This document shows positions 1-64,000 of a stretch of DNA of 64,000 bases, piece by piece. This stretch comes from a virus. Taxonomy: Duplodnaviria; Heunggongvirae; Uroviricota; Caudoviricetes. The stretch lies in the IMG/VR virus record IMGVR_UViG_2939127364_000001. One strand, 5' to 3'. A program made the position numbers and the translations under genes. The notes beneath the pieces were generated by a model. The model ran no database searches, was not told the origin of the DNA, and saw only the letters and a program-made list of their open reading frames with translations. Position 1 is the stretch's first letter; the number at the start of each line of letters is the position of its first letter.

Positions 1-10163: not shown

Positions 10164-10335
10164 TTAGACACTTCCGAGCCGTTGATAATACTGGTTTTCA
10201 TATTCTGTCGGTGACATCTGATCGCTGGAACCATGCCGACGCTTACTGTTATAAAACATTTCGATGTAATCAAAAATATCGCTGCGGGCTTCTTCCCGCG
10301 TTCCGTAGATCTTTTTCTTTATCCGTTCGCGTTTC
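10164..10335 (-). pseudogene. IS3-family transposase C-terminal remnant
   Basis: Minus-strand frame ...WLKRERIKKKIYGTREEARSDIFDYIEMFYNSKRRHGSSDQMSPTEYENQYYQRLGSV-stop, typical of the C-terminus of IS3-family OrfB; no intact upstream transposase. Confidence 0.5.
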
Positions 10336-10469
10336 AACCAGCAAACAGTAGATGAAAACTACAGATATACCTGTAGCCACTGCCATCAGATAGAGTTTGA
10401 TCATGTGTTTTCCTATGTGGCTATTGTGTGTAGATGATAAGTAGGTGCTTATATATTTTCAAGGTATAA

Positions 10470-10487
10470 AGGCGTCCATTCGGACGC
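10470..10487 (-). terminator. Hairpin downstream of recA (weak terminator)
   Basis: GGCGTCC-ATTC-GGACGCC hairpin 8 nt after the recA stop; T-run on minus strand is weak. Confidence 0.35.
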
Positions 10488-10494
10488 CTGAAAA

Positions 10495-12834
10495 TTAATC
10501 TTCTAATTCATCTGTCGGTGATGTCTTCTCGCGCCTGTCATCTATTGCCTGTAACGCAGCAATGATTTCAGCTAATGGCTTCTCCCGGTACATCTCGACG
10601 ATCTGTGATTTGGTGTATTTCTTCTCGCCAATTTCCACACGCCCGCTGGCGCTCTTGGGCAGGTATCCTTCCTCCAGCATGTATTCGACCAGAGACTCGA
10701 CGACGTCCAGCCCGCGAGTCGGGTCGAAGTAGAATTTCCATGAGCATTTGCCAAACGGAGGCGCGACTTTGTTTTTAATGCACTCGGCGCCAACGTCCTG
10801 TCCGATCTTCTCTTTGCCATCCTTCATGACGGATGCACCCAGACGGATGCGCACCGACGCGTAGAACTTCGGAGAGTCGCCACCCGGAGACGTAGTCGGA
10901 TCGCCAAACATCACACCAATTTTGGTACGCACCTGGTTCAAGAAGATGATGCACGCGTTGTACTTACGCGCCCAAAGCGCCAGAGTAGGGAAGTTCGCAC
11001 TTGTCGCGCGCGCCAGCGCCGTGTTGTCGTTCATGTTCAGCTGATCTTTGTCCTTCGCAGTGCCTTCTGCCATCTTGTCGAACTTCTCAGCCTTCGAGTT
11101 CGGAACCATCGACGCCAGAGAGTCGGCTACGATGCAGATAGGGGCTGTTTCCGGAATAAGCTCTTCGTCGCGCACCAGCTTGAGGATTGTGCCGATCAGC
11201 TCTACGGAGTCTTCGAAGGTATCCGGCTGTTTGTAGACCCACTGACCGTCGTCTTCGTCGGCGTTCAGTCCGTTCGCTACCGCCAGACCAACGTCGAAAC
11301 TGTTTTCGTGGTCAAGGAATACGGCCAGACCATCCTGTTTTTGTGCTGACACCATCGCAGCCGTCGCGAGGAATGTGTTGTGGCTGATAATCCCGTTAGA
11401 CCAGAAAGAGTGTGTTTCCGGCATCGCTACGTCGAACGTTGGTGCTTCACCTTCCTCAATAGCCACGACTTCGTCGTAGAACAAGTTAGAGTCAATTACC
11501 GCTGCCAGTTGTGCAAACAGATGCTCGTTAAAACGATTCTTTCTGCCAATGAAGGAGACATAGATTTCTCGCAGTTTGTCTATTCCGACACGATCGCCGC
11601 GGCCAATAACGTGATCTACCAGAACGTAGTCTTTACGAGAGGTCTTGGTGAGTGACTCGTAGAGTGATTTCACTAAGCCGCTGATGTGCGGAGCGTAGCC
11701 TAAATAAGTGCGGTCAAAACTAATGTCCCGTTTGGTTGCCACTGCTAAACGAGCCGGAGACTCGAACCCAATCGTTGACAGGAAAAGGTCGTAGTTAGAG
11801 CCACTGAATGACAGCCGGTAATATATGTTTTTATAACCTGCGACGTGTTTTTCAGAGATAGTTGACGTAATCCCCAGATTCAGGAGCATGAGGCGAATTT
11901 GCTGTAGCAGCAGCCCACTCGCGCTCACAACCTCAATGCAGCGACCATCATTGACGTGGCATTCCAGCTCAAAGTAGCCGCGAAGGAATGCAATTTGAGC
12001 CTCGCTATTGGCGCGACGCACACTCAACGGAACCTGCTTGCCAGCAGCTTTCTCATACTCCAGACCATATTCTTTAAAAAGCAGCGAACGCACCTCTTTG
12101 CTAAACAGCACATGGTCTTCCGAGCCGTTATGTTTTCTCGTAACTGGCATCTTGTCTGATACCAGCGAAATGAGGCGGTAGTACTCATCCTTGATGAAAG
12201 GATCTGTGTTAGAAAAATTCACTGAATTTTCAGAGGCCACGTATCCGTCAGCAATTAAATAGCCCATCAGTTTTGCGATATTGGCATCCAAGTGCTGATC
12301 GCCGAATTGATGTGTGCCAACCATTGAAGGAATCGTGTCGCCTACACTGATTTTTTCAGCATGCCGCCAGACGATATTGCCTAAGTCGTCAACCACACGA
12401 ATTGGGTGACGGAACGTAGCCTCGATGTAACCCCCTGATGCCAGCTTAATGCGCTTGAATTTGCGACGGTTGTTCCATGTCAGGTGTGAAGTCTTCTCTA
12501 TCACGCCATTTTCATTGATGAGTCCAACGTTATGCTCTACATCGCGAGTAGTGCATGTTGCTTTGTGCCCCTCAATCTCAAACAACTCTTTCACTGTTAC
12601 CATTCCACGCTCCGTCAGCAGCATGGTGTCTGCGGTAACACATTTCCCCGCGCTTGGTGGCCCGAATACTTCTACGATACGACCACATGGGAAACCGCCA
12701 TCGTAACGACCGGAAATAGCTTTGTTTAACGGAGGAAAGCCTGTGTCAATCCAATGAGTTACTTTCTGAATTTCGTCGTTGCTACCGATTTTCTTTTTCA
12801 GAGCAAGTGCCAGTGCGGATTTTCCTTTTGCCAT
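10495..12834 (-). CDS. recA: RecA-family recombinase interrupted by an intein
   Basis: N-extein GRIVEVFGPPSAGK (RecA P-loop) then Cys; C-extein IFLNQVRTKIGVMFGDPTTSPGGDSPKFYASVRIRLG matches the RecA core; total 779 aa vs ~350 for RecA. Confidence 0.85.
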   Translation of the reverse strand: MAKGKSALALALKKKIGSNDEIQKVTHWIDTGFPPLNKAISGRYDGGFPCGRIVEVFGPPSAGKCVTADTMLLTERGMVTVKELFEIEGHKATCTTRDVEHNVGLINENGVIEKTSHLTWNNRRKFKRIKLASGGYIEATFRHPIRVVDDLGNIVWRHAEKISVGDTIPSMVGTHQFGDQHLDANIAKLMGYLIADGYVASENSVNFSNTDPFIKDEYYRLISLVSDKMPVTRKHNGSEDHVLFSKEVRSLLFKEYGLEYEKAAGKQVPLSVRRANSEAQIAFLRGYFELECHVNDGRCIEVVSASGLLLQQIRLMLLNLGITSTISEKHVAGYKNIYYRLSFSGSNYDLFLSTIGFESPARLAVATKRDISFDRTYLGYAPHISGLVKSLYESLTKTSRKDYVLVDHVIGRGDRVGIDKLREIYVSFIGRKNRFNEHLFAQLAAVIDSNLFYDEVVAIEEGEAPTFDVAMPETHSFWSNGIISHNTFLATAAMVSAQKQDGLAVFLDHENSFDVGLAVANGLNADEDDGQWVYKQPDTFEDSVELIGTILKLVRDEELIPETAPICIVADSLASMVPNSKAEKFDKMAEGTAKDKDQLNMNDNTALARATSANFPTLALWARKYNACIIFLNQVRTKIGVMFGDPTTSPGGDSPKFYASVRIRLGASVMKDGKEKIGQDVGAECIKNKVAPPFGKCSWKFYFDPTRGLDVVESLVEYMLEEGYLPKSASGRVEIGEKKYTKSQIVEMYREKPLAEIIAALQAIDDRREKTSPTDELED
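11377..12642 (-). other. Intein (~422 aa) with LAGLIDADG homing-endonuclease domain inside the RecA P-loop
   Basis: Begins CVTADTMLL (block A), TFRH (block B), LMGYLIADGYV and FLRGYFELECHV (LAGLIDADG motifs), ends ...WSNGIISHN followed by Thr. Confidence 0.8.
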
Positions 12835-12836
12835 GA

Positions 12837-13109
12837 TCAGGCTCCTTTTGTTTCGTTGATTCGTTTTAAAGCGGCGGATTCGTCGAATACAATCGCATCG
12901 TGATTAAGGAGTCTGGATACACGAGCGAGGATTTTTACGACCTGCTCGCTGACTAATCCAAACTCGCGATCTGTCGCTTTCATTCCGGCAGCGCCTAGAA
13001 TTGACGGCAGTGCGATGACAGCGTACTCACCGTGATAAAAGACAATCTCTTTTGCCAGTTGGGTGGGGGTGGTTGTAGCGCCATTAATAATCGATTTAAG
13101 CATTAGCAA
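12837..13109 (-). CDS. Hypothetical protein
   Basis: 90 aa ORF between recA and exonuclease genes, translationally coupled. Confidence 0.4.
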   Translation of the reverse strand: MLMLKSIINGATTTPTQLAKEIVFYHGEYAVIALPSILGAAGMKATDREFGLVSEQVVKILARVSRLLNHDAIVFDESAALKRINETKGA

Positions 13110-14098
13110 TACCTTTCGAATGGAAGAACAAACACTTCAAGGTCTTCAAGGAACGAACGGAAATTCAGCTCGTAGCACAGTTGCTCGAATGCTTTCACGT
13201 CACGATTGCCTTTGATTGTTTCGATTTCGGTAGGCGGAAACTTCGTCTCAATCAGGTTCATTAGCGTGATGTTTCTCTTGAACGCTTCGAGCATTCGACA
13301 GCCTGTTTTCTCGTTGAAGGCATTCTTCGCTAGTTTGTTGAAGGCGGTCTTATGGCGTCCTTTGTCAACCACGATTGAGCCGTCGTTGATGCCGCGTACC
13401 ATCGTTGCGACACTTCCCCATTCATGCAGCAGCTCTTTCGCACCGCCAGCACCAATGCCACCAACACCGCTAATGTTGTCCGATTTATCGCCTTGTAATG
13501 CTTTTGCTTCCAAAAATGCGCGAGGAGTAGCGAATCCTGTCAGCTCCGCAAATTGCTCAAAATTAACCTGCTTGTTTTTGGCGTCTTCGCGCAGGCTTAC
13601 CCAGCTTACGTTTTCGCGAACTAACTGAAGCCAGTCGCTATCGCCTGTTAACAGATAGATGTGTTCAACGGTTGGCTGCGGTGCCATGCGGGATACCAGC
13701 AGCCCGGCCAGATCATCCGCTTCTGCATCTTTTGCAATGAGTTGGGTAACTCCAAGCGCGGTCATCATTTTGAGGATGTATGGCTTCTGGATAGCAAAGC
13801 CTTCCTTCATCTTTTTCATATCAGGATCGTCGTCGCGATTTGCTTTGTAGTCCGGGTAAAAGTCGCGACGCTTGTCACTAAATCCATCCCAAAGAATCAT
13901 AGGTCGGGCATGGAGGATGGAGGCATAACGACGGACGTTCTTAACAAAGCCGAAAGCAGCCTGTACTTCCATTTCGCCGTTGTGCAATTTGTCAGATTGT
14001 TGGTGGTAATAACCCAGGCTATTGCCATCTACGAAGAGATAATTCACCGGTACATTCCTTCCAAAAAGTAAGGCGTCCGTAGACGCCTTACTGGTCAC
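13103..14098 (-). CDS. 5'-3' exonuclease / flap endonuclease (FEN family)
   Basis: 331 aa; acidic metal-binding clusters and a helix-hairpin-helix-like GIGAGGAKEL segment characteristic of T5 D15 / Pol I 5'-exo family. Confidence 0.65.
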   Translation of the reverse strand: MTSKASTDALLFGRNVPVNYLFVDGNSLGYYHQQSDKLHNGEMEVQAAFGFVKNVRRYASILHARPMILWDGFSDKRRDFYPDYKANRDDDPDMKKMKEGFAIQKPYILKMMTALGVTQLIAKDAEADDLAGLLVSRMAPQPTVEHIYLLTGDSDWLQLVRENVSWVSLREDAKNKQVNFEQFAELTGFATPRAFLEAKALQGDKSDNISGVGGIGAGGAKELLHEWGSVATMVRGINDGSIVVDKGRHKTAFNKLAKNAFNEKTGCRMLEAFKRNITLMNLIETKFPPTEIETIKGNRDVKAFEQLCYELNFRSFLEDLEVFVLPFERYC

Positions 14099-14107
14099 GT
14101 AATGGGA

Positions 14108-15136
14108 TTACAGAGAGTCCAGCTCTCTCAGTAGGTCATCCAGACCTTCATCTTCCGTCGCAGATGCGGTTGCTACAGATGTCGCTGCGACTGCTTCAGA
14201 CTCTTTGACTGATACGGCAACGGCAGCGGAACTTGCCTCTGGTTTAAATTCAGTTTCAACGGCACGGAGGATTTCTTCATCAACCAGACTGGTTGGTTCA
14301 GAAGCCGGTGTGTGCGCGGTTGCTACAGCCGTCGCTCCTTCTGTATGACCAGTGACAGAGCCAAATCCAGGTAGTGCCGCAGCCGATGTTTTCGCGGTTG
14401 AGGAAATTGCTGGTGCAGATGCTGCGGCAGTTGGTGCAGCGATGCCAATCAGACGACCCATAGTGCGAACTGTCGACAGAAGACGAGTTTCATCAGCCTG
14501 ATTTGCGTATGCGATCAGATCATGCTGGGTGTTCCAGAATTTATCTTCGATATCGCCTTTGTAGACTTTACGCTTAGGCGAGACGTCATATTTGGTATCG
14601 CGACCAGAGCCAGTACGTTTAATCAGGAATGCGTAGCCTTCCTCTTTGCTCAGTGGATTGCCGATATCATCAGCGATGTCTTCGGTGATTGCTTTGCAGA
14701 TATCATCGAATACAGTAGACGGCAGCTCGATTAACTGGCATTTCTCAGCATCTGCGAAATCCTCACGAGCAGAAAGAATGCCGTTGACCAGGTAGCGAGG
14801 AGTGGCACGCATTTGACCGATGCGTTCTTCCATTGCTTTGTTACCCTTGTGACGAGCGCGACCTTCCATCACCATTTCGCATAGCTGACAAGCGCGACCG
14901 TGAGTATGTTGCTCACAAATATAAGCGTTGGTTGCTTCTTTACCGTCCTCGTTCTGATACTTAACGTAGTGCATACCGAAAGTCTGGAAGAACTTACCGT
15001 TTGGGTCGTCCTTATTCGGGAAGATACGGATATAGTTGACGCCATCTTTTAAGCGAGTCAGATCAACGTTGTTACCACGTTTGGCGGCAATGTCTTCACG
15101 AGTTTTGTTAAGCAAATCAAGTAATGTCTTAGACAT
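14108..15136 (-). CDS. Putative ssDNA-binding protein (zinc knuckle, Ala/Ser/Thr-rich linker, acidic C-terminal tail)
   Basis: CEQHTHGRACQLCE zinc-ligand cluster, low-complexity linker, C-terminus TEDEGLDDLLRELDSL; position in replication module. Confidence 0.4.
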   Translation of the reverse strand: MSKTLLDLLNKTREDIAAKRGNNVDLTRLKDGVNYIRIFPNKDDPNGKFFQTFGMHYVKYQNEDGKEATNAYICEQHTHGRACQLCEMVMEGRARHKGNKAMEERIGQMRATPRYLVNGILSAREDFADAEKCQLIELPSTVFDDICKAITEDIADDIGNPLSKEEGYAFLIKRTGSGRDTKYDVSPKRKVYKGDIEDKFWNTQHDLIAYANQADETRLLSTVRTMGRLIGIAAPTAAASAPAISSTAKTSAAALPGFGSVTGHTEGATAVATAHTPASEPTSLVDEEILRAVETEFKPEASSAAVAVSVKESEAVAATSVATASATEDEGLDDLLRELDSL

Positions 15137-15253
15137 GTGTTTCTCCTTGTTGTGATTTGGCCGATGGCGCTATGCGCGTTGGGCTTTCGTTCATTCGTGG
15201 CTCTTTCGAGCTGTTCAATGATAGATCAGTACTTATTTATTATCTATCAAAAA

Positions 15254-15685
15254 TCAACGGGGAGTAATAAAGCGTTCGGAGCCTAATCGCTCCAATTCAA
15301 CAATGGCCATCTTCGACGCCTGAACGATCATGTCTCGGCGATGCGAAAAGGCGGCGACAGCATGTTTGTATATGTCTGCGATGTGCCGTGCTTCATCCAA
15401 CTTCTGCCGTTTAGACAGATACTGTGGGTTTGTTTTAACCTTAGCGTCCAGTACAGACTCGTTGAACTTAATGCCGTTCATACTCAAGTTCTTACGCTCT
15501 GTGTCGTATAGCTTTGCTTCAACAGCTTCAAGGTTAAGTTTTGCCTCTGCGACATCTCGATCTGCCTGCGCTAGTTTTGACCCATACTCCATTAAAAGCC
15601 GTGGCTGTTTACGCCATACTTCCTCAAGGTTGTCGCGGTCGAACTCCAGATCGGCCATGATTTTAGAAAAAATATCAGTGTTCAC
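15254..15685 (-). CDS. Hypothetical coiled-coil protein (possible recombination mediator)
   Basis: 143 aa, predicted helical; located next to SSB-like and RecA genes. Confidence 0.3.
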   Translation of the reverse strand: MNTDIFSKIMADLEFDRDNLEEVWRKQPRLLMEYGSKLAQADRDVAEAKLNLEAVEAKLYDTERKNLSMNGIKFNESVLDAKVKTNPQYLSKRQKLDEARHIADIYKHAVAAFSHRRDMIVQASKMAIVELERLGSERFITPR

Positions 15686-15892
15686 TCTAATAGGTTCCTA
15701 CTTATAAAATCTGTATCAATTATATCAAACAGAGAACGGGTTTATGGCGTCATGTCAACTTTGTTCAGGGGAAGATATTGAGATCACCGAAGATAATTAG
15801 TTGTCTTATTTTGGTAAGCTGTGCTGACCATCTTTAGGTCACATACATGAGATGGATGGGGTGTGGCATGAGCGGATGAAATTCAGTCGCCG

Positions 15893-15921
15893 TTGACAGA
15901 TGTCAACACTGTGAATAGAAT
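15893..15921 (+). promoter_or_regulatory. Sigma70-like promoter with palindromic -35 (TTGACAGATGTCAA) driving the HicA-like gene
   Basis: TTGACA (15893-15898), 17-nt spacer, TAGAAT (15916-15921), then GGAGG RBS and ATG at 15939. Confidence 0.6.
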
Positions 15922-15938
15922 ACTATTATCGGAGGCGA

Positions 15939-16163
15939 ATGAAGCAACATCCGAATAAGCATATTCAAGCAGCCATTGACTATGCATTAAGTAAAGGCTG
16001 GATCTGGGTAGCAGCTGGTGGTGCTGCACATTGTTTTTGCAGACTGCGATGCGGTAATCCAGAAGGTGAACACAAAACTCACCAAATGAGCGTATGGTCG
16101 ACTCCGGGTAATCCCGAAAACCAAGCCAAACAGATCAAACGAATGGTTGATCGTTGTAAATGA
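15939..16163 (+). CDS. HicA-like toxin candidate
   Basis: 74 aa; ALSKGWIWVAAGGAAHCF resembles the HicA core (G-W..V...G..H.F) as recalled; basic small protein followed by putative antitoxin. Confidence 0.35.
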   Translation: MKQHPNKHIQAAIDYALSKGWIWVAAGGAAHCFCRLRCGNPEGEHKTHQMSVWSTPGNPENQAKQIKRMVDRCK

Positions 16164-16223
16164 TTTCAAGGCGGCATTAGCCGCCTTTTGCAGAAACTGT
16201 CCAACTATCTTCAAAGGAAAACT

Positions 16224-16787
16224 ATGGCGCTTTATAACTTCACTCTGACGCTCTCAGGCGTATCGTATGAGACGGAAGGACTGGAAGACGCGCTGTACCA
16301 AAACGGCTGTGACGATGCGCTAATTTGCGCATATGGAAACTCCGTCTATGTAGAATTTGACCGCGAAGCACAATCACTTGATGCAGCTATCGCATCTGCG
16401 GTCGACAATATTGAATCAGCCGGTATCGGTGCAATTGTTGAATCCGTCGACTCGGCTCTTGTGGGCTTAAGCGATATCGCGGAACTGACAGACCTGTCTC
16501 GCCAGGCTGTGGCGTTGCTCAAAGACGGTAAGCGCGGAAGCGGCGACTTCCCTTGCCCTGTACAACGCATAAAAGGCCAGTCGCCTCTGTGGGATTGGGC
16601 TGATGTGGCTGAATGGCTCATGGATAACGGACGACTTAAAGAGGGCGATCAGATTGTCCAAAATGCCCGAACTTTGAGTAAATGGAATCTGGCGCTTCGA
16701 AACAGCGTCTCGAAAGATTTCAACGAAATAGAGCAAATTGCTGAGAAACTGATTAAACGCCGCAAGGATATTGCGAAATGCGCATAA
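16224..16787 (+). CDS. HicB-like antitoxin candidate with HTH domain
   Basis: Start at ATG 16224 after RBS AAAGGAAAA; N-terminus MALYNFTLTLSG resembles HicB N-terminus as recalled; LSDIAELTDLSRQAVALLKDGKRG HTH-like segment. Confidence 0.35.
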   Translation: MALYNFTLTLSGVSYETEGLEDALYQNGCDDALICAYGNSVYVEFDREAQSLDAAIASAVDNIESAGIGAIVESVDSALVGLSDIAELTDLSRQAVALLKDGKRGSGDFPCPVQRIKGQSPLWDWADVAEWLMDNGRLKEGDQIVQNARTLSKWNLALRNSVSKDFNEIEQIAEKLIKRRKDIAKCA

Positions 16788-16790
16788 TGA

Positions 16791-16820
16791 AACCCGCCAA
16801 CTGGCGGGTTTTCTTTATTA
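16791..16820. terminator. Bidirectional hairpin terminator between HicB-like gene and dnaE
   Basis: AACCCGCC-AACT-GGCGGGTT followed by TTCTTTATT on plus strand. Confidence 0.6.
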
Positions 16821-19800
16821 CTTATTTATCGTCTCCGCGATATCAGCCAGAATGGCCTCCAGTCGCTCTCCTTCTTCCGGTCGGAAGTACAGGATATTCG
16901 GGTTAAATCCGTAGAAGACGGTTGCATCAAGCTCTGGGAAGTACTCCTTACGACCAATCAGATCTGATGGTTTACTCTTATTGTTAAATAGTGCGGTTGA
17001 ACGACTACCACACGTCAAAATGTAGGTTGGTCGTACAAGATTAATTTCTTCCCGCATAAAGTCTGTGAACTGGCCTATCTCGTCTTTGGTATAGTCTTTC
17101 TCTTTGTCCTTAACCTTCTTACAAACACCCGTGACATAAAGATCGCCCATGCGCAGATCTCCAACTGTCAGTAGTTTTGCCTTAAAGTCGTCGTATCCGT
17201 TCTCCATGAAGTAGCCGGTACGAGCGTCATTGCCGTTCGCATTGTCCAGAATGATCATGATTTTGGGTTTAATACCAATAGTCGGGCGTATCAACTCCTC
17301 ACCCAAGCCCATTTCAGCCGCCATACGTGTCATGAGTACGTTGATTTCGGCAGAACGCTTAGGATTCATTTCGAACGGACGTGATGCTTTAACAGCGTCA
17401 ATGATGAGATTGCCCATCAGCTCAGCCTGGTCGCGCAGTCGTTCAGGATCAGTTGCTGGCAGACTGCCTGGCTCAATTGACGCAAAAGCCCCTACTTTAT
17501 GAAGCGACTCGCGTACACGACTGTTACATGCACGCTTCTCGACCGCTTCATCGAATTGTGCCACTGACTCGAATTTGCCACCAACTTTCTCACGCGCACG
17601 CATAATTGCCTGACAACCATTTTCAGAACAGCCTTTCACAGCAGAGAATGGCGCATACAGTGCCTGACTGCCGTCTTCGAGTGTGCGGATCTCAATTCGG
17701 TTAGATGACACATTAACGTCTGGTGGCAATACGCGAATGCCATAGGTCAGCGCATCCTTCACCAGCCCCTGATGCTTATCCTCGCCCAGAATGGTGAGCG
17801 CAGCTGCGAAGAACTCAGCAGGGTAGTGCGTCTTTAGCCACATAGACTGATAACTGATTAAAGAATAAGCAACGGAGTGTGATTTATTGAAGGCATATCC
17901 ACCGAACTTCTCAAAGGCGTCCCATATTTCTTGGGCTTTTTCCTTACTGAGACCTTCTTGTTCAGAGACGATCTCCACGTAGTCTATGCCGTCACTAATA
18001 GCCTCGCTGTAGCTTCTACGCTTACCGTCTGAGCAATCCAGTTTTGCGTGTTTGTGAACCTCTACAGTACCTCCATTTTTGAGTGACAGTGTCACCCAGC
18101 CTGCTTGTGCTCGTTCTACAAAATCGCTGCCGATCGCTTTCATCTTATCCATGTTCTTTTTACCGATAGCGGAACGCAGAGCGTCTGCTTCGGCCATAGA
18201 GAACCCGGCAAGTACTCGGGAACTTTGCATGATTTGTTCCTGATAGAGCAAAACACCATTAGTCTCCCGGGTGACTTCCTCAAGACGCGGATGAATTGAA
18301 TGTGGAGCCATGAAGCCTTTGGCCACGGAGACATAGTCGTCCAACATGCCGGATTGGATCGGGCCAGGTCGGAAGAGCGCGGTCGTGGCGACAACGGTTT
18401 TAAAGCTCATTGGCTCAATGCCACCGCCCAGATCTTTAAGCAGCTTGCGCATGGGGCCGGACTCCAGCTGGAATACGCCCTGCGTGTACCCTGCAGCGAA
18501 CCCATCCAGAACCTTACGATCGTCCAGTGGAATAGCATCGAGATTGATGTCTTCCCCGGTACTCTCTTTGATGTAGCGTTTCGCGCTATCCAGCAGATCG
18601 AGCGTTGCCAGACCGAGAACGTCCAGCTTAATCAGCCCCATCGCCTCGCAGTAACGTTTATCGAACGCAATACAGCGAGCGTTGCCACGCAGCTCGACGG
18701 GCGTGCGCTCTACCAGTGGAACGCCAGCGACGATCATCCCCGCAGCGTGACGGCCAAAACCACGCATCAGGCTTTGTAGCTTACACGCCGCTTTGAACGC
18801 TTCCGGGTTTTTCGTGGCGTATTTGTCCAGGCTGGCCAGTTGCTCGCGCAGCTCTTCCAGAGACAGGCTATCGTCTTCCAGATTCTTGAACTCTTTGGAT
18901 ACCGCCATATCCGCAGCGTCGACACCGTAAATACGCGCAGTGTCTCGCAGCGCAGAAGCGGCGCCCAGATAGGTGAAGTTTGGAATACCGGCAACGTAAT
19001 CTTCGCCATAGCGTTCATTCAGATACTCGATCACCTCATGACGACGTGCCTGGCTGAAGTCCAGATCCGCATCCGGTAAGTCAAGACGTTCAGGGTTGAT
19101 GAAACGCTCAAACAGAAGACCGTGACGGATAGGATCGACGTTGGTTATGCCTATGCACCACGCCACCAGAGAACCGGCAGAGGAACCACGACCTGGCCCG
19201 ACAGGAATGCCAGTTTCACGGCTGTGATTCATCAGGTCGCGCACCATCAGGAAGTAACCACAGAAGCCCAGGCGAGTCAGCGTGTCCATTTCGTACTTAA
19301 GTCGCTCAACATAAACCCTGTTCTCAGAAGCCGGTGGTGTGTATCCAAACTCTTTTGTGGTAAGACGTTTACGCAGCCCTGCAACAGCCAGTTTCATCAG
19401 CGTTGCAGGTTCGTCGTCTGCCATCTTGGGCAGTGCTGGTGGCAATTCATGCCAGCGCCATGTACAGGCTTCGATAATGGAGTCCTGCGTTGTTGAGGCC
19501 ATTGCAGCTGTTACCGGCACATCCATGCGAACGGAGAAGGCTTTAAGCGCCTCAAGGAGATGGCGGCGACCATTGACGGCGTTATCTCGCTGGTGGGGTA
19601 TACGCAGACGATGCGGCTGGTCGATTTTTATGTTGTTCGTAACCATGTGCGCAATGTCTTTAATGTCTGCATCGTCGGTCGATTCGTAATAAGCGGGATA
19701 GAACGCTACTGGCTCTATTTTCAGTGCGCTGGCTACTTTCATCGCTCGGACGTTAATCTGGTCGTAGAATGGGGTAGGGTGCGGATAAACCACGCTATAG

Positions 19801-20324
19801 AAGTTGTCTTTCCCGCCCGCTGTAATCAGTGAGCTTATGATTTTTGCAAAATCGTTGCGTTGGAACACGCTACCGATGTCGGAAGTGAGCAGGATGATGT
19901 TGCCTTTGGCATATGTAGAAACCAACTGTTCGAGCGAGAGACGCGGTACAAAGTAGAACTGTTCTCGTGTGTTGGCCACCGTCATTAGTTCGCAGATGTC
20001 GCGATATCCTTGCTCATTTTTAATTAGAGCGGTAAACGAGTAGTTACGTCCCCGCTCTAATGATTCCATACATCTCATAGATTCTTTAGCAAGTTTAGCC
20101 CGGTGCTCGTATGTGGGATCATCAACGATATTTAGTTTCACACCACAAATAACCGCCATGTCGTCACCAGCGGCACGTTGTAGTGGAATAACACTCGCAA
20201 TATTCATGCTATCTGCTGAAATTACAGCGGTGTAGCCAGCTTCTCTGGCAATCTTCACCGCGTTTTCTGCTTTTAGAGCCGACTCCCCAAGTGAGAAGTC
20301 AGTTCGAACCATCAGTGCTTTCAT
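16818..20324 (-). CDS. dnaE: DNA polymerase III alpha-type (DnaE family) replicative polymerase
   Basis: 1168 aa; N-terminal PHP-like region; [48 protein letters not shown] matches the conserved DnaE palm motif. Confidence 0.85.
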   Translation of the reverse strand: [1168 protein letters not shown]

Positions 20325-20508
20325 GTGTTTTTACCTTTATGGTTTTTTTGATTTTGTCATTGGGGAAGCCTACGAACTTCCCATACATCGAAATCGCAAC
20401 TTCTTTTGCTGATTGGTGACAATCGGGCTTGTCTGGACATACCAGACAAGCCTTACCAGTTTCAGAAGCAGCGATAAGAGAGCCGAAACATCCTTTACGC
20501 ACGATCAA
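20299..20508 (-). CDS. Small Cys-rich hypothetical protein
   Basis: 69 aa ORF with CLVCPDKPDCH cluster, coupled between AAA ATPase and dnaE. Confidence 0.3.
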   Translation of the reverse strand: MIVRKGCFGSLIAASETGKACLVCPDKPDCHQSAKEVAISMYGKFVGFPNDKIKKTIKVKTHESTDGSN

Positions 20509-21740
20509 CCAAATATTTTTTGAACAACTTCACGAGCCGCTTGTGCAGAAACTGAAGGGAGTTTGTTAATGAAAGAACGCTCAATACCTGTCACAAAGTC
20601 GCCTCGCATCATTCCAATCTTGGCCGACAACAAAAGTTCACGAGGGCCAATTGGCTGACTGATAAGGTGTTCTTCGTATCCATCGCGAACGATACCGGCA
20701 AACTTAACCATCTTTTCTGCGTATTCATCCACGATACCGGCATTTATCAACATGTTGATCTCTGCCTCTTTGCTCATGTATTTCACATTCGAAACGATGC
20801 CAAAACGCGAAAAGTTCGCGGCGTTCTGGATGTTTGTACCCTGGTACAAGCCGGTTTCATCACCAGATCCGTTCGTGTTGCCAGTGCCAATGAAAGCAAA
20901 CCGTTCATGCGGAGTAATGCGACGCCATTCTGGAGTCGCCTCTTTGATGACCAACGCTTCACCTTCCAGCACTGGCTGATACACGCCAAGAATCTGTGGA
21001 AACGCAAAGTCGTATTCATCCGCGAGGTAAACCCAGCCATGCTTCATTGCGAGCGCAAGCAAGCCAGGCTCGAAATACGTAGAGCCATCACGCGCCAGAA
21101 TTTGCCCCGTAACATGTGCCTCTTCCATTGATGCTGTATGTTGGGCACGGATCAACGGACGATTGAGCAAAGCACATAGTTGTGTAGGCAATGACGATTT
21201 GCCTGTTCCTGCATGACCCCACAAATAGCCAGGTATGCCAAGTTCAAGCATCATGAAAATGTCTTTGATCAGTTCGAAGTCGCCATATACGTAGCCCTTC
21301 TTCACTTCTGGAACGAACTCTGGAAACGGCGTATTGACGTTGACGCTAACCATGAGCGGCGTCCCACGTTTTGTTCCGAGTTCTTTCACCGTTACATTTA
21401 GCAGTTCGTGAGCTGCGACCAGATCTGTCTTGTACTCAACTGTGCCTGTGTAGCCTGGGCTACTGGTCACGCCAGATGATTTGGCCATTTCGCTTTTTTG
21501 CTCGGCACGTTTAGCTTGAATTGCATCAAGTGCCTTTTTCGATAGCGTTGGCTCATCTGGAAACTGTGTTGTGTACATTTTCAGTACGGTGTCAGGATCG
21601 GCATCTTTTACTGACTCAGGAATGCCCTCGCAATTACCATTGGCTACATGGGACTTAAAATAGTGAAATGATTTTCCGCACCACTTGCAAACAAGGTAAT
21701 CAGAAGGATTTTTTTCATTTTGCAGTGCAGTAGTAGTCAT
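20505..21740 (-). CDS. AAA+ ATPase (MoxR/CobS-like)
   Basis: 411 aa; Walker A LWGHAGTGKSSL; N-terminal CxxC...C cluster. Confidence 0.65.
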   Translation of the reverse strand: MTTTALQNEKNPSDYLVCKWCGKSFHYFKSHVANGNCEGIPESVKDADPDTVLKMYTTQFPDEPTLSKKALDAIQAKRAEQKSEMAKSSGVTSSPGYTGTVEYKTDLVAAHELLNVTVKELGTKRGTPLMVSVNVNTPFPEFVPEVKKGYVYGDFELIKDIFMMLELGIPGYLWGHAGTGKSSLPTQLCALLNRPLIRAQHTASMEEAHVTGQILARDGSTYFEPGLLALAMKHGWVYLADEYDFAFPQILGVYQPVLEGEALVIKEATPEWRRITPHERFAFIGTGNTNGSGDETGLYQGTNIQNAANFSRFGIVSNVKYMSKEAEINMLINAGIVDEYAEKMVKFAGIVRDGYEEHLISQPIGPRELLLSAKIGMMRGDFVTGIERSFINKLPSVSAQAAREVVQKIFG

Positions 21741-21835
21741 GCGTTTTTCCTTTGTTTTCTAATGAGCGTTCAACTTCTTATATAAATATATCATTATCTA
21801 TCGTAAGTGGTTACTTATCATTAAGGCTGTTTTGT

Positions 21836-23944
21836 TCACTTTAAAATGATACGAGATAGTTCAGTAACTACAGATGAACCAAGACTATCAACGCTCGTTA
21901 CCAGGGCATGATTTGAGTAAAATCTCTCCGGTGCGTCAGTCATGATGCCAATTGCCATCAAATCAATGTCAGTCTGCGTTTCAATTTGCTTCGCAACCGA
22001 ACGCAAATGAGCGTCAAAACCTCTCCCAACAGCCCACGGCTCGCCATCGCTCAGAACAAGCATGATCTTCCTGTCCTCCATGCGACCGGAAAATAACGAT
22101 GCAAGGCTGGCTATGCTTTCACCATCCACGTTATTAAGAAGTGGGAATGTGTAGCCTACGCACCCCATACGTGAGCGAACTTCGCGAGAATTTACCTTTT
22201 CATTCCAATTTTTGATGATAGGTAGCATTAAAGATTCAAAGCGAGAGAACTCATACTTGACAGCCTTAAGTTCTCCTGCCGCCATATGACTACCAAATGT
22301 AGTGAAGCCGGTGATAATGTTGGGAACATTTATTCGATCAAGGGCATCGGCGATGGTATATGCACTTGCAAGAGCCAATTGTATCGTTATACCCCTCATT
22401 GAACCTGATAAATCAATCACTTGTTGAACACAGGCGTTAACGGCTTTAGATTCTTCTTTTTTACGAAACACGCGATCATCATTCATTGCTAATCTGTAGA
22501 TACTAGAACCATGAATGCGCCCCCGACGCTGGCCCGGTATAAACTGAACTCTGTTTCTGCTTGCTATTGCTCGCTCCAGGTCTTTTGCCAGCGTCGACGA
22601 AACACCTGACGAAAGATGCTTTTCAATATATTTGTCGAAGAGCTGGTTGCCTTCAGAAACGATGCGATAGCGGCTGATTGGACATCCTCCTAAATCAATA
22701 TCGGAGAATGTTTTAATAAGCCGTTTGATATGGGCTTCTGCCTGATCAATCGAGCCGATGAAGTCGTATGAGCGATTGTATGGCCTGTATTCGCTTTTCG
22801 AGCTTTCTGTTAACTCGCTTTTAATCGTTTCGGATAGAGCATCTTCTGTCATGCCTCCGACTTCATCTTCTATGCTATCCAGCTCCTCTAAAGCCTCTTC
22901 CAGACTCATTTTTGACGGAGTTGGAATATCTGAAGAGCCGTCTTCTGTCGTTTTTCTTTTTTCGTGGTCAGCGGTTAATGATTCTGACGCCGCGTTATCA
23001 GAAGCATCAGAATCTGATACCTCTTTATCATTTTCTGTATCATCGAATATTGTTTCTGATGATTCAGAATTATCTGAATCATCGCTGTCGTTATTATCAT
23101 GTTTGTGCTTACTGTGTGATTCTGATTTGATAGATTTGTGATTATCTAACGCTGAGGGTGTCTCATGATCTTCGTTGTCTTCATTGTTTTCTCCAGAGGC
23201 ATCCGTCTGGTCAGCGTCTGAAGGATCGGAAGTTTTTCCCGGAGCTGACTCCTTACCTTTGCTTTCACTTTCAGTGTCTTTGAGGATCTTAGCTATGGTC
23301 GCAGCCACCTTTACACAATCCTCGGTGCAAGACATGTTACGCACGGCCACATCGATACCATGTTCTTTTAATAATGAAATTGGTTTCTCAATGACAGGCC
23401 AATATTCATCCATGAAATCTACGAACGGTGCTTGGCCATCCCAGGCTCTTACAACCGGACAGAGAAAGAAGTTTAGAAAAAGCGCGCGCTGATCTTTGCC
23501 ACAATAAGCAATAGCCTCTGAAGCCTTTGGTTTAAAGACTTTTTCGATTATAAGGCGCTGAGTTGCCATCAGATTACGTCTTGTTCCGTTAAAGATCTGA
23601 CCCATTTTTCGCTCGATGAACACGTCTTCTAAGGCATTCCATAGCGACCAGGAAGGAACGCGTCCTTTTTCTCTCATTTTGTTGGACACACGAATATCGG
23701 TAAACAAAATGTGAGCAACCTCATGATCGAGAAATCCGCGCACAGCATTCATCAATGCCGGTGTTGCGTTATCCGGGATTGATGGGATGTTTACGAGAAT
23801 TGGCTCTCCATCATCGTTATAGCGTACATAAGCGTCGTCCCCTCGTTCTGCAACAGGGATGTTTTTACCTGAAAGGAGAGCGACTACTCGTTTTACACTG
23901 TCACGGAAGTCCTGAACCTCTTTGATGGAACGTTTTTTAGACAT
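21836..23944 (-). CDS. von Willebrand factor A domain protein (CobT-like) with long acidic linker
   Basis: 702 aa; C-terminal MIDAS motif VIDLSGSM; central D/E/S-rich low-complexity region. Confidence 0.6.
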   Translation of the reverse strand: MSKKRSIKEVQDFRDSVKRVVALLSGKNIPVAERGDDAYVRYNDDGEPILVNIPSIPDNATPALMNAVRGFLDHEVAHILFTDIRVSNKMREKGRVPSWSLWNALEDVFIERKMGQIFNGTRRNLMATQRLIIEKVFKPKASEAIAYCGKDQRALFLNFFLCPVVRAWDGQAPFVDFMDEYWPVIEKPISLLKEHGIDVAVRNMSCTEDCVKVAATIAKILKDTESESKGKESAPGKTSDPSDADQTDASGENNEDNEDHETPSALDNHKSIKSESHSKHKHDNNDSDDSDNSESSETIFDDTENDKEVSDSDASDNAASESLTADHEKRKTTEDGSSDIPTPSKMSLEEALEELDSIEDEVGGMTEDALSETIKSELTESSKSEYRPYNRSYDFIGSIDQAEAHIKRLIKTFSDIDLGGCPISRYRIVSEGNQLFDKYIEKHLSSGVSSTLAKDLERAIASRNRVQFIPGQRRGRIHGSSIYRLAMNDDRVFRKKEESKAVNACVQQVIDLSGSMRGITIQLALASAYTIADALDRINVPNIITGFTTFGSHMAAGELKAVKYEFSRFESLMLPIIKNWNEKVNSREVRSRMGCVGYTFPLLNNVDGESIASLASLFSGRMEDRKIMLVLSDGEPWAVGRGFDAHLRSVAKQIETQTDIDLMAIGIMTDAPERFYSNHALVTSVDSLGSSVVTELSRIILK

Positions 23945-24042
23945 GGCTAATCCTTTGTTATGAAAACAAATTATTTACTAGTGTGTTTAATGTAGCACTG
24001 CGCGAACAGGGAACTAAGCCATTCGCGCAGGGAGAAGAGGGG

Positions 24043-24255
24043 TTAACAGATTCTGACGGCTAAAGACCCGGAGCCGGTATTGAGAAGCGTGAAGCGTTTG
24101 TTGTTAAGTTCGAATATAAATCCAGTTGTGTCATTCACACCAACCTGAATCTGCTCATTCGGTAGATCGGTGAGGATGTCAGCTACACACTCATCAGCTA
24201 ATTTCTGTACGTGTCCGATCTCAAGAGCGATTAGGCTGGAAATAGTGGTGTTCAT
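24043..24255 (-). CDS. Hypothetical protein
   Basis: 70 aa ORF divergent from HTH regulator gene. Confidence 0.3.
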   Translation of the reverse strand: MNTTISSLIALEIGHVQKLADECVADILTDLPNEQIQVGVNDTTGFIFELNNKRFTLLNTGSGSLAVRIC

Positions 24256-24432
24256 TCAATCAATCCATTCTAACTTATACTATGGTAAGGAATACTACTA
24301 AAATTTGTATCAATACTGAATACATTCATATTATATGCAAGTTGATTTTCTTACCTGTTTTGGGTTAATTTTTCTCCGTGCAATGGCCTTTAACCGGTCT
24401 TTTAAGTGCCTATCGAAAAAAATGATAATAGC

Positions 24433-24475
24433 TTTACAACCCTAACCTTTGATGTAATATCGGTAAGCACTTACC
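24433..24475 (+). promoter_or_regulatory. Promoter (TTTACA-16-TAATAT) with downstream 14-bp palindromic operator GGTAAGCACTTACC
   Basis: -35 at 24433-24438, -10 at 24455-24460, palindrome at 24462-24475, ATG at 24507. Confidence 0.5.
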
Positions 24476-24506
24476 AGAGAGAATTGAACGCGCAAAGGTT
24501 GTAACC

Positions 24507-24893
24507 ATGTCTGATAACAAGATTGAATTTATAGAAAGTCGCTACGCTGCTTTTATCGCAGGGTTGATTGAATCCTCACCTATGAGCCAGGCCCAGATAG
24601 CCAAAACAATTGGGTATAAAAACGCCAACAACCTTTCTTTAATTAAAAGCGGCAAAATTCCTTTGCCTATCGATAAGGTTCGTCCGCTGGCGCTGGCACT
24701 GGGTATTGAGCCAAGTCGTCTTATGATGATGGTGCTGGAAGAACGCCAACCCGAACTCGCAGCATTTTTATACAAAGAAGGCACTGCTCCTCTTAACGAG
24801 GACGAAAAACAGGTTCTTGCTGCATATAACGAGCGATTCGGTAAAGAGAAAGGCGCATCACAAAAGGTTGTTGAGGCCATAAAGTCTCTATGA
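24507..24893 (+). CDS. HTH (XRE/Cro-CI-like) transcriptional regulator
   Basis: 128 aa; helix-turn-helix segment SQAQIAKTIGYKNANNLSLIKSG. Confidence 0.6.
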   Translation: MSDNKIEFIESRYAAFIAGLIESSPMSQAQIAKTIGYKNANNLSLIKSGKIPLPIDKVRPLALALGIEPSRLMMMVLEERQPELAAFLYKEGTAPLNEDEKQVLAAYNERFGKEKGASQKVVEAIKSL

Positions 24894-25991
24894 AAAATTT
24901 ACACGAATAAGCTCTGTTGATAGACGATCTCCCTTGAATTTGTGGTCAATTTCGTCTAAATCCGGTTGCTCTACGATTGATGCGATGTACGTCGAGAAAC
25001 TTTCTAAGGCGTCTCGCATCTCGTCCATATAATCGTGCCGGTCGTAGACCCGATCTATCCCCTCAAGACTGTGGTTCATGATTTTGCGTGATACCTCCTG
25101 GCTTATGCCTAATGCTGGGAAGTAACTACGCGCAGTACGGCGCAAATCTCGGGGTGTAAATGGCTCAAGCTCCATCAGTTCTGGTCGTTCCAGAATACGA
25201 CGTAATGCCTGGGCTATTGCCACTTTAGACATAGGAAGGTCTTTCCCGATTTTTTTATTCGAAGGCACGAGCCACTGGCTGTCTTTACCATATTCGAACA
25301 ACTCTTCAATACAAGTGCGCATTAATGAGCTTAAAGGCAGAGAATGCTCACGGGCAGATTTGTTCCTCTTGCCTTGATTCCAAACCCCACGCTTAAGATT
25401 GAACTCACTTTTTTTAGCCCGCAGTACTTCGTCAGGTCGTCTTGCGGATACAAGACATAGCCTGGCCGCCCATTTTGTACCAGCACACACATTGAAGTAG
25501 TCCCATATATTCCAGAACACCCATACCTCTGCGTCGGTCAGCTTCCGCTCGCGAGGTGTGGGCTTTGCGCCACCGGCAACTTTGTTAAGTGACATATCGT
25601 TTAACGGTGACACGTCTATCATCCCCTGGAAGGCGCACCAGCTAAGGAACTGCTTCATCAGAGAGAAAACGCGGCGGCCCATAACAATTTTGCCATCCAG
25701 TATTAGTGGGTTGACCAGTTGGTTCACCATGAACCTATTAATGTCACTTACTTTTACATCGGCAATGTGCGGCAAAACATGTATCAAAATACAATGAACA
25801 GCGATCTCTGGCCGACGTCTGGTTATCAGCAGAGATAAGCGAGTGAATAACATGAATGCGTCCGAGAATCTCATGTCATTGCTGACCTGGGAGATCATAA
25901 CGGCCTGCATTTGAGATGCTCTTTCGAGATACTCTATCGCCTCTTTTGAGGTGTTCTCCGCAGCGCGTGCTCTGTCAAAGCTATTTTTCAT
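24888..25991 (-). CDS. Tyrosine recombinase (integrase/resolvase family)
   Basis: 367 aa; C-terminal catalytic-like region PRDLRRTARSYF...KIMNHS...RVYDRHDY. Confidence 0.6.
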   Translation of the reverse strand: MKNSFDRARAAENTSKEAIEYLERASQMQAVMISQVSNDMRFSDAFMLFTRLSLLITRRRPEIAVHCILIHVLPHIADVKVSDINRFMVNQLVNPLILDGKIVMGRRVFSLMKQFLSWCAFQGMIDVSPLNDMSLNKVAGGAKPTPRERKLTDAEVWVFWNIWDYFNVCAGTKWAARLCLVSARRPDEVLRAKKSEFNLKRGVWNQGKRNKSAREHSLPLSSLMRTCIEELFEYGKDSQWLVPSNKKIGKDLPMSKVAIAQALRRILERPELMELEPFTPRDLRRTARSYFPALGISQEVSRKIMNHSLEGIDRVYDRHDYMDEMRDALESFSTYIASIVEQPDLDEIDHKFKGDRLSTELIRVNFS

Positions 25992-26088
25992 ATGACAATC
26001 ACCGAGTTACGCCGATGCACTGTATAAGTAAACAGTATATTAGGCATAGATTCTTATAGGATCAAGAGTAAAAGTAACTCATTTTCAC

Positions 26089-26123
26089 TAATGATTCCAT
26101 ACATAGTAGGTATGGAATCATTA
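26089..26123. other. loxP-like site: perfect 14-bp inverted repeats around a 7-bp spacer (TAATGATTCCATAC-ATAGTAG-GTATGGAATCATTA)
   Basis: Perfect palindrome ~100 bp upstream of the tyrosine recombinase start; architecture matches tyrosine-recombinase core sites. Confidence 0.5.
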
Positions 26124-26201
26124 TGACGTTGTTTTTTGAATTTTAAGGGAAACGGGAGTGAGTTTGGTGGGAATAAAAACGGCTCCTGTGAGCCGTTAAA
26201 A

Positions 26202-26447
26202 TCAGAGGGTGCTGACGTATGCAGCCAGTTCTGTGTATCCGCCAATCGGTTGGCCATCGATCAGCACTTGGGGGATAGTCTCTACCGGTTTACCAACAAT
26301 TTCACTTAGTTTTTCCTTGTCGATACCGGCAGTGGTGATGTCGATGTACTCATAATCACCGTAGCCATGTCCCTTTAGTTGCTTCGCCAGCTCGACCGCA
26401 CGTTTGCAGTATGAGCAGTTATCTCGTCCGTAGATAGTGATCGTCAT
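26202..26447 (-). CDS. Glutaredoxin (GrxA/NrdH-like)
   Basis: 81 aa; CSYC active site; GKPVETIPQVLIDGQPIGGYTEL closely resembles E. coli glutaredoxin 1. Confidence 0.8.
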   Translation of the reverse strand: MTITIYGRDNCSYCKRAVELAKQLKGHGYGDYEYIDITTAGIDKEKLSEIVGKPVETIPQVLIDGQPIGGYTELAAYVSTL

Positions 26448-26794
26448 TGCTTTGCCTCATGCCACTTTTGCTTCAGGAGATAGCCTTCCAGGGGCCAGAT
26501 TTGATCGATAGCATCTTTTCGAGCGTACTCGCGACCAACATCAAAATTGAAGATTTCTGGTCTTACGCACGCAGATTTTCCCGTTACGGTATATCCATTT
26601 TTGAGAACCATAACGCAGAACGTTAAGAGTTTTAACGACTCATGACCTTTGTCGATATCTGTTTTTGAATTGTAAACAGAGATGAAGTTATCCCCGTGGC
26701 TGGCATCATATGCAGTGAAATAATGTTCACTTTGAATGAGTTGTTCAATGTGTTCAGGGGTGACTTTTAGTGGTGTGTTCTCTTTGCTGGTCAT
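26444..26794 (-). CDS. Hypothetical protein
   Basis: 116 aa ORF coupled to glutaredoxin gene. Confidence 0.4.
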   Translation of the reverse strand: MTSKENTPLKVTPEHIEQLIQSEHYFTAYDASHGDNFISVYNSKTDIDKGHESLKLLTFCVMVLKNGYTVTGKSACVRPEIFNFDVGREYARKDAIDQIWPLEGYLLKQKWHEAKQ

Positions 26795-26837
26795 TATTTC
26801 TTCCTACAAAGTTCGTAGACTTGACTCTTTCAGTTGC

Positions 26838-26866
26838 AAAAAAGGGGCCGAAGCCCCTTTGAATTT
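26838..26866. terminator. Bidirectional rho-independent terminator
   Basis: GGGGCCGAAGCCCC hairpin flanked by A-run upstream and T-run downstream. Confidence 0.7.
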
Positions 26867-26935
26867 TGCGCTGAAAAAAAGTGTTGCTAGGATGTTAGCA
26901 AGCTATGGTTAAGAACGTCTGCCGTAATTGTCTAT

Positions 26936-27013
26936 CACAGCGTTGAGCGGTCTGGTTTATGTTAGCGGAGTCTTAATCTGGGTGATTAAAAGGCCAAACC
27001 GCTCAACGCTGTG
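26936..27013. repeat. Hairpin element E0 (16-bp perfect arms CACAGCGTTGAGCGGT / ACCGCTCAACGCTGTG, 46-nt loop) abutting tRNA-Ser 3' end
   Basis: Arms at 26936-26951 and 26998-27013. Confidence 0.6.
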
Positions 27014-27015
27014 TC

Positions 27016-27102
27016 TGGCGGAGAGTAATGGAATCGAACCATCATCGTTTGCACAATGGGACGGATTTCAAGACCGCTTGAGCACCATGCTCCCTACTCT
27101 CC
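27016..27102 (-). tRNA. tRNA-Ser (anticodon UGA), type II with long variable arm
   Basis: Minus strand GGAGAGTAGGGAGCATGGTGCTCAAGCGGTCTTGAAATCCGT...GGTTCGATTCCATTACTCTCCGCCA; anticodon loop CTTGAAA; one mismatch in anticodon stem. Confidence 0.6.
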
Positions 27103-27202
27103 AGCTATTGTGATGGTCGGTGCTGAACTCCGACACAGGGTTGTAGCAAGCCCCGCAAAGCGCGCACTACTGTAGTTGCGGCACATCAGCCTGTGCATTC
27201 AT

Positions 27203-27281
27203 CACAACGGTAAGATCACTACCTTTCGACCAGTCATTGTGCACATGAACGACGATTAACCGTAATGATCTTATCGTTGTG
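27203..27281. repeat. Hairpin element E1 (15-bp arms CACAACGGTAAGATC / GATCTTATCGTTGTG, one mismatch)
   Basis: Arms at 27203-27217 and 27267-27281. Confidence 0.55.
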
Positions 27282-27332
27282 TTGTGAAGCCAGATGCTTA
27301 TCTTCTGGTTGCTTCAAAGAGCTGCACTTCCT

Positions 27333-27421
27333 CACAACGGTAAGAGCACTGGTCTGACTCTATCGATTTACGGGCTTGTGGGTCAGTATCGCCGATTCGC
27401 CCAATGCTCTTACCTGTTGTG
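27333..27421. repeat. Hairpin element E2 (arms CACAACGGTAAGAGC / GCTCTTACCTGTTGTG) abutting tRNA-Thr 3' end
   Basis: Arms at 27333-27347 and 27406-27421; paralogous to E1. Confidence 0.55.
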
Positions 27422-27422
27422 T

Positions 27423-27498
27423 TGGTGCCGGTTAACGGGATCGAACCGCTGACATCCTGCTTACAAGGCAGGCGCTCTACCAACTGAGCTAAACCGGC
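27423..27498 (-). tRNA. tRNA-Thr (anticodon UGU)
   Basis: Minus strand GCCGGTTTAGCTCAGTTGGTAGAGCGCCTGCCTTGTAAGCAGGATGTCAGCGGTTCGATCCCGTTAACCGGCACCA; canonical cloverleaf, encoded CCA. Confidence 0.8.
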
Positions 27499-27502
27499 AA
27501 TT

Positions 27503-27589
27503 TGGTGGGGAGTGATGGAGTCGAACCACCCGAGTCGCAATGACAGTAGATTTACAGTCTACCCCGCTGCCCCTACGGACTAACTCCCC
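27503..27589 (-). tRNA. tRNA-Tyr (anticodon GUA), type II
   Basis: Minus strand GGGGAGTTAGTCC...GGGTAGACTGTAAATCTACTG...GGTTCGACTCCATCACTCCCCACCA; anticodon loop CTGTAAA. Confidence 0.65.
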
Positions 27590-27594
27590 TAAAT

Positions 27595-27669
27595 TGGCGA
27601 TGGTGGGTGGATTCGAACCACCGACCAGTTGGTTAACAGCCAACTGCTCTACCGCTGAGCTACACCATC
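27595..27669 (-). tRNA. tRNA-Asn (anticodon GUU)
   Basis: Minus strand GATGGTGTAGCTCAGCGGTAGAGCAGTTGGCTGTTAACCAACTGGTCGGTGGTTCGAATCCACCCACCATCGCCA. Confidence 0.75.
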
Positions 27670-27935
27670 AATTCAGCACTGCCAGTATTTATTACTCAAC
27701 AGTGCCAATCGCGACGGTTTAGTTTCTGCCAGGAAACGCACCGCTACTTGCACTTTTCGTTAGTGCCAGACGCTTTCGACTTCGCTCAATAGTAGAAGGC
27801 AAAATCTTTAAGTAGATGATGTTTCTGAGGACAGCACCTACTTTGTAATTTATACAATGTGATGTATGGAATCATTTGTTGTGAAAACAGGCACCAATGG
27901 CAACAGTGGTTAAACCTACACAACAATCCTGTCTT

Positions 27936-28057
27936 CACAACGTTGAGGCCACTACTCCGATTGAATGTTTGCCCAACATGTTACATATCAACGCTCGCCG
28001 GTATCTCTGTGAATAGAACCTTAGAATTGATAAAAATGTAATGGCCTCAACGTTGTG
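27936..28057. repeat. Hairpin element E3 (16-bp perfect arms CACAACGTTGAGGCCA / TGGCCTCAACGTTGTG, ~90-nt loop)
   Basis: Arms at 27936-27951 and 28042-28057. Confidence 0.55.
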
Positions 28058-28218
28058 TGCTGGCTAACCATACCAGCCGGGCTACGTCGCCGCTTTTTAA
28101 CCCAGTATAAACGACATAATTGAACAAAATGACGTAACAGGACGGGCGGTCAGTGGCTAAGAATCCGGGAGTCATATGGAGTTGAAAATATACCAACCGC
28201 CCATTCTGTTACTTCATC

Positions 28219-28242
28219 GGAGGGAACATGAATGTTCCCTCC
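28219..28242. promoter_or_regulatory. Perfect 24-bp palindrome GGAGGGAACATGAATGTTCCCTCC in gene-poor AT-rich region
   Basis: 11-bp arms with 2-bp centre; no convincing ORF in 27670-28447. Confidence 0.4.
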
Positions 28243-37920: not shown

Positions 37921-38442
37921 GTGAGCAATACAACGATAGAGATTTTCTCTGGAGAGAAAGATTATGATCTAAACGGTTTTGATTGCGGCGAAGAGTCACT
38001 AAACGCCTTTTTAGCCAACCACTTAAAAAGGCAGCATGAGGGAAAAATTCTTCGTGCTTATGTGCTTTGCACTCAAGAAGAAAGGCCAAAAGTGTTAGGA
38101 TATTACACTTTGTCAGGTAGTTGTTTTGAAAAGGAGTCCTTACCTTCAAGAAGCAAACAAAAGAAGGTTCCTTATCGGAATGTTCCAAGTGTTACTTTGG
38201 GTAGGCTGGCTTTGGACAAGTCCCTTCAAGGTCAAGGATTTGGCTCAATGCTTGTAACACATGCAATGCGCGTTGTGTACAATGCATCTCTTGCTGTAGG
38301 CATTCATGGACTTTTCGTTGAGGCGTTAAATGACAAAGCCAAGGCGTTTTATAAAAGTTTAGACTTTATCCAGCTGGTTGGTAACAACGAGCGTTCTTTG
38401 TTCTATCCTACAAAATCTATCGAAAAATTGTTCGAAGAATAA
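37921..38442 (+). CDS. GNAT acetyltransferase toxin (TacT/AtaT-like)
   Basis: 173 aa, GTG start 8 nt after antitoxin stop; GNAT motif LQGQGFGSMLV; antitoxin-toxin order typical. Confidence 0.7.
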   Translation: MSNTTIEIFSGEKDYDLNGFDCGEESLNAFLANHLKRQHEGKILRAYVLCTQEERPKVLGYYTLSGSCFEKESLPSRSKQKKVPYRNVPSVTLGRLALDKSLQGQGFGSMLVTHAMRVVYNASLAVGIHGLFVEALNDKAKAFYKSLDFIQLVGNNERSLFYPTKSIEKLFEE

Positions 38443-38474
38443 TGTGTTCCCCTCATTTGAGGGGAACTTCGACA

Positions 38475-38660
38475 TCACCAACCACAAACCCTCTCTCCCA
38501 TCGTATTGTGAAAAAGGATTTGGCGTTCGGTTTCTTCAGTCATTACATCATTATTGCTGATATAGATAGGCTCAGCCCCATCGCAGAACAACACGCTGGT
38601 GGTTTGTGGTTTAATGACGCACCCACTTATCATACAACTCACGATGAACGGCAGAAGCAT
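38475..38660 (-). CDS. Rz1-like o-spanin lipoprotein candidate
   Basis: Frame overlapping 3' end of Rz-like gene; MLLPFIVSCMISGC with lipobox ISGC. Confidence 0.4.
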   Translation of the reverse strand: MLLPFIVSCMISGCVIKPQTTSVLFCDGAEPIYISNNDVMTEETERQILFHNTMGERVCGW

Positions 38661-38862
38661 CTTTCTGACGTATTTTACTGCTCGTCTCATTCACCACTTT
38701 CACTGTGTTTTGAAGTCGTTTTCTGTCTTCCTGTTTTGCCTTCTCTTCCATTGCTCGTCGCGCCGCATTCCCGCCCATCGTGTAAGCGCCGACAAAAACG
38801 AAAAGAACGGCAGCCAGCGTAATCAAAGCAACTTTTAGCTTTGTCATCAGGCTGCCTAGCAT
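38611..38862 (-). CDS. Rz-like i-spanin
   Basis: 83 aa; N-terminal transmembrane helix then charged coiled-coil region; follows endolysin-like gene. Confidence 0.5.
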   Translation of the reverse strand: MLGSLMTKLKVALITLAAVLFVFVGAYTMGGNAARRAMEEKAKQEDRKRLQNTVKVVNETSSKIRQKDASAVHRELYDKWVRH

Positions 38863-38863
38863 A

Positions 38864-39583
38864 TTAGACCATCCCTTTCTGGTGTCTTCTTACCTGCGAC
38901 CAGGCAATGAATCCGGCCACAACAATAGTGGCAATGCCGAAGATGATGCGTACTGTATCCCCGCTAGAGATATGACCTTGTGCCTTATCCATAGCAGCGG
39001 AAACCTGCGGCATAACATCGGCCAGCTGCGCCAGACCAATACCTGCTGTAACAGTTGCGCCTGCGGTTTCTTTAGTTACAGGAACAGCCTTCACGGTTTT
39101 CACCGGCTTAACAACGCCAGCTCGACGCAGACCTTCCTCAATAACTTCTGCCGCATACCAGGTGTTCAGCGTTTTTAGCGGGCCTCGGCCATTCTCGTGG
39201 CGAATGATTGCCTCAACCAAAGGTCGAAGGATGTCGTAATCATGCAGATCGATGATCATGTCTGCGGTTACACCAACGGCTTTAGACACCTCATTAATGT
39301 AGGCGTCAGTATTGTTTTCATTCGGCGGTGCCCAGCGTTCAATAACTTCACGAATGGTATCGATACTTGTGCCGTCTTTTGCGCGACGTTTATCGTGGTA
39401 GGTAATTAGAGTCACCGCCAGCGCACGAATCCCCCAAACAGGGTCTTTAAACGTGCAAAAGCGCGGTTCGTCTGGATTCGCAACCAGACCTTGCCACGGT
39501 GATCCTTTATCAAGATTACCGGGGTTATTATTACGAATGCCTCTCGGGGTCTTCATCCTTGATCTCCTGTTATTGCAGTCCAC
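38864..39583 (-). CDS. Putative endolysin / lysis protein with C-terminal hydrophobic segment
   Basis: 239 aa; position between holin-like and spanin genes; C-terminal IIFGIATIVVAGFIAW; enzymatic family not determinable by eye. Confidence 0.35.
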   Translation of the reverse strand: MDCNNRRSRMKTPRGIRNNNPGNLDKGSPWQGLVANPDEPRFCTFKDPVWGIRALAVTLITYHDKRRAKDGTSIDTIREVIERWAPPNENNTDAYINEVSKAVGVTADMIIDLHDYDILRPLVEAIIRHENGRGPLKTLNTWYAAEVIEEGLRRAGVVKPVKTVKAVPVTKETAGATVTAGIGLAQLADVMPQVSAAMDKAQGHISSGDTVRIIFGIATIVVAGFIAWSQVRRHQKGMV

Positions 39584-39905
39584 TTTTTACGCCATACGCG
39601 GCTAACCCCAAAAGCAGTGCGGTAATAATGAACGACGTTATTTTAGAAACAATGCCGCCAAAGAACCCACTTGAGATGGAATCTAACCGGTTAAGGAGTT
39701 TGTCCAGATTGGAGTGTTGAATACTATGTTGCGCCGGGGTCATATCACCAAAGTAGGTTTTCAGCTGATCATTGACCTCCTGGCCAATTTCTTCACGTAG
39801 CTCTTTACCTAATTTGCCAACAACCTCCCGAGCAACGATCGCGGCAATACGCTCAACTTGCTCTGTTGTAACGCCCGCCATCTCGTTCGACATGTTTTCC
39901 TCCAT
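39570..39905 (-). CDS. Putative holin
   Basis: 111 aa; C-terminal transmembrane segment ITSFIITALLLGLAAYGV; first gene of lysis cassette. Confidence 0.35.
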   Translation of the reverse strand: MEENMSNEMAGVTTEQVERIAAIVAREVVGKLGKELREEIGQEVNDQLKTYFGDMTPAQHSIQHSNLDKLLNRLDSISSGFFGGIVSKITSFIITALLLGLAAYGVKSGLQ

Positions 39906-39967
39906 GAAAAGTCAAATCGGGATGGCGGTTTTATATCATAAAACGCCCACACTTGGTAGGTAAGTAC

Positions 39968-40756
39968 TTACACATGAGCGCCGTAAATTGCCCCAGCTTT
40001 AGTCCATGTAGGCGCGTTGCCAGTTACGGCTTTACCAGCTGCCCCGCCGCCGTACATTGTCCCCAATCGTCCAGTAGCAGCAGCACCAGCGGCACCTACA
40101 TTACCTCCACTGCCGCATGTGTATTGAACAGCGGTAGAGCCGATCAAATATTGAGCACCAATCCCGGGAGCGGTTAGAGTGCCAGAAGTTGCCGCACGCG
40201 AAGTTGAAGCTGGCGGCCTTGTAGTGTTTGCAACACCAAACGGGCGACCGCCACCACCCATACCACCATCGGCTGAGTTACCGCCGCCACCACCGCCACC
40301 ACCGGCAATAGCGCCGTTATTGGTTATTCTTAAACGAGTCCCAATCCCGTTGTTAATAGCAGTGCCACCGGCAGCACCGCCACCTTTAACGCCACCATTA
40401 CCGCCACGGCCATAGACAGTTACACCTGCGTTGATTACAAGGCTGATATAAGAGTTGGTAAGTGAACTCGGGAAATCTAAACATGGCACGCCGCTACTGG
40501 ACGACACCAGATCCCCTGTAATGGTAACAACGACTGGCGTCGCCCCCTGGGATTTTAAATAGTTGATCAGTGTGTCTTTGTTGTAGTTATGATTCGCACC
40601 GATGCTGTACTGAACTTCTTTAGATCGCCCGGCCATTTGAGACATTGAACCAGCCGCTGGCAGTTGCACCGCCGTTCGAGCCGCACTCATCCATCTCTGG
40701 CCTGTCACACTGACAGCCGAAGACCCAATCCAACCGGGAACACCGACAATTGGCAC
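39968..40756 (-). CDS. gp38-like tail fiber adhesin with glycine-rich motifs
   Basis: GTG start at 40756 preceded by AAAGGAG; N-terminus PIVGVPGWIGSSAVSVTGQRWMS and GRSKEV...TGDLVSSS...GRGGNGG...NNGAIAGGGGGGGG resemble recalled T2-type gp38; directly downstream of long tail fiber. Confidence 0.6.
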   Translation of the reverse strand: MPIVGVPGWIGSSAVSVTGQRWMSAARTAVQLPAAGSMSQMAGRSKEVQYSIGANHNYNKDTLINYLKSQGATPVVVTITGDLVSSSSGVPCLDFPSSLTNSYISLVINAGVTVYGRGGNGGVKGGGAAGGTAINNGIGTRLRITNNGAIAGGGGGGGGNSADGGMGGGGRPFGVANTTRPPASTSRAATSGTLTAPGIGAQYLIGSTAVQYTCGSGGNVGAAGAAATGRLGTMYGGGAAGKAVTGNAPTWTKAGAIYGAHV

Positions 40757-40822
40757 ATCTAATCTCCTTTTTGATGTGAATATCCTGAATTGGTGAGGGT
40801 GGCCCCTCACCATTCACCTTGA

Positions 40823-43800
40823 TTACATTTTTGCCTTCAGTTCGCGCACTTCCTCGCGCAGCTCTTTGACAGCCTCGACCAACATGCCGATAACGCCGTT
40901 GTAGTTAAGACGCAGACGAGGCTCTCCTGACTGATCGTTATGGTCAACCGTTACCAGTTCAGGCTGAACATTCTGGACGTCCTGAGCGATGAGGCCGCCA
41001 GACTGCTCATAACGGCCACAGACCTGAATCTCGTAGAGAACACCTTCGATCTGCTCCAGCTTGTCGAGCGCCCGCTCAATTTTGCGAATATTGCGCTTAC
41101 TACGGCGGTCGGAACGGATGTAAACGTCGTTAAAGCTACCATTCCCACCACAAACCCAAGTGCCGTCATTTTGCAAATAAGCATTAGCATCAGTGCCATT
41201 ATCAGTACGTGAGTTGTTTATCATGTAAAAGCCGAATTGGCTGTTACCTAAACCACCAACAAAAAATTTCCTATCAGCATGGTCTTGTCTTAACAATGCC
41301 TGAGCAGAACTAGTTGATACCTGATTAAGACCAAAAATAACGTTTTGATCTCGCATGCTAATCCAAGAACCTGAGTTGCTGTTAATAGAAAACCTGTTTG
41401 CATATACCCAGGAATTGGTTTTTATATCTCCAGTAACGTTGACAGGCTTATTGCTTTGAACACTCCCACTCGTAAAGCGTAAAACTTGGGTGTTATTGGC
41501 GTAAACATCAAGAATGCCATCTCCATTTTGTTTTAATCCGGTATCGCTATCACCCAGAACAATTGAGTTCCCACCAAGACCATTGACCACACCCAGCCCA
41601 AGACCACCGTCAACAACAGCACCATTGCCCATTGCTACTCTGCCATTAGTGAGATTTACATAAAATGGACGAAGCGAACCTATATCACCATTTTCTCCCT
41701 GGTCTTTTGCTGTCGGGATAAGGTAAAAATTATTTTCGGAACGGCGAAAAATCATCCCGTATGCCGCATCGTAAATGCGCAACCCATCCGTAGAGCGGAT
41801 CTTAAGCTGTCCGGACATCGTACCGCCGCTGTTTTTCATAAATAGCGCATCAATCCAGCCTGCAAATCCCGACTTATTAATGTATAAATTTCCATCATTT
41901 GCCAGAATGCCTCCACCTTGCGTCTTGAGGGGCTGACTCACATTTTGCAGCGTCAGCACACCAGTCATTGTTCCGCCAGAAATCGGTAACGCACCGACAT
42001 CAGCCGCTGTGGGTTTATGAGCAGTGGTATAGACCTGCGCCCAACCAGACCAATTCGCTGTCGAAGTATCACGGCGTGAACGAACATAAACCGGTGCATG
42101 AGCACCATTCGTTCCGCTCCAGCCAATAAGCAACTCGCCCTCACCAGCAGCACTCGCACCTTTCATGTGCAATACGTTGCCATACGTGGTCGGGTAGCTA
42201 TTGTTGTACGCCTCATACATTTGAATGCCAGCAGTGCCTTGAGTAGAGCCACTTAACGCCGTTACGGGCCCGCGTGATACCAATGTATTAATGTTGATAT
42301 CGCCTGAGCCATCAAACTTAACACCATTGATGTTTCTAGCAGTTTGCAACTTCGTAGCTGTTGAAGCATTACCGTTCAAGCTACCATTGATGCCGCCAGT
42401 AACATTGAGTCCATTACCAATGGACACAGCACCGCTGGTATTATTAATTGTAATCGGTCGCAAACCGTTCCATGAACCTAATGTGTCTCCTGATGCTGTT
42501 AGCATGAAATATGTGTTCGACCCATCATTACGGATAAAGAACCCAAAGCTACCGTAAGCAATGCGGAAACCATTTGCATATTTTGAAATGATCTCGCCAG
42601 AAGATGTCAAACCTCCAGATAATGTCCCACCGGTAAGAGGTAATGCACCAACGTCAGATGCTGTTGGTTTATTTTTCGTGTTATATACTCTTCGCCATCC
42701 TGGAGAATAATCTGTGCCATTAAATACATAGATAAACTCCGCATTAGTGAGAGCACCAGAGACACTCGTCGTTGTGGCCGTTGTTATACGGATCGTATAA
42801 TTGTTTGAGCTACTACCGTTATTAAATACCTCTATAACAGCTCCTGCCAATGGAATAACGCCACAACCAGTTTCACTATTTGGTATGGTTGCACTATTGG
42901 CATAGGCCCACGCACATCGAGCAATCCATGACCTTGTGGTAAACGCGCCGTTATTTTGCAATAACGTCACTAACTGTGCTGTTGTTATTGCTCCGCCATT
43001 ACTTCCTGTAGTTAACCAACCAGTAGGAGATGCCGGGCAACCTATATCGGCAGGCCCCAACGATATATTTCTTGTGCCATCAAACGCAATACCGTTGATG
43101 GTTCTTGCGGTTTGCAACTTCGTAGCAGTAGCCGCGTTGCCCGTTGTATTCTGATTACCAGTCGTATTAACACCTGGCAAATTAATATTCGCAGTACCAT
43201 CAAAGCTCACGCCGCCGATAGTTCTTGCCGTCTGAAGTTTTGTAGCAGTTGCAGCATTACCAGTGGTGTTCTGATTACCCGTAGTATTTACACCTGGAAG
43301 GTTGATATTTGCAGAACCGTCGAAACCAACTCCACCGATAGATCTTGCCGTCTGCAATTTCGTTGCTGTACTTGCATTACCATTTAATGTTCCGGTGATC
43401 CCACCAGTAACAGACAACGGACCTGAAACTGTTCCTCCGGTTGTTGGCAGTGCTCCAATATCTAACGGCGTCGGTTTCTGATGTGTGCTATACATCGTAT
43501 AAACAACACCATCGGTAACGCTGGAAGGCTTACTCGCTGAATATGTTGGCGATGTATAAATAGAAACTGTCGCATTTGCAGTACAATCCCAATGGATATT
43601 TACACGAGTCGCATAATTGCCAATCTCAACGTAAATATCATATGTATCGCCGGATGTGTTGATCCAGGCGAAATTCGTTAATCCGACAGCTGTACGCTTC
43701 CACAAAGCACCTGTAATCCCTTTGGGGTTTCCATTGCCTGCTCGTAGAACCAGTTCTGAAATACCTGCCTGATGTGGGGAGCCAACGTTAAACCCTGCGC

Positions 43801-45469
43801 CACCAATCAGGCTTATGTAAACCACGGAACTGGCTTGTGGCATGGTTACAGTTGCCAGCTTGAACCATCCGGCACCACCACTAAAAGACATTGTTATTGA
43901 ATTTAAAGTACCAATATCTTTCGGCGTTAATGTGATATCCGCAGTCAGTGCTTTACCGTTAACTTTTCGGTTAGATGGTACCCTGCCATTCGCATTGTCA
44001 TTGGCTGCTTTAACTGCCTTCGGTGTCGCGGCAAGCGTTTCAGATGTGCTGTTGGTTGCACTACTGAGCTGGACTATCCCCTTTTTCGTCGTGCTCGCAT
44101 CCTCAAGCGCCACGGCGGATGCAATATCCTCTGCCCGTTTTGCCGCTGTCTCAGCGCGCGTTGCTGCGGATTCTGCCGTACTTTTGCTCTGTGCTGCCGC
44201 CGTCGCACTGCCAGCAGCCTCTGTTGCCTTCGTGGATGCCGTCGTGGCGCTGCCCTTCGCTGCTGACGCCTGTCTGGTCGCCTCATCTTTTGAAGCAGAC
44301 GCAGATGATGCCGATGACGCTGCCGAACTGGCGGACGATGCCGCTGCCGTTTTTGAGGATTCTGCACGGGTTTCCGACGCTTTCGCGTTCGTTTCGGATG
44401 TCTTCGCTGCGGAAGCTGACCTCGCTGCTGCGCTGGCCTGTTCAGTGGCTTGGCCAGCCTTCGTTGTGGCTGTTGAAGCAGACGATGCGGCACTTTCTGC
44501 CGATTTTCCGGCGGCGGTGGCACTGGCTGAGGCCTGCCCGGCACTTGTTGACGCGGCACTGGCAGACGACGCAGCCGCTGTTTTTGAGCCTGCCGCAGCC
44601 GAGGCGCTCTGTCCCGCTGCCGTTTCAGAAGACCTGGCGTTCGTCTCGGACGTTTTTGCCGCCTTCGCGGAATTTCCTGCCGCCGTTGCCGAGGAAGCGG
44701 CATTACTGGCGCTCGAGGCTGCGCTCGTTTCTGATGATTTCGCTGCCTCTTTTGAGGCCGCCGCATCCCGGGCTGAGGTGGCAGCTTCTGACGCCTTCGT
44801 GGTCGCGGTGGATGCAGAAGTGGCTGCAGATTTTTGTGACGCTGCAGCATTCGTTTCAGATTTTTTCGCAGCAGTTGCACTCGCACTTGCGGCACTTTGT
44901 GAGGATGCCGCAGCGGATGCACTTTGAGACGCTTGAGAGGCTTTTTCTCCAGCAGTATTGGCGCTTTCTGCTGCTGCGGCAGCACTGGCCGCCGCCTCAC
45001 GAGCTTTGTCGCCAGCAGCATCAATCGCGTCAGTGTTATTTTTATACCACTCAACGTTTTCGTTGTGCTCGTTGACGATCTGCATTAGCGGCTTAACGGT
45101 CACTTCTGTACCGTCTTCACGCTCGATTGTCACCTCATCCAGCGCAGTCAACCAACTGCGTATGGACTTGGAATCAGCCGACATACGCGACATTAGCGCA
45201 GTAAAGCGCGCGCTAAACTGTGTTAAGTCGCCTTCATAGGTCGTAATGATTCGGCACGGAACCTCAGACTGAGTTTCGCCGGTATAAGGTTCTGAGAGAA
45301 CAATATTCGTATCGCTTATTACGCGCTTGATCTCGTACAGCTTATTGTCGGGGCCAATGACGATCATCCCCGGCAACACACCATTAGCTGTTACGTTCCA
45401 GGCTGTCCCTGCCCCAACCAGAGTATTGCTACCCTGTGTAAATGTGATAGTACCTTCCCTGTACCACAT
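40823..45469 (-). CDS. Long side tail fiber protein
   Basis: 1548 aa; Ala/Ser/Thr-rich low-complexity region, tandem tail-fibre repeats (ATATKLQTARTIGGVSFDG), C-terminal SDRRSKRNI segment resembling S74 intramolecular chaperone domain. Confidence 0.85.
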   Translation of the reverse strand: MWYREGTITFTQGSNTLVGAGTAWNVTANGVLPGMIVIGPDNKLYEIKRVISDTNIVLSEPYTGETQSEVPCRIITTYEGDLTQFSARFTALMSRMSADSKSIRSWLTALDEVTIEREDGTEVTVKPLMQIVNEHNENVEWYKNNTDAIDAAGDKAREAAASAAAAAESANTAGEKASQASQSASAAASSQSAASASATAAKKSETNAAASQKSAATSASTATTKASEAATSARDAAASKEAAKSSETSAASSASNAASSATAAGNSAKAAKTSETNARSSETAAGQSASAAAGSKTAAASSASAASTSAGQASASATAAGKSAESAASSASTATTKAGQATEQASAAARSASAAKTSETNAKASETRAESSKTAAASSASSAASSASSASASKDEATRQASAAKGSATTASTKATEAAGSATAAAQSKSTAESAATRAETAAKRAEDIASAVALEDASTTKKGIVQLSSATNSTSETLAATPKAVKAANDNANGRVPSNRKVNGKALTADITLTPKDIGTLNSITMSFSGGAGWFKLATVTMPQASSVVYISLIGGAGFNVGSPHQAGISELVLRAGNGNPKGITGALWKRTAVGLTNFAWINTSGDTYDIYVEIGNYATRVNIHWDCTANATVSIYTSPTYSASKPSSVTDGVVYTMYSTHQKPTPLDIGALPTTGGTVSGPLSVTGGITGTLNGNASTATKLQTARSIGGVGFDGSANINLPGVNTTGNQNTTGNAATATKLQTARTIGGVSFDGTANINLPGVNTTGNQNTTGNAATATKLQTARTINGIAFDGTRNISLGPADIGCPASPTGWLTTGSNGGAITTAQLVTLLQNNGAFTTRSWIARCAWAYANSATIPNSETGCGVIPLAGAVIEVFNNGSSSNNYTIRITTATTTSVSGALTNAEFIYVFNGTDYSPGWRRVYNTKNKPTASDVGALPLTGGTLSGGLTSSGEIISKYANGFRIAYGSFGFFIRNDGSNTYFMLTASGDTLGSWNGLRPITINNTSGAVSIGNGLNVTGGINGSLNGNASTATKLQTARNINGVKFDGSGDININTLVSRGPVTALSGSTQGTAGIQMYEAYNNSYPTTYGNVLHMKGASAAGEGELLIGWSGTNGAHAPVYVRSRRDTSTANWSGWAQVYTTAHKPTAADVGALPISGGTMTGVLTLQNVSQPLKTQGGGILANDGNLYINKSGFAGWIDALFMKNSGGTMSGQLKIRSTDGLRIYDAAYGMIFRRSENNFYLIPTAKDQGENGDIGSLRPFYVNLTNGRVAMGNGAVVDGGLGLGVVNGLGGNSIVLGDSDTGLKQNGDGILDVYANNTQVLRFTSGSVQSNKPVNVTGDIKTNSWVYANRFSINSNSGSWISMRDQNVIFGLNQVSTSSAQALLRQDHADRKFFVGGLGNSQFGFYMINNSRTDNGTDANAYLQNDGTWVCGGNGSFNDVYIRSDRRSKRNIRKIERALDKLEQIEGVLYEIQVCGRYEQSGGLIAQDVQNVQPELVTVDHNDQSGEPRLRLNYNGVIGMLVEAVKELREEVRELKAKM

Positions 45470-45562
45470 GTTGAATATGCTCCTTGATTTGGCGGGTTAT
45501 CCTTGCCCGCCATTAAGTAAATGCTTACCTATTTTTACCGATATAAAAATTTTTTTCCACCA

Positions 45563-48500
45563 TCACAGACGGCCAATTCTTACTCGTAAGACGTTGTTAT
45601 CGTCATAAACGTCAATCCGCTGACCATTTATAACCAATCGCCCATTGCCGCCGCTATTACCGTTGATCTCAAGCGTTCCATTTTTGCCGAACCGCCATCC
45701 AGATCTACCGCTAACAAAATTGGTAGATTGCAGATCGCCTACTTTTGCATTGGTGATTGTGCCATCCTTGATATACGCTCCATTCATATAGGCGATACTG
45801 TTTTCGATAACAAATGGCGTTGTGATCTTCCCGTTAACAGAGTTGACCAAACCAAACCTGTCCGCCTGAACCAAAAACTGAGATAGCCCAGTGGTGTCAA
45901 TACCAAGCGCAATACCGGCAACATACTTCTGACCTCCGCTCGTTGAAGTCTCCATTTTCAACGTCCACGCGGTTGACACTTTTTTGTTGGTATCAGCAAT
46001 AGCTGTTGCCTGCTGTTGAATTGTCGCGGTATTTCCATCCACCTCTGCTTTCAGAGTATCGATTCGCCCACTCAGAGCATTATCTGCCTGCGTTCTCGCT
46101 GTCGTTTCAGTTGTTACCGCCGCGGAAATGTTGGCTGCCGTTTGAGACTCTAAGTTTGTGATTTGAGTCGCCAATGCAGCATCTTGGTCTGTACGCGTTT
46201 TCGTTTCGGTTGCTACAGCCGCTTTAATATCCTCTTTGTATTGAGAGGTCAGCTTGGTGATCTGAGACGACAACGCCGAGTCAGCATCAGTTCGAGCCTG
46301 CGTTTCAACTGCAACGGCCGCACTAATATCTTTCGCTGTCTGTGCTTTTAAATTTGAAACCTCTTTTGTTAAAGCGGTATCACCATCTGCACGAGCCGTT
46401 GTTTCTCTGGCAAGAGACGCCTCGAGATCATTAGCTTTTGCTGTAAGAGACGTAATCTGGGTAGACAATGCACTATCGGCATCAGTCCTTGCTTTTGTCT
46501 CTACAGCAACCGCTGCGGCAATATCAGTTCCGGTTTGTGCTCGCAGGCTGTTAATTTCTCGTGAGAGCGCCTGGTCAGCACTTGCTCTGGCCTCCTGCTC
46601 CTGAGTGATGGCAGCGGATATATCACCGTCAACCTTTGACTGAAGCTGGTTTATTTGTTTGGCTAACGCAGAGTCCCCGCTTGCTCGGGCCTCCTGCTCA
46701 CTACGTATTGCAGCAGAAATATCATCATCAACCTTTGCCTGAAGTTGGGTGATCTGGCTTGCCAGAGCCGAATCTTCCGTTGCTCGGGCTTCTTGCTCTT
46801 CCTTAATAGCTGCGACGATATCGTTGCTTACTTTCGACTCAAGCTGAGTGATCTGTGTCGTCAGAGCTTCATCGGCAGATGTACGAGCCTCCTGCTCTGT
46901 ACTAATCGCCGCGCTGATATCTCCTTCAAACTTAGATTGCAGCTGAGTGACACGCTTTGCCAACGCTTCATCGCCATCGGCACGAGCGGTGGACTCTTCC
47001 AGAATACTGGCCTTAATGTCTTCGCCAATTTCTACGCGAATTTCCTCAACCTTCGTGGCCATTGCAGACATATCATCAGCAAAGGTTTTCTGTGTTGTTG
47101 CGATCTTCGCGTTATTGACCATCTGCTTGTGCTGGTCTTCATCTTGACGAAGAGCCAGGTCAATATTTGTTTTGGCTAACGCCTCAATGTTCGTAGTCAG
47201 TTCTGCACTTGCACGATCGACCTCTGCAACCGTCTTTTTCATTTCTTCAACGGCAGCGGAGCTTTCCTCTACCGTTGACTGCAACACTTCCAGTTGTTTA
47301 GCGTTTGCAGCATCGCCTTCAACACGAGCCTCGCTTTCCTTAGCAATAAGAGCCGCCGCTTCATCTCTTGCAGCCTTTATTGCCTCGACTGTATTAGCGA
47401 GAGCTTTATCGTGTTCAGATACGGTGTTTTCGATTTCAACAATTGCAGCATCAGTAGCATCAATTTTTTCAAACGCTTCATTGACCTTGTCGATCGTTGC
47501 CGAAACCTCACCTTTAAGCTCGGTTTGTGCGTTCTCCAAAGCATCGCTACGCTCGTTGAATTTTATTTCAAAATCCGCGAGGTTATCGCTGAACTGCTTA
47601 TCTAATTCAGCTATATCTTCCTTAACGTCGTTTACCGCCCCCTCCAAAGATTCGACGCTCTGGTTGATATGCTCATTTAACTCGTCAACTGCTTCTTGAG
47701 AGGCTTTGCTGTTGATGTCCTCAAGCAGAGCCTGACCAAGCTCGGAAGATGTAATTTTGCCAGTCAGGAACGACAGTACATCGCGAGTTGTCGCCTCTGT
47801 ACCCAAGTTTGAGTTCGGAGGACTTAACATACCTCGCTTGTTCGATGCTCGAACCCAGTAATACCACGTTTCACTATCCCCAAGACCAGCATGTGTAAAG
47901 GTGGTGCTTGCAGACTCTGCGATCAGTTTCGCCGTATCCAGATTGTTGGTCTGGGATGCGTAAACATTAATGTGATCAAGGTCTACCGAATCTGGATTAA
48001 CCCAATTCAGTATCACATTACGATAGTCTCCAACGGCCGTTAATGACGTTGGTGCATCCGGCGGTGTCATTGTGCCCAGCACCTGATAAACGGTACTGAT
48101 AATTTCTGTTTTTTTACCGTTGAATGAAACCGCATACAGTTGGAAGTCGTAGCGTCCATTCTCCGCGACATTAACAATTTCGTATTGCTCTTCGGTTACA
48201 CGCGCCGATTGCCAGTTCGATATATTGTTTTCATCAGAACGTCGCCAACTGATCCAATACTCTGGAGATTTCCCTTCCCATGTTGCAGTCAGTTTTACTG
48301 ACAGGTTGCCAGGGCTTGAGAGATAAGTCCCTTCGGTGATTTGCAAATTAGACGGCTTGGAGTAAGTCGGGTCCAATACCGTCGTATTCTGCGGGATAAG
48401 CGTTGCACCATTGTCGATCGCCTCATATTTAGACGGATTGTTCTCAACAGCGGTGATGTCAAAGCTACCCGGCGTTTCCCCCTGCGCGATGTTAACGATG

Positions 48501-50296
48501 CGAACGCGCATAGGTTCGAGATCTGGTTCTGTAATTGTCCAGACACCGTTCAAAACAGGCGTTTCCGCTGACGACAGGGCTTTTGAAAACGTAACTTTTG
48601 TTATATTTTCGCCAGTTTCAAGAACATCGCGTTCAACGATTTTGCCTTCCTGATTCAGTATTCGAATAAAGCAGCCGCCTTTGGCTAACGACACAGGCGC
48701 ATCGAGTGTGACGCTGTTTTTGGTAAACGCCACAATTCGACCTGAGTTACGTTTGCCTGCGCGATATTTGTTCTGAATCAGAACGGTTTCACCAGGCATC
48801 AGAAATGACGCGTCTAAGCCAGCAGTAAATGTAATTACATCCGACTCCATTCTGGCGGTATATAAAAGCCACAAACCAACTCGGTGAGCCTGCCCTCGGC
48901 TTGTACAGCCAAATGCTACGACTTCTGTTTTACGCTCACCATAACGGCGCATTGCGTCCTGATCTTCGACGTACTCGATGTTTTGCTTATAACCGTCCTC
49001 CTTGTTGTTGTAGGTTACGAGCGCAACGGATGGGCGATCTTTACGCGCAGAACCTTTATAGGTAAACAATCCATCTTTGACGTTAGAGTTGGTAAACATC
49101 ATTACCGGATCTGATGGGCTATCCTGCATGATGTTGACCATCCCACCAGCCCAAAACACCATGCCGCGGAATGCTCCGGCAATATCCTGAATTAGCCGGT
49201 ATGCGTCCTGTCGACTGGTGATCTGCGTATTGATTGCAAAGCGTTTCTCTTTGCCACCAAAGCCATCATCGACCTCTTCGTCACAATATCGACCAATCTG
49301 GTACAACTGGCCAAGGTCAATCATAGATTCCGACACATACTGACCAAGGCCATATCGAGCATTGGTCAGCAAATCAAAGAGAATCCACGCGGGGTTCGAA
49401 GAAGACAACAGCTTAAAAGTGCCATCCCATACCCCAGCGTAAGTGTTACTGGACTCGTTATAGTTTGAAGGTACTCGAATTTTTAGGCCACGCACCAGAT
49501 AAGAGCGAGATGGCATGGTGCTGCCGAATTGCTCAGAGTTTACCTTCAATCCAACCAAAACAGAGTTTGGATAGTTCATCGGTGTATCGACAATTTCCCC
49601 GATTGAATCCACCCATGTATCGTTATAGAGATACTGGCTACTGTTATCATCGGTAATACGGACCACACGAACCTTGTATGCGCGTCCAGGCTTAGGCAGC
49701 TTCAGCTCGTAGCTACGGTAATAAACGCCGGTCTTCTTTGCTGTTAGCTTAATGCCAACGCTTTTTTCACCTTCCGCGACCACATCTACAAATGTTGAGT
49801 CGCCATTTGCTATCTGGAACTTGTACTCAACAGTCGTACCGTTCGTGTCACCAGTTTTTTTATCTATGCTTCGCAAAGAAGGAAACTTCATGATGACACG
49901 AACCCGATCAGCTTCATCGTTATCGATTGAAACCGTTACATAATGTGTTTTTTTTAACTGGATATTGACGGATTTAGGCGTTTCAACGAAATCAAAGCCA
50001 GACATTGGAGTCTGGTCTTGTGAACCGTCGCGAAAATCCCATGTGATTCCGCTGAAGTTGGAGGAACCGTCTTCATTTACAATCGGCAGATCGTCGATAA
50101 AAATAGATCTTGCGCCATTTACTAAGCCGCCAATTACCCCTTCCCCAAGAAGATCGAGGATAGCGGCCATTGCACGAGAATTTACGGTATCGTCGGCTTC
50201 AACCGGTGTACGGCTGGAGCTTTTGCTGCTTTTTTTACCACCCGCACCGGCAATAAACAGCGGTAGCTTTTTCTTCTTGAACTGTTCCATGTTCAA
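45563..50296 (-). CDS. Tail tip central fiber protein (lambda J-like)
   Basis: 1577 aa; N-terminal two-thirds alignable by eye to lambda J (e.g. YAGVWDGTFK, FGCTSRGQAHRVGLWLL); C-terminal part replaced by repeat-rich coiled coil. Confidence 0.85.
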   Translation of the reverse strand: MNMEQFKKKKLPLFIAGAGGKKSSKSSSRTPVEADDTVNSRAMAAILDLLGEGVIGGLVNGARSIFIDDLPIVNEDGSSNFSGITWDFRDGSQDQTPMSGFDFVETPKSVNIQLKKTHYVTVSIDNDEADRVRVIMKFPSLRSIDKKTGDTNGTTVEYKFQIANGDSTFVDVVAEGEKSVGIKLTAKKTGVYYRSYELKLPKPGRAYKVRVVRITDDNSSQYLYNDTWVDSIGEIVDTPMNYPNSVLVGLKVNSEQFGSTMPSRSYLVRGLKIRVPSNYNESSNTYAGVWDGTFKLLSSSNPAWILFDLLTNARYGLGQYVSESMIDLGQLYQIGRYCDEEVDDGFGGKEKRFAINTQITSRQDAYRLIQDIAGAFRGMVFWAGGMVNIMQDSPSDPVMMFTNSNVKDGLFTYKGSARKDRPSVALVTYNNKEDGYKQNIEYVEDQDAMRRYGERKTEVVAFGCTSRGQAHRVGLWLLYTARMESDVITFTAGLDASFLMPGETVLIQNKYRAGKRNSGRIVAFTKNSVTLDAPVSLAKGGCFIRILNQEGKIVERDVLETGENITKVTFSKALSSAETPVLNGVWTITEPDLEPMRVRIVNIAQGETPGSFDITAVENNPSKYEAIDNGATLIPQNTTVLDPTYSKPSNLQITEGTYLSSPGNLSVKLTATWEGKSPEYWISWRRSDENNISNWQSARVTEEQYEIVNVAENGRYDFQLYAVSFNGKKTEIISTVYQVLGTMTPPDAPTSLTAVGDYRNVILNWVNPDSVDLDHINVYASQTNNLDTAKLIAESASTTFTHAGLGDSETWYYWVRASNKRGMLSPPNSNLGTEATTRDVLSFLTGKITSSELGQALLEDINSKASQEAVDELNEHINQSVESLEGAVNDVKEDIAELDKQFSDNLADFEIKFNERSDALENAQTELKGEVSATIDKVNEAFEKIDATDAAIVEIENTVSEHDKALANTVEAIKAARDEAAALIAKESEARVEGDAANAKQLEVLQSTVEESSAAVEEMKKTVAEVDRASAELTTNIEALAKTNIDLALRQDEDQHKQMVNNAKIATTQKTFADDMSAMATKVEEIRVEIGEDIKASILEESTARADGDEALAKRVTQLQSKFEGDISAAISTEQEARTSADEALTTQITQLESKVSNDIVAAIKEEQEARATEDSALASQITQLQAKVDDDISAAIRSEQEARASGDSALAKQINQLQSKVDGDISAAITQEQEARASADQALSREINSLRAQTGTDIAAAVAVETKARTDADSALSTQITSLTAKANDLEASLARETTARADGDTALTKEVSNLKAQTAKDISAAVAVETQARTDADSALSSQITKLTSQYKEDIKAAVATETKTRTDQDAALATQITNLESQTAANISAAVTTETTARTQADNALSGRIDTLKAEVDGNTATIQQQATAIADTNKKVSTAWTLKMETSTSGGQKYVAGIALGIDTTGLSQFLVQADRFGLVNSVNGKITTPFVIENSIAYMNGAYIKDGTITNAKVGDLQSTNFVSGRSGWRFGKNGTLEINGNSGGNGRLVINGQRIDVYDDNNVLRVRIGRL
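46040..47030 (-). repeat. Tandem 99-bp (33-aa) coding repeats, ~9-10 units, inside J-like gene
   Basis: Repeated unit DISAAI-EQEARAS-D-ALA-QI-QLQSKV; DNA periodicity visible in 46040-47030. Confidence 0.7.
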
Positions 50297-50307
50297 AAAA
50301 TCCTTGT

Positions 50308-50901
50308 TTACATTAGCTGGTCAATCGTGATTGAAGAACTCACAACCTGTGAGCCAACCAGAATTTCCTCGCCATAGATAAGTTGTACTGGGTTGCCCTG
50401 GTTTTCTGTATTTTGAGGGCCGTCGAAATAATAAGAGTTCGAGTTATCTGCCTGTCTCACACTTTCGTTAGTGGCTTGCGGCGATATGATTTGTGATATG
50501 CCGCCCATCATCAGTGACAAACCGAGAGGTGCTAAAGCAGGCATCACTACCGCCGATACAACCAACAAAGCGGCCCCTACTACCGTCTGAAACCACCCAA
50601 AAGCAGATCCACCGCTTCCTCGCGGAACAGGTGTAATGCGGATTTTGGCAATGTTGTCAGACTGCCCCATCATCTGATATTCACTTTCGTCAACAGACCA
50701 CTTGTGGCCCTGTTTATTGGTGATCTGGATGTGGTAACGGTCATAGGTTTTGATATTGCGCTTCATCCATGCTTTAAACCCAGGCTTGTTGGCCTCAATT
50801 AAATCCAGAGCCTGTTTTGTATTGCGCACCTTTAGATGCCAGTGGCGGCCAAAATGTTTGGCCATAGGGCCGCCAAGCTGCACATGAACTAACTCAGACA
50901 C
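50308..50901 (-). CDS. Tail assembly protein (lambda I-like)
   Basis: 197 aa; C-terminal Gly/Ala-rich hydrophobic region like lambda I; position between K-like and J-like. Confidence 0.75.
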   Translation of the reverse strand: MSELVHVQLGGPMAKHFGRHWHLKVRNTKQALDLIEANKPGFKAWMKRNIKTYDRYHIQITNKQGHKWSVDESEYQMMGQSDNIAKIRITPVPRGSGGSAFGWFQTVVGAALLVVSAVVMPALAPLGLSLMMGGISQIISPQATNESVRQADNSNSYYFDGPQNTENQGNPVQLIYGEEILVGSQVVSSSITIDQLM

Positions 50902-51713
50902 GTCTCATCTCCCTTGAGCAAGTCTCTGTGACGCAAGTGATGCGTCGTATGTTTCTGATACATTCCGCCGTAATAAGCACGACAACTAAGACGGTCGATC
51001 TGGTGATGAAGAATCATTCCATCGCCGATATAAACCGCGCAGTGATCTGGCATTTTCCCGTATTGAATAAAGAAGACGTCCCCACGTTGAGGCTCTGTTC
51101 CAGGCGCAAGCCGTACCAATCCTTCGTTTCGGTAGTTCTGGTCGAGAATGTCGTTATCGCCGGTGTACCACGATGGAATATGCAGGTGTGCGTTCGGGTT
51201 TAGTTCGACGTTAAACTCACGCTTCAAATAGTCCCGACACAACATCCAGCAATCGAATACGCCAAATACATACGGTCTGCCCAGGTATGGCATTTCGAAA
51301 CCATCAGGTGTGATCACATTCATCTCGCTAAAATGGAAAGGGGCATCTCCCTCAACATTCTTGCGAATAGCCAGAATCATCCACGGAACTTCCGTCGCTT
51401 CGCAGCCTGCACGATCGGCATCAGATGCTTCTGCTGATTCATCAGTATGTGAATGCCAGATTGCGATAACATCACCCGCATCCTCTGCCGCCATAATGTC
51501 GTCAACGTGCATTACAAAAGTGTTCTGCGGGTTCTCCGAAACATTCCGCGCTTCCATAAAGCGATATTTGTCGCCATTAGTTCTAACCAGAAAGCCACAC
51601 GCTTCATTAGGGTAGCGATTTATGGCGCAGAGATAGATTTGCTGCATAACGTCAGAGCCAAGCTCAGGGATTGCTTTATTACCCATACCGCGTAGCTCCA
51701 ATAAATCCGCCAA
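50889..51713 (-). CDS. Tail tip assembly protein (lambda K-like; JAB/MPN + NlpC/P60)
   Basis: 274 aa; JAMM-like HSHTDESAEASDAD motif. Confidence 0.8.
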   Translation of the reverse strand: MADLLELRGMGNKAIPELGSDVMQQIYLCAINRYPNEACGFLVRTNGDKYRFMEARNVSENPQNTFVMHVDDIMAAEDAGDVIAIWHSHTDESAEASDADRAGCEATEVPWMILAIRKNVEGDAPFHFSEMNVITPDGFEMPYLGRPYVFGVFDCWMLCRDYLKREFNVELNPNAHLHIPSWYTGDNDILDQNYRNEGLVRLAPGTEPQRGDVFFIQYGKMPDHCAVYIGDGMILHHQIDRLSCRAYYGGMYQKHTTHHLRHRDLLKGDETCLS

Positions 51714-52410
51714 AATGGATCACACCGTCGGCAAAATAATTCCGACGCGCATTACAGGCGTCATAACGTTTTGTGCAGTAATCCGCACCAGACATAGACG
51801 TCTGCTGGTTATTTTTGTCGAAATATGGACCGGTATAGCCGCATTCTGGCCCTCGGTATTTCCACGGGCAGGTGTTTTTAATGATCTGACGATACGGCAG
51901 TTGCACCCCCATCAAATCGAACACACTGGACAATTCAAACTCGACAACCTGATGAGTTTCGAGAGTTTTCTGTTCGATAAACCACATTTCATCCGGGAAA
52001 TGTTGGTTTGGATCTGCTGTTGGGTTGCCGTCTTTAAAATTAACGGCATCGAGGAAGCGAGCCAGCGTCATCTTGCGAATAATGCGGCAGCCAACAAGAT
52101 CGTCGTTTGCCTGAACTTCCGCAGAGACAGTTCCGGCAAAGTTCGATACCTGAATTTTTGGACGTGGCAACGTTCCCTGGCCAGTTTTGTCAAAGCCTGA
52201 TGCTTTGATTGGCCACGGCTCGTATGTCACTCCTTGCCAGACGACCGGTTGCATCAGTTCGTTTGTTCCGGCGTGGAAGAATAGCTTCCCCCCTGAAGTT
52301 GTGTTCGACATATCCAGTACGAACAACTCAATGAGTGCAGAGGGAGATAAGCTCTGAATATCAGCTTTAATTCCCATTGTTTCATCCTTGAAATAAGTAG
52401 GCGCTAACAT
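51679..52410 (-). CDS. Minor tail protein (lambda L-like)
   Basis: 243 aa; C-terminal Cys cluster CPWKYRGPECGYTGP...C...C resembles lambda L. Confidence 0.8.
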   Translation of the reverse strand: MLAPTYFKDETMGIKADIQSLSPSALIELFVLDMSNTTSGGKLFFHAGTNELMQPVVWQGVTYEPWPIKASGFDKTGQGTLPRPKIQVSNFAGTVSAEVQANDDLVGCRIIRKMTLARFLDAVNFKDGNPTADPNQHFPDEMWFIEQKTLETHQVVEFELSSVFDLMGVQLPYRQIIKNTCPWKYRGPECGYTGPYFDKNNQQTSMSGADYCTKRYDACNARRNYFADGVIHFGGFIGATRYG

Positions 52411-52459
52411 CCTGTCAGCGCCACAATGATAGTAAATTAGTACTTACTTATCTAGATAC

Positions 52460-52795
52460 TTAAGCCTCAAATACTTGTCTGAATGTAGCTGTTAAGACAC
52501 AGTACCCCTGATATCGCTTGACCGTATGACTGTCACATACAACTACAATCCGTTTTCCTCTTGGATTAACCCAATAGAACGACTCAACGCCTGCTCGCTC
52601 AGTCAGGAAGTCATCGATTGCATTAATTTCGTTGTATGATCTGGTAAAGGTTAACGACCATTCTTCTTTAATACGATTAAGACCTTGAGCCTGTCGCTGC
52701 TCGTAGTCATCACCAAAATTAAGTACCGTTACATTCGGTTTTACGCTTTTTTCAGATTCGTAATCTGGATACCAATTAAACGTTTGTCTTTCCAT
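52460..52795 (-). CDS. Minor tail protein (lambda M-like)
   Basis: 111 aa; FGDDYEQRQAQGLN resembles lambda M FGDGYSQRAPAGLN. Confidence 0.75.
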   Translation of the reverse strand: MERQTFNWYPDYESEKSVKPNVTVLNFGDDYEQRQAQGLNRIKEEWSLTFTRSYNEINAIDDFLTERAGVESFYWVNPRGKRIVVVCDSHTVKRYQGYCVLTATFRQVFEA

Positions 52796-52837
52796 CTCAC
52801 ATCCTTGTGAGACTGCCCCGGTCGGGGCAGTCGATAG

Positions 52838-55800
52838 TTAGTTACGTTGAGTGTTTGGGTTGAGTGATCCGCCAGGGCGTTTCTCTTGAGCGATAGTCTC
52901 AAGCGCGATTGCTTTCATCCGTTGAGCGGCATTGTTCCATATGCTTTCTGTATCGCCGGATTCAGTTGTGCTACCGTCACTATGGACGTTGATCTCAATT
53001 GATACCGGAGAAAGAACATTTCCTCCTCCACTCATACCATCGGTACTGAGCGTTACAGGGATTGTTCGACCATCAGGCAATGGAACATACGCCTCATTCA
53101 TATCGCCTTCCCCAAACAACGCCAATTGAGGTGAGTTGGCGATACCGCCTTTCTGGTATGCCCGGAGCGGGATCACGCCGTCTTTTCCGAATATGCCACC
53201 ATTTGCAAACTTCGGAATTGCAGGAATACCATTCGTGCCATCGGCAGCAGAACTGGTCAGATTGTTGAACCCGGAAGTTGAGCCAGAAGAACCGGACATC
53301 AATCCATCGAATCCACCACCAGCCCATACTGAAACCAAACCAGATGCAACTGTTGCGCCGAAATTCAACCACTTATTACCAGAGCCGGAAGCATTAGCTC
53401 CAAGCATTGCAAACGCGGCAGACAGCGCGCCGGTAACAGAACTGAGGTTCTGCATCGAGAAGATGGAGTCCTTCACGGCTTTTGTCTCGGCATCTTTGGC
53501 TTCAGTGCTATCAAATAGCCCTGATACCCAGCTACCAATCGCATTTGTTGCAGTGCCAATTGCGCTGGTGGTCTGCTGTGTTGTTTGCCCCAATCCAGTT
53601 ACCGAACTGGACGTCTCCTTCGTGGCTTCTCCTACCGACTTGTCGCCATTAACAGTGTTGCTTATGCGCACACCTTGATTGGCAACGGCGGAAGCAACCC
53701 CGGTGAGCAAATTACCACTCTGTGAACTACCAGCTGCGGTGGTTCCCATCCCCAACATGTTCATTAGAGGCAGCGTGATCTGCGACTTCACGACCATATT
53801 GGTGATATCTTTCAAAATGGACTGAGACAGGCTGGAGAAGCTCATCTTCCCGTTAATAACGAAATCAGTCAGGACATCAGTTAAGCCACTAAACAAATCA
53901 GTCCAGGTGCTTTCGATCTGCTCTGCCAGGTTTTCGTATTCCAGTGCCAACTTCTGCGTCGCAGTCCCCGTCTCTTTAATAAGCGCGGTATTGCCAGCAG
54001 CAATAAGTTGATTGATCTTTTTATCGAACAACTCAATCTGGCTTTGTGAGGCTGTGCCTGACTCAATCGCAGCTTTACGTAAATCCATCAACGCTTTAAG
54101 GTTGCGATTATAGGTTTCTTCGAAATCAGCAACTTTCTCTTCACGAGACGGCGTATAGCCAGCACTAATAATGGAATCCGCCTCCGGTGCCCAAGTGGAG
54201 ATCATCTGCTCAACATTGCGGCGATTAAACATCTCGCGATATTCAGGTGTCGCATTTTTGAGGTCTTCAAGACGTTTTTTCGCCTTGTCGATCATCTCTT
54301 GAGTGATGAACTCGTTAGGAACCGCATTAGCCAAATCTGTCAGCGATTTCGTTGTATCGCGAAGAGACTGATCAAACGATACCGTAGCCTTAGAGCTTTC
54401 ACCCATTTGCCCCATAAGCTGATCGGCTTTGTCCAGAGCCTTCTGATATCCGGCCGCCAGTTTCTGTTGCGCTGCCTGTTCTTTCTTTGCTGCTCTCTCG
54501 GCTGCTTTTGCGGTACGGTTTGCTGCCTTATCTGCTGCTTCTGCATCAAGTTCACGAGCTTTTGTCAGAGTCTTAATTACTGCGATGCGGTCATTTTCTG
54601 ACAACTGCTCTAATTTCACATCACCGTAAATTTTCTTCTGTCTTAATTGCTCCTTGAGTTGTCGAGGCCCAACAACAGGTTGACCTTGTAAGTCGTATAA
54701 TGCGGTACCATCGAGATTGACTCTTTGATACCTTTTAGAGTCCATCTGCTGTTTCCAAAAACCAGTCATAGTTTTGGAATTAGCATCAACTGGTGTGCTT
54801 GAAAACTCACCAATTTTACCGCCATTAATAGAAACCAAGCCGTCCCCAGCTTTCACGCTAAGACTGATTTCAAGGTTCTCCATCCCCTCTTTTACAATCT
54901 TCAAAGCCTCGGTGGTGGCGTCTATCTTTGTCTGGGCTTCTTTTTGCCCCTGCATATCGTTCGACTCTTGGGTCTTTTTGAGCTCTTCAGAGTATGTGGC
55001 GAGTTCACCAAGCCCCTTCTCATAACGAGCTTTATACCCTTTGAGTTTTTGCTCGTCGGCCTGGGCGTACAAACGTCCAAGTTCTGCGTTGTTTTCTGCC
55101 CTTAATTTGCTTTTTTCGTGGTCGGACAAGTCCGACCGCGCGGCAATTTTCTCATTGCTTTTGGTGAGTCTTTCTATCTCTTTGGCGACTGAGGCTATTA
55201 ATGCATTCCCTTTCTGGTTGACCGCATCAATATCCTCTCTATATTTCTTAGTAATGCTTTGTTTGATGGTTTCGGCTATGCCGCCATCAAGAGCTTTGGC
55301 GACTTCCTCTCTTTCTTTTCGCGCTTTTTCCAGTTTCTTTTTGCTGTCGTCAACATCGACACCAACTTCGTACGGTCCCGTGTATGCTGAAAAATGCAAG
55401 GTTTTGCCAGTCTCGACTTCTTTTTCCAGTCTGGAGATCTCTCGATCTTTCTTGCTCAGTTCGCTTTCCAGCATCGCGCGATCTGCCTGCGTCATCGCTT
55501 CAGGGATTTCTCTGACTTTGTTTACAACGTCTTCGACTTTCTTCCTCAGACTGCTCATGTGCCAGATCAGCGTCGAAACCGCCGTTACCGCAGCAGTAAA
55601 GAAGAACCCTATAGGGTTTGCAGCCATGAACGCAGTCAAGCCAGCAAATGCATTGCGAATAGCAAAAATCAATGCAGGGATGGTAGATAGTCCCATGCGT
55701 GAGGCTCGATTGAAGCGTTTAACGGCTGTCGTCGCAAGATCAAATGTCCCCTGTATTGTGGTGGATACCGTAGCAAAGGTGCTGATCATGCTATTAGCAG

Positions 55801-57421
55801 TGCCAATGACACCAGAAATCCCCGATTTGAGGAGTCTGAAGGCCATCGTGACAGCGACGGCTTTGCCGAAAGTGACAACAAGCTCCTGGTTTTTAATCAG
55901 CCATTTCGCCAGGTCACGCAAACCATCAATAGCCGTCGTCAATCCGCTTCCCAACGAGTGAGCAAAAGATGTACCCTCTGCGCTATTCATCAGGGAGGTG
56001 AGTTCTTTCATTCCCTCTCTTAAAGAAGACAAATAACCAGTCTGGCCTACTTTGTCCGCGAACAGCGTAAAGGCTGTCTTCATTTGCGCCAACGTACCGG
56101 TAAATGTGTTCATCATTTCGGACGCAGCTCCCTCGTTCTGCATCTTCAACTCTTTGAACATAAGTGCCAGTGCGTTTTTGGCTTCTACCGTTCCAGATGC
56201 TACAGCTTTAGTTAACTCGCCCATTGTCAGACCAGCAGCCTTGGCCATTGCGTTCATTGCTGTCGGAATCGCCTCACCTAATTGCTGGCGAAGCTCTTCC
56301 ATCGATACAACACCCTTACCAGACATCTGCTGAACAGCAATGGATGCACGCTTCAGAAGTTCGCTATCACCACCAAAACGAGCAACGGAGTCCACCAGCG
56401 CCTTCAGAGAACCATCGGTTGGATCTAAGCCAGCAGAACGAAACTTCACGAAGGAGTCTGTTAACGCCTGCATCGCGAACGGCGCATTTTGAGCCATGTC
56501 TACGATGTACTTCATATCATCAGCGGCAGCCTGGCCCGGGTTGGACTTCTCCTTATTCAACCCTCGAAGCATCACCCGCATACGTTCCATTTCGGCCGCA
56601 GCTTCAACAATAGGCTTCTGCCACCCAAACATGATGTCAGTAACCGTTCTGGCTGCATCTCCGATCTCGCCAAGCAGGAAAATGTTGCCACGAAGGCCAG
56701 AGAACATACCTCCTTCGTTACTTTTACCGCTATGGCCAGAAGCGCCGCTACGCCGCCCGCTACCACCATCGCCACTTCCAGATGTACGAACGCGTACCGG
56801 CTTGCTAATCAGTTGCTGACGTCCGATAACTTCGTCCATCTGCTCACGAACCTTTTTCAGTCCCTCGGCAGCCTGACTCGTTGTGACACCCCAATTACTG
56901 AGTCGCTTCGTCGTGGTATTAAGGCGCGTATTCATGCCACTCACGGACGCAGAGGCTTCTTTGACCTCCGTACCAAAGCGGCTTGCGCTTTTGCTTGCAT
57001 AGGTCGCCCAATCAGAGAAATCATTTAGCTCTGATTGCACTTTACGTAATGACGCGGTGAGTTTATCTACTGAAGAAGTTGTCGTATCGACGCGCTCAAT
57101 CAGGGCTTTAAGACCAGAATTGAGGCTGGTGATGTTGCCACGCATTTTACGCGTAGCATCTGAAGCAAGCTCAAAACCGGCAGCTACATCCTGTAGTTTA
57201 TCTGCCGTAGAATCGAGCTTGCTTTCCAGAACGCCAATGATACGGGCGACCGAACCCAAAGAGCGTTCAAAGGTTTGGATTTTTTGAGCAGGCTTTGTTA
57301 CCTGCTCACCAAATCGAGTAAGCAGTTTCCCCGCACGATCGATTGACGCTGTAAACTGTTTGTCTTCCAGCGACAGGATAAACTCTACGTTTTGTGACAT
57401 TCCCTTGTCATCCTCTGCCAA
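52838..57421 (-). CDS. Tail tape measure protein
   Basis: 1527 aa, helical coiled-coil rich, between tail chaperones and M-like gene. Confidence 0.85.
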   Translation of the reverse strand: MAEDDKGMSQNVEFILSLEDKQFTASIDRAGKLLTRFGEQVTKPAQKIQTFERSLGSVARIIGVLESKLDSTADKLQDVAAGFELASDATRKMRGNITSLNSGLKALIERVDTTTSSVDKLTASLRKVQSELNDFSDWATYASKSASRFGTEVKEASASVSGMNTRLNTTTKRLSNWGVTTSQAAEGLKKVREQMDEVIGRQQLISKPVRVRTSGSGDGGSGRRSGASGHSGKSNEGGMFSGLRGNIFLLGEIGDAARTVTDIMFGWQKPIVEAAAEMERMRVMLRGLNKEKSNPGQAAADDMKYIVDMAQNAPFAMQALTDSFVKFRSAGLDPTDGSLKALVDSVARFGGDSELLKRASIAVQQMSGKGVVSMEELRQQLGEAIPTAMNAMAKAAGLTMGELTKAVASGTVEAKNALALMFKELKMQNEGAASEMMNTFTGTLAQMKTAFTLFADKVGQTGYLSSLREGMKELTSLMNSAEGTSFAHSLGSGLTTAIDGLRDLAKWLIKNQELVVTFGKAVAVTMAFRLLKSGISGVIGTANSMISTFATVSTTIQGTFDLATTAVKRFNRASRMGLSTIPALIFAIRNAFAGLTAFMAANPIGFFFTAAVTAVSTLIWHMSSLRKKVEDVVNKVREIPEAMTQADRAMLESELSKKDREISRLEKEVETGKTLHFSAYTGPYEVGVDVDDSKKKLEKARKEREEVAKALDGGIAETIKQSITKKYREDIDAVNQKGNALIASVAKEIERLTKSNEKIAARSDLSDHEKSKLRAENNAELGRLYAQADEQKLKGYKARYEKGLGELATYSEELKKTQESNDMQGQKEAQTKIDATTEALKIVKEGMENLEISLSVKAGDGLVSINGGKIGEFSSTPVDANSKTMTGFWKQQMDSKRYQRVNLDGTALYDLQGQPVVGPRQLKEQLRQKKIYGDVKLEQLSENDRIAVIKTLTKARELDAEAADKAANRTAKAAERAAKKEQAAQQKLAAGYQKALDKADQLMGQMGESSKATVSFDQSLRDTTKSLTDLANAVPNEFITQEMIDKAKKRLEDLKNATPEYREMFNRRNVEQMISTWAPEADSIISAGYTPSREEKVADFEETYNRNLKALMDLRKAAIESGTASQSQIELFDKKINQLIAAGNTALIKETGTATQKLALEYENLAEQIESTWTDLFSGLTDVLTDFVINGKMSFSSLSQSILKDITNMVVKSQITLPLMNMLGMGTTAAGSSQSGNLLTGVASAVANQGVRISNTVNGDKSVGEATKETSSSVTGLGQTTQQTTSAIGTATNAIGSWVSGLFDSTEAKDAETKAVKDSIFSMQNLSSVTGALSAAFAMLGANASGSGNKWLNFGATVASGLVSVWAGGGFDGLMSGSSGSTSGFNNLTSSAADGTNGIPAIPKFANGGIFGKDGVIPLRAYQKGGIANSPQLALFGEGDMNEAYVPLPDGRTIPVTLSTDGMSGGGNVLSPVSIEINVHSDGSTTESGDTESIWNNAAQRMKAIALETIAQEKRPGGSLNPNTQRN

Positions 57422-57794
57422 ATATTTGCATCAGTTGCTCTTTGGCGTCAGGGTCTGCCTTATCCTGGCTTGGATCGTAGACTTTATCTGTTACGACTGG
57501 TCTTCCAATCCTGAGTTGCAAACCCTCCATGAACGCCTTCACAGCCTCGCCATCCGCCTGGGACGCACGAGCGACTTGTAAGTTGCGGACATCCTCTTCC
57601 GCACGCAGACGGTCTATATTGCGACTGAGCATCCAGAACATCGTGAGAGGAACGTTCAGTAGCTCTAATGGCGACACGGCGTAGTGAGCAACTACACGAC
57701 TGAAATAGAATCCGAGATCTATTGAGACGGTCCTTGTCCCGGATTCATCGCGGGAAATTACTTTGCCCCTTCGCCAGCCGCTTTTTCGTTTTCT
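57408..57794 (-). CDS. Tail assembly chaperone, T-like -1 frame segment (predicted to be expressed as G-T fusion)
   Basis: Frame is open from 57794 and is -1 relative to the G-like gene; overlaps G 3' end by 37 nt; no good independent start. Confidence 0.5.
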   Translation of the reverse strand, partial: RKRKSGWRRGKVISRDESGTRTVSIDLGFYFSRVVAHYAVSPLELLNVPLTMFWMLSRNIDRLRAEEDVRNLQVARASQADGEAVKAFMEGLQLRIGRPVVTDKVYDPSQDKADPDAKEQLMQIFGRG

Positions 57795-58075
57795 TCATCA
57801 ATCACTTCCATAGCGAAGGTGAAGATCTGCTGGAGTTGCGGAACAGTCAGTTTTTCAAGAACTTCGTCAGGTACTGAAGGGATAACCTTACGAACCAGAT
57901 CTGCATAAGCTGTCACTTGCTCAACAGGAGACATGTTCATGAGATCTTTGCCTTCCATCTGCTTGATGGAAACAAAGAGGCCGACGGTCATTTCAACGAT
58001 GGGATATTCTTTGCCACCAAATTTGATGCTTTTTTTCGGCGGCAGAATGGAGTCGAGATCGAGTAATTTGGTCAT
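57758..58075 (-). CDS. Tail assembly chaperone (lambda G-like)
   Basis: 105 aa acidic protein between major tail and tape measure genes. Confidence 0.65.
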   Translation of the reverse strand: MTKLLDLDSILPPKKSIKFGGKEYPIVEMTVGLFVSIKQMEGKDLMNMSPVEQVTAYADLVRKVIPSVPDEVLEKLTVPQLQQIFTFAMEVIDEENEKAAGEGAK

Positions 58076-58136
58076 GGTTTAAATCCTTTTAAACTCATAC
58101 AGAGGCCCATCCATGGGCCTCTTGGGTTATCACAAT

Positions 58137-64000: not shown

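What the first reader, a model, noticed from the sequence alone, without database searches (positions are those of the whole stretch)
39968..40756. T-even-type gp38-like adhesin with glycine-rich motifs on a lambda-like siphovirus tail
Directly downstream of the long side tail fiber is a protein whose N-terminus resembles the fiber-attachment domain of T2-type gp38 and whose C-terminus carries poly-Gly motifs separated by variable segments, the layout of the receptor-recognising adhesin. It appears to start at GTG with a strong RBS, so ATG-based gene finders would miss or mis-start it. A myovirus-type adhesin on a phage-plasmid fiber implies modular host-range exchange.
Basis: partly seen in the sequence, partly recalled or inferred. 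Interest (0 to 1): 0.65.

Follow-up and report, generated by a model that had tools for sequence, protein, structure and literature searches.

The report
gp38-type fibre-tip adhesin on phage-plasmid
This gene encodes a well-conserved member of the T2/T6/S16 "gp38" receptor-binding adhesin family, sitting at the end of the side tail fibre gene of an SSU5-like phage-plasmid of E. coli. It is real and intact but already labelled in public records, so the only modest news is that this "T-even" adhesin is common on temperate siphoviruses and shares specificity cassettes with them.

Summary
Minus-strand ORF 39968-40756 (262 aa, GTG start, AAGGAG 7 nt upstream) matches Pfam GP38 (E=7e-70) and Gp38_N (E=1e-14). 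It matches the solved S16 and PP01 gp38 structures by sequence and by predicted fold. Conserved glycine blocks alternate with variable segments.

The GTG start is supported:
- It aligns with Met1 of 36 homologues.
- RefSeq uses it in all 10 relatives read that share the MPIVG/MSISN N-terminus.
- The upstream ATG (40813) is absent or out of frame in four relatives and lies inside a hairpin.

The host element is an SSU5-like phage-plasmid with a lambda-type tail tip (M-L-K-I-J). Its mosaic side fibre ends in a self-cleaving S74 chaperone domain.

The gene is not new to databases. 86 PLSDB plasmids and 36 E. coli genomes carry it, annotated "receptor-recognizing protein". SSU5 itself has a Gp38_N adhesin with a different C-terminal domain.

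Modular exchange is supported. Phage-plasmids carry at least five specificity alleles, with recombination breakpoints inside the gene. Their C-terminal cassettes are 82-93% identical to T-even gp38, against about 65% for the N-terminal part.

The receptor is unknown. This is a new member of a known kind, of modest interest.

The parts
39968..40756 (-). CDS of the gp38-type receptor-recognising adhesin (262 aa, GTG start, TAA stop)
   Evidence: ORF list and sequence. Pfam GP38 plus Gp38_N. PHROG 2056. PDB 6F45_D at E=3.2e-43 and 9V85 at E=1.2e-32. AlphaFold model with pLDDT 90.4 hits only gp38 structures. dN/dS is 0.04-0.14 against phage-plasmid alleles.
40631..40756 (-). Gp38_N fibre-attachment domain (aa 1-42), predicted as three short helices
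   Evidence: PF21721 at E=9.9e-15, aligned from residue 1. Helices at 10-18, 23-29 and 38-41 in the model. W9 and W22 are conserved in 36 of 37 homologues. The third docking position is Ser37 here, whereas W occupies it in 24 of 37.
39971..40411 (-). Glycine-rich specificity domain (aa 116-262): conserved glycine-rich blocks alternating with hypervariable segments
   Evidence: Alignment A1 and per-segment conservation. Aligned to the S16 polyglycine-sandwich region, including the GGGGGGGG run at aa 151-158 (PMC6851490 read).
40052..40234 (-). HVS3-GRM4-HVS4 region (aa 175-235), the most allele-specific part; 'type A' allele
   Evidence: It differs among phage-plasmid alleles. The closest phage matches for aa 175-262 are Enterobacter T4-type phages EnA02 and CC31, at 75-77% aa identity.
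40764..40769 (-). Shine-Dalgarno AAGGAG, 7 nt upstream of the GTG
   Evidence: Read from the sequence. Identical in 9 of the 11 relatives read; L011 and L013 have different leaders.
40786..40816 (-). GC-rich hairpin between the fibre stop and the adhesin RBS. It contains the upstream in-frame ATG (40813-40811) in its 5' arm and is not followed by a T-run
   Evidence: RNA fold gives -27.7 kcal/mol, z=-2.9. The terminator scan does not call it.
40823..45469 (-). Mosaic side tail fibre (1548 aa), the partner to which the adhesin should dock
   Evidence: Gp34_trimer and Peptidase_S74 domains. Its C-terminus resembles S16 gp37 (6F45_A, E=1.2e-18) and Mu gpS 340-445 (5YVQ, E=1.2e-40). The last ~260 aa are close to the SSU5 fibre. 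Nucleotides 525-1478 are 90-93% identical to lambdoid side tail fibre genes.
40826..41113 (-). C-terminal intramolecular chaperone of the fibre (S74 domain begins at Ser1453; inferred self-cleavage ...VYIR|SDRRSK)
   Evidence: PF13884 at aa 1453-1507, E=5e-11. Aligned to the SDRRIKKDIK region of S16 gp37. The cleavage site itself is an inference from the family.
39946..39960 (-). Weak terminator-like hairpin just after the adhesin stop codon
   Evidence: Consensus scan only.
45563..50296 (-). Lambda gpJ-like tail tip protein immediately upstream of the fibre (context)
   Evidence: Pfam FNIII-A_GpJ, Phage-tail_3 and Phage_Tail_Tip. The neighbouring genes match lambda L, M and K (JAB plus NlpC/P60).

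Best explanation
The gene encodes a monomeric gp38-family adhesin that caps the distal end of the phage-plasmid's trimeric side tail fibre and determines which cell-surface receptor the virion first binds.

Proposed mechanism:
1. The 1548-aa fibre trimerises with the help of its own C-terminal S74 intramolecular chaperone. The chaperone then cuts itself off, inferred at R1452|S1453.
2. The three-helix Gp38_N domain (aa 1-42) docks onto the exposed trimer tip, one adhesin per three fibre chains.
3. The central beta-helix carries a polyglycine (PGII) sandwich built from the conserved glycine blocks.
4. The hypervariable loops between those blocks contact the receptor, most likely an outer-membrane beta-barrel protein.

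Translation starts at GTG 40756. Host range in this phage-plasmid lineage is diversified by recombination that swaps the C-terminal cassette. These cassettes are drawn from the same pool as those of virulent T-even phages.

Shown here: family membership, domain layout, predicted fold, start codon by comparative evidence, purifying selection, allele mosaicism, and a partner fibre with an S74 domain.
Inferred: virion location, 1:3 stoichiometry, the cleavage site, and the receptor class.
For: Family and fold:
- Pfam GP38 at E=6.6e-70 and Gp38_N at E=9.9e-15, both well above their cut-offs. PHROG 2056 matches full length.
- The protein aligns over aa 8-260 with S16 gp38 of the solved gp37-gp38 tip complex (6F45_D, E=3.2e-43) and with the PP01 gp38 receptor-binding domain (9V85).
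- The AlphaFold model (pLDDT 90.4, pTM 0.82) gives significant Foldseek hits only to 6F45_D and 9V85. TM-score normalised to the query is 0.71, and to the target 0.75 (6F45_D) and 0.84 (9V85_C).
- Glycine blocks are conserved (0.80-0.95) and the segments between them are variable (0.43-0.57).

Partner fibre:
- It lies directly upstream, carries Peptidase_S74, and has an S16-gp37-like C-terminus.

Start codon:
- The GTG aligns with Met1 of all 36 aligned homologues.
- RefSeq uses it in the 10 relatives read with this N-terminus.
- The upstream ATG is missing or out of frame in L003, L006, L011 and L013.

Function and exchange:
- dN/dS is 0.04-0.14.
- Phage-plasmids carry at least five C-terminal allele types. 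All four combinations of two N-terminal and two C-terminal types occur.
- The window is identical to L008 for the first 300 nt and then diverges.
- C-terminal domains are 82% (window against a T-even contig) and 93% (relative L009 against phage JSE) identical to T-even gp38. The N-terminal parts are only 65-68% identical.
Against: No experimental data exist for this protein or any SSU5-like homologue in the literature searched.

One of the three tryptophans that dock S16 gp38 into gp37 pockets (PMC6851490) is Ser37 here.

The fibre tip is only about 27% identical to a T-even gp37, so the docking geometry is not demonstrated.

The receptor cannot be inferred. The nearest characterised-family relatives of the HVS region (CC31, EnA02) are only 75-77% identical, and I found no receptor assignment for them.

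SSU5, with a different adhesin C-terminal domain, is reported to use LPS core (Kim et al. 2014, seen here only as a reference title). A non-protein receptor therefore cannot be excluded for the lineage.
Confidence: 0.88

Rival explanations
1. The protein is only an assembly chaperone for the fibre, like T4 gp38 or lambda Tfa. It is not retained in the virion, and the fibre's own C-terminus binds the receptor.
For: It occupies the gene position that tail fibre assembly proteins hold in lambda, Mu and P2. Part of the fibre (aa 1356-1462) resembles Mu gpS, whose tip is chaperone-assisted.
Against: A Pfam scan at E<=1 returned only GP38 and Gp38_N, and no tail-assembly-chaperone family. Full-length homology and predicted fold match the virion-borne adhesins of S16 and PP01. 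The fibre carries its own S74 folding chaperone. The alternation of hypervariable loops and a conserved scaffold is the signature of a receptor-contacting surface.
Confidence: 0.05
2. Translation begins at the upstream ATG (40813), giving a 281-aa protein with a 19-residue N-terminal extension.
For: The ATG is in frame with no intervening stop. One public protein cluster (P0009, 280 aa, 40 members) is annotated this way.
Against: The ATG has no Shine-Dalgarno sequence and lies in the 5' arm of a stable hairpin. The extension is lost in relatives: a 1-nt deletion in L003, ATG changed to ATT in L006, an in-frame stop at -10 codons in L011, and at -7 in L013. All homologues, T-even ones included, begin at the position of the GTG. 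Gp38_N aligns from residue 1. An N-terminal extension would sit on the fibre-docking face.
Confidence: 0.04
3. The gene is a decaying remnant of a past recombination with a T-even phage and no longer functions in this element.
For: The third docking tryptophan is replaced. Some relatives carry truncated or IS-interrupted copies (H8; partial proteins).
Against: The ORF is full length and intact, retaining all family-invariant residues. dN/dS is 0.04-0.14. The gene is conserved in 86 plasmids of five genera at the same position, with its RBS. The Ser/Asn variant at position 37 is shared by a whole clade under purifying selection.
Confidence: 0.03

Closest known systems
gp38 adhesins of T2/T6/S16/PP01-type Straboviridae (Pfam PF05268 plus PF21721; structures 6F45, 9V85)
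   Same: Same two Pfam domains and about the same length (262 aa against 249-262). Same three-part layout of attachment helices, beta-helix and polyglycine sandwich. Same GRM/HVS alternation, including the G8 run at 151-158. Encoded directly after a fibre gene that ends in an S74 chaperone domain. Overall identity is 41-44% to the solved structures and up to 59% to T-even proteins; the C-terminal cassette is 82% identical to one T-even contig.
   Different: It sits on a temperate, plasmid-borne siphovirus with a lambda-type tail tip rather than on a contractile-tailed virulent phage. The partner fibre is a mosaic side fibre only about 27% identical to a gp37 tip. It starts at GTG. The third docking Trp is Ser. 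The receptor is unknown.
SSU5_022 'tail fiber adhesin' of Salmonella phage SSU5 (prototype of the phage-plasmid group)
   Same: Same genomic slot after a fibre whose last ~260 aa are closely similar to the window's. Same Gp38_N domain (E=2.5e-20), with 58% identity over 38 aa.
   Different: SSU5_022 is 178 aa and has no GP38/GRM domain. SSU5 also has three extra genes, including cor, between the adhesin and the holin; the window lacks them.
T4 gp38 / lambda Tfa tail fibre assembly chaperones
   Same: Same position downstream of the fibre gene, and the same historical gene name.
   Different: No sequence-family match. Those proteins are folding helpers. The T2-type gp38 is described as unrelated to T4 gp38 (PMC3157838; PMC6851490).

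Membership tests
gp38 receptor-recognising adhesin (T2/T6/S16 type) | N-terminal fibre-attachment domain (Gp38_N, PF21721) | tested here: met
   aa 1-42, E=9.9e-15, 54.7 bits against a cut-off of 25.
gp38 receptor-recognising adhesin (T2/T6/S16 type) | GP38 domain (PF05268) above the gathering score, covering the profile end to end | tested here: met
   aa 47-261 on profile positions 1-217 of 218, 235.8 bits against a cut-off of 25.
gp38 receptor-recognising adhesin (T2/T6/S16 type) | Conserved glycine-rich motifs separated by hypervariable segments in the C-terminal domain (Trojet 2011, PMC3157838) | tested here: met
   Glycine blocks score 0.80-0.95 conserved and the intervening segments 0.43-0.57, over 37 sequences. 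Phage-plasmid alleles differ mainly in those segments.
gp38 receptor-recognising adhesin (T2/T6/S16 type) | Three-domain fold with a polyglycine sandwich | tested here: met
   This rests on a predicted model only (pLDDT 90.4). Foldseek hits with E<=0.001 are exclusively 6F45_D and 9V85. PGII geometry was not measured.
gp38 receptor-recognising adhesin (T2/T6/S16 type) | Three conserved tryptophans at the apices of the attachment helices that fill three pockets on the fibre tip (S16 structure, PMC6851490) | tested here: inconclusive
   W9 and W22 are present. The third position is Ser37. Across 37 homologues this column holds W 24, Y 5, F 1, N 4, S 2, G 1, so it is not invariant even in T-even members.
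gp38 receptor-recognising adhesin (T2/T6/S16 type) | Encoded next to a trimeric fibre gene whose C-terminus is a self-cleaving S74 chaperone | tested here: met
   The fibre gene (40823-45469) ends 66 nt upstream of the GTG start. Peptidase_S74 covers aa 1453-1507, with similarity to the S16 gp37 C-terminus.
gp38 receptor-recognising adhesin (T2/T6/S16 type) | Present in the virion at the fibre tip as one copy per fibre trimer, and binds an outer-membrane receptor | not testable with these tools
   Needs virion proteomics or cryo-EM, and adsorption assays.
T4 gp38 / lambda Tfa assembly chaperones | Sequence membership in a tail-fibre-assembly family | tested here: not met
   A Pfam scan at E<=1 returned only GP38 and Gp38_N.
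SSU5-like phage-plasmids (host element) | Synteny and nucleotide similarity to SSU5 and to ~105-120 kb non-mobilizable plasmids of Enterobacteriaceae carrying head, tail, lysis, partition and replication genes | tested here: met
   The 1.5-kb region has 237 PLSDB matches, and 231 of them are non-mobilizable; the records inspected are mostly typed IncFIB. Gene order matches pCPF6, pYLMB53a and SSU5. The gp38 gene is 99.9% nt-identical to those of CP073940 and CP074008.
Lambda-type siphovirus tail tip | M-L-K-I-J gene block followed by a side tail fibre gene | tested here: met
   Phage_min_tail, Phage_tail_L, JAB plus NlpC/P60, and FNIII-A_GpJ / Phage_Tail_Tip. The I-like gene has no Pfam hit, but RefSeq calls it 'tail assembly protein'. 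The fibre shaft is 90-93% nt-identical to lambdoid stf genes.

The most novel reading that the evidence does not exclude
Temperate phage-plasmids and integrated siphoviral prophages share one circulating pool of gp38 specificity cassettes with virulent T-even phages. Exchange would occur by recombination at or near the conserved glycine motifs. Lysogens would then act as reservoirs from which an infecting T-even phage, or conversely the resident phage-plasmid, can acquire a new receptor specificity. On this reading the window's allele is an 'Enterobacter-type' cassette. It is closest to CC31/EnA02, and 95-97% identical copies sit in Enterobacter, Citrobacter and Salmonella plasmids. It may therefore give this E. 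coli phage-plasmid a cross-genus adsorption range.
Probability: 0.45. Interest if true: 0.55.

Novelty: new member of a known kind. Interest (0 to 1): 0.35.

Why it matters
Recent literature treats gp38 as a hallmark receptor-binding protein of Straboviridae (abstract of PMC12032242 as listed; bioRxiv 10.64898/2026.04.02.716166). The paper searches run here found no paper that discusses it on phage-plasmids.

Three consequences follow from showing that a whole lineage of temperate, plasmid-borne siphoviruses uses the same adhesin, with cassettes up to 93% identical to T-even ones. Some members of that lineage carry antibiotic-resistance genes (PMC9600943, abstract).
1. Receptor-prediction rules learned on T-even gp38 may transfer to phage-plasmids.
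2. The host range of resistance-spreading phage-plasmids could be read from one small gene.
3. Lysogens may supply host-range modules to therapeutic T-even phages.

None of this changes the understanding of how gp38 works.

Tried and rejected
- NCBIfam gave no hit for the adhesin or the fibre, so that library does not explain where RefSeq's product name comes from.
- The promoter scan found no sigma-70-like site between the fibre and the adhesin. I treat the two genes as co-transcribed.
- The intergenic hairpin is not followed by a T-run and was not called as a terminator. Its role is unresolved, so I did not build on it.
- I considered that the window's cassette was recently acquired from a T-even phage. 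The best T-even contig (L019) is only about 70% nt-identical, so a recent transfer is rejected for this allele. It remains plausible for the 'type B' allele of relatives, but only protein identity (93%) was available there.
- I first took 'no chromosomal copies in 5,426 E. coli genomes' to mean the gene is exclusive to plasmids. Searches show more divergent gp38 genes in prophages on 391-kb and 433-kb contigs. The statement therefore holds only for close (>~68% nt) relatives.
- Receptor inference from similarity was abandoned, because no characterised gp38 is close in the HVS region.
- Plus-strand ORFs 40179-40415 (poly-Pro) and 39953-40177 are mirror images of the Gly-rich frame and were dismissed.

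Full report
**What is at the coordinates.** The finding corresponds to a minus-strand ORF, 39968-40756, of 262 codons. It begins with GTG (40756-40754) and ends with TAA. AAGGAG lies at 40769-40764, 7 nt upstream of the GTG. The same reading frame is open back to an ATG at 40813, giving a 281-aa ORF. The gene starts 66 nt after the stop codon (40825-40823) of a 1548-aa fibre gene (40823-45469). It is followed by the lysis genes.

**Family assignment.**
- Pfam gives GP38 (PF05268) at E=6.6e-70, covering aa 47-261 on profile positions 1-217 of 218.
- Pfam also gives Gp38_N (PF21721) at E=9.9e-15 over aa 1-42. Nothing else appears at E<=1.
- PHROG 2056 'tail fiber protein; host specificity' matches end to end at E=6e-86.
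- Against the PDB, the protein aligns over aa 8-260 with gp38 of the solved S16 gp37-gp38 tip complex (6F45_D, E=3.2e-43). It also aligns with the PP01 gp38 receptor-binding domain (9V85, E=1.2e-32).
- An AlphaFold model built on 37 homologues has mean pLDDT 90.4 and pTM 0.82.
- Its only significant Foldseek matches in the PDB are those same two gp38 structures. TM-score normalised to the query is 0.71; normalised to the target it is 0.75 for 6F45_D and 0.84 for 9V85_C.

**GRM/HVS layout.** In an alignment of 37 homologues, five glycine-rich blocks are highly conserved, with a mean top-residue frequency of 0.80-0.95:
- GRGGNGG at aa 116-122.
- aa 129-158, ending in an eight-glycine run at 151-158.
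- MGGGGRPFG.
- GSGGNVGAAG.
- The GGGAAGKAV...IYG tail.

The four segments between these blocks are variable (0.43-0.57). Glycine is 31% of aa 111-262 and 9% of aa 1-110. This matches the layout described for T-even gp38 in PMC3157838. In the S16 structure that layout folds into a polyglycine sandwich whose distal loops are the proposed receptor-binding site (PMC6851490).

**Start codon.** The GTG is strongly supported.
- All 36 aligned homologues, including T-even proteins that start M-A-I-V-G-V-P-G-W-I-G, begin at the position of this codon. The window reads (M)-P-I-V-G-V-P-G-W-I-G.
- Gp38_N aligns from residue 1.
- RefSeq annotates the same GTG in the 10 relatives read that share this N-terminus.
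- The upstream ATG is not conserved. L003 has a 1-nt deletion that removes it from the frame. L006 has ATT in its place. L011 has an in-frame stop 10 codons upstream, and L013 has one 7 codons upstream.
- The ATG has no Shine-Dalgarno sequence. It lies in the 5' arm of a stable hairpin at 40786-40816 (-27.7 kcal/mol, z=-2.9).

One public cluster (P0009, 280 aa, 40 members) is nevertheless annotated from that ATG. An out-of-frame ATG overlaps the GTG by two bases (40758-40756) and would give a 17-codon ORF. It reads GGTGTG in L012, so it is not conserved.

**The gene is functional.** dN/dS against seven phage-plasmid alleles is 0.07-0.14 for codons 2-158. Against two same-type alleles it is 0.04-0.09 for codons 159-262.

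**The host element.**
- The 1.5-kb region matches 237 PLSDB plasmids of Escherichia, Enterobacter, Citrobacter, Shigella and Salmonella, and 231 of them are non-mobilizable. It also matches phages SSU5 and CMS-2020a, and Cyrano over only 39 nt of flank.
- The window shares gene content and order with pCPF6, pYLMB53a and SSU5. The shared genes are DNA polymerase III alpha, ligase, primase, a DnaB-like helicase, a ParA-like ATPase, tacA/GNAT toxin-antitoxin, lysis genes, adhesin, fibre, J-I-K-L-M, tape measure, head genes and portal.
- The tail tip block is lambda-type by Pfam: Phage_min_tail, Phage_tail_L, JAB plus NlpC/P60, and FNIII-A_GpJ / Phage_Tail_Tip.

The element is therefore an SSU5-like phage-plasmid with a lambda-type tail tip.

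**The fibre is a mosaic.**
- Nucleotides 525-1478 of the gene (the Ala/Ser-rich shaft) are 90-93% identical to side tail fibre genes of lambdoid phages. The first 3.1 kb are 93.5% identical to phage Cyrano.
- aa 1356-1462 resemble Mu gpS residues 340-445 (5YVQ, E=1.2e-40).
- The C-terminus resembles S16 gp37, including the S74 intramolecular chaperone (PF13884, aa 1453-1507).
- Self-cleavage at ...VYIR|SDRRSK is an inference from the family.
- The last ~260 residues are close to the SSU5 fibre. The distal 400 residues are only about 27% identical to a T-even gp37.

**The adhesin architecture is native to the lineage.** SSU5 encodes a 178-aa 'tail fiber adhesin' in the same slot. It has a Gp38_N domain (E=2.5e-20; 58% identical over 38 aa) but no GP38/GRM domain. 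The docking system of fibre tip plus Gp38_N is thus shared across the group, and the receptor-binding module behind it is exchangeable. SSU5 also carries three genes, including cor, between the adhesin and the holin. The window lacks them.

**Distribution.**
- tblastn finds the protein in 86 PLSDB plasmids: Enterobacter 40, Escherichia 29, Citrobacter 13, Salmonella 3, Shigella 1. Of these, 83 are non-mobilizable, and 39 of the 40 rows listed are annotated 'receptor-recognizing protein'.
- blastn finds the gene in 36 of 5,426 complete E. coli genomes, always on plasmids.
- In the phage collection it hits 757 records. All 40 rows sampled across that ranking are 158-180 kb T-even-type genomes, apart from the SSU5-like CMS-2020a.
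- More divergent copies (about 52-57% identical) sit in siphovirus-like prophages on 391-kb and 433-kb contigs of E. coli and Enterobacter kobei assemblies. There they lie after a fibre gene with the same Gp34_trimer plus S74 domains.
- One of those prophage fibres is about 85% nt-identical over 2.7 kb to Krischvirus RB49 gp37.

**Modular exchange.**
- Phage-plasmid alleles share the first ~125 residues and the glycine blocks. They fall into at least five types in the variable segments.
- Two N-terminal variants and two C-terminal types occur in all four combinations.
- The window is identical to L008 over the first 300 nt and then diverges sharply. Against L004 the divergence is confined to nt 61-180 and the 3' end.
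- The window's C-terminal domain is 82% identical to a gp38 on a genuine T-even contig (context gp59, rnh, gp34-37, holin t, asiA, motA), but its N-terminal part is only 65% identical.
- The 'type B' C-terminal domain of relative L009 is 93% identical to gp38 of phage JSE, against 67% for the N-terminal part.
- The window's HVS3-4 region is closest to Enterobacter T4-type phages EnA02 and CC31, at 75-77%. That fits with 95-97% identical copies of this allele in Enterobacter, Citrobacter and Salmonella plasmids.
- At the nucleotide level the T-even relative is only about 70% identical, so this particular transfer is not recent.

**One difference from the solved complex.** S16 gp38 docks through three conserved tryptophans, one per helix (PMC6851490). 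The window has W9 and W22, but Ser37 at the third position. That column holds W in 24 of 37 homologues, Y or F in 6, and N, S or G in 7. SSU5_022, which docks on a near-identical fibre tip, keeps the tryptophan. The consequence for docking is unknown.

**Comparison with what is known, and novelty.** The protein is a clear member of the T2/T6/S16 gp38 adhesin family and most probably works like one. Near-identical sequences are already annotated in RefSeq. The paper searches found nothing that links gp38 to SSU5-like phage-plasmids, and recent work describes gp38 as a Straboviridae protein. I rate it a new member of a known kind, in an under-appreciated host lineage, with modest interest. The receptor remains unknown.

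Noticed in passing
window 27016-27669 (minus strand): tRNA cluster of Ser(tga), Thr(tgt), Tyr(gta) and Asn(gtt). The 87-nt tRNA-Tyr scores only 39.7 bits in Rfam. It lies between Thr and Asn, which are directly adjacent in relative pCPF6, where only Ser, Thr and Asn are annotated. It looks like an extra tRNA insertion in this element.
   Followed up: partly
window 40786-40816 (minus strand): Stable GC-rich hairpin (-27.7 kcal/mol, z=-2.9) between the fibre stop and the adhesin RBS, with no T-run. It is kept with one mismatch in the divergent relative L006. It could attenuate read-through or stabilise the mRNA, tuning the adhesin:fibre ratio.
   Followed up: partly
window 40756-40758 (minus strand): An out-of-frame ATG overlaps the GTG start by two bases and shares its RBS, which would give a 17-codon ORF. 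It is present in most relatives but reads GGTGTG in L012.
   Followed up: partly
window 37605-38442 (plus strand): A TacA-like antitoxin (DUF1778) plus GNAT acetyltransferase toxin pair lies between the ParA-like partition gene (36660-37325) and the lysis genes. It is conserved in relatives.
   Followed up: no
L015:6714-10810 and L018:5763-10777: gp38 GRM adhesins also occur in siphovirus-like prophages on 433-kb and 391-kb contigs of Enterobacter kobei and E. coli assemblies. There the fibre and adhesin genes sit between the head and tail genes. The L018 fibre is about 85% nt-identical over 2.7 kb to gp37 of Krischvirus RB49, which suggests fairly recent transfer between a virulent myovirus and a temperate siphovirus.
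   Followed up: partly
L019:10001-11723 and L020:4677-6038: Tandem adhesins. A T-even metagenomic contig carries two consecutive gp38 genes with different HVS sets. Another contig, whose fibre 3' region is 93% nt-identical to the window's over 293 nt, carries a GRM-type gp38 followed by a 170-aa Gp38_N-only adhesin. This suggests alternative fibre caps in one phage.
   Followed up: partly
window 43097-43382 and 46581-46798: Imperfect tandem repeats of 120 nt (2.4 copies, inside the fibre gene, coding the repeated ...GNASTATKLQTAR..FDG.. units) and of 99 nt (2.2 copies, inside the J-like gene).
   Followed up: no
L002:4277-5384 (SSU5) compared with window 39906-39967: SSU5 has three genes between the adhesin and the holin (outer membrane protein, membrane-associated protein, Cor superinfection exclusion). 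The window and its close relatives lack them, with the adhesin followed directly by the holin-like gene.
   Followed up: no

What the first reader, a model, noticed from the sequence alone, without database searches (positions are those of the whole stretch)
40823..45469. Modular long tail fiber: low-complexity Ala/Ser/Thr spacer, tandem fibre repeats and C-terminal chaperone-like domain
The 1548-aa fiber combines a ~350-aa Ala/Ser/Thr-rich low-complexity stretch (about 44000-45050), repeated tail-fibre units (about 42300-43400) and a C-terminal SDRRSKRNI segment resembling the self-cleaving S74 intramolecular chaperone. Having both that domain and a separate gp38-like adhesin is an unusual combination.
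Basis: partly seen in the sequence, partly recalled or inferred. Interest (0 to 1): 0.45.

Follow-up and report, generated by a model that had tools for sequence, protein, structure and literature searches.

The report
Phage-plasmid tail fibre with T2-type tip
This is an ordinary, intact side tail fibre gene of an SSU5-like phage-plasmid. Its self-cleaving C-terminal chaperone and the separate gp38 adhesin next door are the normal working pair known from phages T2 and S16, not an odd combination.

Summary
Window 40823-45469 (-) is one intact 1548-aa ORF with three features. It has an Ala/Ser/Thr-rich stretch (aa 145-460). It has three tandem 40-aa fibre repeats plus a fourth dispersed copy. 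Its C-terminus scores above threshold for Peptidase_S74 (aa 1453-1507, 43.2 bits against a cut-off of 22, E 5e-11), with the Ser1453/Lys1458 pair intact.

Two parts of the interpretation need correcting.

First, the "low-complexity spacer" is a strict heptad array. It has 43 in-phase heptads A-x-x-S-A-x-x (aa 152-452). In the 42 heptads that were tabulated, Ala fills position a in 42 of 42. The stretch is predicted all-helical, so it is most likely the proximal coiled-coil rod known from lambda Stf.

Second, S74 plus gp38 is the rule, not an unusual pairing. T2 gp37, fPS-90 gp37 and SSU5 gp021 all carry S74 and are followed by a gp38-type adhesin, and all share VYIR^SDxRxK. In IMG/VR, 77 of 79 loci with a Gp38_N adhesin have a complete chaperone-ended fibre gene upstream. 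In phage S16, published work shows that chaperone cleavage exposes the gp38 docking face.

A sister plasmid has the same first 1148 aa but a different C-terminus, with neither S74 nor gp38. The tip is therefore an exchangeable host-range cassette.

Verdict: a new member of a known kind, of low interest.

The parts
40823..45469 (-). Side tail fibre gene, 1548 aa (158.8 kDa precursor)
   Evidence: Intact ORF. PHROG tail-fibre families match with E = 0. It is syntenic with SSU5_021, lying between the J-like central fibre gene and the adhesin and lysis genes.
45017..45469 (-). N-terminal region, aa 1-151; presumed tail-attachment domain
   Evidence: aa 1-942 are 44% identical to SSU5_021 aa 1-777. 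The region is conserved at 95.6% in the sister plasmid L005. The attachment role is inferred from position only.
44114..45016 (-). 43 in-phase heptads A-x-x-S-A-x-x, aa 152-452; predicted alpha-helical coiled-coil rod of about 44 nm
   Evidence: Lag-7 autocorrelation. Over the 42 heptads tabulated, Ala is at position a in 42/42, Ser at d in 33/42 and Ala at e in 29/42. Shuffle test and the extension to 43 heptads. AF2 predicts helix throughout, mean pLDDT 78.9. DNA is 90-93% identical to the side tail fibre genes of lambdoid phages. Lambda Stf residues 102-393 are described as a proximal coiled coil (PMC12617516).
43970..44107 (-). Conserved neck motif, aa 455-500 (TTKKGIVQLSSATNSTSETLAATPKAVKAANDNANGRV)
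   Evidence: Aligns to Mu tail fibre protein S residues 91-156 (5YVQ_A).
43046..43402 (-). Three tandem 40-aa fibre repeats, aa about 690-808 (NGNA(S/A)TATKLQTAR.I.G..FDG...I)
   Evidence: TRF finds period 120 nt, 2.4 copies, at 43097-43382. Motif positions. Each copy matches fPS-90 gp37 aa 55-101.
42290..42412 (-). Fourth, dispersed copy of the 40-aa repeat, aa about 1020-1060
   Evidence: the repeat finder family D1, copy at 42297-42416, 63% identity. blastp match to fPS-90 gp37 aa 57-101.
42446..42751 (-). T4 gp34-like trimerisation domain, aa 907-1008
   Evidence: Pfam PF21446 Gp34_trimer, E 1.2e-30. PDB 4UXE and 5NXF (T4 gp34) match aa 945-1175.
40826..42025 (-). Exchangeable C-terminal cassette, aa 1149-1548, starting after the WAQVYT..KPT..DVGALP linker
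   Evidence: The sister plasmid fibre (L005) is 95.6% identical over aa 1-1148, then unrelated, and has no S74. Many plasmids match only nt 1-3447 of the gene.
41135..41401 (-). Mu S-like distal domain, aa 1357-1445, carrying the tip
   Evidence: 5YVQ_A residues 341-445 match, with i-Evalue 2.7e-34 for that stretch and E 1.2e-30.
41114..41128 (-). DVYIR strand, aa 1448-1452: predicted last residues of the mature fibre and the gp38 docking face
   Evidence: VYIRSD is invariant in T2, fPS-90, SSU5 and the window. PMC7917993 predicts cleavage after DVYIR and gp38 docking there.
40826..41113 (-). S74 intramolecular chaperone, aa 1453-1548 (96 aa, 11.1 kDa); Ser1453 nucleophile, Lys1458
   Evidence: Pfam PF13884. 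6F45_A, E 6.9e-14. A profile search also reaches the MyRF ICA domain 7DC3, E 3e-6. The Ser/Lys +5 spacing is as in T5 pb1 Ser1264/Lys1269 (PMC4690869).
39968..40756 (-). gp38-type receptor-binding adhesin, 262 aa; real start is GTG 40756, not the ATG at 40813
   Evidence: An AAGGAG sequence lies 7 nt before the GTG. PF21721 then aligns from residue 1, and PF05268 gives E 6.6e-70. 6F45_D, E 3e-43. W9 and W22 are invariant.

Best explanation
This is the side (lateral) tail fibre of an SSU5/pHCM2-type siphovirus phage-plasmid, built as a mosaic trimer.

The N-terminal ~150 aa anchor it to the tail (inferred). Next, 43 uninterrupted heptads (A-x-x-S-A-x-x) form a coiled-coil rod of about 44 nm, like the proximal rod of lambda Stf (sequence pattern and helix prediction shown; trimeric state inferred). 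A beta-structured shaft follows. It is made of T4 gp34/gp37-like and Mu S-like domains and 40-aa repeats, joined by KPTxxD(I/V)GALP linkers.

The last 96 aa are an S74 intramolecular chaperone. After it has helped the trimeric tip to fold, Ser1453 (activated by Lys1458) cuts the R1452-S1453 bond and an 11-kDa fragment leaves (inferred from homology). This exposes a flat tip made of three DVYIR strands. One copy of the 262-aa gp38 adhesin encoded just downstream docks onto that tip through its N-terminal domain (Trp9, Trp22). Its glycine-rich C-terminal domain then presents variable loops to the bacterial receptor.

The chaperone and the adhesin are thus successive steps of one assembly pathway, as in T2 and S16. 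The whole tip (aa 1149-1548 plus gp38) is a swappable host-range cassette.
For: Profile hits above Pfam thresholds for S74, Gp34_trimer, GP38 and Gp38_N.

Sequence homology to both partners of the solved S16 complex. 6F45_A (gp37, present as 3 chains) gives E 6.9e-14. 6F45_D (gp38, present as 1 chain) gives E 3.2e-43.

Invariant V-Y-I-R-S-D-x-R-x-K across T2, fPS-90, SSU5 and the window.

Literature statement of the S16 mechanism and of DVYIR^SD cleavage (PMC7917993). Ser/Lys catalytic geometry in T5 pb1 (PMC4690869).

77 of 79 IMG/VR Gp38_N loci have a full IMC-ended fibre upstream. 53 are adjacent and 24 have one small gene between.

Within the same plasmid lineage, the allele without S74 also lacks gp38.

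Heptad statistics and helix prediction. Homology of the rod DNA to lambdoid stf genes and the published Stf coiled coil.

Synteny with phage SSU5 and pCPF6-IncFIB.
Against: Nothing was measured on protein: cleavage, trimerisation, gp38 docking and the receptor are all inferred.

The single-sequence AF2 model of aa 1354-1548 was unusable (pLDDT 42), so the chaperone fold was not confirmed structurally.

The residues upstream of the cleavage site that sense correct folding (the Arg/Asp of T5 pb1) could not be mapped.

The domain just before DVYIR is Mu S-like rather than T2/S16-like, so the docking geometry could differ.

The IMG/VR loci are partly redundant, so 77/79 overstates the number of independent cases.
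Confidence: 0.85

Rival explanations
1. The S74 segment is a decayed remnant that no longer cleaves. The fibre stays full length, and gp38 acts only as an assembly chaperone (as T4 gp38 does) or is unused.
For: No protein data exist. The S74 score (43.2 bits) is lower than T2's (56.5 bits). The structure model was uninformative.
Against: Ser1453, Asp1454, Arg1456 and Lys1458 are invariant with T2, fPS-90 and SSU5. The chaperone aligns end to end with S16 gp37. The neighbour belongs to the adhesin family PF05268/PF21721, with both docking tryptophans.
Confidence: 0.05
2. The combination is truly unusual. Two independent solutions, a self-chaperoning fibre and a separate adhesin, were brought together by chance recombination and are redundant.
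For: The fibre is a mosaic, and its tip cassette has been exchanged within the plasmid lineage.
Against: The same pairing occurs in T2, fPS-90, SSU5 and 77 of 79 IMG/VR loci. The published S16 mechanism makes the two parts interdependent. In the sister plasmid both are absent together.
Confidence: 0.03
3. The Ala/Ser/Thr region is a disordered, flexible low-complexity linker rather than a folded rod.
For: A+S+T content is 65-80%. Small residues at core positions would give a weakly packed coiled coil. PDB matches to coiled-coil shafts are only marginal (E 0.1-0.2).
Against: There are 43 consecutive heptads with no phase shift, and Ala fills position a in 42/42 tabulated, against a maximum of 29 in 20,000 shuffles. 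There is no DNA-level tandem repeat there, so the period is held at protein level. AF2 predicts continuous helix, pLDDT about 80-90 over most blocks. Lambda Stf has a proximal coiled coil at the equivalent place.
Confidence: 0.07
4. The gene is a dead relic in a defective plasmid-prophage and makes no functional fibre.
For: In the closest plasmid (pCPF6-IncFIB) the distributed gene table lists only a 402-nt C-terminal CDS over this region. That table omits pseudogenes.
Against: Here the 4.6-kb frame is open end to end, with intact neighbours: J, gp38 and the lysis genes. The heptad and catalytic motifs are perfectly kept.
Confidence: 0.05

Closest known systems
Salmonella phage S16 gp37-gp38 long tail fibre tip (PDB 6F45), with T2 gp37/gp38 and Yersinia phages fPS-2/-65/-90
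   Same: A C-terminal S74 chaperone is cleaved before Ser of SDxRxK. The (D/N)VYIR or equivalent strand forms the tip. A single gp38 has an N-terminal Trp-prong docking domain and a polyglycine-rich receptor domain. The adhesin gene lies directly downstream.
   Different: Those are virulent T-even myoviruses, whose distal half-fibre joins gp34-36. Here the module ends a single 1548-aa side fibre of a temperate siphovirus phage-plasmid. A Mu S-like domain (aa 1357-1445) sits between the T2-like shaft segment and DVYIR. The chaperone is 36-42% identical and gp38 44-62% identical to T-even proteins.
Salmonella phage SSU5 gp021 (tail fibre) and gp022 (annotated receptor-recognising adhesin)
   Same: Same genome type and gene order. 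The fibre C-terminus (aa 1143-1548) is 65% identical overall, and the last ~150 aa are 94% identical. An S74 hit is present, and a Gp38_N adhesin lies downstream.
   Different: The SSU5 fibre is 1260 aa. Its adhesin is 178 aa with only the Gp38_N docking domain and an unrelated C-terminal part, with no PF05268 polyglycine domain.
Ur-lambda side tail fibre Stf and lambdoid side tail fibres (mEp460, phi458, PhiR series)
   Same: The Ala/Ser heptad rod shares 90-93% DNA identity over nt 525-1478 of the gene. It corresponds to the proximal coiled-coil domain described for lambda Stf.
   Different: By general knowledge, lambda Stf ends in a T4 gp37-like tip that is assembled with a separate Tfa chaperone. 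It has no S74 chaperone and no gp38 adhesin.
T5 pb1 L-shaped fibre and K1F endosialidase C-terminal intramolecular chaperones
   Same: Same S74 family and the same Ser...Lys(+5) catalytic pair. The chaperone is released after trimer folding.
   Different: In those proteins the mature C-terminal domain itself binds or cleaves the receptor, and no separate adhesin docks on the new end.

Membership tests
Peptidase_S74 / C-terminal intramolecular chaperone (IMC) | Pfam PF13884 match above the gathering score | tested here: met
   43.2 bits against a cut-off of 22, E 5e-11, aa 1453-1507, profile positions 1-58 of 58.
Peptidase_S74 / C-terminal intramolecular chaperone (IMC) | Catalytic Ser at the start of the domain, with Lys five residues later | tested here: met
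   S1453-D-R-R-S-K1458. S, D, R and K are invariant in T2, fPS-90 and SSU5. Spacing is as in T5 pb1 Ser1264/Lys1269.
Peptidase_S74 / C-terminal intramolecular chaperone (IMC) | Lies at the extreme C-terminus of a fibre or spike protein | tested here: met
   It forms the last 96 of 1548 residues.
Peptidase_S74 / C-terminal intramolecular chaperone (IMC) | Homology to a structurally solved IMC | tested here: met
   6F45_A (S16 gp37), E 6.9e-14 over aa 1421-1547. The profile of A1 also hits the MyRF ICA domain 7DC3, E 3e-6, and 8JOV, E 2.6e-8.
Peptidase_S74 / C-terminal intramolecular chaperone (IMC) | IMC three-dimensional fold | tested here: inconclusive
   The single-sequence AF2 model of aa 1354-1548 had mean pLDDT 42 and was not usable for fold search.
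Peptidase_S74 / C-terminal intramolecular chaperone (IMC) | Autoproteolytic release after trimerisation | not testable with these tools
   Needs protein expression or virion mass spectrometry.
gp38 adhesin, T2/S16 type | PF21721 (N-terminal docking domain) and PF05268 (receptor domain) above threshold | tested here: met
   PF21721: 54.7 bits against a cut-off of 25. PF05268: 235.8 bits against a cut-off of 25.
gp38 adhesin, T2/S16 type | Conserved N-terminal tryptophans that insert into the fibre tip | tested here: met
   W9 and W22 are invariant with T2, fPS-90 and SSU5. Their role is stated in PMC7917993.
gp38 adhesin, T2/S16 type | Polyglycine-rich motifs framing variable loops | tested here: met
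   Aligns to 6F45_D across aa 8-260, including the GRGGNGG, GGGGGGGG, GGGGRPFG, GSGGNVG and GGGAAG runs.
gp38 adhesin, T2/S16 type | Encoded downstream of a fibre gene ending in an IMC | tested here: met
   There are 66 nt between the fibre stop codon and the gp38 GTG start. The same arrangement is seen in 77 of 79 IMG/VR loci.
gp38 adhesin, T2/S16 type | Physical binding to the fibre tip, and receptor recognition | not testable with these tools
   Needs pull-down, cryo-EM and adsorption assays.
Lambda Stf-type proximal coiled-coil rod | Continuous heptad periodicity and alpha-helical prediction | tested here: met
   43 in-phase heptads. AF2 predicts helix at residues 2-350 of 351, pLDDT 78.9.
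Lambda Stf-type proximal coiled-coil rod | Homology to lambdoid stf genes | tested here: met
   90-93% DNA identity over nt 525-1478 of the gene to annotated side tail fibre genes of more than 20 lambdoid phages.
Lambda Stf-type proximal coiled-coil rod | Parallel trimeric assembly | not testable with these tools
   No multimer prediction was available.
   Not listed among the hits at E <= 0.1. The 40-aa repeats instead match gp37 N-terminal repeats of fPS-90.
Mu G / P1 C-type invertible fibre segment | Long inverted repeats flanking alternative fibre ends, and an invertase gene | tested here: not met
   Only short inverted repeats (17-23 nt, 74-82% complementary) were found in 38000-46500. 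None of the neighbouring genes scanned was an invertase.

The most novel reading that the evidence does not exclude
The three-part T2-type tip (DVYIR strand, S74 chaperone and Gp38_N-docked adhesin) may be a portable cassette. On this reading it circulates between virulent T-even myoviruses, temperate SSU5-type phage-plasmids and contigs of about 35 kb, with the Gp38_N domain serving as a universal plug for unrelated receptor domains. The gp38 here is 95-97% identical to those of Enterobacter hormaechei and Citrobacter freundii phage-plasmids. This allele could therefore give these plasmids, which can carry resistance genes, a cross-genus host range. No paper in the searchable library discusses this for SSU5-like elements.
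Probability: 0.4. Interest if true: 0.35.

Novelty: new member of a known kind. Interest (0 to 1): 0.15.

Why it matters
It matters modestly. It gives a correct functional reading of a gene that public records label only 'tail fiber domain-containing protein' or 'phage tail protein'. It fixes the likely start of the adhesin gene. It also shows where the host-range cassette of SSU5-type phage-plasmids begins (aa ~1149). That is useful for predicting or engineering the host range of elements that move between Enterobacteriaceae and sometimes carry resistance genes. No new mechanism is involved.

Tried and rejected
- Single-sequence AlphaFold2 of aa 1354-1548 gave pLDDT 42. No fold search was run on it. 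A deep alignment would have needed a large homologue search, which I judged unnecessary given the Pfam and PDB sequence evidence.
- NCBIfam gave no hit for the fibre, gp38 or the lysis genes.
- Pfam Phage_fiber_2 was not matched.
- I looked for a Mu/P1-style invertible segment and found no credible inverted repeats.
- I checked whether the element's own tRNAs (Ser-TGA, Thr-TGT) relate to codon use in the Ser/Thr-rich rod. Ser codons are spread over all six codons (TCA 24%), with no clear bias. The script stopped before the comparison sets were printed, and I did not pursue it.
- The PDB search with the rod alone gave only marginal matches to the T7 gp17 and T5-like LtfA shafts (E 0.1-0.2).
- My first parse of the IMG/VR upstream hits mixed sequence-level and domain-level scores. 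I redid it.
- One literature search failed on a two-character term.

Full report
**What is there.** Window 40823-45469 on the minus strand is a single open frame of 1548 codons. PHROG tail-fibre families match it with E = 0. The gene sits between a 1577-aa lambda-J-like central fibre gene (45563-50296; Pfam Phage_Tail_Tip, Phage-tail_3 and FNIII-A_GpJ) and an adhesin gene followed by lysis genes. Phage SSU5 has the same gene order, and so does the E. coli plasmid pCPF6-IncFIB, whose fibre gene is 96.3% identical in DNA. The window therefore comes from an SSU5/pHCM2-type phage-plasmid. The fibre gene matches 563 plasmid records, mostly non-mobilizable and, among the records listed, about 100-120 kb long.

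A+S+T content is 65-80% from about aa 145 to 460, which is nt 44090-45037. A 120-nt unit is repeated 2.4 times at 43097-43382, and a third, diverged DNA copy lies at 42297-42416. At protein level the ATKLQTAR core occurs at aa 702, 742, 782 and 1038. SDRRSKRNI is at aa 1453-1461. Pfam Peptidase_S74 covers aa 1453-1507 with 43.2 bits against a gathering score of 22 (E 5e-11).

**The 'low-complexity spacer' is a heptad rod.**
- Residue identity at lag 7, and at every multiple of 7 up to 56, is 0.36-0.44. At other lags it is about 0.16-0.24.
- Laid out in sevens, aa 159-452 has Ala at position a in 42/42 heptads, Ser at d in 33/42 and Ala at e in 29/42.
- The in-phase Ala run extends to 43 heptads, aa 152-452. 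In 20,000 shuffles of the same residues the best phase never exceeded 29 Ala (mean 20.9, sd 1.6).
- TRF finds no matching DNA repeat in this stretch. The period is therefore kept at protein level and is not a recent duplication.
- A single-sequence AlphaFold2 model of aa 130-480 is helical from end to end, with mean pLDDT 78.9.
- This DNA segment is 90-93% identical to annotated side tail fibre genes of many lambdoid phages. The recent Ur-lambda structure paper describes residues 102-393 of Stf as a proximal coiled-coil domain (PMC12617516).
- At 0.148 nm per residue, 301 residues give a rod of about 44 nm. The trimeric state is inferred.

**The shaft is a mosaic.**
- aa 455-500 carry the GIVQLSSATNSTSETLAATPKAVK neck, which is shared with Mu protein S (5YVQ).
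- aa 807-950 resemble the Mu S/S' chimera 8JU3.
- aa 945-1175 resemble T4 gp34 (4UXE, 5NXF; Pfam Gp34_trimer E 1e-30).
- aa 1213-1353 resemble two separate pieces of T2 gp37.
- aa 1357-1445 align closely with Mu S residues 341-445.
- Domains are joined by KPTxxD(I/V)GALP linkers at aa 665, 934 and 1152.

**The C-terminus is a true S74 intramolecular chaperone.** Besides the Pfam hit, aa 1421-1547 align with the solved S16 gp37 fragment (6F45_A, E 6.9e-14). A four-sequence profile also reaches the MyRF autocleavage domain (7DC3, E 3e-6). In an alignment with T2 gp37, fPS-90 gp37 and SSU5 gp021, V-Y-I-R-S-D-x-R-x-K is invariant. The Ser-to-Lys spacing of five matches Ser1264/Lys1269 of T5 pb1. 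In pb1 the serine is the scissile residue, the lysine activates it, and a Ser-to-Ala change blocks cleavage (PMC4690869). Predicted cleavage between R1452 and S1453 would leave a 147.7-kDa mature chain and release an 11.06-kDa fragment. The fold itself could not be confirmed, because the single-sequence model had pLDDT 42.

**The neighbour is a true gp38 adhesin, with a corrected start.** The mechanical ORF starts at ATG 40813. However, Gp38_N aligns only from residue 22 of that ORF. An AAGGAG sequence lies 7 nt before GTG 40756. Starting at that GTG gives a 262-aa protein beginning MPIVGVPGWIGSS, the same length as T2 gp38. Gp38_N then aligns from residue 1. The protein matches the S16 adhesin chain 6F45_D (E 3e-43) through all the polyglycine runs. 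It also keeps both docking tryptophans, W9 and W22.

**The combination is the rule.**
- Published mechanism. PMC7917993 states that in S16 the last 113 residues of gp37 form an IMC that is autocleaved after trimerisation. [quoted passage not shown] The S16 site is DLNVS^SDRRIKK. The paper predicts cleavage at DVYIR^SDGRLK in the fPS phages, with the DVYIR strands forming the tip that receives the gp38 tryptophans. The window protein reads DVYIR^SDRRSK.
- Named phages. Pfam finds S74 in T2 gp37, fPS-90 gp37 and SSU5 gp021. Each is followed by a protein with Gp38_N.
- Wider sample. I fetched 79 IMG/VR loci that encode a Gp38_N-bearing protein and searched upstream with an HMM of the chaperone. 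53 have a complete chaperone ending no more than 101 nt before the adhesin. Another 24 have one about 770 nt upstream, with a single 156-aa lambda-tail-tube-like gene in between. Only 2 lack one. Of the 77, 76 show the S-D/E-x-R/K-x-K motif, and most are preceded by (D/N)VYIR. These loci are partly redundant, so the count is indicative rather than a measure of independent cases.
- Within this plasmid lineage. Plasmid pMB3825A_2 has a fibre 95.6% identical over aa 1-1148, then an unrelated 195-aa end without S74. No gp38 gene follows, and the lysis genes come directly after. The chaperone and the adhesin are thus present together or absent together. The cassette boundary lies at the WAQVYT/KPT linker, nt about 42025.

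**How it most likely works.** The fibre trimerises and the C-terminal chaperone templates the tip. Ser1453 then cuts the chain and the chaperone leaves. One gp38 plugs into the three-fold DVYIR face; in 6F45 there are three gp37 chains to one gp38 chain. The glycine-rich domain of gp38 presents variable loops to the receptor. In the closest plasmid, whose fibre is 96% identical, gp38 aligns in only two pieces covering 53%. This fits loop replacement as the fine host-range switch. All biochemical steps are inferred from homology.

**Comparison and novelty.** The closest known systems are S16 and T2 gp37/gp38 for the tip, SSU5 gp021/gp022 for the whole locus, and lambda Stf for the rod. What differs is the context. 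This is one long side fibre of a temperate siphovirus phage-plasmid rather than the distal half-fibre of a T-even myovirus, and a Mu S-like knob is inserted before the docking strand. Database records already call the neighbour 'receptor-recognizing protein', and SSU5_022 is annotated as an adhesin. I found no paper in the searchable library that discusses gp38 in SSU5-like elements. Even so, the mechanism is known. This is a new member of a known kind.

**The most novel reading left open.** The tip cassette may move between virulent and temperate phages. gp38 matches 757 phage records, and the listed hits are nearly all from genomes of about 160-185 kb (T-even size). It matches 86 plasmid records. 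The allele is 95-97% identical in Enterobacter and Citrobacter phage-plasmids, which hints at cross-genus reach.

**Score.** Interest is 0.15. The finding is real and now well explained, but it is ordinary. Its one 'surprising' claim is the textbook arrangement for gp38-type adhesins.

Noticed in passing
window 27016-27669 (-): A cluster of four tRNA genes on the phage-plasmid: Ser(TGA), Thr(TGT), Tyr(GTA) and Asn(GTT). A quick look at Ser/Thr codon use in the fibre rod showed no obvious bias towards the cognate codons (incomplete).
   Followed up: partly
window 45563-50296 (-): The J-like central tail fibre is 1577 aa, against 1385 aa in SSU5. Its C-terminal half carries long, degenerate repeats of the type 'DISAAI..EQEAR.SAD.AL..QITQLQSKV'. 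One clear 99-nt (33-aa) tandem array lies at 46581-46798. It looks like an extended coiled-coil insert before the Phage_Tail_Tip domain.
   Followed up: partly
window 37921-38442 (+), and probably just upstream: A GNAT-family acetyltransferase (Pfam Acetyltransf_1/7). In the related plasmid pCPF6 it is paired with a DUF1778 protein. This is a likely toxin-antitoxin pair for plasmid maintenance, sitting right after the lysis genes. The antitoxin ORF in the window was not checked.
   Followed up: partly
window 43842-44927 (+), 44074-45054 (-), 44119-45075 (+): Three long ORFs (318-361 aa) lie in other frames or on the other strand inside the Ala/Ser heptad region. They are very probably artefacts of GC-rich, periodic GCN/TCN codons, not genes.
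   Followed up: no
window 40756 versus 40813: The longest-ORF start of the adhesin gene (ATG 40813) adds 19 residues not found in any gp38. GTG 40756, which has an AAGGAG sequence 7 nt upstream, is the likely real start.
   Followed up: yes
L037 281-3498 (and 23 similar IMG/VR loci, contigs mostly about 20-45 kb): A family of loci with three genes in a row. First comes a 669-aa fibre ending in DVYIR^SDSRLK plus the chaperone. Next comes a 156-aa protein with weak, below-threshold lambda tail-tube-like Pfam hits. Last comes a 168-aa adhesin with only the Gp38_N docking domain. The role of the intervening gene at this position is unexplained.
   Followed up: partly
window 39968-40756 compared with plasmid hits H172-H187: The gp38 here is 94-97% identical to those on phage-plasmids of Enterobacter hormaechei, E. 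cloacae complex and Citrobacter freundii. It is only 70-76% identical to several E. coli ones. The same adhesin allele is therefore shared across genera.
   Followed up: no
window 38611-39905 (-): A lysis block lies downstream of gp38. It has a 111-aa protein with a hydrophobic C-terminal stretch (phrog_5093; SSU5_026 at the equivalent position in SSU5 is annotated holin), a 239-aa endolysin-like protein (phrog_873) with a hydrophobic C-terminal segment, and an 83-aa ORF. No Pfam or NCBIfam family passed threshold for the endolysin.
   Followed up: no
window 41000-41750: GC content falls to 0.41-0.43 over the Mu S-like tip domain and the chaperone. It is 0.46-0.53 in most of the rest of the fibre and 0.59-0.62 in the rod. 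This is consistent with the tip cassette having a different origin.
   Followed up: no

Follow-up and report, generated by a model that had tools for sequence, protein, structure and literature searches.

Central fibres with a helical shaft

It is an old question where non-contractile tails draw the energy for breaching the bacterial envelope, and work on pyocins from 2026 proposes a fold-switching coiled coil as the answer (PMC12874032). The central fibre of F-type pyocins (PyoF10/PA0641; PDB 25vf, 25vj and 26ci; the F7 CFP of He et al., PMC12874032) consists of a J-like hub, a trimeric alpha-helical shaft and a PF09327-type beta-prism tip. In the F7 pyocin, the coiled coil at residues 921-1083 converts to a beta-prism, opening the tail (PMC12874032). 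Substitution of A987/A995 by Gln abolishes killing and leaves assembly unaffected, a salt bridge between Glu1039 and Arg1043 occupies the M position of the switch motif, and the small residues at its S positions are solvent-exposed in the coiled coil (PMC12874032). The side fibres of the pyocins dock on this shaft by their N-terminal anchor (PMC13455828, PMC12874032).

A second relative is gp33 of the E. coli siphophage T1 (PDB 9L9P chain S; PMC11945409), a J-like protein in which 33-aa units of the same family precede an equivalent tip ending in ...LRVQIGRL. Its residues 821-1172 are too flexible to be resolved, and AF3 predicts an alpha/beta fibre of ~37 nm (PMC11945409). According to a citation in PMC12892993, the receptor-binding proteins of T1-like phages are encoded beside the J-like gene. 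Lambda gpJ (PDB 8IYK, 8XCJ) has the hub and FNIII region (J 3-837) and the central straight fibre (J 839-971), with no helical shaft between residues 837 and 839, followed by an extra LamB-binding domain of ~160 aa (972-1132). Helical units of the same family also occur in P. aeruginosa phage DEV gp56 (PDB 9ZE4; PMC12892993), a 429-aa short fibre from an N4-like podovirus without a J hub; at its tip, the fibre recruits gp55/gp54, LptD-binding proteins with genes of their own (PMC12892993).

Layout of the central fibre gene

The window analysed here is a 64,000-nucleotide stretch of a Caudoviricetes virus (IMG/VR record IMGVR_UViG_2939127364_000001). It comes from a phage-plasmid of the SSU5 family, whose central tail fibre is a lambda-J-like protein with the following layout:

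45563..50290, minus strand: J-like gene for the central tail fibre, 1575 codons and a stop (open reading frame and translation)
47708..50290, minus strand: hub and FNIII region common to lambda J, aa 1-861 (phmmer, Pfam)
47024..47707, minus strand: proximal irregular helical shaft, aa 862-1089, with degenerate unit copies and a conserved island
46037..47023, minus strand: array of ten units in tandem, all of 33 aa except one of 32 aa, aa 1090-1418 (profile and motif)
45566..46036, minus strand: tip domain, PF09327 Phage_Tail_Tip, aa 1419-1575 (157 aa), ending in ...LRVRIGRL

The reading frame starts with the ATG at 50290. Its frame and coordinates agree with the annotated J of Escherichia phage Cyrano, and its DNA is 99.3% identical to that phage's 'tail host specificity protein J'. 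The gene closes the tail module, as it does in the Cyrano annotation, and the ORFs upstream match tape-measure, minor-tail and tail-assembly PHROGs in the lambda H-M-L-K-I order. Pfam detects FNIII-A_GpJ, Phage-tail_3, fn3 and Phage_Tail_Tip domains, and the sequence matches in the PDB are the F2-pyocin fibre, T1 gp33 and lambda J.

The phmmer match to lambda J pairs residues 19-861 with J 3-837 (E 2.5e-124), and that to the F2-pyocin fibre pairs residues 18-859 with 7-843 (E 1.6e-154). Pfam domains lie at 102-236, 358-521 and 745-824, with E-values of 1.5e-29 and 7e-34 for FNIII-A_GpJ and Phage-tail_3. The initial annotation had described the N-terminal ~1000 aa as lambda-J-like; the likeness holds, over some 860 aa. 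At the other end, PF09327 matches at 1423-1557 (E 1.4e-41), and the tip aligns to lambda J 839-971, to T1 gp33 986-1168, to the F2-pyocin fibre up to its residue 1193 and to the C-terminus of DEV gp56, whose last ~60 aa cover the last 62 aa of the protein. AlphaFold2 predicts beta strands in the tip with pLDDT 83-93, and this is the only part of the model for which Foldseek is informative (SU10 7z4b, 1.7e-7; the open state of lambda J, 8xcj, 2.3e-6). The alignment to lambda stops at J 971 and the protein ends 27 aa later, with no equivalent of J 972-1132 and no Pfam match after PF09327. The receptor-binding end had been thought replaced by the repeats: the LamB-binding domain is indeed absent, but the repeats are inserted between the FNIII region and a J-homologous tip, which is two residues shorter than the 159-aa terminal domain first reported.

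The helical shaft between the FNIII region and the tip spans 557 aa and contains no Pro. Over shaft and tip, alignments are obtained to residues 882-1193 of the F2-pyocin fibre (E 1.4e-24) and, at E 4.3e-30, to T1 gp33, and the last shaft unit and the tip can be aligned to the pyocin residue by residue. On these alignments, the shaft is homologous to the central-fibre shafts of F-type pyocins and T1 gp33, and the tandem repeats are its regular part in an SSU5/Cyrano-type siphovirus maintained as a plasmid. The order of parts is that of the pyocin, from a J-like hub through a helical and presumably trimeric shaft to the beta-prism tip, again without the lambda receptor-binding domain. This kind of shaft is thus already known from F-type pyocins and phage T1, and its form here is unusually long and regular. 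The pyocin coiled coil measures 163-178 aa and is irregular; the unit profile gives a good score to its last unit only, and the units that can be placed in it are 32 aa long, against 33 in the window. T1 gp33 (1172 aa in total) has about 3-4 recognisable units, against ten. In addition, the pyocin is a tailocin, whereas the window belongs to a DNA-carrying temperate phage-plasmid.

The proximal shaft has a hydrophobic periodicity of 3.56 residues (power 162, against 59±12 for the maxima of shuffles). Alternating motif matches occur in it at 921, 948, 963, 980, 995 and 1012, with an isolated unit match at aa 980-1007. Within the whole shaft, conservation is highest in one island that is not repeated and lies directly above the array (aa 1013-1085, with RQDEDQ at 1048-1053); identity there is 86-93%, as compared with 25-66% in the flanks. 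Among alleles, the indels of the proximal shaft measure 7, 18, 25 and 36 aa.

The ten-unit array

Some 9-10 tandem 33-aa helical repeats had been noticed at 46040-47030, and the array is confirmed as ten units. On the minus strand, these start (high ends) at 47023, 46924, 46825, 46726, 46627, 46528, 46432, 46333, 46234 and 46135. An E-x-x-[AT]-R anchor motif recurs at aa 1099, 1132, 1165, 1198, 1231, 1264, 1296, 1329, 1362 and 1395, and when aa 851-1425 are compared with themselves, a shift of 33 residues gives 32% identity, where shifts unrelated to 33 give 11-14%. Each unit is detected by the unit profile (E 1e-15 to 2e-18), and A5, E10, R14, D18, A20, L21 and L28 are invariant in all ten. 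Tandem Repeats Finder, the check initially suggested, does see the repeat, but at the DNA level reports only 2.2 copies (46581-46798, 76% matches), which is why the analysis was moved to the protein level. In register, the DNA units have a mean identity of 52% (maximum 65%) and a longest common exact run of 12 nt, and identical residues of different units share their codon in only 35% of cases; the DNA units are old. Opposite-strand ORFs over the array (46163-46351, 46745-47179 and others) are unsupported, and we take them as by-products of the repeat.

AlphaFold2 (monomer) predicts the array to be helical with and without an alignment, as the initial annotation had proposed, with a mean pLDDT of 78 when the alignment is used. 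The model breaks at aa ~1248-1257 and ~1379-1409, and the back-packing of its helices is probably a monomer artefact. Searches of the shaft with Pfam return nothing beyond sub-threshold coiled-coil families, and the matches of the unit profile in the PDB are limited to central-fibre proteins of the F2-pyocin fibre and T1 gp33 type. The repeat family is large: homologous arrays occur in 1960 cluster representatives, and a protein can have up to ~25 units. It nevertheless has no Pfam model, and for this reason its shafts go unannotated.

Every unit carries SxLxxMxxSxS at positions 5-15 and SxSxxMxxLxS at positions 20-30, two motifs of opposite orientation separated by Asp/Gly/Ser-rich turns; Asp/Gly/Ser/Asn-rich stretches lie at positions 16-19 and 33-2. 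The SxSxxMxxLxS motif alternates in orientation in the F-pyocin as well, with the same 15/17-18 spacing and the same Glu-Arg (i, i+4) pair, formed here by Glu10 and Arg14 of the first motif. The array contains 29 motif matches, one per orientation in every unit, as compared with 6.5±2.3 in shuffles, the residue classes being slightly wider than those of the pyocin paper (the S class widened by G, the L class by M and F, the M class by M and Q). In a set of 202 distinct units, drawn from 84 proteins, small residues make up 99.8% at the six S positions (39% elsewhere) and the L positions are 100% aliphatic, statistics that are partly circular because the units were gathered with a profile built from this array. 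The sequence of the F2-pyocin fibre carries exactly the A987/A995 and E1039/R1043 residues of F7, and these map to unit positions 22/30 and 10/14. The hydrophobic periodicity of the array is dual, with a beta-type component at 2.07 and a helix-type component at 3.65 residues, each 4-5 SD above the shuffled maxima; since the proximal shaft shows only the 3.56-residue period, the period-2 signal is confined to the array.

The comparison of copy numbers across related elements, also proposed at the outset, gives 3, 5, 6, 9 or 10 contiguous units in the family. These counts come from IMG/VR and GTDB loci, as the homologues of the C-terminal 486 aa are almost only fragments of at most 850 aa, unusable for this purpose. 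Whole units are gained or lost in register, as in the following case:

46577..46675, minus strand: one-unit segment (99 nt) missing in register from the allele of the E. coli AH02 plasmid NZ_CP081702

The protein of this allele is 97.7% identical to that of the window. Two loci with 99.7% DNA identity (L031 and L002) differ by one 99-nt indel at an 11-nt microhomology. In Xenorhabdus and IMG/VR relatives, adjacent units are 90-98% identical in DNA, with exact runs of up to 74 nt in two of them (L069, L088). Such long identical DNA between adjacent units, typical of recombination-prone repeats, is absent from the array of the window, whose units share at most 12 nt exactly and which is therefore no recombination hot spot in the usual sense. 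The initial annotation had called such arrays prone to expansion and contraction; copy number does differ among the relatives. Units in the middle of the array show the lowest conservation, and relatives can do without them. Unit spacings in the wider family are 32, 36, 39 and 33; like the indels of the proximal shaft, they are all sums of 7 and 11, as the register of a coiled coil requires.

Shaft function and unit number

Taken together, these data make it probable that the shaft is a metastable coiled coil, homologous to those of F-type pyocins and T1 gp33, which refolds into a prism and whose unit copy number sets reach and stroke. Most likely it is assembled in the metastable state, with the side fibres carried on the conserved acidic island just above the array, and would hold the tip at a distance of up to ~80 nm from the end of the tail. 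Engagement of the cell surface would then trigger refolding from the tip upwards into a compact beta-prism. The number of units would fix both reach and stroke, and over evolutionary time it would shift by in-register gain or loss of whole units. A widespread lineage of E. coli phage-plasmids, represented by hundreds of plasmid records, would then have the same device as the pyocin. The tail of Cyrano measures 259 nm by TEM, against 230 nm predicted from its tape measure, a difference that says nothing about the central fibre.

That the coiled coil stays helical and sets the length of the central fibre only, in line with the tuned fibre length suggested by the initial annotation, for example to place the tip beyond an O-antigen or capsule layer with copy number tuning the length, is unlikely, though it is the strongest of the alternatives. 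It agrees with the variation of copy number by whole units, with unit spacings and proximal indels that are sums of 7 and 11, and with the opening of the lambda and T5 tips without such a switch (PMC12874032). It also agrees with AlphaFold2, which gave helix in both runs and no beta-prism; these are one-chain models and hence uninformative on a fold switch, and in the work of He et al. multimer models were required and the prism appeared chiefly when alignments were deep (PMC12874032). However, a static spacer leaves unexplained the near-absolute presence of small residues at six positions per unit that are solvent-exposed in the pyocin (PMC12874032), the strong period-2 signal confined to the array and the Asp/Gly/Ser/Asn-rich stretches of each unit. 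Moreover, the homologous pyocin segment does refold, and mutations at equivalent positions kill its function.

The units could instead be a repeated docking platform that binds side fibres or an accessory protein, in which case copy number would equal the number of appendages. The F-pyocin shaft does carry side fibres, and a gene encoding a fibre with a homologous N-terminal anchor lies downstream of J in both systems:

40823..45469, minus strand: gene of the side tail fibre (1548 aa), 93 nt beyond the end of J (Pfam Gp34_trimer, Peptidase_S74)
45131..45469, minus strand: side fibre N-terminal anchor, aa 1-113, homologous to the end by which the F2-pyocin side fibre docks on the shaft

As a single sequence, this side fibre matches the F2-pyocin side fibre 3-106 with an E-value of 0.003, and a profile of eight family members matches residues 1-110 of the pyocin protein with 8.9e-17, which identifies an OB-type N-terminal side-fibre anchor encoded downstream of J. 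The anchor is conserved across loci and the remainder of the fibre is variable. As the anchor is likewise similar to the N-terminal part of a distal tail protein (23gd_B, E 1.7e-6), its docking on the shaft is something we infer. For the repeats, a docking role is very improbable: in the pyocin, three side-fibre trimers bind one short acidic kinked segment and not a repeat, the best-conserved segment here is the single island above the array, and the middle units are the least conserved and can be dispensed with.

Two further observations concern the neighbouring genes. The pyocin tip is thought to bear the separately encoded binding proteins PyoF11/F12, whose genes follow that of the central fibre; the 93-nt gap between J and the side fibre gene contains no ORF, which counts against the refolding model, and the layout of Cyrano is identical. 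A Gp38-type adhesin gene (39968..40813) was considered as an obligatory partner of the J tip and rejected, as Cyrano has the same J without it.

That the repeat is an artefact of expansion or collapse during assembly, or a chance effect of composition in an Ala/Glu/Thr-rich region, has a negligible probability despite the 2.2 copies of Tandem Repeats Finder, given the protein-level periodicity with its seven invariant positions, the homologous arrays of the cluster representatives, a gene of equal length (4734 nt) in Cyrano, CMS-2020a and the nine records of highest identity among the 157 PLSDB plasmid records covering at least 80% of the query, and DNA units that at 52% identity are too different to be collapsed or mis-assembled.

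Returning to the refolding coiled coil, a more tentative proposal is that the 32-33-aa unit is the modular block of this spring, reach and stroke being tuned by whole units. If so, one unit would correspond to one beta-hairpin layer, ~4.9 nm long as a helix and ~1 nm as two stacked strands, with a stroke of ~4 nm per unit and ~39 nm for the ten-unit array. Two strands per unit are not readily reconciled with the 5-6 strands that He et al. describe in their alignment of the switch region (PMC12874032). The SSU5 family would then offer a natural series of 3, 5, 6, 9 and 10 units in which hub, tip and side-fibre anchor stay conserved, and unit number might be matched to the thickness of the host envelope (O-antigen or capsule). 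SSU5 itself has five units in a 367-aa shaft and the L041 allele has three; extended, the central fibre is predicted to measure about 84 nm with the 557-aa shaft and about 55 nm with that of SSU5. The unit of the shaft can be read directly from the sequence, and close relatives differing by whole units on a constant background provide a length series for studying reach, stroke and host range. Insertion or deletion of units could also guide the engineering of tailocin or phage fibres. Beyond the shaft, the proteins of some relatives (pMT1-type and others) continue for another 135-155 aa after the tip.

Architecture of the central fibre

Tandem coding repeats at 46040-47030 were initially annotated as replacing the receptor-binding end of a J-like tail tip protein. 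The repeats are real, but they are an insertion between hub and tip, since both the hub and the PF09327 tip are kept, flanking the shaft.

45563..50290, minus strand: J gene, 1575 aa, ATG at 50290 (ORF and translation)
46037..47023, minus strand: ten-unit array, aa 1090-1418, nine units of 33 aa and one of 32 aa
Last 157 aa of J, minus strand: tip, PF09327 ("Phage_Tail_Tip")

Over residues 19-861, J can be aligned with lambda J (3-837), the F2-pyocin fibre and T1 gp33; the proposed resemblance to lambda J thus stands, although over this extent and not over ~1000 aa. The tip (157 aa instead of the 159 first given) corresponds in alignment to the central straight fibre of lambda J (839-971); T1 gp33 and DEV gp56 match it at their C-terminal ends, and the F2-pyocin fibre can be aligned to it as far as residue 1193 of 1204. 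Because this homologous tip still follows the array, the idea of a replaced end must be abandoned. Lambda J, in contrast, has no counterpart to the 557-residue shaft (aa 862-1418), which contains no proline, and its LamB-binding domain (972-1132) is the only part absent from the window J. AlphaFold2 models the array region (aa 1085-1418) as helix whether it is given an alignment of 119 sequences (mean pLDDT 78) or the sequence alone; with the AlphaFold2 model as query, Foldseek retrieves the open state of lambda J and the tip fibre of SU10. The ten-unit repeat is established, with the predicted helical character that had been proposed for it.

Taken together, shaft and tip can be aligned to residues 882-1193 of the F2-pyocin central fibre (E 1.4e-24) and to T1 gp33 (E 4.3e-30). 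No Pfam family covers the shaft, and when the ten-unit profile is compared with the whole PDB, only F2-pyocin/T1-type central-fibre proteins match. The pyocin fibre consists of a J-like hub, a trimeric alpha-helical shaft bearing side fibres, and a beta-prism tip without a canonical receptor-binding domain (PMC13455828; 10.64898/2026.02.24.707460; PMC12874032; all 2026). The array belongs to this already known helical shaft of J-like central fibres (F-pyocins, T1), and it is established that the hub, the shaft, the tip and the side-fibre anchor are all homologous to this type. What the array adds is that both the shaft unit and a natural series of copy numbers are legible in the SSU5-type family. 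The first interpretation holds for the J-like, helical and variable nature of the protein, but not for the replacement of its end.

At 99.3% DNA identity, the J gene matches a gene of Escherichia phage Cyrano annotated as "tail host specificity protein J"; Cyrano is pLF82, an SSU5-like phage-plasmid from E. coli LF82 (PMC9928086). Many ~110-kb E. coli plasmids carry the same allele at full length and at least 94% identity, and 157 PLSDB records reach at least 80% query coverage. The ORFs upstream of J match tape-measure, minor-tail and tail-assembly families in the lambda order H-M-L-K-I.

Distal ends vary among relatives. Klebsiella SSU5-like phages such as vB_KpnS_p4727 (L004) share the J hub only up to aa ~860. 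Beyond it lies a wholly different distal part of ~2000 aa (2877 aa stop-to-stop), in which coiled-coil segments alternate with repeated globular modules and the PF09327-type ending is absent. The pMT1-like Yersinia pestis NCTC5923 contig (L087) and the related loci L053, L062, L051 and L064 keep the unit array and PF09327, with the last ~30 aa exchanged for an extra C-terminal domain of 135-155 aa. These domains are mutually unrelated and have no Pfam match. Since some members add such a domain, "bare" and "extended" central-fibre tips occur in one family. In one IMG/VR subgroup (L035-L046, L071), a gene for a predicted 95-aa lipoprotein (MGLVIGMSKQ...LTGC...) directly follows J. In the more distant L073-L081, ORFs of 86-113 aa follow J at the position of PyoF11-like tip proteins; in the window, no PyoF11/F12-like genes come after J.

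Units and copy number of the array

The count of "~9-10" units can be fixed at ten by the spacing of the anchor motif E-x-x-[AT]-R, found at aa 1099, 1132, 1165, 1198, 1231, 1264, 1296, 1329, 1362 and 1395. Self-identity over aa 851-1425 is 32% at lag 33, against 11-14% at lags unrelated to 33. Seven unit positions are invariant (A5, E10, R14, D18, A20, L21, L28), and the unit profile matches each array unit with E-values from 1e-15 to 2e-18. A further unit, isolated and degenerate, lies at aa 980-1007. At the DNA level, the units are 52% identical on average (maximum 65%), their longest in-register exact run is 12 nt, and the codon is shared in only 35% of comparisons between identical residues. 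Because of this divergence, Tandem Repeats Finder does see the repeat but reports just 2.2 copies. The array is old in the window allele and cannot be an artefact of assembly collapse or expansion.

Length polymorphism by whole units is established. Among 80-odd related loci from IMG/VR, GTDB, and phage and plasmid records, J proteins sharing this hub and tip have 3, 5, 6, 9 or 10 contiguous units, with lengths of 1309, 1385/6, 1425/6, 1535 and 1568/1574/1575 aa, respectively; more distant relatives reach about 12 unit matches. The related loci L031 and L002 (99.7% DNA identity) are set apart by one 99-nt indel, bordered by an 11-nt direct repeat. A window-type allele on plasmid NZ_CP081702 (97.7% protein identity) lacks exactly 46577..46675, which is one unit, in register. 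In Xenorhabdus hominickii DSM 17903 (L088) and the IMG/VR loci L069/L070, neighbouring units share 90-98% DNA identity and exact runs of up to 74 nt; they are very recent duplications. The array is actively expanding in some lineages and ancient in the window allele. The copy-number variation first suggested is seen as gain and loss of whole units, but the window units, with their short exact runs, diverge too far for an ordinary recombination hot spot.

Indels in the proximal shaft (aa 862-1089) measure 7, 18, 25 or 36 aa among alleles. In the best-scoring 141 further cluster representatives (P0121-P0261), unit spacings are, by falling frequency, 32, 36, 39 and 33 aa, while 31, 34 and 37 aa are rare. 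All preferred spacings and proximal indel lengths are sums of 7 and 11, as a coiled coil would need in order to stay in register. The unit family, which is large, uncurated and without a Pfam model, comprises 1960 cluster representatives (E ≤1e-3) and reaches ~25 units per protein, so ten is not extreme. Many members among P0121-P0261 carry PF09327 at the C-terminus, and some lack the J hub.

A fold-switch motif in every unit

Upon cell contact, a 163-residue coiled coil of the F7 pyocin becomes a triangular beta-prism, and this switch opens the tip and frees the tape-measure protein (He et al., PMC12874032). Placing Gln at the small "S" residues A987 and A995 abolishes killing while assembly is kept. 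The motif SxSxxMxxLxS marks each strand, M being Glu/Asp paired with Arg at ±4, as in Glu1039-Arg1043, and 21 of 24 siphophage central fibres are predicted to switch similarly (PMC12874032).

Every unit of the array contains a reverse copy of this motif at positions 5-15 (A5, I/V7, E10, A13, A/T15, with R14 at +4 of E10) and a forward copy at positions 20-30 (A20, S/A22, I/V25, L28, S/A30); the array total is 29, against 6.5±2.3 in shuffles. The F2-pyocin sequence carries the residues quoted for F7 (A987, A995, A998, A1011, E1039, R1043, D950-961) and alternates reverse and forward motifs as the array does, with 15/17 spacing. E1039/R1043 align with unit positions 10/14 and A987/A995 occupy motif positions equivalent to 22/30, while the control residues A998 and A1011 of He et al. 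fall outside S positions. Presence of the published motif at the experimentally validated pyocin positions is established. Asp, Gly, Ser and Asn abound in the linkers that separate the two copies, which fits latent turns. One unit would give two antiparallel strands. The legend to Fig. 5b of He et al. gives "5-6 strands", a number not readily squared with two per unit (PMC12874032).

The array could instead be a plain static spacer, which would account for the length variation but fails on two points. Of the residues at the six S positions, 99.8% are small, compared with 39% at other positions; the figure comes from 202 distinct units of 84 related proteins and is partly circular, because these units were collected with the profile of this array. 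The second point is a period-2 signal in hydrophobicity: the array has a beta-like peak at 2.07 residues (power 133) beside a helix-like one at 3.65 residues (power 114), over shuffled maxima of 56±14; the proximal shaft has a single peak, at 3.56 residues. In the fold-switch model, the shaft would be a trimeric, metastable coiled coil, ~84 nm long when fully extended at 0.15 nm per residue (~49 nm for the array alone). Receptor engagement would cause the shaft to refold into a prism, shortening it by roughly 4 nm per unit. The reported receptor of SSU5 is the LPS core.

Side fibre and its candidate docking site

40823-45469, minus strand: side tail fibre gene, 1548 aa, starting 93 nt downstream of J
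47036-47254, minus strand: conserved shaft island, aa 1013-1085 of J, with acidic RQDEDQ at aa 1048-1053
39968-40813, minus strand: Gp38-type tail fibre adhesin gene, 281 aa, PF05268 (E 8e-70)

Across the family, residues 1-113 of the side fibre hardly vary and the remainder is mosaic. A profile of eight diverse side fibres hits the F2-pyocin side fibre at its N-terminus (E 8.9e-17); in pyocins, this OB-plus-stem portion docks on the shaft (PMC13455828; PMC12874032). Part of a distal tail protein (23gd_B, E 1.7e-6) is similar to the anchor fold as well. In ten alleles, the shaft island is 86-93% identical, against 25-66% in its flanks. The pyocin shaft has an acidic kink at D950-D961, and on this analogy the island is a candidate docking site for the side fibre.

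The rest of the side fibre includes an Ala/Ser-rich low-complexity stretch of ~330 aa (aa ~150-480), 40-aa (120-nt) repeats at 43097-43382, a Gp34_trimer domain and a C-terminal Peptidase_S74 intramolecular chaperone. The gene is a mosaic, since the Cyrano fibre covers just 58% of the window side-fibre region and pieces match lambdoid prophage side fibres. The Gp38-type adhesin, which matches that of Salmonella phage S16 (PDB 6F45, E 4e-43), comes immediately after a side fibre already ending in an S74 chaperone, an unusual pairing. Cyrano, with the same J, lacks this adhesin gene. Four tRNA genes, Ser(tga), Thr(tgt), Tyr(gta) and Asn(gtt), form a cluster at 27016-27669 on the minus strand. 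Since Ser, Thr, Ala and Asn are abundant in both fibre proteins, a link between this cluster and fibre expression is conceivable.

Follow-up and report, generated by a model that had tools for sequence, protein, structure and literature searches.

The window, by which we mean the whole 64,000-nt stretch of DNA analysed here, is an SSU5-type phage-plasmid. All genes of its tail block lie on the minus strand (coordinates checked in the window, which all positions below refer to unless stated otherwise) and follow one another in the order major tail protein, G, T frame and tape measure protein. The major tail protein (58137–58919; 260 aa) is the upstream neighbour of G, contains a C-terminal Big_2 Ig-like domain (Pfam, E 5e-23) and matches phrog_1280 together with major tail protein phrogs. 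G, a putative lambda-G-like tail assembly chaperone gene (57758–58075), runs from an ATG at 58075 to a TAA stop at 57760–57758 and encodes 105 aa. The T-like extension after it (57408–57761) contains 117 codons, from GTA (57761–57759) to GGA (57413–57411), and ends at a TGA (57410–57408). The downstream neighbour is the tape measure gene (52838–57400), recognised by Pfam TMP_3 and Tape_meas_lam_C and by phrog_1292. The phrog_1292 alignment begins at residue 8 of the TTG-started tape-measure open reading frame (ORF), and the gene likely starts at ATG 57400, which has AAGGGA just upstream.

Relative to G, T lies in the −1 frame. This frame is shut by two successive TGA codons (57800–57795) and is then open from AGA (57794–57792) to the TGA at 57410–57408, a run of 128 codons that overlaps G by 34 nt plus the stop, or about 12 codons. 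These coordinates reproduce those of the initial annotation, which had proposed that a programmed −1 frameshift joins the two frames. For a stop frequency of about 3/64 per codon, we estimate that 128 successive codons free of stops arise with a chance of about 0.2% per frame; a six-frame open-stretch statistic of the window was discarded as a null because real genes dominate it. The T frame is kept as coding sequence in 95 related loci (described below) and is therefore not a chance open frame.

Two smaller features lie within the pair. An A7 run inside G (58030–58036, minus strand) reads CCG AAA AAA AGC over codons 13–16, and the −1 frame behind it, read from the sequence, closes at about 17 codons, so that a shift there would only truncate G. 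Ribosomes and polymerases alike are prone to slip on the run, which is also likely to cause homopolymer errors in sequencing. In the first part of T, a 9-codon ORF in the G frame (57719–57748, minus strand; ATG AAT CCG GGA CAA GGA CCG TCT CAA TAG) begins 9 nt past the G stop. An ACG or AAG replaces its ATG in Photorhabdus, in Morganella and in the relatives of the Raoultella type, and the ORF is probably meaningless.

The region is 90–100% identical in Salmonella phage SSU5, Escherichia phage Cyrano and several Klebsiella phage-plasmids. Among 5426 complete E. coli genomes the tail module is present in 231, on plasmids of about 105–128 kb and never on the chromosome, and Klebsiella, Salmonella, Kluyvera and Yersinia pestis have it too. 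The T protein is 94% identical to that of a 108-kb Yersinia pestis contig, which we take to be pMT1-like. Two further contigs, from metagenome-assembled genomes (MAGs) labelled Bacillota bacterium (L085) and Candidatus Fimivivens sp. (L088), contain T regions 94% and 82% identical to the module; filed under Firmicutes MAGs, these contigs are probably mis-binned.

In every public record that we examined, G and T are two separate hypothetical proteins, and the annotated start of T varies among GTG 57677 (PhiR41_1), ATG 57641 (SSU5) and ATG 57632 (RefSeq/PGAP). In PHROGs the pair is matched by phrog_893 and phrog_1131, both of 'unknown function', and phrog_1131 models just the 89-aa portion of T downstream of the GTG. 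Pfam and NCBIfam scans of G, T and the GT fusion gave no match, including none to a curated gpG/gpT family of tail assembly chaperones (TAC). When 5.8 billion database proteins were searched with the fused 222-aa sequence, no annotated G–T fusion was found; the search returned only ORFs of chimeric or indel origin, such as P0001 and P0006 (see below). In the library searched, no paper connects SSU5, pHCM2 or pMT1 with frameshifting, and the frameshift is without annotation in GenBank, RefSeq and PHROGs.

We compared the locus with 95 related loci around G and T. The set comprises IMG/VR contigs at 75–100% G identity (80 close relatives), one genome per species (among them Y. pestis, Kluyvera, Photorhabdus at 69% T identity and Morganella at 54%), and Raoultella-type contigs at 66% G identity; a second scan of viral contigs, using the T alignment, added almost no diversity. 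The linker that separates the GTG at 57677 from the G stop measures 80 nt and corresponds to 28 T-frame codons. Eleven of its 15 variable columns fall at T-frame third positions (binomial P = 0.002), and in four divergent comparisons its pN/pS is 0.21–0.33 in the T frame versus 0.67–2.15 in the other two frames. The clade at 75% identity has an in-frame 3-nt indel within the linker.

The linker peptide SIDLGFYFSR is kept as far out as Pseudomonas phage hairong and Chelativorans. In single comparisons, the −1 frames that follow the G homologues of hairong and of a Chelativorans composti prophage are homologous to the linker (E 6e-14 and 8e-18) from residue 14 of the extension onward, a point that precedes every start codon. 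Both of these distant relatives contain a canonical slippery heptamer in the correct register just before the G stop, G_GGA_AAA in hairong and G_GGA_AAC in Chelativorans. The canonical heptamers, together with the linker homology, indicate that the family behaves as a G/GT frameshift family.

The first canonical start codon in the T frame is the GTG at 57677–57675, which had formerly been taken as the T start and from which a separately initiated T had been expected if no frameshift occurs. This codon is replaced by GTA, GTC or GTT (synonymous Val), or by ATT in more distant relatives, in 29 of the 95 loci. Upstream of about codon 36 of the extension, no start codon is common to all 95 loci. 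We found no Shine–Dalgarno (SD)-like sequence in the 20 nt upstream of the GTG, nor before ATG 57641 or ATG 57632, unlike G and the tape-measure gene, each of which has one. The variation of the GTG among relatives marks it as an internal codon rather than a start, and it is most likely an internal Val codon in the predicted fusion.

A competing explanation involves no frameshift and makes T a separate small protein started at GTG 57677, ATG 57641 or ATG 57632. All public records in GenBank, RefSeq and PHROGs treat T in this way, the phrog_1131 model starts at the GTG, and every locus has an ATG close to the FWM motif. Against this, the 28–40 codons upstream of these starts evolve as T-frame coding sequence with homologues in distant phages, the GTG is not conserved and annotators disagree on the start, no candidate start has the SD-like sequence that G and the tape-measure gene possess, and the distant homologues contain canonical slippery heptamers. 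A 222-aa fusion, or peptides from VISRDESGTRTVSIDLGFYFSR, would be incompatible with a separately started T. We regard a separate T as unlikely. Thus the earlier view that T has no good start of its own holds: the GTG is missing from 29 of 95 loci, an SD-like element is lacking, and the sequence upstream evolves as coding sequence. The gene order and the comparative evidence also agree with the conserved G/GT arrangement of long-tailed phages that had been recognised here.

The only slippery element common to all 95 loci is A_AAG (57761–57764), formed by the last A of a GCA codon and the final Lys codon of G, AAG. The TAA stop of G (57758–57760) is directly 3′ of this codon and is a possible pause element, in the manner of a 'shifty stop'. 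The string NNA_AAG_TA(A/G)_T (57757–57766) is invariant in 95/95 loci, including relatives at 54–69% T identity. The codon before AAG is GCA in 91 loci and GTA in four, an Ala-to-Val change that retains the A of A_AAG, and the base ahead of that codon is G, A or C. The stop is TAA in 91 loci and TAG in four, and is always followed by T.

How far the −1 frame extends into G differs among the relatives. In 29 of the 80 close relatives and in all more distant enterobacterial relatives, the −1 frame opens just 10 nt before the stop. Within this 10-nt overlap, AAG is the only codon able to re-pair one base back, as AAA. A zero-frame Z_ZZN element is present (GCA_AAG, where AAG re-pairs to AAA); a canonical in-register X_XXY_YYZ heptamer is absent from the window and from all 95 loci of the SSU5 clade, which have N_G(C/T)A_AAG instead. 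In E. coli, A_AAG is the most shift-prone tetranucleotide and reaches 5.6% with a pseudoknot, whereas tetranucleotides without a stimulator are barely above background, at about 0.15% (PMC4066793). Its high propensity arises because the single tRNA-Lys pairs better with AAA (PMC5009743, PMC4066793). IS1222 uses a site of the NNA_AAG type, and Bacillus cdd contains one (PMC5009743).

On this comparative evidence we consider it very likely that a −1 frameshift makes a G–T fusion. The full statement, that G and T form a G/GT pair with a −1 shift at the A_AAG abutting the G stop, a predicted 222-aa fusion product and, jointly with these, a lambda-gpG-like tail assembly chaperone of the SSU5-type phage-plasmid as the product of G, is in our judgement probable. 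The predicted GT product, join(58075..57761, 57761..57408) on the minus strand, has the junction ...AAGEGAK-VISRDESG... in translation and a mass of approximately 24.5 kDa. The mechanism is a known one that is unannotated in this common element, and its proposed site is non-canonical, of a type known from insertion sequence (IS) elements.

In the proposed mechanism, most ribosomes would terminate at the TAA (57760–57758) and release G, and a minority would slip back one nucleotide at the final G codon. The tRNA-Lys would leave AAG (57763–57761) and re-pair with AAA (57764–57762), so that the G at 57761 is read twice, and decoding would resume at GTA (57761–57759) in the −1 frame and continue to the TGA at 57410–57408. 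The slip could take place while AAG occupies the A site, as at a hexanucleotide-type GCA_AAG element, or once it is in the P site and the ribosome faces the stop codon. If the fusion acts as in lambda, its T part would connect the tape measure, coated with chaperone, to the major tail protein.

The initial annotation had placed the shift elsewhere, at GAAAAAG (57781–57787), and while the comparative evidence strongly supports a programmed −1 frameshift joining G and T, it does not support that site. A shift at GAAAAAG would occur eight codons before the G stop and give the junction ...EENEK-SGWRRGKVISR.... It could reach T in the window and in the 51 of 80 close relatives in which the −1 frame is likewise open from 57794. 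The A_AAA within GAA_AAA is slightly shift-prone (PMC4066793), and an AAA eight codons upstream of a stop has the spacing at which a stop-paused ribosome stimulates the trailing one, ribosome collisions having been found to promote −1 shifts at this distance (PMC6815119).

The register and the conservation of GAAAAAG both speak against it. G reads GAA AAC GAA AAA GCG through this region, so that the site is read as GAA_AAA_G and not as G_AAA_AAG, and there is no X_XXY_YYZ heptamer in register. It offers just an A_AAA tetranucleotide, the weakest of the six active tetranucleotides (PMC4066793). The motif is absent from Photorhabdus (GAA AAT GAA GCC), Morganella and the Raoultella-type relatives, all of which keep the T frame. 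Furthermore, the window has GGC GAA at 57770–57775, and the synonymous GGT GAA makes a TGA in the −1 frame that separates GAAAAAG from T and leaves only the 10-nt overlap (AGR GGC/AGC AAA before GTA). Of the 80 IMG/VR relatives, 29 have GGT GAA, and so do the loci of Y. pestis, Kluyvera, Morganella, the Raoultella type and the 75% clade. A path that is closed so often by a synonymous GGC-to-GGT change, with no protection by selection, is not a functional path, and we find it quite improbable that GAAAAAG is the shift site. Since the −1 frame is open from 57794 in the lineage of the window, GAA_AAA may make a minor contribution there, and it is not the conserved mechanism. Hence, the slippery site should most likely be moved from 57781–57787 to the A_AAG at 57761–57764.

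Another way to reach T without a frameshift is termination–reinitiation, or a non-canonical start near the G stop such as the ATT at 57758–57756, which would give a free 116-aa T. Conserved T-frame coding begins right at the stop, as a coupled restart would also give, and E. coli is known to use AUU, though rarely, as a start codon. The putative restart codon, however, is ATT, ATA or GTT among the relatives, so that no start-like codon is conserved, and there is no suitably placed SD-like element. The distant homologues bear canonical −1 heptamers and not restart signals, and in lambda the functional product is the fusion, not free T (PMC5009743). This route appears very unlikely.

The weakest explanation, transcriptional slippage, in which an mRNA subpopulation lacking one A would fuse G and T, can draw on P0001, a database protein from an ENA contig of 111.5 kb, which has G joined to the T frame exactly at the A5 run, where a 1-nt loss yields the fusion, but polymerase slippage usually needs roughly 7–9 residues and the A runs here are short (5 A at 57782–57786 and 3 A at 57762–57764), the A5 run shows no conservation and in relatives the TGA blocks it, and P0001 frameshifts again a few codons later, all of which leaves this reading with scarcely any probability. 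We also considered P0001 and P0006, the latter from an NCBI contig of 26 kb, as natural fusions and rejected them, as both of these database proteins switch among the G, T and third frames in the region of the linker and the A5 run. In P0001, ...EENEK-SGWRRGKVISRDESGTRTVSIDL- is followed by a further change of frame, and this second change a few codons on makes it look like an assembly error. Both proteins look like the result of 1-nt indel errors in assembly and are not evidence of fusion.

We examined the sequence on both sides of the proposed shift codon for possible stimulators. An RNAalifold consensus contains a candidate hairpin (57708–57746) with an 8-bp helix between GAAUCCGG (57746–57739) and UCGGAUUC (57715–57708). 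The helix begins 14 nt 3′ of AAG, compared with a usual spacer of 5–9 nt. Of the 95 loci, 94 keep the helix whole; wobble changes occur in it, and Photorhabdus has one double change from U-A to G-C. Of its cells, 95.7% are paired, versus 23–56% for slid controls. Single-sequence folds have z-scores of −1.0 to −4.3, the last in the Photorhabdus version, and the fold of the window itself is modest (z −0.39 over 111 nt and −1.5 over 58 nt). The arms encode conserved (E)SG and (L/F)GF residues, so the conservation of the helix could be a by-product of coding. Stimulation of the shift by this downstream hairpin is weakly supported, a lead and not a finding. A possible outer helix (57752–57747 with 57700–57695), which would shorten the spacer to 8 nt, is lost in the Raoultella-type loci through synonymous changes and in Morganella, and a TCCCG/CGGGA stem right after the stop was dropped because it is not kept in Photorhabdus or Morganella.

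Upstream of the shift codon, AAGGGG lies 2 nt before AAG and was rejected as an SD-like stimulator, being GAAGAG or GAAGAA in relatives; GGNGA was likewise set aside, as it lies 6–7 nt and not 10–14 nt upstream of AAG. Reading the sequences of the relatives, we found no conserved SD-like element at the dnaX-type spacing of 10–14 nt. The stop codon beside AAG could pause the ribosome and give it time to slip if AAG is in the P site. UAAU is a strong terminator context, however, and a long pause at this stop is therefore not expected.

The arrangement closely resembles the G/GT pair of lambda and the frameshift conserved among dsDNA phages with long tails (Levin 1993; Xu, Hendrix and Duda 2004, as cited in PMC5009743). 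Lambda makes G and GT at a ratio of about 30:1 (PMC5009743). As in lambda, two overlapping ORFs lie between the major tail and tape-measure genes, and the downstream ORF is in the −1 frame without a start of its own. The first ORF has a predicted TAC-like fold: in a structure comparison, the predicted model of G matches annotated tail assembly chaperones as well as 3FGX. The G_GGA_AAA and G_GGA_AAC heptamers of the distant homologues are close to the G_GGA_AAG of lambda. In pairs of the lambda type, tail assembly depends on both G and GT, and neither is found in the virion. Unlike the lambda proteins, the G and T of the window show no sequence match that would place them in Pfam gpG or gpT. 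A further difference is that the SSU5 clade has (G/A/C)_G(C/T)A_AAG, one base from G_GGA_AAG, with no canonical heptamer, and that its proposed shift takes place at the final sense codon of G, right next to the stop.

The site itself resembles those of IS elements, where IS3 uses A_AAG with a pseudoknot and IS1222 has G_CGA_AAG; Bacillus cdd has A_CGA_AAG (PMC5009743). As at these A_AAG and NNA_AAG sites, the proposed slip rests on one tRNA-Lys moving from AAG to AAA, and the codon in the P site ends in A and does not re-pair. The host is an enterobacterium, in which both AAA and AAG are read by one tRNA-Lys (PMC5009743). The IS sites have strong stimulators that have been demonstrated (pseudoknots), whereas the SSU5 site has a weak candidate hairpin at long spacing and an adjacent stop, and it sits in a phage tail module and not in a transposase. 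A slippery last sense codon directly before a stop, with a possible pause, is also a feature of the prfB 'shifty stop', where the shift occurs at CUU_UGA (Weiss et al. 1987, as cited in PMC5009743). The prfB shift is +1, in contrast to the −1 shift proposed for SSU5, and the SSU5 clade has no conserved SD-like element at the prfB spacing.

A related string occurs in the major tail protein gene of the Raoultella-type relatives (L094, at 1184–1200 of that contig, and L095–L097 and L177). Here the major tail protein is a 163-aa ORF that ends in GCC CCA AAG TAA, a canonical C_CCA_AAG heptamer with TAA directly after it, and the Big_2 Ig-like domain lies in the −1 frame, where gene callers let the Ig ORF begin with a GTG 3 nt further on. 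The window, by contrast, has the Ig domain fused in frame (CTG CCA AAG CCG, within 58137–58919, minus strand). The sequence of these relatives suggests a second programmed −1 frameshift, by which a fraction of the subunits of the tail tube would gain the Ig domain. The A_AAG-stop cassette appears to be reused in these relatives, as C_CCA_AAG_TAA, to append an Ig-like domain to the major tail protein.

We tentatively suggest, as one possible history that we hold with some doubt, that the SSU5 clade replaced an ancestral G_GGA_AAR heptamer with the A_AAG codon abutting the stop, a paused or terminating ribosome substituting for the slippery P-site codon. If true, the A_AAG-stop cassette would be a natural −1 'shifty stop', perhaps dispensing with an RNA stimulator.

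Recognition of G and T as a G/GT pair would give both ORFs a function and mend the gene model of T, and it would add a tail chaperone family that is unlabelled in Pfam and PHROGs. For recoding research, the A_AAG-plus-stop would be a natural and strongly conserved site that can be compared directly with the canonical heptamers of homologous genes. SSU5-like phage-plasmids are common, and a phage carrying the site grows on laboratory E. coli and Salmonella.
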